Assembly: GCF_001447785.1 (NCBI RefSeq)
Contig: NW_015168777.1
Span: forward strand, 1 to 64,000
Length of the DNA: 64,000 nucleotides
Direction: 5' to 3'
Source of the DNA: Gekko japonicus
Lineage: Eukaryota
Positions 1 to 64,000 of this stretch are shown one piece after another. The translations under genes and the position numbers were made by a program. The notes below the pieces were generated by a model. The model worked only from the letters and a program-made list of their open reading frames with translations. It was not told the DNA's origin and searched no databases. Numbering within the stretch: position 1 is the stretch's first letter; each line of letters starts with the position of its first letter.

Positions 1-769
1 ATGAATTCTATGAGCCTGTAAACAAGCTACCCCAGCTCTCTACTTGCAGCTGGTGGGAATGCTGAGAATTTTATACTGAATATGTTCAACAGTCAGATTT
101 ACCTTGTTTGACTATAGTATACATTTGACAAGGCTTTTTTTTTGGAGGGGGTGAAAAATAATCAGAGTTGTGTAAAGAAGTTGGAATTCCCTAAGAGGAA
201 GTGATAATGTGAACGAATCCTCCCTCCCATTATGTCAGCTTCATTTACAGTCCCCTTTCATACAGCAGCCGCCAATGTTAACTTAGCTCTGGAATCAAGT
301 TTGCAGAACTTGTTTGTACGTACGATTCTATACCTGACTATGAGTGGGAATATGTGTGAAATAGAACTGGTTCATGTATTCCGGACATCCAGTTTGTTTA
401 TGTTCTGGTGTGTGTGTGGGGGGGGAATTTTCAATCTAATGTGGTAGCAGAGTAGTATGAAAACATGCAACATTCACAAGAGGTTTGCCCCTGCCAAGGT
501 CACTGAGGAGTCAAAGATTTTTGATTATACAGACTTGTAGATGTGCACTGATGTTGGTTTCTTGGGAAGTTTAAAGAATTTAGGATACAGTTCATTTGGG
601 ACATCTGAATTACATGTAAACTTTGTGCCATTTTGGTGATAAGCAATACAGAAACTACTGTTTCTGTTCCCTGTAGGAATGTGAAAATATAAATTGTACA
701 TAACTTTTAATCATTTTCAATTTTTTTAGGCTAGCAGCATAATTTTTTTGGATTGCTAAAATAACAATA

Positions 770-1523
770 TCAAAGTCAAATAACTTTTATTGGCATACAA
801 TATTAGAAGCAATTCCCAATATTAATACAATCCAATAGACATTATAAAATAGATAGTCATGGTAAACCATTCCAAGGATATATCAGGCCTATAACATAAC
901 TCAAGTTGTCACAAGATAGATTTGGCCATAAAAAAATGCCTGAGTCATAAAGTAAATTTGAATTCTAAACTTTAAAATTGAGTTTTTAAATTTAAAAATT
1001 AAGACTCATTAATGTGAGTCCGTTTTATAAAACCATGAAGAAACTTAGCGGTCAGTTCAATTATCTCCGGATCTTGTGAAGCAAGGAGATAATGTACCTT
1101 GATTCTATCCGGTTGGCCTGCTACCAACCTTAAGGGGGGATTCTATAAATTCCACTCGAATGTCATTTAACAATTTACAATTTAAGAGTACATGCTCAAC
1201 AGTTTCTATTTCTCTTCTATTACATCCACAAAACCTTTCTGAATGAGGGATTTTCTTATATCTCCCCCCAAGAATAGCAGAGGGGAGAACATTAAAACGA
1301 GCCAACAAATAAGTTCTACACATTTGCTCAAGTTAAGCTCCAAACAAATGGCAGCATAAGATACGCACGAAGGCAACCCCAGAATCTTCCGCAGGAATTT
1401 GGATTGAAGTTGTTCAACTGCTTTATTAAAAGCAGTAATCCATATAGGAATACCATATAGTAGCTTCACGCTAATTTGGTGTGCAAACACTTTTATAGCT
1501 GCTGGCACATACTGATTACCCTT
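770..1523 (-). mobile_element. 5'-truncated non-LTR retrotransposon 3' end (RTE-X-like; clade uncertain), degenerate
   Basis: Broken ORFs LLYGIPIW..EQLQSKFLRKILGLP and RFNVLPSAILGGRYKKIP..RFCGC..ETVEHVLLNC (LINE ORF2 C-terminal Cys/His region); AATAAA on the minus strand near 790. Confidence 0.8.
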
Positions 1524-1524
1524 T

Positions 1525-1757
1525 GGGTGCGTTCAGACGGGGTGTTTCAGCCGGCATAAACTGTACCAGTTGGAACCGGTGCAGTTTATGCCGGCTGAAA
1601 CACGATCACACTTACCTCCTGTCTGCGGATCCCATCGCTGTATGCCCGTTCACATGCAGCGGGCATTGGTTTTTTAAAAAAAACCTCAGTTTGCACATGC
1701 GCATAGGCAGCCATCCACAGAATGGTGAGCTTCACGCATGCGCAAAACACCCCGTCT
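1525..1757. mobile_element. Harbinger-like MITE with internal hairpin and truncated right TIR
   Basis: Starts GGGTGCGTTCAGAC (similar start at 53108); AGACGGGGTGTTT at 1535-1547 is inverted at 1745-1757; hairpin with perfect 22-bp arms at 1542-1603. Confidence 0.6.
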
Positions 1758-1771
1758 TACCTTTAAAGTTT

Positions 1772-1830
1772 AAAGGTAAAGGTTCCCTTGCTTGAAAGCC
1801 AGTCGAATCCAACTCTAGGGTTGCAGTGCT
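1772..1830 (-). mobile_element. Sauria SINE 3' tail fragment
   Basis: Near-identical to the 3' 60 nt of the full-length copy at 35863-36214, ending in the ACCTTT-repeat tail. Confidence 0.85.
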
Positions 1831-1837
1831 TGCCTGG

Positions 1838-2188
1838 ATGTCTACCCCGTCTATCCCGTTGATCAAGAGGACCCTATCTCCCACATGCAGGGTGCCGTCC
1901 CAATGTGCCGCACCCCCTTCTGCGATCTGCGAAATGAAAATCCTCGAGTCCACCGGCCCGTACGGCATGGAGCCCTTACCCCCCCGCAATGCTGAAACCG
2001 AGCCCCCGTTCATTTCACATCAGGCAAGCCGAGAGACGCTCCATGGGGGCCGCTCCTTCGGGCTGCCCTGGGAAGTGCAGGGCTCCCCCTCACCACTCCC
2101 GAGGGCTGTAGTCGTCTTCGGGCCACAGGGGAGTCACCGTGATGGCATTCTCGGGCTCCACCATTCGCTCCCGCAGCACCGTCATGCT
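1838..2188 (-). pseudogene. SCRIB: Processed fragment of Scribble (PDZ1-PDZ2 linker and most of PDZ2)
   Basis: Translates as SMTVLRERMVEPENAITVTPLWPEDDYSPREW*GGAL..CLM*NERGLGFSIAGG/KGSMPY..IFISQIAEGGAAHWDGTLHVGDRVLLINGID, matching recalled vertebrate SCRIB; two TGA stops at Arg positions and a +1 frameshift. Confidence 0.88.
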
Positions 2189-3349
2189 CCTGTCCCTTTT
2201 GTTTTTGACACTGCAACTCCCATCATCATTCTGAACTTTTGGGCCTATTTTCAAACGCATAGCTTTCTTTTTGGATGAATTATGCCTTCCATGGACAACT
2301 TTTGTTTCCACAGCAATTGAGGGAGTGGGGCGTTCCATTGATAATATGGGCAATGATGCTCATTTTGGGCATTACAACTCTCACCATCATTCTGTAGCTA
2401 GAGGCCAGTTTTGAGGTTCCAATTTTTGTGCCTACCAGTGTAAATCATGTTGAGAGTTTCTGGGAACTGTATGGGCTGGGATATTCCATTTCACTTCATG
2501 TTTGGCACTGCAACTCTCATGTTCACCCTGAAGCCAGTTGCCAGGAGACTCCTACATTTTCTGATGAGTTATGCATGTTGCAGATAGATGGATCCTTTTA
2601 TTGTTATAGACTAGGGGCTCTGTCCCTGCTTATTCCACTTGCCAACAATGAACCTCCTGTGCTCACCATATACAACAGTAGTTAGAATATTGAATGAGCA
2701 ATTTTGCCTTCTGCCAATAGTTTATTGCCTCCTGAAACAATACTAGAGGAAACATCTAAAGAGTGAGCATCCCTTTTTGAACACTGCAGCCAAAGTTAGA
2801 TGTGTGTGTGTGTGTGTGTCCCCAAAGGGGAAATTGTTCTCTTCTCTATTTTATAGTCACAACAACACTGTGAAGCAGGTCTGGATGAGAGGGTGTGACC
2901 AGGGGTGTGCCAAAGAATTACAGCAGAAAGGAAATTCCTTATTCTCCCTTACTTGTTCCTTTCTACAATTGGTGCTGCTTCTCTTTTTTTCTGATTACTG
3001 TTGTTGCCCCTTTCGTTAGTAGCCTTATCCACACCTGCCATTGCCCTTCCCACTCATCAATGCCACTACTGCATCCTCCTCCTTGTCATCCTGACACAAG
3101 ATGGGCATTCCACCATGCATTGTGGTGGCTATAAGAACACAAAATGATGACTGAAATCAGAATTGGTTTAATTTTTGTCATCCATACAGTTTCAAAATAA
3201 AATTTAGATTACTAATAAGACCCTTGGGGAAACCCCAGATTTTGAAGAATCCTCATAAATAGATATGCCTGGCCCTGGTGCATGGATCTACCTATCCACA
3301 CAGGGGAGCAACATATTAGAACAAGATACAGTGACACCAAAACATCACA

Positions 3350-4370
3350 TGTATTTATTTATTTACATTTATATCCCAGAATGGGTCACAACAACAACAA
3401 AAATTACAATAATTCAAACAGTTAAAGAATATCAGAACAATAAAAACAGTTAAAACAGTTAAAAGGTAGGCATTGCAACAGGCTACAAGTTCAGTGGTCC
3501 TAATAGCTGGGAACGACTGGGCCACAGCTGAACCATAGAGATCTTGTTAATGACAGTATAACATTACAAGATAGCAGCAGGGAGGCCAACTGGTGGATGC
3601 CTACCTCAACCGAAGGTCTGATGGAACAGCTCAATTGTGCAGGCCTCATCTCAATCGGGATCAAGTTCCACCAGGCCAGGGCCAGGGCGGAAAAAGCCCT
3701 GGCCCTGTTTGAGGCTAAGCAAATGTCCTTTGGGCCAGGGACAACCAGCAACTGATGGTCTGTGGAGTGCAAAGCTCTCTGGGGCACATATGGGGAGAGA
3801 CGATCCCTTAGATATGTTGGTCCAGGCTGCATAGGGCTTTGAAGGTCAACACCAGCACCTTGAAATGGATCTGGTACCCAATTGGTGTCAGTGCAATTGG
3901 TGAAGCACCAGCAGAATGCACGCCCACACAGACATCACAGTCAGCAAGCATGGCAATGCTCCCTCTATGCTGTGGGGTTTTGTGAGCAAAAAATCTACTT
4001 TGTAAACTACTGGCATTCAAGTTGTGAGCAAGCGATTTGGCTGTTGCATAGATTAGTTTGCTCTGGGGCCATCCTTCCTGAACTAAGACAAAAATGTATG
4101 AGCTGGAGGCTAAAAAACTGTGAGCTAGATCACACTTAGCTTAGAGGGAACACTGGTATCACCATATTTTGCACCAGCTGGAGTTTCCAGATCAGCCTCA
4201 AGGGTAAGCTGTAAAGTTACAGTAATCAAGCCTGGAAGTGACCATTGCATGGGAGAACCAGCTGCCTGATCTGCTGGAGATTATAAAAGGCAGACTTGGC
4301 AACTGCGGCAACCTGGGCCTCTGTAGACAGTGAAATATCCAAAGTCACTCCTAGGCTGACATTTTCCCGA
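3350..4370 (-). mobile_element. L2 LINE 3' fragment, interrupted by a hAT MITE
   Basis: PIGYQIHFKVLVLTFKAL..GPTYLRDRLSPYVPQRALHS..RAFSALA..WN is typical L2 ORF2 C-terminus. Confidence 0.8.
3954..4155. mobile_element. hAT-type MITE (same family as 39351-39555, opposite orientation)
   Basis: TIRs CAATGCTCCCTCTA / TAGAGGGAACACTG; internal similarity to the 39.4 kb copy. Confidence 0.7.
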
Positions 4371-4582
4371 ATCATAGTAAATGCATGTATTATACACACA
4401 TATTAGACACACATTTCCAAGAATTCATGTTTGAGAAGGGAGAAATATCCCTGGCAGTAAGCTTTCAGCATGCTATATGCACATAACAAGACAGCCGAAA
4501 CGGCAATCATTATACCTGGGCTTACTGAGCAGGAATATTACTGCATGTTATTATTCCCATGTGTTCTGTGTTCATTCGTTTC

Positions 4583-5512
4583 TCATGGGTGAAGAATGAG
4601 AAAAACTTTACCAAGTGCCTCTTTCACCTCCTTGTTCCTTAGACTGTAAATAAGAGGATTTATAAATGGTGGCAGGACGGTATAGAAGAGTGATAGGAAT
4701 TTGTCCGTATCCAGAGAATGACTTGACTTTGGTTTCAGATACACTGTCATTCCAGAGCCATAGAAAACCACCACAACCATCAGATGTGAGGAGCATGTTG
4801 AAAAGGCCTTGCACCTCCCCTCTACAGATGGTATCTTCAGAATAGTGGAAGCAATGCATACATATGACATGAGGACCAAAGCAAAAGGGATTACTGCAAG
4901 TAATACAACCTCCACTCGGGCTACGAGCTCATTTATAGAGACGTCTCCACATATAAGGTTGACCACTGCAGGGATATCACAGAAAAAGTGGTTTATTTCA
5001 TTGGAGTCACAAAAATAAGAGGTGAAAACCAAGGAAGTCTGGGCAAGTTGCACTGGAACACCAGCCAACCAGGAGGCTGCAACCAGCTCATAGCATACTC
5101 TACTACTCATAATAAGAGTGTAATGCAAGGGTTGACAAATAGCCACATAGCGGTCATATGCCATGGCAGCCAAAATGTAACACTCAGCTGCCCCTATGAT
5201 GAGGAAGATGCTCATTTGAAAAGCACAGCCAAGGAATGAAATGGTTTTGTCCTCTGATAGGAGATTTCCAAGCATTTTGGGAACAGTAATTGAGGTGTAA
5301 CATATCTCCAGAAAGCTGAGATTCCTAAGAAAGAAATACATAGGATTGTGGAGTGTCTGATCGGTCAATGTGACAATGATTATTAGGCTGTTCCCAGTCA
5401 GAGTCAACAGATAGATGGTGAGGAATACAGTAAAGAACAAGCCTTCTAGGTCCAGCAGGTTAGAGAATCCCAACAACAGGAAGTTATTCACCATGCTCTG
5501 ATTTCTTCTCAT
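4583..5512 (-). CDS. Olfactory receptor, family 10 (OR10A/10AG-like), 309 aa, intact
   Basis: [58 protein letters not shown]-terminal NQS sequon; acceptor CTAACAG just upstream of the ATG. Confidence 0.95.
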   Translation of the reverse strand: MRRNQSMVNNFLLLGFSNLLDLEGLFFTVFLTIYLLTLTGNSLIIIVTLTDQTLHNPMYFFLRNLSFLEICYTSITVPKMLGNLLSEDKTISFLGCAFQMSIFLIIGAAECYILAAMAYDRYVAICQPLHYTLIMSSRVCYELVAASWLAGVPVQLAQTSLVFTSYFCDSNEINHFFCDIPAVVNLICGDVSINELVARVEVVLLAVIPFALVLMSYVCIASTILKIPSVEGRCKAFSTCSSHLMVVVVFYGSGMTVYLKPKSSHSLDTDKFLSLFYTVLPPFINPLIYSLRNKEVKEALGKVFLILHP

Positions 5513-8500
5513 GGCTTAATCTGTTAGGACGGAAAGATGGAAAAGAGGCAACAGCCCTTTGTGCCAGCTCAAAATGAGAGATCCTGGAAATTCTAATAGG
5601 ACAGCTACTAAGCAGAATTATTGCAGAAATTGGGACACACCTGTTCTTTGAATTTCCATTGAAATTCATGTATTGTGTTCTCCATTGTGTTCTCCATATA
5701 TAGACCTTTCCATTTGGGATGACGACAACAGATATTTGCTGTTGGTCTCACAGAACTTGGTGAGATTTTGATCAAAACAGAATTGATTTAAAACAGACTT
5801 CATATCAGAATCTTAGCCTATAGACTCATATTGAAGCTATGCACTTGAAGCAGCTATAGGATATGGGAAATGAGCCCTTCAGGAGTACCATGGTGAAAAC
5901 ATTTGTGTTCCTAAAACTTCATACATTTTTTCCCCTGTCCAGAAAGCTGTCACAAATGGTGACACTTGAGGAAAGACTGAAATCTTACCTGTTGATTTGA
6001 CTAGTATCCACTGAGTCTTGCAGTGTTCTTAAATCTCTTTGGGCCCTTTTTTTCCTGTTGTCCCCTTTCTTTTTTCTGTTTCTCCCTGTTTTTGAAAAAC
6101 ACACATAATGGCCAAGTTCAGACTGACAGTTTGCCCCAATATAGGCACAAGCCAGAAATGTTTCACAAACGGATTAAAGAGGCCGTTCACACAGGCACAT
6201 CTGTCAGGCATTCCCCAGCCGTACTCAACCCATCTTATAACACTTTCCTCCAGAGTTTAAAAGATACCAGGTGAAAGTGGTATCAAACCCTGGAAAACAC
6301 GATTATCCTGTGTCCATCCCGCTTCCCGGAAGTGTGAACGCGAAAATCTGCAATCCAGTAGGGAGCACATAATTGCACATAACTGGATTATCAGAAAAAG
6401 CCACTTACAGCTGTGCCTCTGGGCCAACAGTGTGAATGCTCCCTTGCGCCTCCTCCCCGGTATGCTCCCGCATCAGTTGGTGCAGTGTGACCGGGAAAAC
6501 CCAGAACAGTCCCAGTCGGGCTTAAAGCTCTCTGGGTCAGTCATACTCAGCCTAACCTACTTCACAGGGTTTATGTGATGACCTATGTGTATATGTGTGG
6601 AGGGAGGAGTCAGTTATGCAGCCATGAGCTCCTGGTAGAAATGGTAAGTTAACATATATAGAGACAGATACATGAAGAGGTTCTTTCCGCCCTCAGAGGT
6701 ATGAAGTATATTGAATTTTGGTGTTCTGTAGCATGAGGAGGGGTGCGTCGGTGCTTACTTTTATGAAGTTACTCATAGCTAATGCATTTTACAGATGCTT
6801 TCAGATTAGTGGGGTGGAGATGGGGATACACTGTACAGGCAACTGAACTGGAGTGTTTTCCCCCCTCATCATTGTCTAAGAAAATCTTGGGGGTTATATA
6901 ATACAATAGTCTCACTACCACAGTGATTTCTCCAGTCAGAATGCCTGACCCATCATTCCACAGATCCCCAATGCAAGTAAGGAAGTGTGAAGGAAATATC
7001 TGCGTTGATTTCAGTCCACATTGCTCTAATCAAGGAAGATGTTTGATGGACTGAAAGAGAACTTGCAGTAAGCAGATGTGCTGTGTGGATGTTAGAGTTC
7101 CTATGGCCCAAAGAGACACTGGTATAAGACTTTCATGTTCACACAGTGTTGCTGGAGTGACAGAATTGTTCATGTCTGACCTTGCACAATGGTGACCCCT
7201 TCATAATCCTGCGGAGATATTTCTTCAAATTCAGTGCCCCCAAACAGATTCTATCAAAATTGTAGGGGTCTTGTAACATTATTCTTAAAAACTGGAGCCC
7301 CAGTAACCACAACGTGTGCAAAGCACTTTATACCATTAATTCTATGTAATCCAATTATTTTAGAACCTAAGATAATAAGTGAGAAACTGAAAAGAAACTA
7401 AGCAGTGTACTCTAATACAGATGTATCCCAAATGGACCCTAGAAAATGAATCCACTTACCAACTTTCCCTTTCTTGATTTGCTTGTGAAGCTCCAGTGTT
7501 CTCTTCATCCAGTTTAACTCCAGTAAGTTTCATCTCACAATTAGAATTTCAGCTGAACTGGCAAAACCACTGTAGTGTGCTCTTCATTTGTACCATCCAA
7601 ATAATAATTCAAATGCTTTTGCATGCTTATTTGAAAGCTGACTTCGGATTTGGAGAATGATATTCCTTAAGGATATGCCATGTTCCCGAAACAACAATCT
7701 AACAAGATTTGCCCACTGGAAGTATGAAACCATTTCCACTTCAGTCTCTAGTGATTTATCTGTTGTTTCTTTCATAAAAAATAACAGGCCCTTACCTGTC
7801 CAGGTTCATCAGAATAGGTACATTAGCTCTGTATGACTGATTTGGCATACTTAAACAAATTCCTTGGAGAAAGTGGGGGATGAAAAATTAATAATAGCTA
7901 TATTCAGATGTTGGCAAGATGGCTGTATCTCTGCCTTGCATCAGGACCAGCAGAAGGAGAGCGTCCTCACCTAATGCAGGGAACTATTTGTGTACCATGC
8001 AATTTTTAAATAAGACGTTATGAAATGTGTGACAGCCTGGGGAAGTAGCCCTTCCCTGAGGGTGAAGGGTACAAGAGATTGGAGGGGGCCCCCCCAAATA
8101 AAGAAAACAATAAAAGCCATGGTCTAATAGCTGCCATGAGGTCCTGGAAAATTAATTGAACTGGGAGACTATATAACTGCCTTCTGTCAGAAAACTGCTC
8201 CAATTCCAGAATCAAACTTTTTGACAGGATGGATTAAACTTTTATAATGCCATTCTGAGCAGTTTGGCCAAGAGGTTTGCAGTATACGTGTCTGAGAGGA
8301 AAATGTAGCACACTTGTTCTAAATATTATCATATAAAATGCTAATTTAGGTATAAGAGAATAGGATGGCATTTGGAATAAGTACAGATGTAACTATGAGC
8401 AGTGGTGTGCATTAGTTTCTTTTACTATGAGTATATAGAAGCTAACAAAATGCTATTCCTGATTTTTTTGGGGGGTGGGAATCCTAGTACTGGTATGGTA

Positions 8501-8884
8501 TTCTGATCTAGGTTTTATTTTGGAATCCAGTATTATTCATCTCCATTATAACTTTATGAAGAATGTGTTGTGTTTATGCCAGAAGCATCCCAGTTGCTCC
8601 TCAGCTGCTTGTGCCTGTCCACAGAAGAACCTCCAAGTTTGAAGATTGGGCCAGGGGTCCAATTCTATGGGCCCCCAAAGAAGATACTCCATCTATCTTC
8701 CATTGTTTCCAATGGGAGGGAGTCTTTTTTCCCTCCAGAACAAAAACAAACAGGCATGCTTGCAGCAACCACTGGTCAATGCCTCCTGTGTCAAGAGCCA
8801 ACAACAAGCCCAACAGAACCGATACAGAACTCAAGAATCCCAGCACAACCACAAGCCAATGTGTCAAACCCCACAGAACTAATG

Positions 8885-11800
8885 TCAAAACTCTGGAGCC
8901 AGCTGACAGAATCTCTCCATCTGTTTCTGAGAGAGAGCGTCAGCGACCCTGTTATTAACTCCCAGCACATGCCTAGCCTTGAACATTATATTATTATGCA
9001 AACACTGTAGAGTGAAGTCTCTGACCAGAGCCATGACCCTGGGGGACTTAGACGTCAAAGAGTTGATCACGTGTACTGTGGACATGTTGTCAAACCAGAA
9101 GTGGATGGTGTGGTTGGTAAAGTCCCATTACCAAATCCATACTGCTGCGACAGTTGAAAAAAATTCCAGAAAGGTGAGGTCTTTGACCCACCCTGCCTGA
9201 AACCATTCCACAGGCCAGTCCCCAGCACACCAGTGCCCTCAGAAGTATACTCCAAAGCCGGAGGAACCTGCAATGTCAGATGCCACCTGCAGCTCCGCTT
9301 CGGCCAGGAGGTCCTCACGCCAAATAGAAACCCCATTGTATGAATCCAAAAATTGCTTCCATACAAGGAGGTCATTCCCTTTCCCCTTGGTGATCCTAGT
9401 TCTATAATGGGAGAGGCGGAGACCCTTCGTAGACTCACACAGTCTCCTAACAAAGGCCCTACCAGGTTCTACAACTTTGCATGCAAAGTTGAGGTAGCAG
9501 ACCAACTGGTGTAGCTCGAGCAAGGTTATCTTATTCTTTACCCTAGCTGTGTCTATTAATGCCTGCAGCGCAGTTAATTTATCCAAGGGCAATCTGCAGA
9601 ACTGCCCCACCGTGTCAATTTCTATTCCCCAAAAAGTCAAAATGGGGGTAGGGCCTTCACTTTTTTTTTTCCTGTGCAAGAGGCACTCCTAGCTCCCTTG
9701 CAAGACTGATGTAGCTGGACAGCAAAAAGGCACATTGACCTGTACACTTCCTTCCTGCCAATAAAAAATTATCAAGGTAATGAGCAGTACTGCTGAGACC
9801 CATCCTGTACCTCAAGGCCTACTCCAGAAAGGAACTGAACCTCTCAAAAGCAGCACAGGACACCGAGCACCCCATCGGAAGGGCCCTATCCATGTAGAAT
9901 TTGCCCTCAGAAGCAAATCCGAGGAGCTCGAAGTCAGCTGGGTGGACAGGAAGAAGGCGGAAAGCTCGCTTAATGTCACATTTTGCCAATTCCGCTTCTT
10001 GTCCACAGCTGTGCAACACCCGCAGGGCCTAATCAAAGGAAGTGTACCTAACAGTACACAATTCCTCAGGTATTGCGTCATTCACCGACTCCCCACGTGG
10101 GTAAGACAAGTGGTGAATGAGGCGATATTCTCCAGGTGCCTTCTTTGGCACAACTCCCAACGGGGAAACCCTCAAATTGCCAACTGGGGGGGAAGGGAAA
10201 GGACCAAGGACTCTACCTTCCATACACTCCTTGGCGATTTGTTCCCTAACTATTTGCTCCATACCTTGCACTGATTTCAAATTAGGAGCCATGTACGGAG
10301 TTCTACATTTTTGGAAAGGTATCCTAAACCCCAACATGAAACCTTCCAGGAGGTAAACCCGATCTTGGTTCGGATAACCCCGCAACCAATGCTCCAAAAC
10401 TTTTATCCTAATCAAGCTAGGTCCCTTTGTAGCCCCCACCTCCTCCGGGACACTTCCCTCCTCTACCACCATCCCCGACCTTTCGGTTTAGGGCAGTTAG
10501 AGAATGCATGGGGCCCTGTGCATAATGGGCACTAATGCCAGAAGGAACTCCCAACAAAGTGGGCATCACTGAACCACCTGCCCCACCTGGGTGTGGGTAG
10601 CCGACTGACTCTGAGGCCTATGAACAGAATGCCTGCTATGCAACCTCTCAACCCCAGATGCCTTAGTCGTGGACATAATCTGAAGCCATAAATCTGGGTG
10701 TATCCGATCCCACCTCATGGCCAGATTCATGGCCGCAAGCATATGAAACTTTTTGTCGTACTGCGACCAAACCGGGCTGGGGAAATCAGTGACTGCCTTG
10801 TAAATAATATCCATGTACTGAAGCAGCGCAACTGCTCTCCATGGATGGAGCCTGACAATCACTGTGGCATAAATTAAAAACACCATGTACCAGTTCACCC
10901 AAGTTCTATCCACCACCTTCCTCTTCAAGCGTCCTTCTCATGCTCGTCAAGGTCTTTCTTGTCCTTTTTCTCAAATTCCCGATATAACAAGGAAAATATA
11001 TCAATATACTCGCCCTTAAGGATCTTTTCCTTCATGGCGATAGAAAGGTGATCACCTAAGGGCAGGGTAGAATCGCCAGATAGTATGGTCCCTGCAGACA
11101 CTGTGTCATACGACACAGCCCCTAGGTTTGTGAACCCCGAACTTGGATGTGTATAGCCCCATCCTGGCCAAACCCCAGGGGGCAGTGGTGGAACACCACT
11201 CCCCCAACCTGCTTGGTGTGGACAACAGGCAGGTGGTGAGTGCGTGGCTGCCACAGGAGTGCCCTGCGGGCAGGGGCCCCATGGTCAATATGAAGCAACC
11301 TTAGCAGTGGGTTACTCCTTATCATCCTTCTTAGGAGGGCCCTTAAACACCTCCACTTGGCGTTCCTCCGTGCCCTGCCCTTGCTGCCCAGATGATAACG
11401 CCATCACCTCCAAAAAGGCCAAACGGGCTAGAACATGCACCTGAAATGAAATGGTGGAAGCATTAGAGTCCCCCTTTGCTTTTTTAGCTCCCTCCCCTGT
11501 TGGAAGAGTGCCCCTCTGCCACTCCAGCACCTCAAGCCTTTGAAGGATCACAGCATTAACTGGGTCCTCGTCCTCTTCATCAGATGGGACCACCAGCACA
11601 GGCTGCACAGGAGACCATTTAGGAGCTGGCTGTTTCCCCTTGACCTTCCCCTGGTCCTTTCTAGCAGCCATCCCAATTATTAACCTTGTAAGCTGCTATC
11701 ACGCTATGACATGCTATGGCTCTGGTACCAAGCCCTGCAGTCTCTACCCAAAGTGTCACTTAGCCATGTGTGCTTATGCTAGACAAGCCCTTTTTCCTCC

Positions 11801-12680
11801 TCCAGAATAGCTGCCCAATAATGTACACTAAAATACTGAGCTTTAAAATAGCTGCCAGACAATCCCTCCTCAACATGGCCACCAGGCCAAGGGACCTTCC
11901 CAAAATGACCACCGCAGGCCGACAAGAAGAACACTCAAAATTGCCGCCTCTCTACTAAATCCAGTGCAGCCTAAAATGGCCCCTGTAATCCCCTGTAGCC
12001 AAACAGCCACCCTATTAATCCACCACTCGCTGAAGGGTATGAGGGGAAGGACTAACCATGTCTTACAGGTGCAATAGACGCAAAAAACTGGGGCTCTAGC
12101 AGCCTCACCCACTGCCATCTAACGGAAATCCTGTGTGTGGGGGTTATATATATGGAGAGGCCCCGCGGCAAGCGGTCAATCCTCCATGAGCCTCCTGATG
12201 TTGCCACCGGTCTGCTGACGCTGCCCAGCAGAACAGACTGTTGATACGACCTACTGTTTCCGCCTCTGGCATGGCCGCACCGCTCCAGAAGCGAAACAGA
12301 CCGCCGCCACCTTGAAACAGCCACCACAACCAGCAGCCCTGACCTGACGCTCCACGCCGACTAGATGTCCATTGCTCAATGCCACCACCAGAAGCCTCAT
12401 TGTAAGGAACCACTGGGCTCCTCAGCACCTCGTTGGCCGATTATTCGCTCCTCTGCATGCTCGCATCCAGGCAAACTGAGCATGTGGAACAACTGCTAGG
12501 TGGGAGCAGAGGCCAGTCTTCTTTAAAACTAGCCAGCTCTGCCCCCCTCCACATCAGGACGCAGGCGTCCTGCAGCCATTGCCATCCCCATTCTTCAGGG
12601 TGGCAAAATAGTCCCCGCCCACCATTGGCATTGCTGGGCAGGTGGGAGCTCCGTATTCTTGCTAATTTGATTAGCATCTG
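8885..12680 (-). mobile_element. Degenerate Ngaro-group (DIRS order) retrotransposon: gag-like ORF1, RT, RNase H; no tyrosine recombinase seen
   Basis: ORF1 LPLGDHLS..KEKILKGEYIDIFSLL, YDKKF..RWD, CPLCTGPHAFSNC knuckle; RT SPLGVVPKK..YRLIHHLSYPRGESVND, DIKRAFRLLPV, LPMG, HYLDN; RNase H DNMSTVHVIN..ARHVLGVNNRVADALS; many stops and frameshifts. Upstream boundary approximate. Confidence 0.88.
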
Positions 12681-13976
12681 TAATGACAAAGAAATGCCTG
12701 ATCTTTGTTCAATCCTTGGGAAATACAATGAACTTCCTTAGTGAATTCTAATGGACCAGGTTCAGACCAGAGTCACTCTTTAGTTGAAGAAAAGTGATAG
12801 GTCATCAACTGAGTTCACCAAAAATAAACTCAATTTAAGATAGCGGAAATGTTCTGTTCATTTTGGCTGAAAAATAAAACACAGCCACCCTCTCTAATTT
12901 AGAATGTTAGTGAGAAGAAAGGGGGGGAGTTATAGACAGGTGTTCAATAAAGGAAGCTCTGAGGGTCATGTCTCTGATGAGTTTTCAGAGGTTGCCTAAT
13001 TAAATGTACTGAGCTATACTGAGATTAGTTGATTCCAGCTTGGAGGAATGATACAGACGCACTATCAGAGTTAATTTCTGTGGTTTATTGAGAAAATAAA
13101 GGACAGAGAATAGTTCACAAAATCTAATCTAGTGGAAAGCCAGAGATATCTATGTCCCTGTTATAATTTCATCTTCTACCTTGGCACTTTCTGAATTTAT
13201 TTTAAAGACATCTCCAATTCAGGAAGAAAGGAAGGAACCTGGTGATAACGTTCTTAGATTTTAAAGTCATAAATGGTTGACATTGTTTATACATTGTGTT
13301 CCTGAAGTCTCCTTTTCTGTTTAGTATTGTATCCTAGTTGTCACTTTCCACACTCAAACAAATATTATTGTAGGGGCTTCATTTGAAGACATCATGTAAA
13401 CTTCTGTGGTTCAGAGCTCAAATTTCCTGCAAATTGTAAGTATCAACTGTTCTTTCATTAATATGGGACATTTCATTGATTAGGTTCAATTAAATGTAAT
13501 GGCTTGTGTGATATATTCCCCCCACCTTTGTTTGTACTTTTAAAAAATTCTGTTTAAGCCTGGTTGTGTAGCAAAATTGGTGAGGCTTACACACTTGAGA
13601 GAAAGCCAAATAAGAAAAAAATATTATTCAATTCCAACTGCTTTTTGGATGCAAGAGCATAATTCAAGCAAGCAAGCTTAATCTGCATTTATTCTGAAGA
13701 TTCTTTTATATTTAATAATTCTGGGGTTGCATTGCTAACTTGTCTTTTAAATAGTTTAAAGAAAACCAATTGGGTTGGGTCCAGCTTGGTTTTTTACTAG
13801 TGAAAAAGAGAGAGAATGGATCCTCTTTAACTACCCTGAAAAGGTAGGCTAGGAATCATGGGATCAAGACTCTACATGGGATGGAAGCTGTAGTAAGGAA
13901 AGGAATTGGACACCACTGAATGAAAAAAAAAACAGAATGTCAAATAATGGAGCTAAAGGATATGCCTTATTTTACA

Positions 13977-14590
13977 CTAGGAAAAAGGCCCATTGTGGAA
14001 ATAAATACAACGGCCTCTAAAAAGAGGCTCTGGGCAGGTGCCCTGGCATTGGACACTCAGTGTCAATTTGCTGTGGTGACCTCAGCAGTGTATAATGACA
14101 CTGAGTGCACCATTTTCTCTAGAGGAACTAGGTAGCAGAGATCAGTTGTAATTTTGAGTGATCTCCAGCCCTCACCTGGAGATTGGCAATGATGGTTCCC
14201 CAGAAGGGAATAGTTGGTTTGGAGGGTGGAGTCTATGGCTTTGTATCTGTCCGAGGTCCCATGCCTCCTGAAACCTCAGCCTCTCCAGGCTCCATCCCTC
14301 ACTTCTCCAGGAAATTCCCACCTGGAGTTGGCGACCTTATCTTCTTCCCAGCCAATCATCAACCCACCTTTATTTCCCCCTCACTCTTCAGCTTTCCACC
14401 CCCACACACACCTGCAGCCTTTCCCGTGCTCTGAAGCCCTGACTGCTACGTCACATTGGCTGTCATACGGGGGCCACCTCAGCAGCATATAAGGATACAG
14501 AGCCCACCATTTTCTCCAGGGGAACTGATCTCTGCCATCTGGAAAGCAGTTGTAATTCTGAGTGATCTCCAGCCCTCACCTGGAGATTGG
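13977..14590 (-). mobile_element. Non-autonomous Helitron-like composite (inverted paralog of 37437-38438)
   Basis: Minus-strand 3' end AGGCCGTTGT-10nt-ACAATGGGCCT hairpin then TTTTCCTAG|T; internal hAT-MITE-derived blocks shared with the 38 kb copy. Confidence 0.55.
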
Positions 14591-15637
14591 ACACATTTTA
14601 CCTCAGAACAGCAAACTGTTTAGAATGTTAGAGGCAAAAGCCAATCAAGTCGCATATGAAGAAGACTGCATTAAGAAGGCTGATTGGTCAAGACAAACTA
14701 AATAAGCAGGTTGGATCAAACCCTACTTTTGGTTGTGCCACGACCAGAATGATGAATAATCTGTGGGATTCTACTGGCTGTTTTACATGTAAAAGAGGGA
14801 GGAGAAGCCCTGCTTGACCACCAAAAAAGCTATGCTGAGGATCATTGGACCCACCTGGGGGGGAGCCTTGCAAGACAGGCACTGCTGTGGAGTGGGAATA
14901 AAGTGAGATTGAGCAGAAAATGCAGTAAGATCCAACAAAATGGTTTTCAAACCATGCTTGCTACATCATCATTTTGTTGTAAAGATATTTGAACCAGTCC
15001 TGGATTCCAATGCGATACCGGTGTTGTATCAAAAATAAGCAGAGACATAAATGGCATAAAGTAGTCTGAAATCAGTGTCAACATATATGTATATGTGGTG
15101 GGAATTACGTTTTATTATTTTGGCTTGGATCCAAAAGATCTCCCTGCATGTGCAGAAGATGTTTCCATTTGCAGATAGGGGGAGGTTGAACATTATCTGC
15201 AAATTCTTCTGCAGCTCTCCCTCTCCCATGCCCTGACAAGGCAGCTCTGGGGGGTCTTCTCACCTCATACAACCTGGGTTGGGACAAAGAGACTCTGTGC
15301 ATGGGAACGGGGGATTCAGTGTTCCTTCCTGCATGAGTAGATGTTTAATGTATTTTTTCATTTAGAAATTATATATGTTGCTTTTCTGAGGCCTACTTGA
15401 GTCAACTAACAGGTAAAAACAATGCCATAAAGTGATTTATATTAAAAACATGCCATTTTTTCTTTTGATCTGGGTTACTACATTTGTTTAGATGCTTGTC
15501 ACCTGGTGTGCCTGCTCTCGTTCTGTGACTTCATGTTTTATCTTCCGGTACGCAAACATTGCTTTGTTTTGCCAAGAGTCCCATAGCCTGTCCAATGATT
15601 TGATTTTCTCTTATTCGTGCAGGTTTTTGTGCCAGAT

Positions 15638-16591
15638 ATGGAACTAGCAAACCAGACCAGAATCCAGGAGTTTATCCTCCTGGGATTCCCCACCATCATA
15701 GAACTTCAGGTATTGCTGTTTGTCATATTCCTTGTGATCTACACCCTGACACTCCTGGAGAACATTGTAATTATCACCTTGATCAGGACAAACAGCAATC
15801 TTCACAAACCTATGTACTATTTCCTTAGTCACCTATCTTTCCTGGAAACCTGGTACATCTCTGTAACTGTCCCAAAGCTTCTAGTTAACTTCCTGTCAGA
15901 GTACAAAAGTATCTCCTTTGGAGGCTGTATGGCCCAGCTTTACTTCTTTATAGCTCTGGTCTGCACTGAGTGTGTCCTCTTAGCTGTCATGGCCTATGAT
16001 CGCTATGTTGCCATTTGTGACCCATTGCGCTACCCAGTAATCATGACTGCTCGGCCCTGCTTGCACCTGGCTGTGGGATCCTGGCTGGTTGGTTTCCTGA
16101 TTTCTATGCTCAAGGTGTTTTTCATTTCCCGCTTGACCTTCTGTGGACCCAATGTCATCAACCACTTCTTCTGTGACATTTCACCTTTGCTCAACCTCTC
16201 TTGCACAGACCGGACAGTGGCTGAGATGGTGGATTTTGTATTTGCTCTCATCATCCTTTTAATTCCACTGGCAATCACAATGGTCTCCTATGTGTGCATC
16301 ATAAATACCATTTTACGTATCCCCACTGCCCAGGGAAAAAGAAAAGCTTTCTCTACCTGTGCCTCACACCTTACTGTTGTTGTCATCTTCTACTCAGCTA
16401 CCCTCTTCATGTATGCCCGACCAAGAAGAATACATTCATTTAATATGAACAAGCTTGTGTCAGTTGTGTACACTATTGTGACCCCTATGCTGAACCCCTT
16501 CATTTACTGCCTACGGAATCAGGAAGTAAAGGAAGCCCTGAAAAAGTTTTTTTCTAGTTTGAATGCTAACTCTGTGACTGGCAACCACTAG
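15638..16591 (+). CDS. OR6B1: Olfactory receptor OR6B1-like, 317 aa, intact
   Basis: [65 protein letters not shown] resemble recalled OR6B1; acceptor TTCGTGCAG ending 15622. Confidence 0.9.
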
Positions 16592-17767
16592 GCTCATACA
16601 AGCTGGAGTCATTAGGAACTCATGATGAATTGTTCTGGGTTGGGGGGGGGATGCTGATTGAGACATTACACACTTGTCTTCCAACACTACACATTTGCAA
16701 AAAATAATTCTGCCTACGCTGAATATGTAGAAATTCTATATTTTTTTGTTTTTTTCCTGGGAAAACTTGGTATGTTGATTTCAAGATTGGCTTGAACCAC
16801 CCAGTTTACAACTACCATTGGATCCAACAAGTTGTTTCTGCTGGTGAAAACTGAAGGCCTGTCCTCTTTGACTATCCCACAATACTATGCTGGCAATCAT
16901 GGCACTGGCATGTACAAAAAACATGTTGGACAGGGGCAGTAGTAAGAAGAAGAATTGAACATGGTTGAGTAGTAAAGCTGGCTGGATCCAATCCATAGTC
17001 ATTGAATTTAACTGTTTGCTCAGAATGCTGTTTTTACACATGCAAGATAGATCATTGTCAATGCATTACATCAGAAGCTGGAAACTGAATTTTCCTGTTT
17101 CATATAATTTCCTGTTGCAAATAATTGTCATAGTGCATTGAGAACACGTCATCCAATGTGTGAAAGCAGTCTTAGGCCTATTATGCACATGTGCTTTCCC
17201 TCACTTTCACCATGCATGTTTGTCAGGTTTTCTTTGTTGTTTTGCATTGATTTTCTTCCCTTCGGCGCTCAGTTCACTCTCTGGTTGCCGTTTTCCTGGG
17301 TTTTCTGAGTGCTTGTTTACCGATTTCACTTTTTTCACCCCTTTTTTCACTTCCAAGCTGTAGATAATTCAAAAGAATACAGATTCCCTCAGATTTTCCC
17401 CCACCCCTTTGCTGCCCCTGGAAAGTCACTCCCCGCCCTCATCAAGGTCATACCACCCACTCTGTACTTTCCACCATCCTCCCTCCATCAGTGTACATGC
17501 TCCATTTCCCCCTCATTTTTTTTTTTGACAAGCAGCATGAGACTACTGTAGTCTCAGATTGCTGAATTTAAAAAAATGGGGGGGGGGGAGTTTAAAAGGG
17601 GCTGTGGAAGGTTTAGTTCCCTGCTGATATTTACTTAAAGGGGAGATTGGAGAGGAGGCAAATGGCAGCATTCCCAGTGCAAAAAAAGAAAAAAAGAAAA
17701 AAGATTTTAGTGCTGCATTCAAACAAAATAAAGGGAGAGATCCTCAGCACAGAATGAAACTGACATG

Positions 17768-17772
<5 letters not shown>

Positions 17773-17809
<37 letters not shown>

Positions 17810-18446
17810 NNNNNNNNNNNNNNNNNNNNNNNNNNNNNNNNNNNNNNNNNNNNNNNNNNNNNNNNNNNNNNNNNNNNNNNNNNNNNNNNNNNNNNNNNNN
17901 NNNNNNNNNNNNNNNNNNNNNNNNNNNNNNNNNNNNNNNNNNNNNNNNNNNNNNNNNNNNNNNNNNNNNNNNNNNNNNNNNNNNNNNNNNNNNNNNNNNN
18001 NNNNNNNNNNNNNNNNNNNNNNNNNNNNNNNNNNNNNNNNNNNNNNNNNNNNNNNNNNNNNNNNNNNNNNNNNNNNNNNNNNNNNNNNNNNNNNNNNNNN
18101 NNNNNNNNNNNNNNNNNNNNNNNNNNNNNNNNNNNNNNNNNNNNNNNNNNNNNNNNNNNNNNNNNNNNNNNNNNNNNNNNNNNNNNNNNNNNNNNNNNNN
18201 NNNNNNNNNNNNNNNNNNNNNNNNNNNNNNNNNNNNNNNNNNNNNNNNNNNNNNNNNNNNNNNNNNNNNNNNNNNNNNNNNNNNNNNNNNNNNNNNNNNN
18301 NNNNNNNNNNNNNNNNNNNNNNNNNNNNNNNNNNNNNNNNNNNNNNNNNNNNNNNNNNNNNNNNNNNNNNNNNNNNNNNNNNNNNNNNNNNNNNNNNNNN
18401 NNNNNNNNNNNNNNNNNNNNNNGGGGAGAGAAAAAAAGAAAACAAC

Positions 18447-18482
<36 letters not shown>
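17773..18482. repeat. (GA)n microsatellite flanking assembly gap 17810-18422
   Basis: GA repeats on both sides of the N run. Confidence 0.95.
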
Positions 18483-18486
<4 letters not shown>

Positions 18487-20760
18487 AGCCTAAAGCTTTG
18501 AAAACATTTTTCTGGAAGCCTAACATTAAAATGGCAGCTCAGCCACATGGACCTTATGTGAACTGCTGAATTTAAGAATTGCTTAGGATTGATCCATTTG
18601 GAGGAACAGTGCAATCCACACAGGACAAGCTCTAAAAAACTGCAATGATCACGACCAGAGTGCAGGATCAAATTAGAAAATCAAAAAGAGAAAACCACAC
18701 ACATTTGCAAGGAAGGGCAGGAAATTAGCGTTACTATGCAACTCCACTAGGGCATCGGCAAAAATACCCCACCATTTTTTTCAATTTAATGGCACAAAAC
18801 TATAAAAGCTCTCCAGAGCTTTTGCCAGACAGCTCTTCGCCCATACAGATTGCAGCCCTGTGCAAAGCGTGGTAGAGTTGCAGCTGACTTTGGACGGGCA
18901 CGAGCATGCACACACACATGTTGCCAATGATCACAGCTTGCAATGCCAGTGTCAGTGGGTTCTACCTGGGCCTGTGGCTACAGTGGGGCATCTTGGGGCC
19001 ATGTCCCTTAATTTACAGCCACAGCCACAAATATCTCCACCAGAAAACATGTTTTTTAAAAAATAATTATTTGTGTATTCAGCCGTGCTGCACACACACA
19101 CACCCCGGTTAGTCTGCCGGGCTGCTTTCTCCCCCATACATGCATTCTGTACACTCAACATTTTCCCCCATATTATGAGATCATGTGACTCCCATTTTTC
19201 ACAGTGGCTGGCTGATAACACAGCATAGAATCTCCTAGTGCTTGGCAATATGGAAAACAGGGCTTCACAGCTTCTTGTCAGTTCCAGGAAAAAGTCTGGT
19301 GTGGGTTGTGGGGAGAGGAAGGGAAAGCAATTGTAATCCTCTGTGAAACTCCTTTGGGTAGTGAAGACCGGGGTGTAAAAACCAACTCTTCCTCCTCTTC
19401 TGAATTTTGGTTATAATTTTTATTGTCAGACTTGTCTTAGTGTTGGGCAACAAAGGCCTCAAATGTGTTGGATGAATGCATCAGTTTACCTTTATGTAAA
19501 TATTGTTTACTTTAGTAAAAGAAATCTATGTGCTTCCCCCCCCCAAAATGTGACTCATTTCTTTGTTTACTTTATTTATATCCCACCTTTGTCCACAGTG
19601 AGAACACAAAGTGTTTTACATCATTCTCCTCTCTTCCATTTTATCCTCACAACAACCCTATTGAAGTAGATTAGGCTATTCATGTGTACCCCACAGAGCA
19701 GGGATTTTAACTTGGTCCTTTCGGACACTAGTCTGACACTGACTACTACACCACACTGGATCTCAAAATGCAATACATCCCAAGTGATAAAATACTTAAA
19801 AACCATTTAAACTACAGATAGTCACAACAACCTGACCCGGGCCAAACAATGGTAGGGGAGTCAGCGGAAGAGACTTCACTAGGTGGCTAGCAGCAACTGA
19901 ATGAGATCTGGCTGAGATTGTCCTCATCTGCTCACAAGTACATTCCCAGAGGCCATGAGCTCTTAGCCCAAGGTTCAAAGCCTAGAGCTGGCCAAAGATA
20001 AGCTGCAAGACAAAGAAGATTTACCTTGACTCAGAAGCCTTTCCCTAACCTTCTCTCTCTTTTTTTTCCTTTCAGTCCAGATTAACCATTGAGAAGTAGG
20101 AACCCACAAGGATTTGCAGGGTGTATCTCATCGCCCTCTCCCCTACTATTTCTTTTTTTTCCCTTTCTTGAAAACCCCCATAGTTTCTGATCCTTTTCTG
20201 CCTCCTTCTCTCCTTCTTATCTATACCAATCCACATTTATCTCCTCTCCATCTTCAGTTTTCCACACTTTGCTAGCCCTGGCACCCTCTACTCAGAAAAC
20301 TACAGCCCAGTTGTGTGGCACCAATTGCCAGGGCAGGACAGGGCAGGCCCATTTGCACAGTGGGGAATGACTGCAAATCGAAATTATAAATAAACACTTA
20401 CAAGGAGCACCCCATTTCCCCTATCTCATATTCCCCACACTATTTGTTCTTTCCCATCACGTGGCAGTCTCCATGTCTTCACCCTTGTCTACTTTCTTCT
20501 CTCCTTCTCACACACCCACCAGTGTAACTTGGAGAAGAAGGGAAGGAGGGAGGAGGGAGATGAGGGAAGGAGGGAGGAAGAGGCAAACTAATTAACCAAA
20601 TGGTGAGGTGCTGCTTTTCCAGCCTCAGGTGGGCCAGGTCCTGCCTTCCTTGTCTCATGCAGGCCAGGCACTGAGTCCCTGATCTTGGCCAGGCACCTAA
20701 CTTCCTTGTGCATGGTTTGGTAGGGCCACCTGGGTGCCTCTCTTGCCTCATGTGTGCTTG

Positions 20761-23383
20761 GCTAGCTCCCTTGCCTTCCATGGGGCTTGGCCAGGTGCCA
20801 CTGCCATCTGCCTCACCTTGTGTGGGGAGCAGCTAGTTTGAGTCCCACCACCTTCTGCCTCGCCTTGTACTTAGCTCATCTGGGTACAGACACCACTTCA
20901 CCTCACGTGGGTTTTGGCCAGATGCCACCATCTCCCTTGCCTTGTGCAGGGTCTCAACCATGCCAGGTGGCACTGCCTGTGTTGCCTTGCACAGGCTGAG
21001 CCAGGCACCACTAGCCCCCTGATTCACTTCACATAGGGATCTAGTGGGCTGAGTTCCAACTCCCCTGCCTCACCTCAGGCAGGCTGGGCACCATCTCCAT
21101 TGCACTGCACACAGCTTAGATGGGCCAAGGTCAGCCCTTCTGTCATAGGGCTGACCTGGCCCAGGCTGAAGGGGAGGCTATCAGCCCAGTTGGGGGCATC
21201 CTGGTGCTATTAATGGCCAATACCTTCTGTCTGTGAGGCAAGTTAGGCTAAGAATGTGTAAATGGCCCACGATCACCCAGTAGGGTTACCATTCCCCAGA
21301 CGGAGGTGGGGATCTCCCATTTTCGTGGGCTCCTTCTGCCAGCAATCAGCTGACTGGTGGGAGGAAATTCCCCCATCCCCCGAACAGCAACATTGTGTAT
21401 AATGTGCTGACATCACCCGGAAGTGATGTAGGCTCATTGGTGACATGGGGGGGTGACACTCTGGTTTTTGGGCAAAATTCTATGGTTTGAGGGAAATTTC
21501 ACCACAGAGTTTTGCCCAAAAAACAATATCACTGGTGTGCCTACATCACGTCAGGGTGATGTTTGCATGCCGCACGACATCCCCACCCGCTCCCAGAACG
21601 CCCCACAATCCCTCCACTGGCACAGTTATTGGACCTGACAACCCTATCACCCAGTCAGTTGCTAAGGTAGAAAGGTGATTTGTGATCATAGTCTGAAACT
21701 GTAACCACTGTACCACAATGTCTTCCGTGGGGTAGCTTCTGTTGCACCGTAAGAAGCAGCCAGGCCTAGGTGAGTCATGCAAGTTGCATGGTAGTAATTT
21801 GTTCAGAGGTTGCCGCCAGGCCTGGCACAATTAATTCTCCTTCAAAAGCCAAATCAGCCCTGGAATCCTATTAAGGACAAATAGGAATCCTATTAAGGAC
21901 AAACAAGAAAGAGGACCCGCAAAACTTGTGGGGGGGNNNNNNNNNNNNNNNNNNNNNNNNNNNNNNNNNNNNNNNNNNNNNNNNNNNNNNNNNNNNNNNN
22001 NNNNNNNNNNNNNNNNNNNNNNNNNNNNNNNNNNNNNNNNNNNNNNNNNNNNNNNNNNNNNNNNNNNNNNNNNNNNNNNNNNNNNNNNNNNNNNNNNNNN
22101 NNNNNNNNNNNNNNNNNNNNNNNNNNNNNNNNNNNNNNNNNNNNNNNNNNNNNNNNNNNNNNNNNNNNNNNNNNNNNNNNNNNNNNNNNNNNNNNNNNNN
22201 NNNNNNNGCTAGCTCCCTTGCCTTCCATGGGGCTTGGCCAGGTGCCACTGCCATCTGCCTCACCTTGTGTGGGGAGCAGCTAGTCTGAGTCCCACCACCT
22301 TCTGCCTCGCCTTGCACTTAGCTCATCTGGGCACAGACACTACTTCACCTCATGTGGGGTTTGGCCAGATGCCACCATTTCCCATGCCTTGTGCAGGGTC
22401 TCAACCATGCCAGGTGGCACTGCCTGTGTTGCCTTGCACAGGCTGAGCCAGGCACCACTAGCCCCCTGATTCACTTCACATAGGGATCTAGTGGGCTGAG
22501 TTCCAACTCCCCTGCCTCACCTCAGGCAGGCTGGGCACCATCTCCATTGCACTGCACACAGCTTAGATGGGCCAAGGTCAGCCCTTCTGTCATAGGGCTG
22601 ACCTGGCTCAGGCTGAAGGGGAGGCTATCAGCCCAGTTGGGGGCATCCTGGTGCTATTAATGGCCAATACCTTCTGTCTGTGAGGCAAGTTAGGCTAAGA
22701 ATGTGTAAATGGCCCACGGTCGCCCAGTAGGGTTACCATTCCCCAGGTGGGGGTGGGGATCTCCCATTTTCGTGGGCTCCTTCTGCCAGCAATCAGCTGA
22801 CTGGTGGGAGGAAATTCCCCCATCCCCCAAACATCAACATTGTGTATAATGTGCTGACATCACCCGGAAGTGATGTAGGCTCATTGGTGACATGGGGGGG
22901 TGACACTCTGGTTTTTGGGCAAAATTCTATGGTTTGAGGGAAATTTCACCACAGAGTTTTGCCCAAAAAACAATATCACTGGTGTGCCTACATCACGTCA
23001 GGGTGATGTTTGCATGCCGCACGACATCCCCACCCGCTCCCAGAACGCCCCACAATCCCTCCACTGGCACAGTTATTGGACCTGACAACCCTATCACCCA
23101 GTCAGTTGCTAAGGTAGAAAGGTGATTTGTGATCATAGTCTGAAACTGTAACCACTGTACCACAATGTCTTCCATGGGGTAGCTTCTGTTGCACCATAAG
23201 AAGCAGCCAGGCCTAGGTGAGTCATGCAAGTTGCATGGTAGTAATTTGTTCAGAGGTTGCCGCCAGGCCTGGCACAATTAATTCTCCTTCAAAAGCCAAA
23301 ACAGCCCTGGAATCCTATTAAGGACAAATAGGAATCCTATTAAGGACAAACAAGAAAGAGGACCCGCGAAACTCGCAGGGGGG
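20761..23383 (+). repeat. Tandem duplication (20761-21936 and 22208-23383, offset 1447) around gap 21937-22207
   Basis: Identical small ORFs repeated; about 23 substitutions counted by eye over about 1176 nt. Confidence 0.9.
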
Positions 23384-23511
23384 GCGGTGGAGCTCCACAC
23401 TGAGCGGGCGGGGGAGGAACCAGCAGGAGCAGGTAAGCTTTCCCTCCCCCATCCCGCCGGTTCCCCATCTCCTCCACCCACTCCCGCCTCCTCCCCCCCC
23501 CCCCGCCAGTT

Positions 23512-24736
23512 TGTGCAGGGATCTCCAGGCAGTTCGGTGCCAGCACTCTCTCATGCCGGCTTGTCTCCTTGCCTTCGGAGCGATGATTTCACCCGTTTCC
23601 TACTTCCCGTGGAGCTCCCTTCTCCCTATCAGGTTTCTCAGCGCCTCATTCCTTTTCCCATCCAAGCGCACAATCTCTGCTCCTCTCCTCTTATGTTTCC
23701 CTGCCTACAGTTTAGAACCAGCTGCCGCCGGAGCCCCTGGGGCAGGGTTAATCCTTGGACCCGGCTTCAGGAGATAGGGAGCCGGGCTCCTCCCCTCTTG
23801 CCAAGAGCTAAGCAACCTTCGATAACAGGAGCTGCTGGTACAGTGAAAACACCTCCTCGTCATCTCGGTCCTCTTCCCCCTCGCTTGGAGACGCTCTCAT
23901 CGGAGTTANNNNNNNNNNNNNNNNNNNNNNNNNNNNNNNNNNNNNNNNNNNNNNNNNNNNNNNNNNNNNNNNNNNNNNNNNNNNNNNNNNNNNNNNNNNN
24001 NNNNNNNNNNNNNNNNNNNNNNNNNNNNNNNNNNNNNNNNNNNNNNNNNNNNNNNNNNNNNNNNNNNNNNNNNNNNNNNNNNNNNNNNNNNNNNNNNNNN
24101 NNNNNNNNNNNNNNNNNNNNNNNNNNNNNNNNNNNNNNNNNNNNNNNNNNNNNNNNNNNNNNNNNNNNNNNNNNNNNNNNNNNNNNNNNNNNNNNNNNNN
24201 NNNNNNNNNNNNNNNNNNNNNNNNNNNNNNNNNNNNNNNNNNNNNNNNNNNNNNNNNNNNNNNNNNNNNNNNNNNNNNNNNNNNNNNNNNNNNNNNNNNN
24301 NNNNNNNNNNNNNNNNNNNNNNNNNNNNNNNNNNNNNNNNNNNNNNNNNNNNNNNNNNNNNNNNNNNNNNNNNNNNNNNNNNNNNNNNNNNNNNNNNNNN
24401 NNNNNNNNNNNNNNNNNNNNNNNNNNNNNNNNNNNNNNNNNNNNNNNNNNNNNNNNNNNNNNNNNNNNNNNNNNNNNNNNNNNNNNNNNNNNNNNNNNNN
24501 NNNNNNNNNNNNNNNNNNNNNNNNNNNNNNNNNNNNNNNNNNNNNNNNNNNNNNNNNNNNNNNNNNNNNNNNNNNNNNNNNNNNNNNNNNNNNNNTGGGC
24601 CCCAGGGGTGTGTCCCCTGGTTGTGTATATAGTTGGCCTGCCGGCCGTTGTTCCTTGTCTTTGTTGTGTACTCAATAAAGCGTGCTATGCACTACGTCGT
24701 CGTCTGTCGTTTCTCCATGCGGCAACCCACTACACA
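23512..24736 (+). mobile_element. Possible solo LTR spanning gap 23909-24595
   Basis: TGTG..CACA ends, TATATA about 24626 and AATAAA about 24674; no clean TSD. Confidence 0.35.
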
Positions 24737-25899
24737 ATAGTTGGAAATTAGAATATAAGATAAGAGCCAGAGTTGCTGTTTTTTGCAAGAGACTTTATTA
24801 ATGATATAAGGTGAAATTCATAAATGTACTACAATTTAGGCATGAGTTTGTAAAAGAAATAACTGATAGACTAATATCCACCACCACTGTATGTTTGTTT
24901 TGTCTTTAAAAAAATAAATATTTTTAAAGGCCAAAACAGCCCTGAAAAGGACCCCCCCTCCCCGCTTCTTAGCTACAGAAACCAGCCTGGACTGCTTTCA
25001 TAACTGTTGTGGTTGCCTAGCAATGGCCACCAAGGGCATCCATTTTTTTTTAAGCTACAGTCACTCCTTTATGATTTTAATCCATCATCATAATTGTTGT
25101 TGTTGTTTCAGATTTCAATGGGCCCATTGAAGGACCTACTAGAAACTACAGTATCATGAATTAGTGGAATCAACAGTGATACTTTTGATAGGTCACCAGA
25201 AGAAATTAATTGTTGAGAGACAGTTTATGCTATACATCTTTGTTCAGAAGATCATTCATCGAAACGGCAGGATATTCAGGAGACCACCGTCTACATTCAC
25301 TAATATATTGTTTACCTTTTCATTATTGTATAATTTTGACTCTTTAATATATGATTAGGATTACTTTGTCACAGTTTTTTTCGATTTCCGCTTGTCTATT
25401 GACTGTGTCCATCCTTTTGACAATTTCTGATGCAGATGCACCACATCTTGATTCCAGGGGCTTATGCCCATCAGTAATTGCATGGGCAAATGTGCAGGCA
25501 TTTATCATTACTCGGACTGCTTAACTTGGCTTGTTTGAGAGCTCTGATGTGTCTAAGCTGCAAAGGTTTCGAAATAACTTTTTATGTTCTGATATAGTTA
25601 TTTAGCCTAACAAAGTCTTGAGAACTCATTTGTTACCTAATAGCTGCCTAGTTGGGCAATTCTCCAGGCCTCAGAAGTGGGGAAAATTGATTTAGAATGG
25701 GGCATCTTTTGTAAAGAGGAAACTCTAAACAACTGAGTAAGAGGAAACTCTAAGTAATTACCTGATTGCAAGCTGCATTGAAGCTGCTGTCATTATTGTG
25801 ACAGAAGTGAGTGAAAGGGAGCTTTGATAAGGAAGTGGAAGAGATTTGAATAACATAAACAATGTAATGGCAAGCCAAATATAATTAGCGCCAAATGGG

Positions 25900-28604
25900 G
25901 TGGAAGAAAAGAGCTTACCCTTTTGAAGGTGAAAAAATATCTCCTACTCCTAAGCAGTCAAAATGCCCCAATAAAATTATCAAACAGATTTGAATGCCTG
26001 AAGGAGGAGGGGGTGGAACCAGACTGTTCCTCAATCCAGGCTACTTCCACGGAAACCCAGAATTGCAATTTATCACCCCACTCAAGCATTATACATTCAG
26101 CCAAGCGCTCTGAGGAACTAGAATTGCTAATATGCCATACAACTCTGGTTGCACAATCCCTGCAAACAATTTTCACTTAACTAGAAAGAATTCTATCATT
26201 GTTGAAGATGGGAAGAGATTGTGCAACTAAAAGCACAAAGTATGCTCATGAAAGAATCAAACCTGATGGTGACAAGAAGGGGGGGGGCTATAAATACCTC
26301 TGCAAAGTCCAGAATCTAGAACTCTAGAAAACAAGCTGGAGGTTTATAAGAAAAAGGAGAACCATTTTTCTTTGACCTATGACTCAAAAAGCATTGTTGT
26401 AAATGTCCTGCCAATGAGGTGGAGATATATAGATCCAAATTGGAGGCCATTTGGCTTCCCTACTTAGGTCAGCCCCTGGACATATTGATCTTGCCCAAGT
26501 GGAAAGATTGGAAGGTCCCGCATGCTGTAATGGTTTTTCCTCCATTTCTGTACAGATAATATCCCATCATATTTATTTGCCAATGCTACCAGATATGATG
26601 GGCTAGGGATCAAACTACAAAGGCATTTTAAAAATTCTATAATTTGGAGGATAATCCCAAAATCAAGACCAACAGGATGTGAAAAGGCCAATAAAAACCA
26701 GCCCCCAGAGATGGCAGTAAATACAACAAATGCTTTGGCAATATTAGATCACCCAACTCCCCCAAATTTACCTTCTCCATTAAAGACAATGGATACAAGT
26801 AGATACAATAAAAGGCACCCATTGCTGGGGGATAGCCAGAATGATCAAAAGATTCAGGAGTCCAATTGGCCAGAAGAGGATGTTGAATCTCACCTATTAA
26901 TGTCCTTTGCGACTCTGCCAGTATGTGATCAAGATGCCCTGACAGACCTCCTAGATCTCCTAGTGTACACCTTGAAGCGTTTAAAAAGACCTACTGAGGA
27001 CAGGGAGAGGGAATCTGATGACAACTCTAATACCACCACATCATTAGTAAAATATATACAAGACATCTCCTTGAGAAAATAGAAACATGGCTGGAACAAG
27101 AAGAAATCATCCCATTAGAGCAGGTAGGCTTTAGGGCAGATAGGTTGACAACTGAGCATTGTCTAGTGTTGCAACAGCTAACTGAAAACTATGCTGCCAA
27201 AAGTCCCACCTCTTTGTATGCTGCTATCATTGATTTGAAGGCTGCTTTTGATTCAATCTCAAAACAAAGATTATGGCAAAAACTCAAACGTTCCACCATC
27301 GATAAAAGACTCGGGAGGGAACTCAGCACACTGTAATATGAGGGTGGAAAAAGCTGAGAAAACAGTACATGCTGTCTTGAGATTTTATTGTTCTAAGGGA
27401 GGGCTGTTCTAAGGGAGAGCTGTACGTAAGAACATAAGAGACGCCAACGTTGGATCAGGCCAAAGGCCCATCCAGTCCAACACTCAGTCACACAGTGGCC
27501 AAAAATACCAGGTGCCATCAGGAGTTCCACCAGTGTATGTTCTGGCAGCATTGACGTTTTTTCAAGCTCAAGTATTAGCACAGCTCCTTTACGGTATCTA
27601 CTTGGGCATTTCTGCCACTAATTTATGTGATCTTGAAAAGGTTCAATCCAAATTCATTTGCAAGGATTTGCAGGTTCCCCTGGCGGTGCCAAATGCACTT
27701 CTATGCCTAGAAACTGGTCTAATGAGGATAGAAGCCAGAGTACTGTTATCCTCTGCATATCAATAACTTAAGATAATTCAAATCAAAAAGGACGTCTTCC
27801 CCTAATAAACAAAGATTCCTACCAGCCAAGATGGATTGGAATGACCAAGACTAATTTAGAAAAAATGGGACTCTCGCCTGAGGATTTATTGGCACAAAAC
27901 AGCACACAGGCAAGAAGTATAATAAAACAAAGGATTTGTGATCTAGAGTGCCATGGTGATTTAAATCGAGCTCCTTCTTTTATGACCCATAATAACTTCA
28001 GATATGTAATGAATATGGCTAAATATTTGACTTATCTGGATGTGCCACCCTATAAAAGAGCTCTTACCTTGGCTCATTATGTGGCTATTTCATCTAAGGT
28101 TCTAGAGGGAAAAGATACCATATAAAGACAGGCACTGCCCGTGTTCTGTGGGTGAAGTGAAATAAATGTTCCACTAGGTTTTTTGCTGTCCTTTTCATCA
28201 AGTCTATAGGGATAGGCTTATTGCACACACACACCCCTTAAATAGACCAGCACTTGATGCAGAAAGTGCAGATCTAGAGAGACTTTTGGTAGAGGAAAAT
28301 CAGCAAATTTCCAGACAAGTAGCAAAATTTTGCTTGCAACTGGTAAAATTCCACAATAAGAAGTAGATCAAGTATAACACTCACCTTCTGCATGACTCAT
28401 AATTAGTTTTATTTTGATATAATGTATTGTTAAACTCTTCTCCTTTTAAAATTGTAATGATTTTAAGGTTATATGTTTAAATATGTCAAAATACTTTTGG
28501 AGCTGAAAGCTAAATTACTGGTATTTAATGGATATGTATTATTTTAATAAATGGTCCTTGCCTGCAAATAAACATCATTCATTCATTCATTCATTCATTC
28601 ATTC
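25900..28604 (+). mobile_element. Degenerate, internally deleted RTE-X-like LINE with (CATT)n tail
   Basis: EQVGFRADRLTTEHCLVLQQL..YAAIIDLKAAFDSISKQRLW (RT), QLLYG..EKVQSKF..PNALLCLETG, YKRALTLA; AATAAA then (CATT)n. 5' limit approximate. Confidence 0.8.
27428..27535 (-). mobile_element. CR1 3' end fragment inserted in the LINE
   Basis: Matches 46775-46890 (AAGAACATAAGA..GTTGGATCAGGCCAA..CAGTCCAAC). Confidence 0.8.
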
Positions 28605-29084
28605 TTCTTCTATGGCATTTGTCCTCAAAGGAGATCTGGTGGTATGCACTGCATTAATTTTATCTTCACAACAACCCTGTGAGTTAGGCTAGGAGAGAGA
28701 CTTGTAGGTTGTCTATGATAGTTCAGTGAGCTTGGTAGCTAAACGGGAATTTGGATTTGGGTTCTCCCTCATTTAAGCATACCATTCTGTCCTATGCACC
28801 AGGATGATATGCAGAGAATAGTCCTGATCAGGATACTTTCCCAAGATGCCTGTGAAACAAAGTGTCTCCATATAGGGAGCAAAGATACACAGTGAAAATA
28901 CTGTAGGTTTCTGTATTAATATAAACAGTAGATTTGAAATAAGAAATTGGAATTACTAACTTAAACCACTTCTCAGCTTTCCAATCATGTTAAATAAGCA
29001 CTGATATGAATAATTATTCACCTTTAAGATTTAAGGGGTTGTAAATTAGGACCATAATGACAAAAAGTGGTATGAATAGCCAAT

Positions 29085-29920
29085 AGAATTTATTGTGTTA
29101 GCCATAGGCCATAACAAAGTTACAGAGCATTCGAATACAGCAGTAATACAATACAATAAAATACATAAAGGAATAAAGCCTAAAATCACATACATAAGAT
29201 ATTAAATTATGCAGTAGAATAATGATGGGTTAAAATGACCTGCGTGTTATAAGAATGACCCCTGTGGTACCGCCCTGGCTGTAATCTTTTTGGCCACAAG
29301 GGCAAAGAGGGAAACTCTATAGGAAAAAGAGAAGAAGAAGAAGAGATTGGATTTATACCCCGCCCTTCACTTGGAGTCTCAGAGCAGCTTACAAACTCCT
29401 TTCCCTTCTCCTCCCCACAACAGACACCCTGTGAGGTGGGTGGGGCTGAGAGAACTCTGACACAAACTGCTCTTTCAGGAACAGCTGTGCCAGAGCTTGT
29501 GACTGACCCAAGGTCACATCAGTAGGTGCAAGTGGAGGAGTGGGGAATCAAACCCAGTTCTCCCAGGTTAGAGTCCGCACACTTAACCACTACACCAAAC
29601 TGGCTCTCGTAGGATACAAAATCATCAGTATCTGATAACAGAAATGCAGTCTTCTCATTTTCAGAATCCGCATTTATGGTAAATAAAATTCCTGTCAAGA
29701 ATCTGTCTCTGGGTGTGTTGTACAATGAGCAAGCTAAAATACAGTGGGGAAGGTTCTCAGTGGCTAGTGAGTCACAAATACATGTTCTGTTGGAATTTGA
29801 AAGTATTGACCCTCCTACAGTACTATGTACATTGTTTGGAAGCACAAGGCAAGGAAAGACACCCTGAGGTTATAATTGGAAATATTGAATAGGTAGGGTG
29901 ATCTAGAATGGTTGAATTTG
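29085..29920 (-). mobile_element. RTE-X-like LINE 3' fragment interrupted by a SINE
   Basis: RTCICDSLATENLPHCILACSLYNTPR Cys/His motif; reading frame resumes beyond the SINE (RVSLFALVAKK). Confidence 0.7.
29325..29608 (-). mobile_element. tRNA-derived SINE, Squam3-type, near full length
   Basis: Head GAGAGCCAGTTTGGTGTAGTGGTTAAG (A box), GGTTTGATTCC (B box), CORE-like CTCACAGGG, (TTC)n tail. Older related fragments near 6540, 19570-19760, 28640-28800, 31800-32050, 37520, 45120-45320, 62380-62580. Confidence 0.85.
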
Positions 29921-32606
29921 AATAATTTGTACCAAGGAGGAGGTGTATGAAAAGGTGAAAGGCCAAAAAAAGAAAAAAAAAGCAACAGAACAAAGCTCTC
30001 GGTAGTTAAGTTTGCCAGCCCCTCAGCACAGAAAGAAAACTTTAATTCCCCCGATAATTTTTCAGAGTGAGAAAACATCTGCTGAATTCTTATACAGCAG
30101 CTAGATAGTTCTGGCAGGCACATTTCCCTTCCTAACAACTTGGTTATTTCTGCTTCGGTGATTGTAGCAGTGTCTCCTTATAGTATCTTCCTGAAGTGCT
30201 CATTTTCTGTCAGAAGCACAGGTGGCAAGGGGAAAGTCAAACGACATGCCTTTCCAGCAGCTGTAAATTTTACTGTACAGTATCCAACCCAAACTAGACG
30301 GAAGAACTCCTGACCAGCAGATTATGTGAAAAAGCCCGTTAAGGCTCACCTCCAGCTCAGGTAAAAGTTAAGTGGCTTGTGATTTGTTTTTGTAGTTTCC
30401 ATTTTTGAAAAGGTGTACTGTGATTCTTCATTTCATCCGGCACTAAACATAGTGCTCTAGAAAAGATGGAAGGTGGCAGGGAAGAAAGGAACACTGAAGC
30501 AGTGATTCAGTTAGAAATGAATTAGCCACGATTCACTGAAATGTCATAAATGTACACAGTTTCCCTCCCCTCCTCCTTTGCATGTAGAGTGAATATTTAA
30601 TTTCTTTCTCTAAACCCCTGCTATTCAGAACACTATTGCAAGCCCCCTTTTGATATGCAGTAGAGTTTAAACAGCTGCAAATGTGGTTTTGGCAGTGGGT
30701 GTAGTTTGGGGAAACTGTATTCTCTGAATGGGGCTGGGTATGTGCTTGAAAAATTGCATCAACTCATGTGCAGACTCCTACCATGTAAAGCACTGTAAAA
30801 CATTCATTCCTCCTATTTTCTACTTCTTATCTACCTACACTATTCATTGTGTTATGGTACCCAGCAGTGTGATCATAAGAACAGTTTCCTGAGAGAAAGC
30901 CCATTGAATAGACTTGAGCAGGATTCTGAGTACACCAGCATAGGATTGCTCTCTAGAACATGGGATTAGGACTGGAGAGGTCTATGTTCAAGTTCCCACA
31001 TCGCCACAGAGTTCAATAGCAGATCAAATTTACTTCAGTCCAAGCCAGTTGAACTTCAAGGAGGATGGTAATGTAAGTGACCTTGAGTCAGTAAAACTGT
31101 TTAAGCTACTTCACACCATAAAATGGAGGTTGGGAGAAGTGTCCGTGCTGTATTGAGCTCCTTGGATAAATTTTGAGATGGAATTATAACAAACTCTGCT
31201 TCTTCTCTATAACACTACATGGTGACAATAATTGAAATGTGGCATGGTTAGTTCAACTTCAGTCATCGTAAAACACCTTGAGTTCTGCAAGGGAGAAAGG
31301 CAGCTAATAAATGTTTTAAATAAATGCAAATAGATAAATAAATAAGCAAACAAACTCCAAAATAGGAAGACCGTGGGAGGAAGGAGTCACAAATTTCAGG
31401 GGGAGGGAAGTTTTGTTGCTCCCCTCCAACTGAATTTTATTAAATTTCTTTATGTGTAAGTTTCCATTTTGGTAATTCAGAAGCCAGCAGAAGATTTTTC
31501 CAAATTTGAGCGTTTCCTCTAGATTTTAAGGCATAGTTATTTGCATTAATCTGGGCAATGACAAAGCCAGAGTCTGGCAATGGCAGAGGCTTAACATGTA
31601 AAGGATTTAATTCCAGGAAAAATACTTTAGATTTTCCAAAATCTTACCACCTGTCTTCACCAATGTAGGGTGTTGTTGTTTGTTTGTTTGTTGTTGTTGT
31701 TTTTAATAAATCATTATCATAAAAAGTCACACAGGGTGGGAGATTTACAGCTTTAATATTTAAACAAATGCACAGATGAGGGAGTTTTGTAGAAGGGATA
31801 ATGTATTTAGATATTAATACCTCACATTCCTCCCCAGTGGAGAGTGACAGCGGCTTACATCTTTCTCCCTTCCTCCATTTTATCCTTCCAATAACCAGCT
31901 TGTGAAAATAAGTATGACTGCGTATTCAGCAATAAAGTTTTTTTACGTTTTTTTTAAAAGTATGACCAGTCCAAGGTGATTCATTTAGCTTCCATGACAG
32001 AGTGGAAATTTGATCCTGGATCCTCGAGATTCTGGTCTGTTGTTCTAATACTGTAGGTCACTGTTGGAGTGAATATTTTGTATGTGTAGGATGTTCCAGG
32101 TTTGATCCCTGGCATCTCCAGTTAAAGGGTAGGAGTTGTTGTGAACAACTATTGTCTCCAGGATATAAACCTTAGAACTATTGCCCATCAGAATAGAACA
32201 TGCACTCCCAAAAAATCCCCCAGCTATTGGAAAAATTTGGCAATATGGCAGAAGTGCTTAGAAAACTGAAAATAGTCAAATCCTTCCATCAAATTCCTAT
32301 TAATTCTAAACCCACTATAATTAGGGTTGGCAGACACATTTGAGATAGGATTATAAAAATCACAAAAATTCAGAGTATACTATATGACTATAGAGTGTAT
32401 TCCAGACATTGTCACTGAGCTTTGTAAACCTGAAACTAAACAAAATGCATGCCATGTAACATAGGAAATAAATATCTGTTGTGACCTCAGTATGATTCAA
32501 GCTTCTTTTTCCTTCTCTAAACTTCCTTATTTCTCATGTTGCCTTTCTTGAATTGATAGCTTTTTTCTTCATTGCAACTGTGTACCATCCTCAGTACTGC
32601 AGACCT

Positions 32607-33575
32607 ATGGATCACAACAACAAGACTATCATCCGAGAATTTGTTTTAGTTGGGTTTCCAACCAGCATGGATCTGCAAGTGCTTCTATTTGTGATATTCC
32701 TGGTGATCTATGTCCTGACTCTCCTGGAGAACATTATTATCATTGCTGTCATCAAAACCAACCCTCAGCTTGACAAGCCCATGTACTTCTTCCTCAGCAA
32801 TCTCTCTTTCCTTGAGACATGGTATGTCTGTGTGATTGTCCCCAAACTATTGATTGATTTCCTAGTGGAAGACAAGAGCATCTCTTTTGAAGGGTGCATG
32901 ACTCAGCTCTACTTTTTCAGCTCCCTCATATGTACAGAGTGTGTTCTTCTGGCAGTCATGGCATATGATCGTTTTGTGGCAATTTGCAATCCATTACGTT
33001 ATCCAGCAGTCATGACCCAGCGCCTCTGCCTGCAGCTAGCAGTGGGTTCATGGTTAACTGGCTTCTTGGCCTCAATGCTAAAGGTTCTTTTCATATCTCG
33101 CCTGCCATTTTGTGGCCCTAATATTATTAACCACTTTTTCTGTGACATTTCTCCATTGCTAAATATGGCATGTGAGGATATGACAGTGGCTGAAATTGTG
33201 GATTTTGTCTTAGCTTTGATCATTCTGTTGGTCCCACTTTCGGTCACCATAGTTTCTTATATCTGCATTATTGGCACCATTTTGCGCATTCCCACTGTTC
33301 AAGGTCGGAAAAAGGCCTTCTCCACATGTGCTGCTCACCTTACTGTAGTTGTCATCTTCTTCTCAGCCACTCTATTCATGTATGCACGGCCAAAGAGGAT
33401 CCACCCTTTTGATCTCAACAAACTGGTGTCTATTGTATACACCATTGTCACTCCAATGCTGAACCCTTTCATTTATTGTTTGAGGAACCAAGAGGTCAAG
33501 GGAGCTCTCAAGAAAGTTTTCAAGAGCACTAGGTCTCTCCCCAAAGTTTTAATTCCAGTGACTGCTATTGAGTGA
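32607..33575 (+). CDS. Olfactory receptor OR6B-like, 322 aa, intact
   Basis: [68 protein letters not shown]; close paralog of 15638-16591. Confidence 0.93.
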   Translation: MDHNNKTIIREFVLVGFPTSMDLQVLLFVIFLVIYVLTLLENIIIIAVIKTNPQLDKPMYFFLSNLSFLETWYVCVIVPKLLIDFLVEDKSISFEGCMTQLYFFSSLICTECVLLAVMAYDRFVAICNPLRYPAVMTQRLCLQLAVGSWLTGFLASMLKVLFISRLPFCGPNIINHFFCDISPLLNMACEDMTVAEIVDFVLALIILLVPLSVTIVSYICIIGTILRIPTVQGRKKAFSTCAAHLTVVVIFFSATLFMYARPKRIHPFDLNKLVSIVYTIVTPMLNPFIYCLRNQEVKGALKKVFKSTRSLPKVLIPVTAIE

Positions 33576-35862
33576 GACAGATAGTTCTTAATGTTGTTGG
33601 AATTTCTTCATTTTTTGTTAAATTTACTCATTAAGGGTGTGCCTTTCAAGGGGAGGGATTGGCACCTGAAGAAAAAAATATGAGAAAACCCAGCCATTAT
33701 GGTGTTAAAAATGAAATATTTAATTATATAATTGATCACTCGTTGCCCTTTAATGGTAAACTGAAATCTACTGCCAGAAGTGAGCAGCCTCATCTTAATT
33801 AATGGTAGAACCAGCATGAACAATTCTAATATATATTATATATTATATTGTATCATACTTTTCAGCCAAAATTGTTTCCAAACTGATATATGCATTCTCG
33901 AGGTGAAAGTTGAAGCTTGCCTGACTGCCTCTAGCCATCCCTCTGATGGCAGTTGGAAGCCAGGCCTGGATCTGCCCCAGCCACATTTTGCAGTATTTAC
34001 CTCAAACTTATTTCCTCGCTACCCTTTAATTATTGTCATTGAACTGTATAGATATGAATCTGAGTTGAGCTGATTCCAGTCCAGTTCAAAGGTGAATTGA
34101 TTCATATGTGAGAAATGCTGACAGATATTATTGAGGAAAATAGGCAAATGAAAATAATCCAGATCAAGTTGAAATGTAACTTTTAAAATTGCATTTATAT
34201 TTTTTCAGCTATCAAGTCACATCAAATGTCTGTTTTTCAGTCACAGATTTCTCTCCTTTCTCATTTCCTCACATCATCATTGGAAGTATAGGAAAAGAAA
34301 AAAAACAACTTTAGAAAGCAAATTAAATACCGGAAACGTGTTGTTGGCTTCCTATTTCTTTCCCAGAGTCATTTCCTCTCCAGTTCAAGGATTCTAATGG
34401 GGCCTTAGCAGTTTGTGGGGAGAAAGACTGATCTCTGCCAACTTGTGGAAGAATCTGACATAATGAGGCATGGAAGTCACAGAGCAATTTAATAAATTTA
34501 ACAAATCACTTAATATATGAGGCTACACCTGACAACTAGTTCCAACTAATGTTGGCATTATGTGCTATGTAACATTGTAAAAGAACTATGAGGGGAGCAG
34601 GTGGAAGCATGGTTGACAATTCCATAGCACCTTTCCAGTTTTCCATGGGAGAACAACACATTTGAGAGGGGATGCCCTTTTGTTTGTTGTTTATTTATTC
34701 ATTTCTAGGATTCACACCCCACTTTTCTGTTCTAGTAAATGTCAAAGGCAACTAGCCTGACATGTCTTATTTCACACAGCAATGTGTTCCACTAACTCTT
34801 CATCAGAAGCAGTAAATGCTTATTTCTTTGACTTTTTTTTTTTTTACAGTGTCTAACATTGGGCTTTCACTGGAGTAACTCAGCATAAGACTGTGCAGCT
34901 TTTTGCCCAACCACCCACTGAATGAAAACACAACACCAATTATGGGTTAAACTGGGAACTATGTATAACAAGCTGATCTGCTGAACTAGTTGACTCTTTA
35001 AAGCACATGTTGTGATGGGCTTGCCAGGCAAGCCTCCTAACAGGGCAAAACCACCCCAGCTCAGAGCCAGTGCAGGACCATAGCCTGCATTGTGTGCACA
35101 GAGGAGATGGAGGGGCATAGTCCCCACCCTTGACTGCTTAGCCTTGAGGCTTGTCATATCCCCCCCAACTCCGAAGAGGCCCTTGCTGAGTTGCCCAGAC
35201 TGCATAGCCAATAGGGGACCCAGTTTGAGGACCCCCCATCACCGATATCTCAGGGAGCTTACCAATTTGAGCTCCCCTTAGCCTGTGCTTTTCCTGTCAA
35301 TCCAGTTAGGGCCTAACCAGATAAACCTGGCCCATCAGGACCATTCAAAGAAGGTTAGAAGACCCCCACCGGCCAATTTGAGTGAGGGCCCAAAGAATTC
35401 CTGCTCAGCCCCTTAACAGACAACCAGCTATATCCGGATGATCTCGAAAGAGGGAGGGAGGGAGGGAGGGTGGGGAGCTCGAGCTGAGCCAGAATGAGGG
35501 GAGGAGACAACTACAGCCCAGCCTAACCAGTGCACCTCCATCCCCTCGAAAGTATCCATGGAGCATTCCCCTATCAGCTAACACTCCCCCAGATGTTTTC
35601 TTCAGTGAGGGGGAGCATGCAAACACTAACTCCCATGCAGTTCAGCATGAACCGATCTTCTGCAGAAGTACTTCAGCAGAGTATACAAATCTAGAGACAC
35701 ATTTCCTTCCTTCATGGGTTGTGTTAGAATGGTTTTGTTGTTGTTTGTGTGTATGGTTAAATGCAAGCTAAATAAAAGGAAGAGCCAATTTATTATTATT
35801 CATTCGAGTCATTTATCCTTATATAAATGTTGCCTTTCTGCAAGATTGCTTTTGTGGCAGTA

Positions 35863-36214
35863 AGGTAAAGTTAAAGGTTCCCTTGCTCGAAAGCCAGTCG
35901 AGTCCGACTCTAGGGTTGTGGTGCTCATCTCCGTTTCCAAGCCGAAGAGCAAGCGCTGTCCGAAGTCATTTCCATGGTCATGTGGCCGGCATGACTAAAC
36001 ACCAAGGCGTACGGAACGCTGTTACCTTCCCACCAAAGTGGTACTTATTTATCTACTTGCAATTTCTTGCTTTCGAACTGCTAGGTTGGCAGGAGCTGGA
36101 ACTAGAGACGGGAGCTCACTCCATCATGTGGCAACTCGGGTCTCGAACTGCTGAACTACTGACCTTCCACATCCTGCAGTTCAGCATCTTAACCACTTGA
36201 GCCACCGCAGCTCC
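35863..36214 (-). mobile_element. Full-length Sauria SINE with 12-bp TSD
   Basis: tRNA-like head GGAGCTGCGGTGGCTCAAGTGGTTAAG, ACCTTT-type tail, TSD TTTGTGGCAGTA at 35851-35862 and 36215-36226. Confidence 0.92.
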
Positions 36215-37224
36215 TTTGTGGCAGTAGGGAGTAAATTAAAAACAAAAAACAACAATGTACAAAATAAAATAGTAAAACAGACCCACTTCTCAAAAGAAAA
36301 AATAATAATTTGAGATCCTTCTAAGATANNNNNNNNNNNNNNNNNNNNNNNNNNNNNNNNNNNNNNNNNNNNNNNNNNNNNNNNNNNNNNNNNNNNNNNN
36401 NNNNNNNNNNNNNNNNNNNNNNNNNNNNNNNNNNNNNNNNNNNNNNNNNNNNNNNNNNNNNAGTGTATATCTATCATGACNNNNNNNNNNGAGGGAGGGA
36501 GGGAGGGAGGGAGGAAGGAAGGAAGGAAGGAAGACCTTTAGGTCTTAAGTAGTGTTTATCAAACATGACTGGGATTATGACGAAGAAAGGAAGAATTCAG
36601 ACCAGAGAGGGTTAATACAAAACCAGCTGCTTTCTTGTAAATTGCCAGAATTCTCATGACTTGAACTAAAAACTTAGCTAAAATGATTAAATTTTCTATT
36701 TGTGAGTCTGCTAATAGTTTAGGAACTAGAATATCTACTGAAGACACTATCCACTGTAATGTCAAAGGTTTAATCCATTTCTGTTTCCCCTTGATATACT
36801 TTGTTGTTGTTCAATCGCACAGTTGGTAGGTTTAATGCTGTTGGTAGGTGTAATAAAATGGCAGTTACCTGTGTTTGTAAGATGGCTGCTGTCTGTGGTT
36901 GGTTGTTTAAAATGTTCCCCCATAAGGTTTAATTGAGCTGTCATTCCAGAGAGGGGCCTGCAGGGTTATCACTCACTGGGTTGAATGGGGTTTCCTCATC
37001 TGCTGGCCTACAGTTCCCAGCTGCCCCAAGGCCAAAAAGTGAGAAAAAAGAGGGACTATCCCAAGGGGCAGGGCAGCATCAATATAGATTCCAGCCCATC
37101 CAGCTGAGTTGTAAACTGGAGAGTTGAGACCGTTTCACCGTGGTAGGCAACCAAGCTTGGTTCAGACAAAGGAAGGAAACCCTTCACAGGCCTTTGTGAG
37201 GAACTTATTGTGGCCTGTCCTGAG

Positions 37225-37435
37225 TAGGGTTGCCAGCTCCAGGTAGGGAGATTCCTGGAGATTTTCTGGTAGAATCTATGGAAGCCAGGGTTTGGGGAGG
37301 GGAGAGGCCTCAGCTGAATGCCATAAAGCCCACCTTCCAAAGCAGTTATTTCCTCCAGGGGGAGAGGTCTGCTGTCTGGGGTTCAGCTGTGATACCTGGT
37401 GATCTTCAGGCTCCACCTGGAAGTTGGCTGCCCTA
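37225..37435. mobile_element. hAT-type MITE (TAGGGTTGCC family)
   Basis: TAGGGTTGCCAGC..GGCTGCCCTA; same family as 45565-45774. Confidence 0.7.
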
Positions 37436-37436
37436 G

Positions 37437-38438
37437 GCATAGCAGTCAGTGCTTCAGAGCAGGGTCTGCTAGAACCAGGTTCTTGCTGTAGAAGCTGAGT
37501 GGGTGATGTTGGACCAGTCACAGACTTTCAGCCTAACCTACCTCACAGGGTTGTTGTGCAAGTCAAACGGGGAGAGGAGAATGATGTAAGCTGCTTTGGT
37601 CCCCATTGCAGACAAAGACTACTTTTCCTCCTGGGTAGAGACTGAAGGTGGGTGGGAGATGGAAAGCTGAAGAGTGAGGGGGAAATAAAGGTAGGTTGAT
37701 GATTGGCTGGGAGGGAGATAGGGTTGCCAACTCCAGGTGGGAAATTCCTGGAGATTTGAGGGATGGAACCTGCAGTGGGTGAGGTTTGAGGAGGGGTGGG
37801 ACCTCATACAGGTACAATTAGCCGCCCCCCGCCCAACCTGCCATTCCCTCCTGGGGAACCAGTGTTGCCAATCTCCAGGTGAGAGGTGGAGATCACTCAG
37901 AATTACAACTGATCTCCAGGAGGGAGGGGGGAGGAGATGGAAAGCTGAAATCAGAGGGGCAGATAGTGGTAGGTTGATGTTAGGCTGGGAAGAAGATAGT
38001 GTTGCCAACTCCAGGTTGGGAAATTCCTGGAGATTTGAGGAGTGGAGCCTGGAGAGGGTGAGGTTTGAGGACCTCAGACAGGTACAATGCCATAGACTTC
38101 ACCCTCCAAACCAGACATTTTCTCCTGGGGAACCATTGTTTCCAATCTCCAGGTGAAGGGTGGAGATCACTCACAAATACAACTGATCTCCAGGAAGGAG
38201 GGCAGAAGTTAGCTTCAATCAGAGGGGCAGGTAATGGTAGGTTGATGGTTAGCTGGGATGAGGTTGCCAACTTCAGGTTGGAAAATTCCTGGGGATTTTA
38301 GGGGTTGAGCCTGGAGAGGGTGGGGTTTGAAGAGGTCACCACAGCAAATTGATGCTGAGTGCCCAAAGCCTTGGCACTCTCCCAGAGCCTCTTTCTAGAG
38401 CTTATTGTATTTATTTCCACAATGGGCCTTATTCCTAG
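37437..38438 (+). mobile_element. Helitron-like composite with about 278-bp tandem units
   Basis: Units start 37661 and 37939 with a partial third; 3' end ..TTGTATTTATTTCCACAATGGGCCTTATTCCTAG|T. Confidence 0.55.
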
Positions 38439-39350
38439 TATGCATATATTCCTAATCAGTACTGTGAAAATAAGGCTTTTGAGAATCTGATGGGGGGGGG
38501 GTGGTTATCCATACAACAACCCTGCCTGTAAGATGGGATAGGCTGAGGGGTGGGATTTAAACTATACAACAGAGTGAGGATCAGAACCCAGGCTTCACAC
38601 ATCCAGCATTCAATCCAGTGTACTATATTGCATAACAGCAAGCTTTTCACAAGCATTTGATAGGTGTATTTAGTGGATCCCTAATCACCCACCGAGAAAA
38701 GAGCAAAGTGGTAATGCCACTATGTGTAATCACTAAAGCATTCAAGCGTCTTACTCCTCTTGCAGATCTCTGGATCAAGCCTTCCTTTTATTAATTTAAT
38801 TTCATATTGTATGTAAGCAGTGAATCATCTTACTCATATATTTCAGCGAATCTCTAAACACTCCACAAATGCACTCACCCAAAGAGCAATTGCCACTTGA
38901 GATGGGTTTCTACTTGGTGGGCAAAGAGGAAAATGTCAAGCAGCTCCTGGTTTTCTGGATAGTGAGGAGGGCTGTAATCTCCAGGCCTTCCCTTATGAGG
39001 TTCTGTGGCAGCTACAGCCCATAATAAAGATAATAAAACATTACCTGGAAGAGACTAAAAAAGGAGAGATTGTGTAGCAACAGGGTTTTGTCCCACATGT
39101 GGGTCAGGCCATCTATGCAGAGCACATGATTTTGTTCCTGCTGTGCTGAGAGGCAGAAATCCTTTGTCATGGTTCTTAGTATTCGATGGTATTTAATAGA
39201 TGTAACACAATGATATTTGGGCTTAGATGAGACAAGAGGATGGAGGTCCTTTTATTTTAAGAAGTAGGCTCTCTGATATTTTTAAAGTTCATCAGTGACC
39301 AATGCATTCATCAGTTAATTTATATATAAGAAATAAATATATGCAGTCAA

Positions 39351-39555
39351 CAGTGTTCCCTCTAAGCTAAGTTGGTGTGAGGTAGCTCACAGTTTTTAGC
39401 CCCTGGCTCACACATTTTGGTCTTAGTCCAGGAAGGAGGGCTCCAGAGCACACTAATCTATGCAGTAGCCAAACAGCTCGCTCACAACTTTAATGCCAGT
39501 AGCTCACAAAGTTGAATTTTGGCTCACAAGACCCCACAGCTTAGAGGGAACATTG
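39351..39555. mobile_element. hAT MITE
   Basis: TIR CAGTGTTCCCTCTAAGCT / AGCTTAGAGGGAACATTG; TSD GCAGTCAA/GCAGTCAC. Confidence 0.85.
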
Positions 39556-40837
39556 GCAGTCACATACAATCCCCATTTTGAATGGCCCACTGTAGTAATA
39601 GAGTAAAATTCTCAATGAACTATACTATTTGTAAAAACTGTGTCTTTTTACAATGCAAAAGTCTTCCAATTAACACATTCCAGTGTATCAATAAACAATA
39701 TCACAAGACCTGATCAATATGTCGTTCACTTAAAAAACACCCAGACAAGCAAGAAAACCTTCTGTCATGTCTGACTCCTTGCCGTGAAAATGGTGAATAA
39801 GTGCCTTTTCCTAGACAACATTGTTACTCACTCATTCAATTGGGGGGTGGGCTTGAGGCTGAGTGAAAGAGTGGCAATGGAACATAAGAGTGACCATCTT
39901 TGTTGGCTTTCCCACCCACAGTTCAATCATTCATCTCTTTCCCTTAGGGCATTAGTGACTCGTACATGCTTTGTAGGAGGGGGGACATTGGCAGTAGGAA
40001 CCATGTGATGACATCTTGCCAAGCCCCCCTCCCCAAATCCAGAACTGGCCTCAAGAATTCTCCATATAATATCCAGGGCTCTTTTTGTAGCAGGAACTCC
40101 TTTGCATATTAGGCGACACACCCCTAATGTAGCCATGAGAGCTTACAGAGCTCTTCTTACAGGGCTGGTGGCACAACATCACTAGTAGGGAATACTGGAA
40201 GTCAGGGCTTTTTTCTCTTTGTTCTTTTTTAAAAGAGGTGTTGGAACTATCAGAAGGGAAATGAAGTTTTCAATATGTATACTGAAAACTCAAGAACTTT
40301 TAAACATTTAAAAATAATTTTGTTGAAGAGGTTCCAGAACTCCATTCCAGCACGTTCCTCCAGAAGAAAAACCCTGCTGGAAGTCATGTTACATCACCAG
40401 CATGACATTGAGGTAATGGTCCAGTATTTCTGCAAAACTGTATGGTAAAACCATAGGTAAAACCAATGACTTTTGCCCAAACCCTAGAGCATTCTCTTGT
40501 CATTCTGATGGTGTGACATCACTTCTGGGTAAATGTTAGTAGTAATTTTGTGCCACCAGTACAGAGCTATTTTTTAAAACACACACAGAGACACACCTCA
40601 AAGCAAATTATGTGAATGTGGACACAGGTTAACACAAGCATTGAGGGTAAAATTCCTGGAATCAACATCTTATTCAGGCCAAGCTGAGGATGAGAAATAG
40701 AAATTAACCCCGTAGTGTATAGTTTGGCAAGAAGTCACCAATAAATTGCTAGTTAGGACTTCCTGATCCCTATGAATTACTTAGCTCCATTTATTTATAT
40801 GAGGGAGAAGAACATACACTTTCCCTTCAACCAATGC

Positions 40838-40839
40838 GA

Positions 40840-40906
<67 letters not shown>
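40838..40906 (+). repeat. (AAAG)n microsatellite
   Basis: Direct reading. Confidence 0.95.
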
Positions 40907-40908
<2 letters not shown>

Positions 40909-41124
40909 TGGTTTTACAAAAAAGTCAATATTTCTTTATATGTATAACATTATTTATAACATAGCATGCTTTTTAAAATCCTGTAGTTCCTGTGTGGGTT
41001 AAGGGTTCTCTTTTCTGTGATCAGGTATTAACTGGACTTTTCATGCAATAGCTTCTAGCTGTTCCCATTTTAGTTCTAGGAAACATAGCAAATGAGTGGG
41101 GTGAGGACATCTTCTGAGGCTATG

Positions 41125-41312
41125 ACCCTTGGGATTCAAGTGCTAATTTCAGTTCTAGTCCCAAGATGAAGATATGAGAAGATAAGGAGATAATCATGCA
41201 TGCAACAATACAAACCCACACCAACCCACTCTTCTAACACATGCTGTATGCAGCTGCATAGCAAGACAAGGGCGGGGAAGAAAACTCCCACTCACATATA
41301 TATCAGGTAAAA
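41125..41312 (+). promoter_or_regulatory. Candidate promoter and non-coding first exon of the OR6Y1-like gene
   Basis: O/E (EBF)-like ACCCTTGGGA 41125-41134, homeodomain CTAATT 41143-41148, donor CAG|GTAAAA at 41307. Confidence 0.4.
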
Positions 41313-43155
41313 TCCCTTATTTCTTCTTTTACAAAATTGCTTATTGTGCTTTGACTGAAAGATCTATGCATGTCAAGAGGGAACATATACTCAGTTGGTG
41401 TGACACATGCACTAGTTAAGTGTATAAATTTGCACAGATGATTATCTAACAAATATATTTTGTATCCATATGAAAGACAATATGAAACAGTGGGGTTGGT
41501 AGTGCATAGACAGTTGGATGTCTTCCTAGAAGACCTGGTCCCATATCTCGTTTATGCCATGCATAACCTTGGGCAAATTACTGTCCCTCAAATCCAATTC
41601 CCCTGAAAATTGTAGGGCCAGTTCACATATGCAAGTATATGATTTGATTTCTCATTGTCCACTAGACAGCATTACATTTGAGGGGGTGTGGTGTAATATG
41701 GACATTCTATACATGATGATAGCTCTTTGGTGGCACATATATACACAGAATCATTTGATACTTCAGTCATTAAATGATGTATAAACATATTTCAACTGGC
41801 CCATGATGACCCCTCATACAAGGCTGCTCTGAGGAGAAATTGAGGTGAAAAAGTATTGAACATGTTTAAATGCTGTAATTTATAAAAGACATTTGGTAGG
41901 ATCTAGCAAGCTTTCTTGTTCAGAGTTACCAAATTTCTTCCCGCAGCCCCAATCCTACATGGCTCTTGACCATGCTTGTACCATTATCACCAGCACAGCT
42001 TATTTTAGTGGGGATTTCTTCCCTTTTCAACATTAAAAAGCTGATTGGATCCAACTGATAGGGCTTACATTTGTCTATCTCTGCACATAATTGCACTATA
42101 AGAGAACCTGTTATGCTGCTGATTTGGCAGGCCACTCTACTTCTTAGGAAGACTAAATATTCCCTCTAGAAGTTATTCCTGCAAGTAAGAATGGATGAAA
42201 AAAAATATGATTTGTTTAATAGTCCCATGTGCTCTTTAATGCATCAGCTCTTTGGTAGAGGGAAGAAGCTGTTGGCTGGCTGGACTATCTTATTCTGTAA
42301 TTATATTTCACAGCTAATTGCCCAAATTGATTGTGAAGAGCAGAGCAGCATACAGAGTTACTCCTGTCTAAGTTAATTTTCAGTGGGCATAGCCTGGAGT
42401 AATTCTGTTCATGGTGGCACTGTTAGTAGCATGCTATAACAGGGGAGTAAGGGAGTCCAGCTTGCCAACCCTCTAGCAAAGAGCTAATGTGCTAAAGAGG
42501 ATTCTGATGACAGTTCAGTACATTGGCAAAACCCCTACAGAAATTACTTTGAATGACTGACTTTCAGCTACTGTCCGTGGGCAAAAATGAGGGCAGATTT
42601 TTTTTTTGCCTAGTATCCCCCTTGGTTCTGCAGATGGTATTCTTGTAACCTTGTCACAGCAATGGCATCACGAACAATGGCAGACTGACTTGGAAATAAA
42701 TCCCTGATTTCTAATTAATGTACGTTGAAGGAATTGTACTTGGCATGTCAGTGTTAGACTGCAATCTGGAACCAGTTACATATACTGAAAATAGGGTGCA
42801 GTCCAAAGCATGGTTAGGTTGCTTAATCCCATGGAAATCATTGAGCTTTCCATTCAGGGACAAGTTGGTTCATAGATGACTTGAGGACACCTGAATGACA
42901 AGGTACAGGTTTGCAGCATTATTTTGCTTGAAGCTGTCAAGTGAAGCAGTTGTATGTAACTTACAACATGTTTGCTGTGACATTTACAGGGGGAAAATAA
43001 CTTCTATGCCTTTTATCATGATTAAAGAATTTAAAAATGTCAATACTGAAAGGTCTTGTAGGTTGAAAAATGCTAGAGCATGCAAAACCACCAAATGATG
43101 TTGCATTGCATCTTTCAGTCTTTGCTAATCACAGCACTGATTCAGCTTTCAAGAA

Positions 43156-44079
43156 ATGGATGAAAGAAACAAGACCAACGTCAGGTATTTCATCCTTCTG
43201 GGATTCCCTTCCTCTGCTGAGCTTCAGGTACTACTTTTTGTCCTGTTCCTCCTGGCATATCTCCTGACTCTCACAGAAAATTTTATCATCATTTTAGTCA
43301 TCCGGCTCAACAGTAACCTTCACAAGCCCATGTACTTTTTCTTGTGCAACCTTTCCTTCCTGGAAATCTGGTACGTCACCATCATAGTCCCTAAAATGCT
43401 GGCAGATTTTCTCACACAAGATAAATATATCTCGTTCCAGGGTTGCCTGACACAGTTGTATTTCTTTGTCACCTTCGTATGCAGCGAGTATATCCTTCTG
43501 GCCGTCATGGCCTATGACCGGTACTTGGCAATATGTAACCCATTGCGTTACCCAAGTATTATGAGCAACACCTTCTGTGCCCAGCTGTCAGCAGGATGTT
43601 GGACATGTGGCTTGATTACCTCTGCCATCAAGCTTACTTTCATTGGCCAGCTGAAGTATTGTGGTACCGACAAGATCAACCACTACTTCTGTGACATTTC
43701 ACCCCTCTTGAATGTCTCCTGTACCGACTCCTCCCTGGCCGAGCTGGTGGACTTCATCTTAGCCCTTATGGTGATCATGGTCCCACTTTGCATCGTTGTG
43801 ATGTCATACATCTACATTATTTCAACTGTACTGAAGATCCCTTCAGCTCAGGGCAGGAAAAAAGCCTTCTCCACCTGCAGCTCTCATCTTACAGTAGTGG
43901 TGCTGTTCTACTCTACTACACTCTTTACCTATGCACGGCCCAAAGCCATGTATGCCTACAACTCCAACAAATGGGTATCGGTGCTCTACACGGTTGTAGT
44001 GCCCCTTCTGAACCCTCTCATATACTGCCTCAGGAACAAGGAAGTCAAAGATGCCTTGAGGAAGACACTGTCTGCTTAA
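43156..44079 (+). CDS. OR6Y1: Olfactory receptor OR6Y1-like, 307 aa, intact
   Basis: [56 protein letters not shown] are diagnostic of recalled OR6Y1. Confidence 0.92.
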
Positions 44080-45564
44080 AAACTGATGCAGAATGATTTG
44101 TATTTATATTGTATTTATTATTGCTTTATCAAAAACAGATGTGAGCACAAATGGATTTGAGATTCAGTACTCTACTCTTTTCCATCAAATTTAAGTGAAG
44201 CGAATTGGTAGTTGTGACAACTTTTTGACAATCGTGGCATAATCTTATTTGTTCCAGGCTGGCTATTATTCTTATAATTATCATTAATACTATGCTTATT
44301 GTTGTTGTTCCAACAAAAAAAACCCCACTAACAATGTTCTAATAATTGCTGAGCATGAGTCGAAATATTAACAAGTTTCTGAAAATTATTTTCATCCATT
44401 GTGTTGATAATTAATATATTATTTTAAATCATTGACTTGTTTATTTAGTTTCAAAGTCAGAGTGGAGTCAACGTTTGCAAAGTACAGGGAAAGACCTTTG
44501 GCTAGCATTGTTATGGGGAGGGGAATTTTTCTTTCTGAAGGGTCCTTTTTAAAGATATGGCCACTAATTCCTCTTGTTCTATTTTTCTTCTTCTTCAAAA
44601 AGAGGGGTGAATGAATGAATGAATGAATGAATGAATGAATGAATAATTTATTGCAGTCCACAACCAGATACTAGTTCACACAGCAAATCATTTTGAGGGA
44701 TGTCTCTTATTGGGAGGGGAATCAAGGCATCTTTTTTGTAACTTCTTCCCTTGCAGTTGTTTTATGTTGCACAACACAAAGTGTTGCTGTGGTTGGATGA
44801 TAGTAAGGTTTGGGAAGACATTGCCTGCCTCTGAGCATCTCCAGAGTAAAATTCTGAAATGTTGCAGAGCCTCCCTTCCTGCCTTTTTCTCTTTGAATTT
44901 CACTTTGATCAAAATCGAATTGATTGGAAACAGTCTCCAGTTCCCTAAAAAAAGTGGGAAAGAAAAGGATTATTGGATTTCAGGGACAAATCGGGTAAAG
45001 AGGGATTAAGATCTTAATAATGTTACCTCTAGCCAAGTGCAAATACCAGAACTCCAGAGATGATCTGCAGCCACTCAGCATGCACTGGCTAGAGGAAGGA
45101 GGTACTACAAGCTTTCTTTTACCCAGCTTTTTCTCCAAGGAGCTCAAGGCAGCCTCCTTCATTCTCCCCTTCACCATGTTATCCTTATGAAAACCCTGTG
45201 AGGTTAGGTTGGAATGAGAGAGCAGGTGGCTCAAGGTCATGCAGTAAGCTCCGAGGCTGAATGGAGACTTGAATATGGGTCTTTCAGGATCAATTGACCC
45301 CCTAACAACTCTAGCACACTGCTCAGTTAATTAAATGCTTGGAGCAACTGGGAGACCTTGTTACTTCCTCTGATTTTCTATCTTTCCTCTGTAGCCAGCA
45401 CAGTCTGTCTTTTTTTATTGGGAGTAGTGGCTTCTGCACAGTCCCAGCCTCCAGACACTCCAGGTGAGCAACAGGAAGTATGGTTCCTCATCTAAACAGG
45501 GCCACCACGAGAGAGGACTAGGGGGAGGAGGAGGAGCAGCAGCAGCAACAATATTATTGGGACC

Positions 45565-45774
45565 TATGGTTGCCAACCTCCAGGTGGGTGCTGGAGATCT
45601 CCTGGGATTGTAACTGATCTCCAGACAAGAGAGATCAGTTCCCCTGGAGAAAATAGCTGCTTTGGAGGATGGACTCTATGGAATTCTACCCTGGTGAGAT
45701 CCCTTCCCTCTCTGAACCCCAGGCTCCACCCTTCAAATCTCCAGAAATTTCCACAGCAGGAGTTGGCAACCCTA
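45565..45774. mobile_element. hAT MITE
   Basis: TATGGTTGCCAAC / GTTGGCAACCCTA; TSD TTGGGACC/TTGGGGCC. Confidence 0.85.
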
Positions 45775-46010
45775 TTGGGGCCCAAGTCAGTTGGAAGGCC
45801 CCACCTGGAGGCTGGCAACCCTAACCAGTGATGTGTTAGGAATCAATACTGCACTGGGTTAAATCCAGCCAGGTTTTTTACTTGCTCAGTTCCCCTCCTT
45901 ATTATAACTCCTGTCATACATGGCTTTTGTACATGAAGGGCCAATGATTCCCAGTATAGCCAAAAAAATTTGGTGGTCAAAAGGACCCCTCTTTCCTTAA
46001 TACCCTATAT

Positions 46011-46442
46011 CAGGGGCGTCGAACTCATTTGTTATGAGGGCCAGATCTGACATAAATGAGACCTTGTTGGGCTGGGCCATTTGTGTCATTAAATGTAATG
46101 TCAGATAGCGGAGATATAAACTTTATAAAGGACACAAACACAAAGGGTGGTTTTTTTTACTTAAAATAAAATCATGCTTAAAACATTAGCACTCTTGCAA
46201 TATTTTGTTTATTTAAAAGTGTCTGATAACTGACACCTCTTGCTCTGAATTATTGCATCAAAATGTCTGTGCTGTTGCAATGTTGAGTATGCTGTTCAGG
46301 TGTATCTCTGTAAGCTGCAAACCTATGATGATGCAGCAGCAGCAGAACTGGAAGAAGAAGCAGAAGACAGCCAGTTCCACTGCGGGCCAATAGAAGCCTT
46401 CTGGGGGCCTGATTTGGACCCCAGGCCGCATGTTTGACGCCC
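46011..46442. mobile_element. hAT-Charlie-like MITE
   Basis: CAGGGGCGTCGAAC..GTTTGACGCCC, with CCCTATAT on both sides. Confidence 0.7.
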
Positions 46443-46774
46443 TATATGGCTTGGAGGCAGGGTATCTGAAGGAGAGTCTTCTTCCATATGTTCCTTCCCA
46501 GGAATTAAGATCACAGAGAGAGGCCCTCCTGAATGTCCCAGCAATCCAAGAAGCTTGTTTGGTGGGTACACAAGATGAGACCTTTTCAGTGACAGCCCCA
46601 CGATTATGGAACAACCTGGCCCCCTCTCTTTTGATCTTCAGGAGGCAGCTGAAGATGTTTTTATTTATGATTGTGTTTGATTAAAGCAGTCCTAAATTGT
46701 GATTTTAGATTTTGGCTTTATGTATTTCTGTACTCTATGTATTTTATTCATATTGTAAACCACCTTGGGCTCCA
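46443..46774 (+). mobile_element. L2 LINE 3' fragment
   Basis: LYGLEAGYLKESLLPY..LRS..FSVTAPRLWN..FRRQLK. Confidence 0.8.
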
Positions 46775-47320
46775 TAAGGAACATAAGAACATAAGAGAAG
46801 CCAATGTTGGATCAGGCCAATGGCCCATCCAGTCCAACTCTCTGTCACACAGTGGCCAAAAATACCAGGTGATATCAGGAGGTCCAGCAGTGGGGCCAGG
46901 ACACTAGGAGCCCTCCAACTGTTGCCCCCCCCCAAGCACCTAAAATACAGAGCATCATTTGCCCTGGAGTCCCTATCTATACCTTGTGGCTAATAGCCAC
47001 CGATAGACCTCTGCTCCATATGTTTATCCCATTCCTCTTGAAGCCGTCCATGCTTGTAGCCACCAACACCTCCTGTGGGAGTGAATTCCATGTATTAATC
47101 ACTCTTTGGGTGGAGAAGTACTTCCTTTTATCTGTTCTAACCCAACCACTCATCAATTTCATGGAGTGCCCACAAGTTCTTTTATTGTGAGAAAGGGCGA
47201 AAAGTACCTCTTTCTCTACCTGCTCTATCCCACGCATAATCTTATAAACCTCCATCATGTCATCCCTCAGCCATCGTTTCTCCAAGCTAAAGAGCCCCAA
47301 GTGCTTTAACCTTTCTTCAA
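46775..47320 (-). mobile_element. CR1 LINE 3' end
   Basis: GLFSLEKRWLRDDMMEVYKIM..RTCGHSMKL..RKYFSTQRVINTWNSLP; (TTCTTATG)n tail. Confidence 0.92.
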
Positions 47321-47937
47321 GAAATGCAACTAATACATTTTAAATAAATAAAATAAATTAATAAACAAAAAAGCTGCTTGGAGCCAATATACCACTACTA
47401 CTATTTCCTTCTGTTAACAATTACCTCAAGTAATTCATCAGTCAGAGACCAAGACTCGTGTTTATATATATGGAGCAAGGGACAAGTTTGGTCCAGACAT
47501 AATGCAAAACTATACTTTCACTATGATTAATCTGTGAAACCAGCATTCAGTTTACAGATGAAATTTCAGATTCAGATTTGCCTGGACAGATGCTGTTTTC
47601 ATCTCCCTCTTCCTGTCTCCAGCCTCCCCTGCAAAGACCTGGCTGGCTTTCTAACCTCCATTGTGGTGAGGGCAGCCCCATGAATCAAACCAGGCTTAAG
47701 TCAGGATGTCCACATGCATATGCTGCTCAGAACCTTAGTTAAGTTAAAAAAAATGTTTCAGATCTTGGTTTCAGCTGCCCTGATTAATCATAGTGCAGTG
47801 GCCCACATTTAGATAACCACACTACCTGAAATTCCAGGGGGTAGCCATGTTAGTCTTACATCAGAAATAAACAAGGGTCTTGTGATACCTTTGATTATTT
47901 GTTTTAGCCAACTTGGGGTAACCCTGTAGGGTTTTCA

Positions 47938-48296
47938 CAGGGTTGCCATTCCCCAGGTGCAGGCAGGGAATCCCCCACTTTTGGGAGCTTTTGCTCACTG
48001 CCGGCCAGCTGGCCGGCTGTTCTAGAAACCCCTTCCCACAAACAGTAACATCCCTGCATGATGTCCCCAACTTGCTGATATCATGCACAGTGACACTTTG
48101 GTTTGGGGGCAAAACTGTATGGTTTGACCCTGATTTTACCATAGTTTTGCCCAAAAACCAGAATATCACCCCCGATGTTGCCAACACAATGACATCACTT
48201 CTGTGTGATGTCAGTGCATTGGGGATATTCCTGCCCACTCCCAGAATGACTCCCAGATTCCCCCCCCCAGCAAGATGAGGGGACCTGGCAACCCTG
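47938..48296. mobile_element. hAT MITE
   Basis: TIR CAGGGTTGCCA / TGGCAACCCTG; perfect TSD GGTTTTCA. Confidence 0.9.
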
Positions 48297-48398
48297 GGTT
48301 TTCAAGGCAAGAGACACTCAGAGGTGGTTTGCCATTGCCTGCCTCCATGTCACAACCCTGGTATCTCTTGGTGGTCTCCCATCCAAATACTGACCAGG

Positions 48399-49803
48399 GT
48401 AGCCTGACCTGGATAGCCCAGGATAGCCCAATCTAATCAAATCTCAGAAGCTAAGCAGGGTTGGCCCTGGCTAGTATTTGGAAGGGCAACCTCCAAGGAA
48501 TACCAGGGATGTGACACAAAAGGCAGACAATGGCAAACTACCTCTGATATGTCTCTTGCCTTAAAAACAAGTCTAGCTCACCATTCCTAGTGGTGCCTAA
48601 CACTAAAAGAGCTAGAACTGACTGCCATACAATCTTAGGATCTCCTGGCTATACTACATGCACTGTCATATGATGATAATAACTACTACTACCACCACCA
48701 CCAGGGCCGGCTCGCCCACTAGGCGAACTAGGCCGTCGCCTAGAGCGCGAGCCAGCCGTTGGGGCGCAGGAGGAGAGGCAGGGGCGGCCGCCAGCAGCCT
48801 CTCATAGCCTGCAGCCTGGCCAGGGCAAGAAGGGCGAGGGAAGGGGGCAAAGGGGAGCGTGGTGAGGCAGGCAGGAAGGCACACAAGGAGCAAATCCCCG
48901 GGCCACTGCCAGGCCGCCAGCCCAATCAGCGCCCCCAGCTGGAAACTGTGGCGCTGCCGCCAGGCAAGGCCCTCCTGGCTGGCTTTGGAAGGCGCTTCTC
49001 CTCCTCCTCCTCAGGGGGAGAGGCGAGGGGCCCCGGCAGGCCGACCTGCAGAGCTGAGGGGCGATGAGGGGCGGGGGTGCGGGGTTGGGGTGCGGGGGGC
49101 AGGCAAGGCACACCTCCCCCCTGGCCCGCCACCGCCGCTTGTGGTGTTGGGGGGGAGAGGCGCGGGCGGGTGGCTCTGGAAGGCGCTCCTCTTCCTTCGC
49201 AGGTAGGGGGGGAGGCGGGGTCCCCTGGAGAGTCCCTGCACAGGGGGCGCCGGTGGGGAATGCCCGGCTGGCGCTGGGTCCTGCCCCTCGCGCTCCTCCT
49301 CCTCCTCTGCAGGTAGCCTGGGGGGGGAGGCGACTCGGCGAGAAGCCCGTCCAGCCTTCCTTCCTGCCTGCTTTTGGCCTGGCTCGGGGCTGCCTGAGAC
49401 CCGCCCGCTGCACCCGGAGGAGGAGGAACGGCCACCGCCGTTTCCTCTGACTGCCCTGGAGAGTCCCCATGTAGGGAGGCGGCAGCCAAGGCCAGCCCGT
49501 GCACCCCTCCAGTGGCTCGGCGATGAGGGGTCCTGTGTTCTGGACGGGCGAGGGGTTCTGCGCTGCACAGGAGACGCTCCTGGCCACGCTGCTCCTGCTG
49601 CTGCTCCTGCGCTGCCTAGAGGGAGGCCGCACCTCCGCCCTGGGCCCTCGCTCTCTGCCAGCACCAGCCCTGCGCCCCGTGCAGCCCTCTGTGCTTCCGG
49701 GCCCAGACCTGCCTGCCTGGCAAAGGGCCCAAGACTGGCGCGCTTCCCCCTTCCCCTGCACTTCTCTGCGGCCGGCCCTGACCACCACCACCATCATCAT
49801 CAT
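48399..49803 (+). mobile_element. Second 5S-derived SINE copy inserted into the first
   Basis: ATCTCAGAAGCTAAGCAGGGTTGGCCCTGGCTAGTATTTGGAAGGG; TSD CTGACCAGG at 48390-48398 and 49804-49812; trinucleotide tail. Confidence 0.75.
48702..49780. mobile_element. 1079-bp CpG-rich non-autonomous hAT element
   Basis: TIR CAGGGCCGGC / GCCGGCCCTG; 8-bp TSD ACCACCAC. Confidence 0.88.
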
Positions 49804-50141
49804 CTGACCAGGACCAACCCTGCTTAGTTTCTCAGATTGGGATAGCCTGGGCTATCTCTTGACTGTTCAGGAGTACAATAAAAGGATGCTGAAGTGCTGT
49901 GATACCTTAAGGAGTATTAATATTTGGTTCTAGGTTTAGCTTTGCCTGACTACAGCCCACTTTTTCAGAGGCACAGTAACCATAGTTTGATTAATTAAGC
50001 CATGTTTTTCCATGACAGCTGAAGTGAAGCACAGCTGTCTCGAAGACCAGGTGCCCCCTATAAAGTTTGTTGTAATGTCTCACTAAAATGAATACCAGTT
50101 CTAATATTTTACAGGGCTAACATTTTGGAAAAGTTTTCCAG

Positions 50142-50499
50142 TTAATTCCCTAGGAATGGAGACTATGTTATTGCCTACTTCTAGAGAGTGTCATTTCATC
50201 ATGTCCCAACTGACCTAATATGTGGAATGTGAAGTACAAACTAAGATAAGTCTATTAAATCAATGCAGGATGAAAGCACCTGAGACCATAACCTTTCTAC
50301 TAGGTTTGGATAAGTTTGGCTCACTCTGTCTTGCAGACTCAAAACTACTCAATCTGGATACAGTAGAAACAGTTCTTTATTTCAGTGTGCACAGCTTCTC
50401 CTCCTAGGAAGAAACACACACACACGCACATCTCCATCCACTGCTATGCAAGTTATCTGATGGAATCCTTCAGCACAGATTTTTTTTAAAAATGTAAGT
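50142..50499 (+). promoter_or_regulatory. Candidate promoter and first exon of the OR6A2-like gene
   Basis: TTAATTCCCTAGGAA (adjacent HD and O/E-like sites) and donor GTAAGT at 50494; acceptor TTTCTATGCAG ending 51895. Confidence 0.4.
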
Positions 50500-51183
50500 G
50501 TTATTTCTTTAAAGATATATGTATTGACTGTTCAGGAGTACAAAAAAAGGATGCTGAAGAAAGACACATTCAGGTTAGAGCAAAGTTTTAGTCCAGACCA
50601 ACCAAGTTTTATTCAAGGTATAAGCTTTTGTGTGCCTATATGTATGCACTACCTATATTTGAAGACAGGTAACTTCCATTTCATTGTACCCGAAGATGTG
50701 TGAGTGTGGTTACTCATTCACCCATGGAAGTCAGTAAGTCATGCATACCAGTGAACCATCCCCCAGATATACAGTAATCAAGTGCAGAGAAATCAAAATG
50801 AAGCCCAAGAGTGATAAAATCAGTCCCAGTTTTCCAGTAAAAATGTGGTTAGTCTAGACTCCAGTTTATTGTTATTGTAACAGACTAACACAGATCTCCT
50901 TTGGAGAAAATTAGTACCAGTTTCCAACTAATATTCTGCACATTAAGGAGGGCATTATAAAGGGAACAGTGCCATAGATTTAATGTCGGGGGGGAGGGAG
51001 GATAGGCAGTTTTATTGCTTTGTTTATTGTATTACACTGTTTTATTGCATCTTTTTTTAAAAAAAATCTAGTTTCTTTACACTGTTTTTTTGTATATATT
51101 ATACTATTATTATTGGATTAATTTAAAATTTGGTAATCTTTCTTGACTTTCAGGAAGAAAGGGAGATTATAAATGTGATAGGT

Positions 51184-51215
<32 letters not shown>

Positions 51216-51557
51216 TTACTAGTATACTACAGGGTTTTTTAAAAATTAAAATAACATCTTTCTTGAATTTGTTATATTTTAAAAATCAATGGTTCACCTC
51301 CCTGTTTGCCCTGCATAAACACCAGGATTTGCTTTCTTATTTTTAACTGTTTTTTTATATTTAATAAAAAAAATTTTAAAAAAAAACTTAAATAGAATTT
51401 ATTACATATTTCCTGGAGGCTGTGAATGAAATGCTTATGGCTACCTTGCAAGCTGCAGGTGGGAAGTGAGACGGTTTGTTTTACATTCTATCTACTGAAT
51501 TGCTCAGAAAATGGCCTCTTTGATGCTTTTCCTTATATATAATTTGTGTTAGCATTG

Positions 51558-51561
<4 letters not shown>

Positions 51562-51613
<52 letters not shown>

Positions 51614-51614
51614 T
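51562..51614 (+). repeat. (ATT)n microsatellite
   Basis: Direct reading. Confidence 0.95.
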
Positions 51615-51910
51615 TGTAACTCACTGGGGGGGGGTTGTGTGTGACAATACTCACCAGGATTTAGTAGTGGCACTTATGCACAGGACTCTCCCAAGTCCTG
51701 ATCCTGTGTGCTGGCCTGCCCCTCCCCCCAGCAATAGAAAGGGACAGTGGACTGTAAGAAACAGCCTAGTGGGGATCTGCAGAGTACAGGGGGAATTGTT
51801 GGAAATCAGAACAACCTTATATATGTGTACTGGCACCTTTTCCACAAACAAACAAAAGCTGTTAACTAACCATTGTTACTGTTGTTTCTATGCAGAACAC
51901 GCCTTCTACC

Positions 51911-52882
51911 ATGGAGAGACAAAACCAGTCCAGAGTTAGAGAGTTCATTCTTCTGGGCTTTCCCACATCTGTGGAATTCCAAATCTTGCTCTTTGTGGTG
52001 TTCTTCATTGTCTACATATTGGTACTGACTGAGAACATCATAATAATGGTGACTGTCTGGATGAACTTCAACCTCCATAAACCTATGTACTTCTTCCTGT
52101 GCAACTTGTCCTTCCTAGAGATCTGGTATATCACTGTCACCCTTCCTAAGACTATGGCAAATTTCCTGATAGAGAATAAGCGCATCTCCTTTGTGGGCTG
52201 CATGATGCAACTCTATTTCTTCCTGGGATTAGGCTGTACCGAGTGTGTGCTCCTTGCTGTCATGGCCTATGACCGCTATGTTGCCATATGCTTCCCTCTG
52301 CGCTACCCAGTGATCATGACACGCCCTCTCTGTGTCCAACTGGCAGCTACATCATGGATAAGTGGCTTCTTCATCTCTATGTGGAAGGTCCTCCTGATAT
52401 CACAGCTGACTTACTGTGGTCCCAACATCATTAACCACTTCTTTTGTGATGTATCCCCACTTCTGAACTTGTCCTGCACTGACATGTCCTTGTCCGAGCT
52501 GACAGATTTCATCTTAGCCTTGTTTATCCTCCTGACCCCACTCTGTGTCACTGTCCTATCCTACATTTACATCATTGCCACCATCTTGCGGATCCCTTCT
52601 GCCAAAGGCCGGCAGAAAGCCTTCTCCACCTGTGCTTCTCACCTCACAGTGGTTGTCATCTTCTATGCTGCCAGCATTTTCATCTATGCCCGACCCAAAG
52701 CCATCTCTTCCTTCAATTCTAGCAAACTGGTCTCAGTTCTTTATGCTGTTGTAGTCCCTCTTTGCAACCCGATCATTTACTGCCTCAGAAATCAGGAGGT
52801 GAAAGACGCTCTGAAGAAAACTCTGTTCAGGAAACCAGGGCTCTTGGCCTCAGATATGGACATTGGAAAGGGGCAGAAATGA
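51911..52882 (+). CDS. OR6A2: Olfactory receptor OR6A2 / I7-like, 323 aa, intact
   Basis: [70 protein letters not shown] match recalled I7/OR6A2. Confidence 0.92.
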
Positions 52883-53107
52883 AGGGGAAAGGTAGGGATT
52901 AGATACTGGTAAGGAAACAACAATGACACAGCAAATCTCTTTTCAATTACATTTTTAAAGAGGGCAAATTTTAAGAGTCATCACTGGAACCAAGGTTCTC
53001 CTCATCTTGGCCAACTTTTAAATGATATAGAACTGAACTATGGATGCAGTTCTGAAAATCTAAATTTGCAAATCTTGCTTTAGCTGGTAACGTTACTGGG
53101 TAAAACA

Positions 53108-53465
53108 GGGTGCGTTCACACGGTCCTTTTGATCATGGTTTGCCGCTTTTCCCTCTCACATTTAAATTTTCCGTTCACATGTGCCAATCTGCCTCCCATG
53201 CCGAAGCAGGCTCACTCTCACAATGGTTCCGGCTTTTCCTGCCCCCTGGAAAATCAAGTATTTTCCTGGCACTTGCTCTTTGAATGTACGATTTTGCCCA
53301 TCTGGACAGCCATCTTTCACAATGATTGTGATTAGGGCTGTGACCACTCTGTGCAATTTTTTTTAAAACCTTCTGCATCTAATCAGCCCAACCCAAAGAA
53401 AAATGTTCCTGATTAAATTAAAGTGGAAACAAAGTGCAATTACCTTGCCGGTGTGACCACAACCA
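53108..53465. mobile_element. Harbinger-like MITE
   Basis: GGGTGCGTTCACAC..GTGTGACCACAACC imperfect TIRs; related element about 6180-6500. Confidence 0.5.
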
Positions 53466-55189
53466 CACACTGCATGATGCAACTCAGGTGCTTGGAATGG
53501 TCAACTTGAAATAAAACAACCTGTGCAAGAAAGCCATGACTAGTTCGGTGCTTTCAAGACCAGTTGGACCCCAGTTATGGTGTTCCCCTGCTGCCTGGAG
53601 GCGTCACAGAGTCATATGCTCTTTTTTAGGTGAAAGGGACATCATTTTGCAATTCTTACATTAAAAGTGGAATCTAAATGGTCTCCAAATGGAGTGAGAT
53701 TGCTGGAGATTGAAAGAGTCCATTCATGAGAACCAAGTTGAGTTAATCATGGTCATGGGACATGGGCTAGATAATTCAAAAATGATCTGAGTTTCTGATT
53801 CACTATTGATTAGTATACAATGCTGATGGACTAGGAACCCTCCATTTCTTTAAAAGAATGTATTTAAAAATCATGGGGATGCATATACAGATGCATTTAA
53901 AGGTCTGGAACAAATATTACAGTGTTTATAAGTAGAAGGTGATATGAAATATAGGGGGAGGAGTCATTTACTCCAAAGGAATACACATGTATAACTACTT
54001 CCTATCTGCACTGATTATATTTTGGGCAATGTGCACAAGGTTCCCAGTCCAGCTTTTCAGACTTCACATAAAGTCACAATTACAGGTTGTGACCCAGCCA
54101 GAATTATCTAACGCTGCAGAATTTTGTTCAGTGCCCAAATTCCACTTTACTTTCATACACTAATTTTCCTGGCTGGGCTGGAGAATATATTTCAGAGATT
54201 ATTTTTCTGATGCTGTGACAAAACATATAGAATGAATGTGCTACATGTGATCCTCCAAATATGCATGATCAGTGCTTCTTAAGAAAGGAGGGAATGTGTG
54301 GATTTTCGGCTTCAGTACATGTGTACCAGACCCCAGATAAATTAGGAGGGGGCATCCAAAGCTGTAATAGATATGCATTGTGCCTTTCAGAAGAATTGGT
54401 GCTCGCGTNNNNNNNNNNNNNNNNNNNNNNNNNNNNNNNNNNNNNNNNNNNNNNNNNNNNNNNNNNTTTAGTAAATGCTTAGACTGTCTTTCAGTGCTGA
54501 TTTTCAGAATAGTTTGTAGTTTAAAAACAATGCAGATTAAAGTTGAGAATAATTAACAATGAAATATATTAAACAAATAAGCCAAACAGTAATCCTTCCA
54601 GTTGGATCTGAAAGTAGAAGTCAAGTCTTCCCTTTAGAAGAACTTGTGGAAAAAGAATATTTTTGTCAATTTCCTAAAAAAAGGTAACCCTTTGAATCTA
54701 ACTTACCTAAGGCATCCCTTGATGGAGCCTGTTCTATAACTTTGGGGCAACTACTGAAAAGGCCTTGACTCTTAAGAGATGTTTGCACTGCTTCTCACAC
54801 TAAGTCTGTTGTCTGACTGCAGCCCTAGACTGTGAAAACAGGGAGCTAGATCTAGCCAGCTTTTTCTCTCAAACTTGGCCAATCTTTACTCCAGTCCCTT
54901 GTTCCATGTGGCTTTTGAATATCCAGTGTCCATGATCCCCCATTTTGACTGGTTGCATTGGGCTTCTCTTTTGCTTTTCACTGGCACAAAACTTGGTTGG
55001 ATCTAATCCAGGGAACACAGATGCGTCCTTGTGTGTATACCAGCCAGAAAAGGTCAGACCCCCCAGTGCCTGTGTGAGGGAAGTGTCACTACTCAGCATG
55101 GGTTGTAGGCCATTAATCATATGTTGAACTGGCTTGAGTTTTGAGCTGTATGTGAACACGAAAGGTGTTATGTGAACATATGACCTTTT

Positions 55190-55782
55190 CTTGCTTACAG
55201 ACAGCCTGCTAACCTAAAACAACTATTCACCTGCAGTGATAAACTACTTAACAGTAACATGGGCTTTGGTACCAAGGACTGCAACAAACCAAGATACCAA
55301 CTTTGCTCTTCTGTAGATCCTAGCAACACAATCAGTAGACCCAGCAACATCAGCCAGACCATCTCAGATTCATACTTCTCTCATCCTCTGATGTGGTTTA
55401 TGCCATCACATGTCAGTAATGCCCTTCCACCCTTTACATTGGACAAACAGGCCAGTCCCTACAACAAAGAATAAATGGACATAAGTCTTGACATTAGAAA
55501 CTACAACGTTCAAAAACCAGTGGGGGAACATTTAATCCTTCCAGACATTCAGTTGCTGGCCTAAGAGCAGCAGTTCTCTTACAAAGGAATTTCAAAGGGA
55601 GATTAGAAAGAGAGACTACTGAATTGCAACTGATAATAAAGCTCAAGACAATGCATCTTCCTGGACTGAATCGAGACCTAGGTTTCCTGTCTCATTACCA
55701 ATGCTGATTTCTCCACCCTTACTATCCCTCTGCATATCACACCTGATCCAATCACTCCTGCTATTGTCATTCACCTGCTAAT
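55190..55782 (+). mobile_element. Penelope-like element 3' part (GIY-YIG endonuclease), degenerate
   Basis: VVYAITCQ*CPSTLYIGQTGQSLQQRINGHKS..KPVGEH..PGLNRDLGFLSHY. Confidence 0.85.
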
Positions 55783-56395
55783 AACAACAACAATAATACA
55801 GTCCACACTAAACAATGGCCCAAAAACCAGCAAATAACAACTGTGTACTGCACAAACCCACACCAAAGTTAACAAAAAGAGACTTCAACACAAAGGTAAT
55901 TCAACACATGTAATCTATCATAGGAAAATACAAAAGTCCACAATATCCCAAAGGGAAAGAACAAAGTCCAGAACAGAAATTTCTCAAAGGGAAACAATGA
56001 AGTCTGGAATAGATATCTAAGCTTTAGAAAGCACCTACCAAGGTTGCTATTATGTAAGTTGGACCAAACATGCCTCCATGGAGACCTGGCCCATATAGAA
56101 ACTGAATAAAGTTTGCCTGTTAAGAAATTGCAATGAAACTTCCTGTAGTGGCTTTTTGTTCCTGAGGAAGGACCAGAAGTCCAAAACACTGAACAATACC
56201 TAGGAAAAGTGTTGATATCTATTCCAGACTTCATTGTTTCCCTTTGAGAAATTTCTATTCTTGACTTTGTTATTTCCCTTTGGGATATTGTTGACTTTTG
56301 TATTTTCCTATGATGGATTACATGTGTTGAATTACCTTTGTGTTGAAGTCTCTTTTTGTTAACTTTGGTGCGGGTTTGGGCAGTACACAGTTGTT
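55783..56395. mobile_element. Fold-back Penelope-type insert with about 185-bp inverted arms
   Basis: 55833-56016 is inverted at 56214-56398; flanked by ATTCACCTGCTAAT (55769-55782, 56396-56409). Confidence 0.8.
56156..56196 (+). ncRNA. Minimal hammerhead ribozyme relic
   Basis: TTGTTC-CTGAGGAA-GGAC cagaa GTCC-AAAAC-ACT-GAACAA: stems I and II intact, GAAA core mutated. Confidence 0.65.
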
Positions 56396-56484
56396 ATTCA
56401 CCTGCTAATGTCATTTGGCACCTGAAATCACTCCAGTCTCCAAGATATAAGGAAGAAGTGAGTGGTGACTCGTGAAAGTGCATT

Positions 56485-56635
56485 TTTGTTGTTCAGTCGC
56501 ACAGTCGAGTCCAACTCTTCGCGACCCCATGGACTCGATCCCGCCAGGCCCTCCTGTCTTCCGCTGTCCTCTGAAGTTTGCTCAGTTTCATGTTCATTGC
56601 ATCGTTGCATCGATGACACTGTCCAACCATCTGCT
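56485..56635 (-). mobile_element. BovB/RTE LINE 3' fragment
   Basis: AGATGGTTGGACAGTGTCATC..ATGAAACTGAGCAAACT..GTCCATGGGGTCGCGAAGAGTTGGACTCGACT, (CAA)n tail. Confidence 0.8.
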
Positions 56636-56669
56636 ATGCAGTTTTCTGTGAGGAAGGGTGCTTCTGGGC

Positions 56670-57256
56670 TAGGGATGGGCACAAACCATTTCATAAACCA
56701 AAGTTCTTGATTAATTTTGGCTGGTTCGTGGTTCATAAACTGAAGTTTGTGGCAAGTCTACCATCACAAATTTTCATGATTTTTATGCAGTCCATGGGCA
56801 GTTTGTGGTGGTTCATGAATGGGGGCATTGGGGGCCATAACTCAGACTCCCTAAATCCAATCTGTACATAACTTGGTGGGCACATAGAGAAGCATGGGGG
56901 GTCCTCTGCTAGTTTGATGACTCTAGCTAGCACAGGGTCCCTTCTATACACTCCTGAACCTGAATCTGTTATTTCCCCAGAAATCACTTTCCTGGGGGCA
57001 CCTTTTTTGGGAGCCCATAACTTAGACCCCATAAATCCTCACCAAACTTAGAAGGCAGGTAGAGGAGAGTCAGCCAGAGATCACCTGTGCGTTTGATGTC
57101 TCTAGCATGCCTGGGAGCCATTCTGCCCATCACAAACTATCACTAGTCCGATTTGTTTGCCTGGAAGCCTTCCAGTTCTGTTTGGTTCATGGCCTGTGAA
57201 CTGGGCATGCCACAAACCAAAATGAACTGCATTTTTCTGGTTCATGCCCATCCCTA
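56670..57256. mobile_element. hAT MITE
   Basis: TIR TAGGGATGGGCA / TGCCCATCCCTA; TSD TTCTGGGC/TTCTTGAC. Confidence 0.8.
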
Positions 57257-57319
57257 TTCTTGACACATTCAGGGAAGCCATTCCACAAGCACTGGTGATT
57301 TTAACCATCCTGCAAGAGG

Positions 57320-58185
57320 TGATAGATAGGAAAAAGTATAAGTTAGCCTATCTAAGTGTCTTTTTTGTTTTCTATTTGTGTTGGAGTCTTGTGTAAAGTT
57401 CTGATATATGTTCCTGTAATGATTCCTTGTTTTATATGTGTGTGTGTCTCTTTAAAAGTTTGGTTGCATGGCTGTGTGATGGACTAGAGTGCTTGAAGAG
57501 ACAAGTGTGGTGTGATTGGTGATTGACAGAGAGGGTGAGGGGTTTTAGAAAGGGTTTCTGAGTGGATGAATGGGTATGTCCTTCAGGAGTGATAGTTAGA
57601 GGTTTGACAGTTTAGACAGTTGATGAAGATAGTGGAACTTAGTTTTAGTTTTTCTGAGGTCTGTGAGAGAAGCAGAGAAAAGTTGAGTTAGTTCTGTGTA
57701 TGAAGGAAGTTAGAGAGAATAAGAAAAAGTAAATGAAAGCTTAATTGAAGAGAAAATATAAGAAAGGCTGTATGTCCTGTTAAACTGGAGAGTAACAGTG
57801 AACTTATAAGACCTTGAGTTAAAGTTACATAGTTACCTGAAAAATCCCTGACAGACAGGGAGCTGATCTTGTGTGAGACACTAAGCAATGGTTGAAAATA
57901 TTCACATTACTGGTTACATTGTTCTACACTTTTATTTATGAACTGTTTCAATAAATCTTCTTTTATTTAAGTCTGCCAGCTCTGAAAGAAATAATTTCTC
58001 AGGAAACACATAGACCCTCATGAGACTTAAAAACTCGACCTACCTATCCAGTGATAGCCAAAAGAAAGTATAAAGGTTTGGAAAGCCTAAAATTTCCTGG
58101 TGGCAGCCTAACCTACCCAGTTGAACAAAATAAAAAGAACACTTTAAAGTGAAACCAGGCCTCCTCAGATTAAGGGGTCGTCACA
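57320..58185 (+). mobile_element. Probable solo LTR (Gypsy-like)
   Basis: ATTGG box, AATAAA at about 57950, GGTGGCAGC and terminal GGGGTCGTCACA; 5' end and TSD unclear. Confidence 0.5.
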
Positions 58186-58736
58186 GTTCCTCTTGTAAAA
58201 AAAAAATCTCTTATCTGTTTTCTCCCTTAAGGAAAGTTGTGGTTATTTGGCGTGCACCCTGGGTCTTGTAAGAGAAGATCTCACAAGCTTGTGGAGTGTT
58301 CCTAAATCACCTGAGCTGGAATTGGCAACACCGTGTGAGAGCACCTTCATTTGGGCCTCTTATCCTTGGTCTGGAAGGGGAGCCTTAAAGTGGGGGTGCA
58401 CCAAAATATGACAAGTATACATCCTAAGCAATGTCCTCTTCATTTTGCTATGCACAAGGGAAAATAAAAGCTCTCTTCTGGGCATGCTCCCTTCACATTT
58501 GGGAAATACTGTATCTGTTCTGTAGATTAGAACATGCCAGCACTCTAGGGACTGAGTCTGAAGTGAGGAAATATTATTTTAAAGTGGCAAGTGGCAAGAA
58601 CATCTCATTAAACTCAGCTCTGTGTAGAAAGACCTTCCAGCTCATTATAGCTCTGAAAACACAACTATGAGATGTTTGATGCTTCAAAAGGAATGATACT
58701 TCAGGAGGAAACAAGGGTCCTATCCTGCACTTTGGA

Positions 58737-58823
58737 AATCAAAGTTTGAGTCTAGTGGCACCTTTAAGACCAACAAAGTTTTATTCAAGGTATGAGCTTT
58801 CGTGTGCACACGCACTTCCTCCG
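58737..58823 (-). mobile_element. Penelope pLTR fragment with hammerhead relic
   Basis: CGGAGGAA-GTGCGT gt GCACAC-GAAAGCTC-ATACC..AATAAA..AAAGGTGCCAC; related decayed pieces at 50570-50900 and 47830-47890. Confidence 0.75.
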
Positions 58824-60602
58824 TGGAAGTCAAGTGAGAGGTGATCTTCTACCATGGTGTCATCACTTTGACAAAGAAGAGTAATAATTTTGGTGCAGAT
58901 GTTTAAACAGATTTACTAAAACAACTGTGGGGCTGTCAGATTGAGCTAACTGATCAATATTCTCTTCTGTGCATTCTCAGACACTTTCATACTCTTAGTC
59001 GGTTGGAATGGGAAGGTGAAGAAAACTGTTAAGCTATACCTTCTGCCACATTCATGCCTGCAGTTTTTTGAAGTAAGAGTTATTTGGCTCTGAAGGTTTT
59101 GATGTTGTAGAATGAAAAGGCTGGGATTGTCCATGCTTGGGGAAAGGCTAGGATGGTCTGCCTCTGTCAAAATGTGTGAGGGAGACCACGATGATTGGAA
59201 CTTTCAACTTCTTGGAACCATTTGTTCAATAATTAATGCAGAGGTTGGGAAAAAGAAATGGTATCAAGAAAAAAATACTTATATTTAGTCATATCATATT
59301 TACATTTTTGGGAATATGTGGGTATGTGGGTATGTAAGCATGAAAAAAACGATGTGGTTCAACTTAGTGCATGTTGGAATCAGCAGACACAAGAAGAATT
59401 TGCATGTCAATTAATGCTAACATGGAAGATCATTCAAGCAGAAAATCCTCAACCTGCAATTTGAAGAAATGCAGTTCAACAACTGATGCAGCATATGCAT
59501 CTCCCTAAATCAGGTTTTAGCACTTATACAGGGAATTCTTATTCTCCTCACTGATATAAGCAGTTAGGAGTTTCCTAAACATGAGCATTTCCCCCATTTT
59601 TCCATTCCTCCCACCCCTTTCTCATCATTATTGGAGCTGCAGGGAAATTTGATGGAGTGCATTTCAGAAAGAAACATGAATGCCTCAGTCTGGTCCTGCA
59701 GAATAGGACACATAGCATAAGAGCTGGTGCAGACATAGTGTGGTGCACCACAGCTTGAGTGTTCTGCAATTTGTCTTTTTGTGACACACATGATTCCATT
59801 CTATGCAGAAGCCTTATATCCCCAGAAACAAAGAAGGAATATTAATGTCATTTGTATCACACAGTGTCTTGGTGAATTGTGGGTGTTTCCCTGATGTCAA
59901 GAATTGTGGCAATCTTTGAACTAAAACTAGCAGCGACATTTGGGCTACATCACTTCTGTCATGGTGCTTCTATGCACATGGTGTACAAAACATGTATGGT
60001 GTACTAACCCTGAAAACATTCTGGGTTGGATCAAACCAGGTCTTCTGCAGATTCCTTTTTGATCTCCCAAAAAGACTATGTTGGAGATTACAGGATTTAT
60101 ATGGACAAAGCCATGTGGAATGGGGGGGGCTGTCAGAAGGAGGAAAGTTGGGTCAGATTCAGCAAAAGGAATCCAACCTATGAAGTATGAATGTGTAAGA
60201 ATGGATTTAGAATATGTGTCTGATCAGGTACACTCACCAGAGAAGCATCATAAGGTTGAATGGCCTTCTGGCCTCAAGGGTGTATTTTAGTACTAATTGT
60301 CTTGCTGGTAGTTTTAAATAGTTCCTAAACCTAATCTCTCAGAACAATTTTGCTCACGTGTCCTTTTCTCTTTCAGGGGTAAATTATTTCAAGTAAGATA
60401 ACCATTGCACCAAGGAGCTGTTTTTCAAAGACGCCACCAGTAGGATATTCTGTAACATGTAGAGGGCTTCTGCTATAAATTGCTGAAATCCCAAATTTAC
60501 CATGATCTCACAAGGATAAAACTGTCACACTGCTAACCCAAAAACCCAATTTTCTCAATTTTAACTCCAATCAATATGTCACTCTTCATCCCACCAAACA
60601 AC

Positions 60603-61535
60603 ATGGAGAACTGCACGATGATCACACAGTTCATTTTAGTGGGATTCCAAGATGACCCTGAATTGCAGCTTGGGCTATGCTTACTCTTTGTGCTGCTATA
60701 TATCATCACCTTGATGGGGAATATTGGCATGATCACTCTCATCACTGTTGATGCACAACTCCACAGTCCTATGTACTACTTTCTGAAGAACTTATCCTTC
60801 TTAGATATCTGCTATTCTTCAGTCATCACTCCCAAGGCCATACTAAACTTTGCAACCAGAAACAAGGGCATCTCCTACAATGAATGTGCCATCCAAATGT
60901 TCTTCTTCTCTCTCTTTGGGACTACAGAGTGTTTTTTCTTGGCTGTAATGGCCTATGACAGGTTCAATGCCATCTGCAACCCTTTGCTTTATCATACGAC
61001 CATGTCCCAAAAAATCTGTGCACTTCTAGTGGCTGTATCATACTTCTTTGGCTTTTTAAATTGTTGTACACAGACGGGCCTCACTTTCAGCTTGCCTTAT
61101 TGTGAGTCAGGTGAGGTCAACCAGTTCTTTTGTGATGTCCCAGCTGTTATGCATGCCTCTCACACAGACACTTTTGTCAATGAAATTGTACTCCTAGTAA
61201 TGTGTGGGTTTATCATAGTTGTGACAGCTACAATTGTCCTAGTCTCCTATGGCTACATTGTTGCTACAATCTTGTGCATACCTTCTGTTCAAGGAAGACA
61301 CAAAGCCTTCTCAACGTGTACTTCTCACATCATGGCTGTAACCTTGTTCTATGGGACAGCTTTCTTTATGTATGGCCAACTTGGGACCATGGCTTCTCCC
61401 AACCAAGGCAAAGTAGTCTCTGTTTTTTACACCATTGTCATCCCAATGTTGAACCCAGTCATATACAGCCTAAGGAACAAAGAAGTCAAAGATGCCCTAG
61501 GGAGACAACTCAAAAAAATGTCTTTTTTCCAGTAA
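60603..61535 (+). CDS. Olfactory receptor OR9S / Olfr12-like, 310 aa, open frame
   Basis: DAQLHSPMYYFLKNLSF, FFFSLFGTTE, MAYDRF, CGFIIV..VLVSYGYI, GRHKAFSTC, QGKVVSVFYT match recalled Olfr12/OR9S. Confidence 0.88.
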   Translation: MENCTMITQFILVGFQDDPELQLGLCLLFVLLYIITLMGNIGMITLITVDAQLHSPMYYFLKNLSFLDICYSSVITPKAILNFATRNKGISYNECAIQMFFFSLFGTTECFFLAVMAYDRFNAICNPLLYHTTMSQKICALLVAVSYFFGFLNCCTQTGLTFSLPYCESGEVNQFFCDVPAVMHASHTDTFVNEIVLLVMCGFIIVVTATIVLVSYGYIVATILCIPSVQGRHKAFSTCTSHIMAVTLFYGTAFFMYGQLGTMASPNQGKVVSVFYTIVIPMLNPVIYSLRNKEVKDALGRQLKKMSFFQ

Positions 61536-63149
61536 ACACCCAGCAGTGGTGTTCAGTATGCAAAACGAATTCACAGGATTGTAAATTTTATTTCAGCCAT
61601 TGGGTTGGATCCAGCCAGTTTTTCCACTCATTCTTGTCCAATTTCCCTCCTTGCTTCAACCCCTGTCCCACCTGGCTTTTGTACATACAGGTTACATGAT
61701 CCCCAGCATCACCTGTTTTGGTGGCCAAAGGGGACCACTTCTTTCTTCGATACTAGCAGAAATTGTGGTTACAGCCAGCCCCTGCTATTTCAGATGGTTC
61801 CATTTGTACTTGATGAAACACGACCAGATATTTAAACTGTTTGTCACAGTCTGAGCTAAAGCACGGTTCTATTGAATGTCTATCACCTATTTTCTGCTCT
61901 TTTTTTCTTACATCCCTTCACTATTTTTGTCTTTCTTTTTGTCTTTCTTTCATGAATTGAGATGTTATTACAATCTCCTGTTAGATACGTTCCTTTAATT
62001 TTTATTCATGTATTGTTAAATGAGTTTCTGTACAGGTATAGCATTCCTATGTAACCATGCTAAGCTTTCCAATGGCTGTATTTTATATAAAGAGAAAACA
62101 AACTGCAGTCCTGCATAGCTTCACACACAGGTCCACACATGGTCACTCTCTCTCTCTCTTGCACATAGAAGGGACAGCTTCCTTTCTCATATTCCTCCAC
62201 ATGAAAAGGACTATTCTCTGCCTTAGGATTTGGAGACCACAAGCCTGCCAGGCCCAGCTTGGCCAAGAAATAAGTGTTAATGTATCAAAGAGGTGCTGTT
62301 AAGTCTGTCCAGTTTGGTTAGGCTTTTCTCAGCCTGGGTGTCTCCTCAAAGCTCTTCAATCACCATATTTTATTCATTCATTCATTTATGCCTCGATGAC
62401 AACCCAAAGTGGCTTACATCACTCTCGTCTCCTCCCTTTCATCCTCACAACAACGCTGTGAGATAAGTTAGCCTGAGAGACTGTGACTGGCCCAAGGTCA
62501 CCCAGTGAAATGCCATGGCATGAATAAGGACTTGAACCAAGGTTTCCCAGATACTAGGCCATCACTATTAGACCACACTGGCAAGCGGAGTAACCAAGTA
62601 CAAAGGGAGATAGGGTGAAAGTGGAAAATATTCAATAAAACCAACTGGCACCCACAAATTTTGTCCCTGAGGGATAAGGAACCCCAGGAACAGGATTGGG
62701 AGGATATATTTCAGGCTACAGCAGGAAGCAGAAGGTGAGAAAAATGTGCTCCATGAGTGCAAAACCTTCTGCCTATGGAAAACCTCCAGGAGGGTCTAAC
62801 TCCTCAGAATTATAGTTTACAATATACAAGGTGATGACCACTTCAAGGCCTGCCTGATTTTATGGATGGCCCTGGGTGGGGGTGGGGAGATGAAAGATAC
62901 ACTCTGGCCTTAGGGATTCCTTCCTGCCCTTAGGCATAAACATCCAGTTTTAAGAACTACAGGTCAGATCCTACCTACCAGCTTTTATGACTGGTCTTGG
63001 CCATTTCATCTTCTCATTATATTCCCCATCCTATGTGGCTTTTGTCCATGCAGGTCTCACAAAACCCAGCATAACTTTTTTTGGGGTGGCCAAAATATCC
63101 CCTCCTGGTTTTTGTTTACCAATGGAAAAGCTCTTGCATCTAACACTGT

Positions 63150-63510
63150 ACCACCGGTGCTATATCAAGATGGAGCTCTTCCGCCAGGCCTTTGAGTAGG
63201 AGCTGTCGCCCTACTATACCCCCACTGTCATGGTATCTTAAAGGATGCACCGACGAGGCCCAGAGGATGAACCTAGAAAATGTAAAGAAGATGTTTGGGC
63301 ACAAATATCATGGGAGTACCACCTGGAACTGTGTTGATTCCATCTTGGATTTATGATATCTGTAATTGATTGAGCACCGTTGTTTTTAAGTGTTGGATGT
63401 TCTTATTATGTTTTATATGTTTTAATTATGGCACGGCTAATTACCTTGCCCTTGTTAGCTGCCCTGAGCCCGTTGGGGAGGGTGGGATACAAATGTGAAA
63501 AAATAAAAAA
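63150..63510 (+). mobile_element. L2 3' end fragment
   Basis: CTCTTCCGCCAGGCCTTTG..GCTGCCCTGAGCCC..GGGAGGGTGGGATACAAAT. Confidence 0.55.
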
Positions 63511-64000
63511 CATAAAAAAAATACTTCTACTGTTTCTTTGGCTGAGCAGAAGAACATTTCAAATTTAACATGAATTTTAAAGTTTGGTTGCATACAGTGG
63601 GGGAGATATAATTGATAATGATGACGGGAAACTGTGTCACATTTTTAATCTTGGAGGAGGAGAAAAAACAACAGCAGGACATTGTTCTCTTTAGGAGCTC
63701 CTACATCATGTTTCTCTGGAGACTGCGTGTCCTCCTTTGAGAATGGGTAGCTTTTTACAAATGCATAGACCAGGAAAATAATGTTGCCACAGCCCATTTG
63801 TATCCATGGTAAGTGCAGATTAACTTTACTGAGGGGGGAACTGCACAATCTTACAATTTCAAACCCTTTTCTAGAGTCTACTGTTGTTTATTAGAGGTCT
63901 CCCAACAAGGTACTGCCATGTACACTGATATTGGGGGGGGGATCCTGGGACAGCATTTTACTACACAACAGACAGCTGGAGACTAGATGTCCAATTTAAT

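Follow-up and report, generated by a model that had tools for sequence, protein, structure and literature searches.

A SCRIB coding fragment joined to a Sauria SINE tail in Gekko japonicus: a possible template-switch retrocopy

Introduction

The usual makers of gene retrocopies are held to be L1 enzymes, which read poly(A); LINEs that depend on a 3' tail of their own (BovB/RTE, CR1, L2) are, to our knowledge, credited with almost none. How, then, did a piece of coding sequence from SCRIB, a cell-polarity gene, come to lie directly on the tail of a Sauria SINE, a family partnered with such a LINE? The question is raised by a locus in a 64,000-nt stretch of Gekko japonicus DNA, the whole of which is here called the window. 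An earlier note on this stretch had read the locus as a chimeric retrocopy, formed when a reverse transcriptase of the BovB/RTE type began on SINE RNA and switched into SCRIB mRNA.

Results

Structure and identity of the chimera

All chimera coordinates refer to the minus strand. The chimera consists of about 360 nt of SCRIB coding sequence followed by a 59-nt Sauria SINE tail, without poly(A) (Table 1), and the head-to-tail fusion described in the earlier note is thereby confirmed, with the tail set at 59 nt. The SCRIB fragment has its 3' limit between 1831 and 1837 and its 5' limit between 2186 and ~2196; it comprises the end of PDZ2, the linker and the first half of PDZ3, and it stops mid-CDS, far from the SCRIB 3' end according to the PDB domain matches. 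Inspection of the sequence revealed no A-run between the SCRIB part and the SINE tail, and neither ORFs nor a GC scan disclosed a SCRIB-like or GC-rich remnant in the 1.7 kb downstream of the tail. What is present is what a template switch calls for: two RNA-derived parts on the same strand, the 3' part with the true 3' end of a retroelement. The SCRIB segment forms a 63% GC island in surroundings of 26-43% GC. Self-comparison of the window yielded no further copies of the chimera; only the SINE tail recurs.

Table 1. Coordinates of the chimera, its parts and its neighbours in the window (a dot marks a feature with no strand assigned).
Feature	Position	Strand	Evidence
Processed SCRIB cDNA fragment	1831-2196	-	PDB matches to PDZ2 and PDZ3, Pfam PDZ, GC island, RNA reads
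Last 59 nt of a Sauria SINE, without head or body	1772-1830	-	Match to full SINE, read boundaries
Inferred parent exon, 207 nt	1980-2186	-	Sole aligned part of a 718-nt organism B genomic contig
Inferred 36-nt exon, PDZ3 loop KGSMPYGPVDS-R	1944-1979	-	Depth gap in organism B, contig skip in organism A
Inferred parent exon, 80 nt	1864-1943	-	Sole aligned part of a 1,454-nt organism B genomic contig
In-frame TGA from CGA by CpG decay	2090-2092	-	Translation, reads, CpG context
In-frame TGA from CGA by CpG decay	2015-2017	-	Translation, reads, CpG context
Run of 7 G against 6 in mRNA, +1 frameshift	1979-1985	-	Frame change and reads
9-nt tandem duplication GGGATAGAC/GGGGTAGAC	1840-1857	-	TRF and reads
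Degenerate end of tail microsatellite AAACTTTAAAGGTA, or target DNA	1758-1771	-	Sequence; most SINE reads stop at 1771/1772
High-copy MITE at tail end, outside the chimera	1525-1757	.	Inverted ends, flank match, read depth
5'-truncated LINE 3' fragment (reverse-transcriptase C-terminus and 3' UTR)	790-1515	-	ORFs, weak zf-RVT, AATAAA
5' flank, core of older low-copy repeat	2198-2271	.	Read depth and organism B contigs

Compared one piece at a time, the translations bear out the assignment to SCRIB: that of 2093-2197 hits human SCRIB at the C-terminal end of PDZ2 (6esp_A, E 1.6e-4, MxVxRERMVEPENAxTxTPL), and that of 1837-2013 matches the single-domain SCRIB PDZ3 chains 7qrt_A, 6xa7_A and 1wha_A (E ~1e-15), with a Pfam PDZ match of 4.9e-9 to the same piece. 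DLG4 tops the PDB list for the PDZ3 piece only through the summing of several PDZ domains; the end of PDZ2, the linker and PDZ3 in one line are the SCRIB arrangement. The native domain order, the end of PDZ2 and then PDZ3, is kept on one strand. Read from 2196 to 1831, the fragment gives SCRIB-like protein in two frames: the first encodes DRSMTVLRERMVEPENAITVTPLWPEDDYSPREW up to a stop, then a linker of 24 residues up to another stop, then NERGLGFSIAGG, and the second, past the +1 shift in the seven-G run, encodes GGKGSMPYGPVDSRIFISQIAEGGAAHWDGTLHVGDRVLLINGIDGVDIQ. A word search for relatives of the 93-aa ORF, with a length window of 51-163 aa that leaves full-length SCRIB outside, returned none.

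The SINE tail

The window contains a full-length Sauria SINE, to whose tail (35866-35925) the letters 1771-1830 are 90% identical; the similarity ends at the junction. Alignment of the chimera to this full SINE halts 59 nt from the end, short of the Pol III head that marks a full member, and neither Rfam nor tRNA scans (ARAGORN) detected a SINE head beside the chimera. Both ends of the tail are reflected in raw DNA reads of the same species, of which ~39,000 from the SINE family part from the window right after 1830, into the SINE body, and ~27,000 terminate at 1771/1772. The tail is of the BovB type and ends ACCTTT ACCTTT; Sauria SINEs partner Bov-B LINEs, and their tails end in (ACCTTT)n (PMC13295347; PMC3747384, Table 1). 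No BovB copies were found within the window, and the retained 59-nt tail folds no better than its shuffles (z 0.39). The complete Sauria SINE that served as tail reference (35862-36215, minus strand) has a 12-nt direct repeat, TTTGTGGCAGTA, at both flanks. A self inverted match delimits a 23-nt palindrome at 1757-1779, TTACCTTTAAAG T TTAAAGGTAA, which is made up of the SINE tail end and the adjoining DNA.

Spliced origin of the SCRIB part

Genomic contigs of organism B, a related species, align to the SCRIB fragment in pieces: the 718-nt contig matches 1980-2186 without gaps and with 21 differences, and the 1,454-nt contig matches 1864-1943 with 4 differences, leaving 1,282 and 92 nt unaligned on its two sides. 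Between the two pieces, 1944-1979 has a depth of 0.5 in organism B, and one contig of organism A links 1943 to 1980, leaving out exactly 36 nt. RNA reads of organism A cover the whole fragment, and four of the six at 1979/1980 cross that point. The exon limits deduced from these data are accurate to ~2 nt; 1944/1943 falls between S-R and IF, and 1864/1863 between VLL and ING. Junctions had been predicted where GD. meets GIF and VLS meets ING, and these coincide with the limits of the organism B contig piece 1864-1943. Taken together, the organism B contig limits and the RNA reads indicate, indirectly, that the fragment crosses at least three exon junctions without intron DNA, and a fourth junction perhaps lies at 2187/2186.

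The 36 nt of 1944-1979, which encode the PDZ3 loop, may be a cassette exon, or the contig that skips them may stem from a second retrocopy of an isoform without them. We also considered a mini-intron here and rejected it: the segment begins with GT, yet it is SCRIB coding sequence and ends in GA in the skipped register.

Decay of the window copy

The SCRIB copy in the window is dead, with two TGA stops, a +1 frameshift and private CpG decay. At position 2092 the CGA letter is present in 11/11 DNA and 6/6 RNA reads, and at position 2017 in 8/8 DNA and 7/7 RNA reads. The TGG at 2093-2095, beside the TGA at 2090-2092, is derived from CGG; TGG is also found at 1900-1902, and all or nearly all other DNA and RNA reads have CGA or CGG at the decay sites. 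The proposal that Arg codons turned into stop and Trp codons through CpG decay once the copy had inserted is therefore upheld, and 9 of the 13 best-supported private differences are changes from CpG to TpG or CpA. RNA reads differ from the SCRIB part of the window by at least 3-7 letters per 100.

Within the G-run at 1979-1985, one G is missing in four of six RNA reads and in none of the 8-9 raw DNA reads, and the 7-G run appears to be common to other genomic copies. It is also kept in the remaining two of six RNA reads; one or more retrocopies may be transcribed, or these reads may be DNA carry-over.

A 9-nt stutter had been noted near the junction. The repeat itself is real (a TRF call at 1840-1859, period 9), but it does not belong to the junction event, as the extra 9 nt are absent in 10/12 DNA reads, in 2/2 RNA reads and in one contig. 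Being private to the window copy, the duplication is ruled out as a scar of a template jump and is attributed to later slippage.

Copy number of the SCRIB part

The genomic run that was read amounts to ~1.9 Gb, or ~0.8x on an assumed genome near 2.5 Gb. Raw DNA depth over 1840-2180 is flat at 8-11, where <1x is expected, and falls to 0-0.3 in the unique right flank (2282-2349 and 2418-2500). The contig run agrees: the exact-match contigs have a word depth of 34-53 against a summed 540-2,490 over the SCRIB fragment, and up to 14 distinct contigs occur at one of its sites. DNA reads over the SCRIB part are free of the private changes of the window. The simplest reading of the read depth suggests ~10 genomic copies, all derived from a single founder in which the +1 frameshift was already present. 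The earlier note had raised the number of copies of the chimera; the depth of ~10x is what speaks for several copies, and it speaks for the SCRIB part. A faint hint that sister copies may have the same SINE tail comes from the reads with the 9-nt gap, which must reach the tail or cross the junction at 1864. Organism B shows exon-limited SCRIB pieces only, and the family of copies may therefore be lineage-specific.

Flanking elements and searches for a target-site duplication

The MITE next to the tail is ~233 nt long, with terminal inverted AGACGGGGTGTTT, and is flanked by TTACCCTTT and TTACCTTT. Its raw DNA depth of ~900-1,900 corresponds to ~1,000-2,000 copies, and the contigs of the family begin at 1525. 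It has an internal 62-nt palindrome (1542-1603), is represented in RNA reads too, and in organism B is all but missing its middle part. When the MITE is taken out, the end of the SINE tail lies within 10-15 nt of the truncated 5' end of a LINE fragment on the same strand. This fragment has ORFs at 1206-1508 and 1105-1323 and an AATAAA near 790; its zf-RVT match is weak (E 0.016, below cut-off), and an Atlas search with the LINE ORF gave no informative match on the clade. The LINE fragment is either a neighbour of the chimera or its third template.

On the other side, the repeat that forms the 5' flank is present in a few dozen copies in both species (raw DNA depth 25-36), and organism B contigs align to it from 2195-2203 to 2271. 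It opens a loose tandem repeat (2198-2560) with a 32-nt core at 2202-2233, 2363-2394 and 2501-2532 (81% identity), and elsewhere units of this repeat stand head to tail, 87-150 nt apart.

Under three models (the chimera alone, the MITE removed, and the chimera plus the LINE), no target-site duplication above chance was recovered. Only AAAGGG is shared between the two flanks, in which matches of 6-8 nt are at chance level and which are AT-rich and disturbed by the MITE and the LINE. A Tn-TA signature (TTT ~10 nt upstream of TA at the repeat start) has been published for Bov-B and Sauria insertions; here it is not visible, the 5' flank (2197-2240, minus strand) being A-rich without TTT, and the repeat is undefined. 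An exact 10-mer, CTTTAAACTT, is found at 1766-1775, in the end of the SINE tail, and at 567-576, ~1.2 kb downstream; exact 9-mers arise in 18/200 shuffles, and the pair is possibly the duplication of a later LINE insertion. At 4583-5512 (minus strand) an intact 309-aa ORF is olfactory-receptor-like, with NPLIYSLRNK among its motifs, which places the chimera in an olfactory-receptor region.

Discussion

The best reading of the locus, to which we give about an even chance, is a dead chimeric retrocopy that arose by priming on Sauria SINE RNA and a subsequent switch to SCRIB mRNA. A reverse transcriptase recognising the BovB-type tail would have started target-primed reverse transcription on the SINE RNA and copied its last 59 nt, and would then have moved, by a template switch, to a spliced SCRIB mRNA, entering it mid-length, within the PDZ3 coding region, possibly at a short AGCAC that we guess to be common to both templates. 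Some 360 nt of SCRIB mRNA would have been copied over at least three exon junctions before synthesis stopped ~0-10 nt into the next upstream exon, giving a product in which the SINE tail replaces poly(A). The window copy afterwards gained the 9-nt duplication, the two CpG-decay stops and the MITE at its tail. The anatomy in two parts, the spliced origin and the decay are established by the data; which template came first and which enzyme acted are what we infer.

A complete SINE 3' end, a clean same-strand junction, a piece from the interior of an mRNA and the lack of poly(A) all speak for a template switch, as does the boundary of the SINE-family reads, which lies exactly at 1830. On the other side, a same-strand LINE fragment that touches the SINE tail fits a chimera primed on that LINE, the window has no BovB copy, the retained tail folds no better than random, and if the window copy is secondary, the locus is uninformative on the original event. 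The family suggested by the read depth, with its common frameshift, means that the original jump may have occurred at another locus and that the window copy may be one of ~10. Of the mechanism put forward in the earlier note, the template switch stands as the best reading; the BovB/RTE enzyme was proposed for a locus at which we found neither a target-site duplication nor Tn-TA, and the LINE fragment offers an alternative primer template.

That alternative would be a three-template chimera made by another LINE without any BovB enzyme, in which synthesis started on the LINE RNA (~790-1515), jumped to the 3' end of the SINE RNA and then to SCRIB mRNA. The geometry suits it, since the LINE fragment lies on the same strand with its truncated 5' end within ~10-15 nt of the SINE 3' terminus once the MITE and the flank repeat are removed; the classic L1 chimera involves a jump to the 3' end of a small RNA (PMC4494074), and tripartite chimeras are documented (PMC2104539). 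Yet the 5' flank (2187-2240) and the DNA past the LINE 3' end are linked by no duplication, the clade of the LINE is indicated by nothing beyond the weak zf-RVT match and the uninformative Atlas search, and the tail, AT-rich and of the TTTAAA type, is a place where a LINE is likely to have inserted later and independently, at which the CTTTAAACTT 10-mer hints; we consider a three-template origin quite unlikely. A history of two events, in which a 5'-truncated Sauria SINE inserted at a later time into an ordinary processed pseudogene of SCRIB and a deletion or rearrangement removed the SCRIB sequence downstream, is less favoured because it needs more coincidences, and we regard it as very improbable. 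Truncated SINE and LINE copies are common (PMC13295347), and the locus did take further insertions (the MITE and the LINE fragment), but the extra deletion would have to end exactly at the SINE 3' end and to leave no SCRIB-like or GC-rich trace in the 1.7 kb downstream; moreover, the 59-nt piece is without a flanking duplication, and the shared orientation and clean junction are what a template switch predicts.

A further idea, in our view distinctly doubtful, is that the chimera founded a small lineage-specific mobile family, the 59-nt BovB-type tail alone having repeatedly mobilised an mRNA body without a Pol III head. If true, we would be seeing the birth of a new non-autonomous retroposon, and the ability of a stringent LINE to spread coding fragments would be directly demonstrated. 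The multi-copy signal might instead reflect duplication of a small block at the DNA level, or several independent SCRIB retrocopies, with no tail-driven spread, which we judge somewhat unlikely. The depth over 1840-2180 is flat, with no gradient of 5' truncation, at other loci the adjoining 2198-2271 repeat has a tandem-like arrangement, and one 6-G contig that crosses two junctions represents at least one copy of another lineage, all of which agree with such a history. A large duplication is, however, contradicted by the right flank, which is single-copy past ~2280 (X1 depth 44), and independent retrocopies would not have the 7-G frameshift in common (none of the 8-9 DNA reads is without a G).

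LINE enzymes are well established as makers of template-switch chimeras (PMC4494074, PMC2104539), and chimeric L1 retrocopies of the U6-L1, U6-Alu and mRNA-L1 type (Buzdin 2002; Garcia-Perez 2007) are cited in PMC4494074. The SCRIB chimera resembles these L1 products in that two unrelated RNAs are joined head to tail in one insertion, the 3' part being a retroelement 3' end and the 5' part a cellular RNA. It differs from them in its 3' part, the tail of a BovB-partner SINE (the stringent type) without poly(A), in its 5' part, an internal piece of a coding mRNA in place of a small RNA or a 3'-anchored mRNA, and in that a target-site duplication was not recovered around it. With a Sauria SINE it shares the last 59 nt and their ACCTTT repeats, whereas the tRNA-related head, the SINE body and Tn-TA are missing and foreign sequence rides on the tail. 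Like an ordinary processed pseudogene, the SCRIB copy is spliced, has no promoter and carries disabling stops and a frameshift; unlike one, it is without the gene 3' end and poly(A), comprising ~360 nt from the middle of an mRNA of roughly 5 kb. Should the LINE fragment stem from that one event as well, SCRIB, SINE tail and LINE 3' end would in this order form a double jump resembling the tripartite chimeric pseudogenes of the Magnaporthe MGL LINE (PMC2104539), although host and LINE are others and the third part here may be a mere neighbour. In the literature searched we found no description of a BovB-type SINE tail that carries a piece of coding mRNA.

The SCRIB chimera, taken as one dead fragment, is without a likely function. 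A piece of spliced mRNA on a SINE tail nevertheless represents one way round the own-tail rule, namely to prime on the SINE and jump to the mRNA, and the same template-switch step is the standard proposed model for the birth of SINEs. If the ~10 sister copies prove to be dispersed insertions with the same junction, they would form a new family that rides on a tail and has a protein-coding body, of which natural examples are rare.
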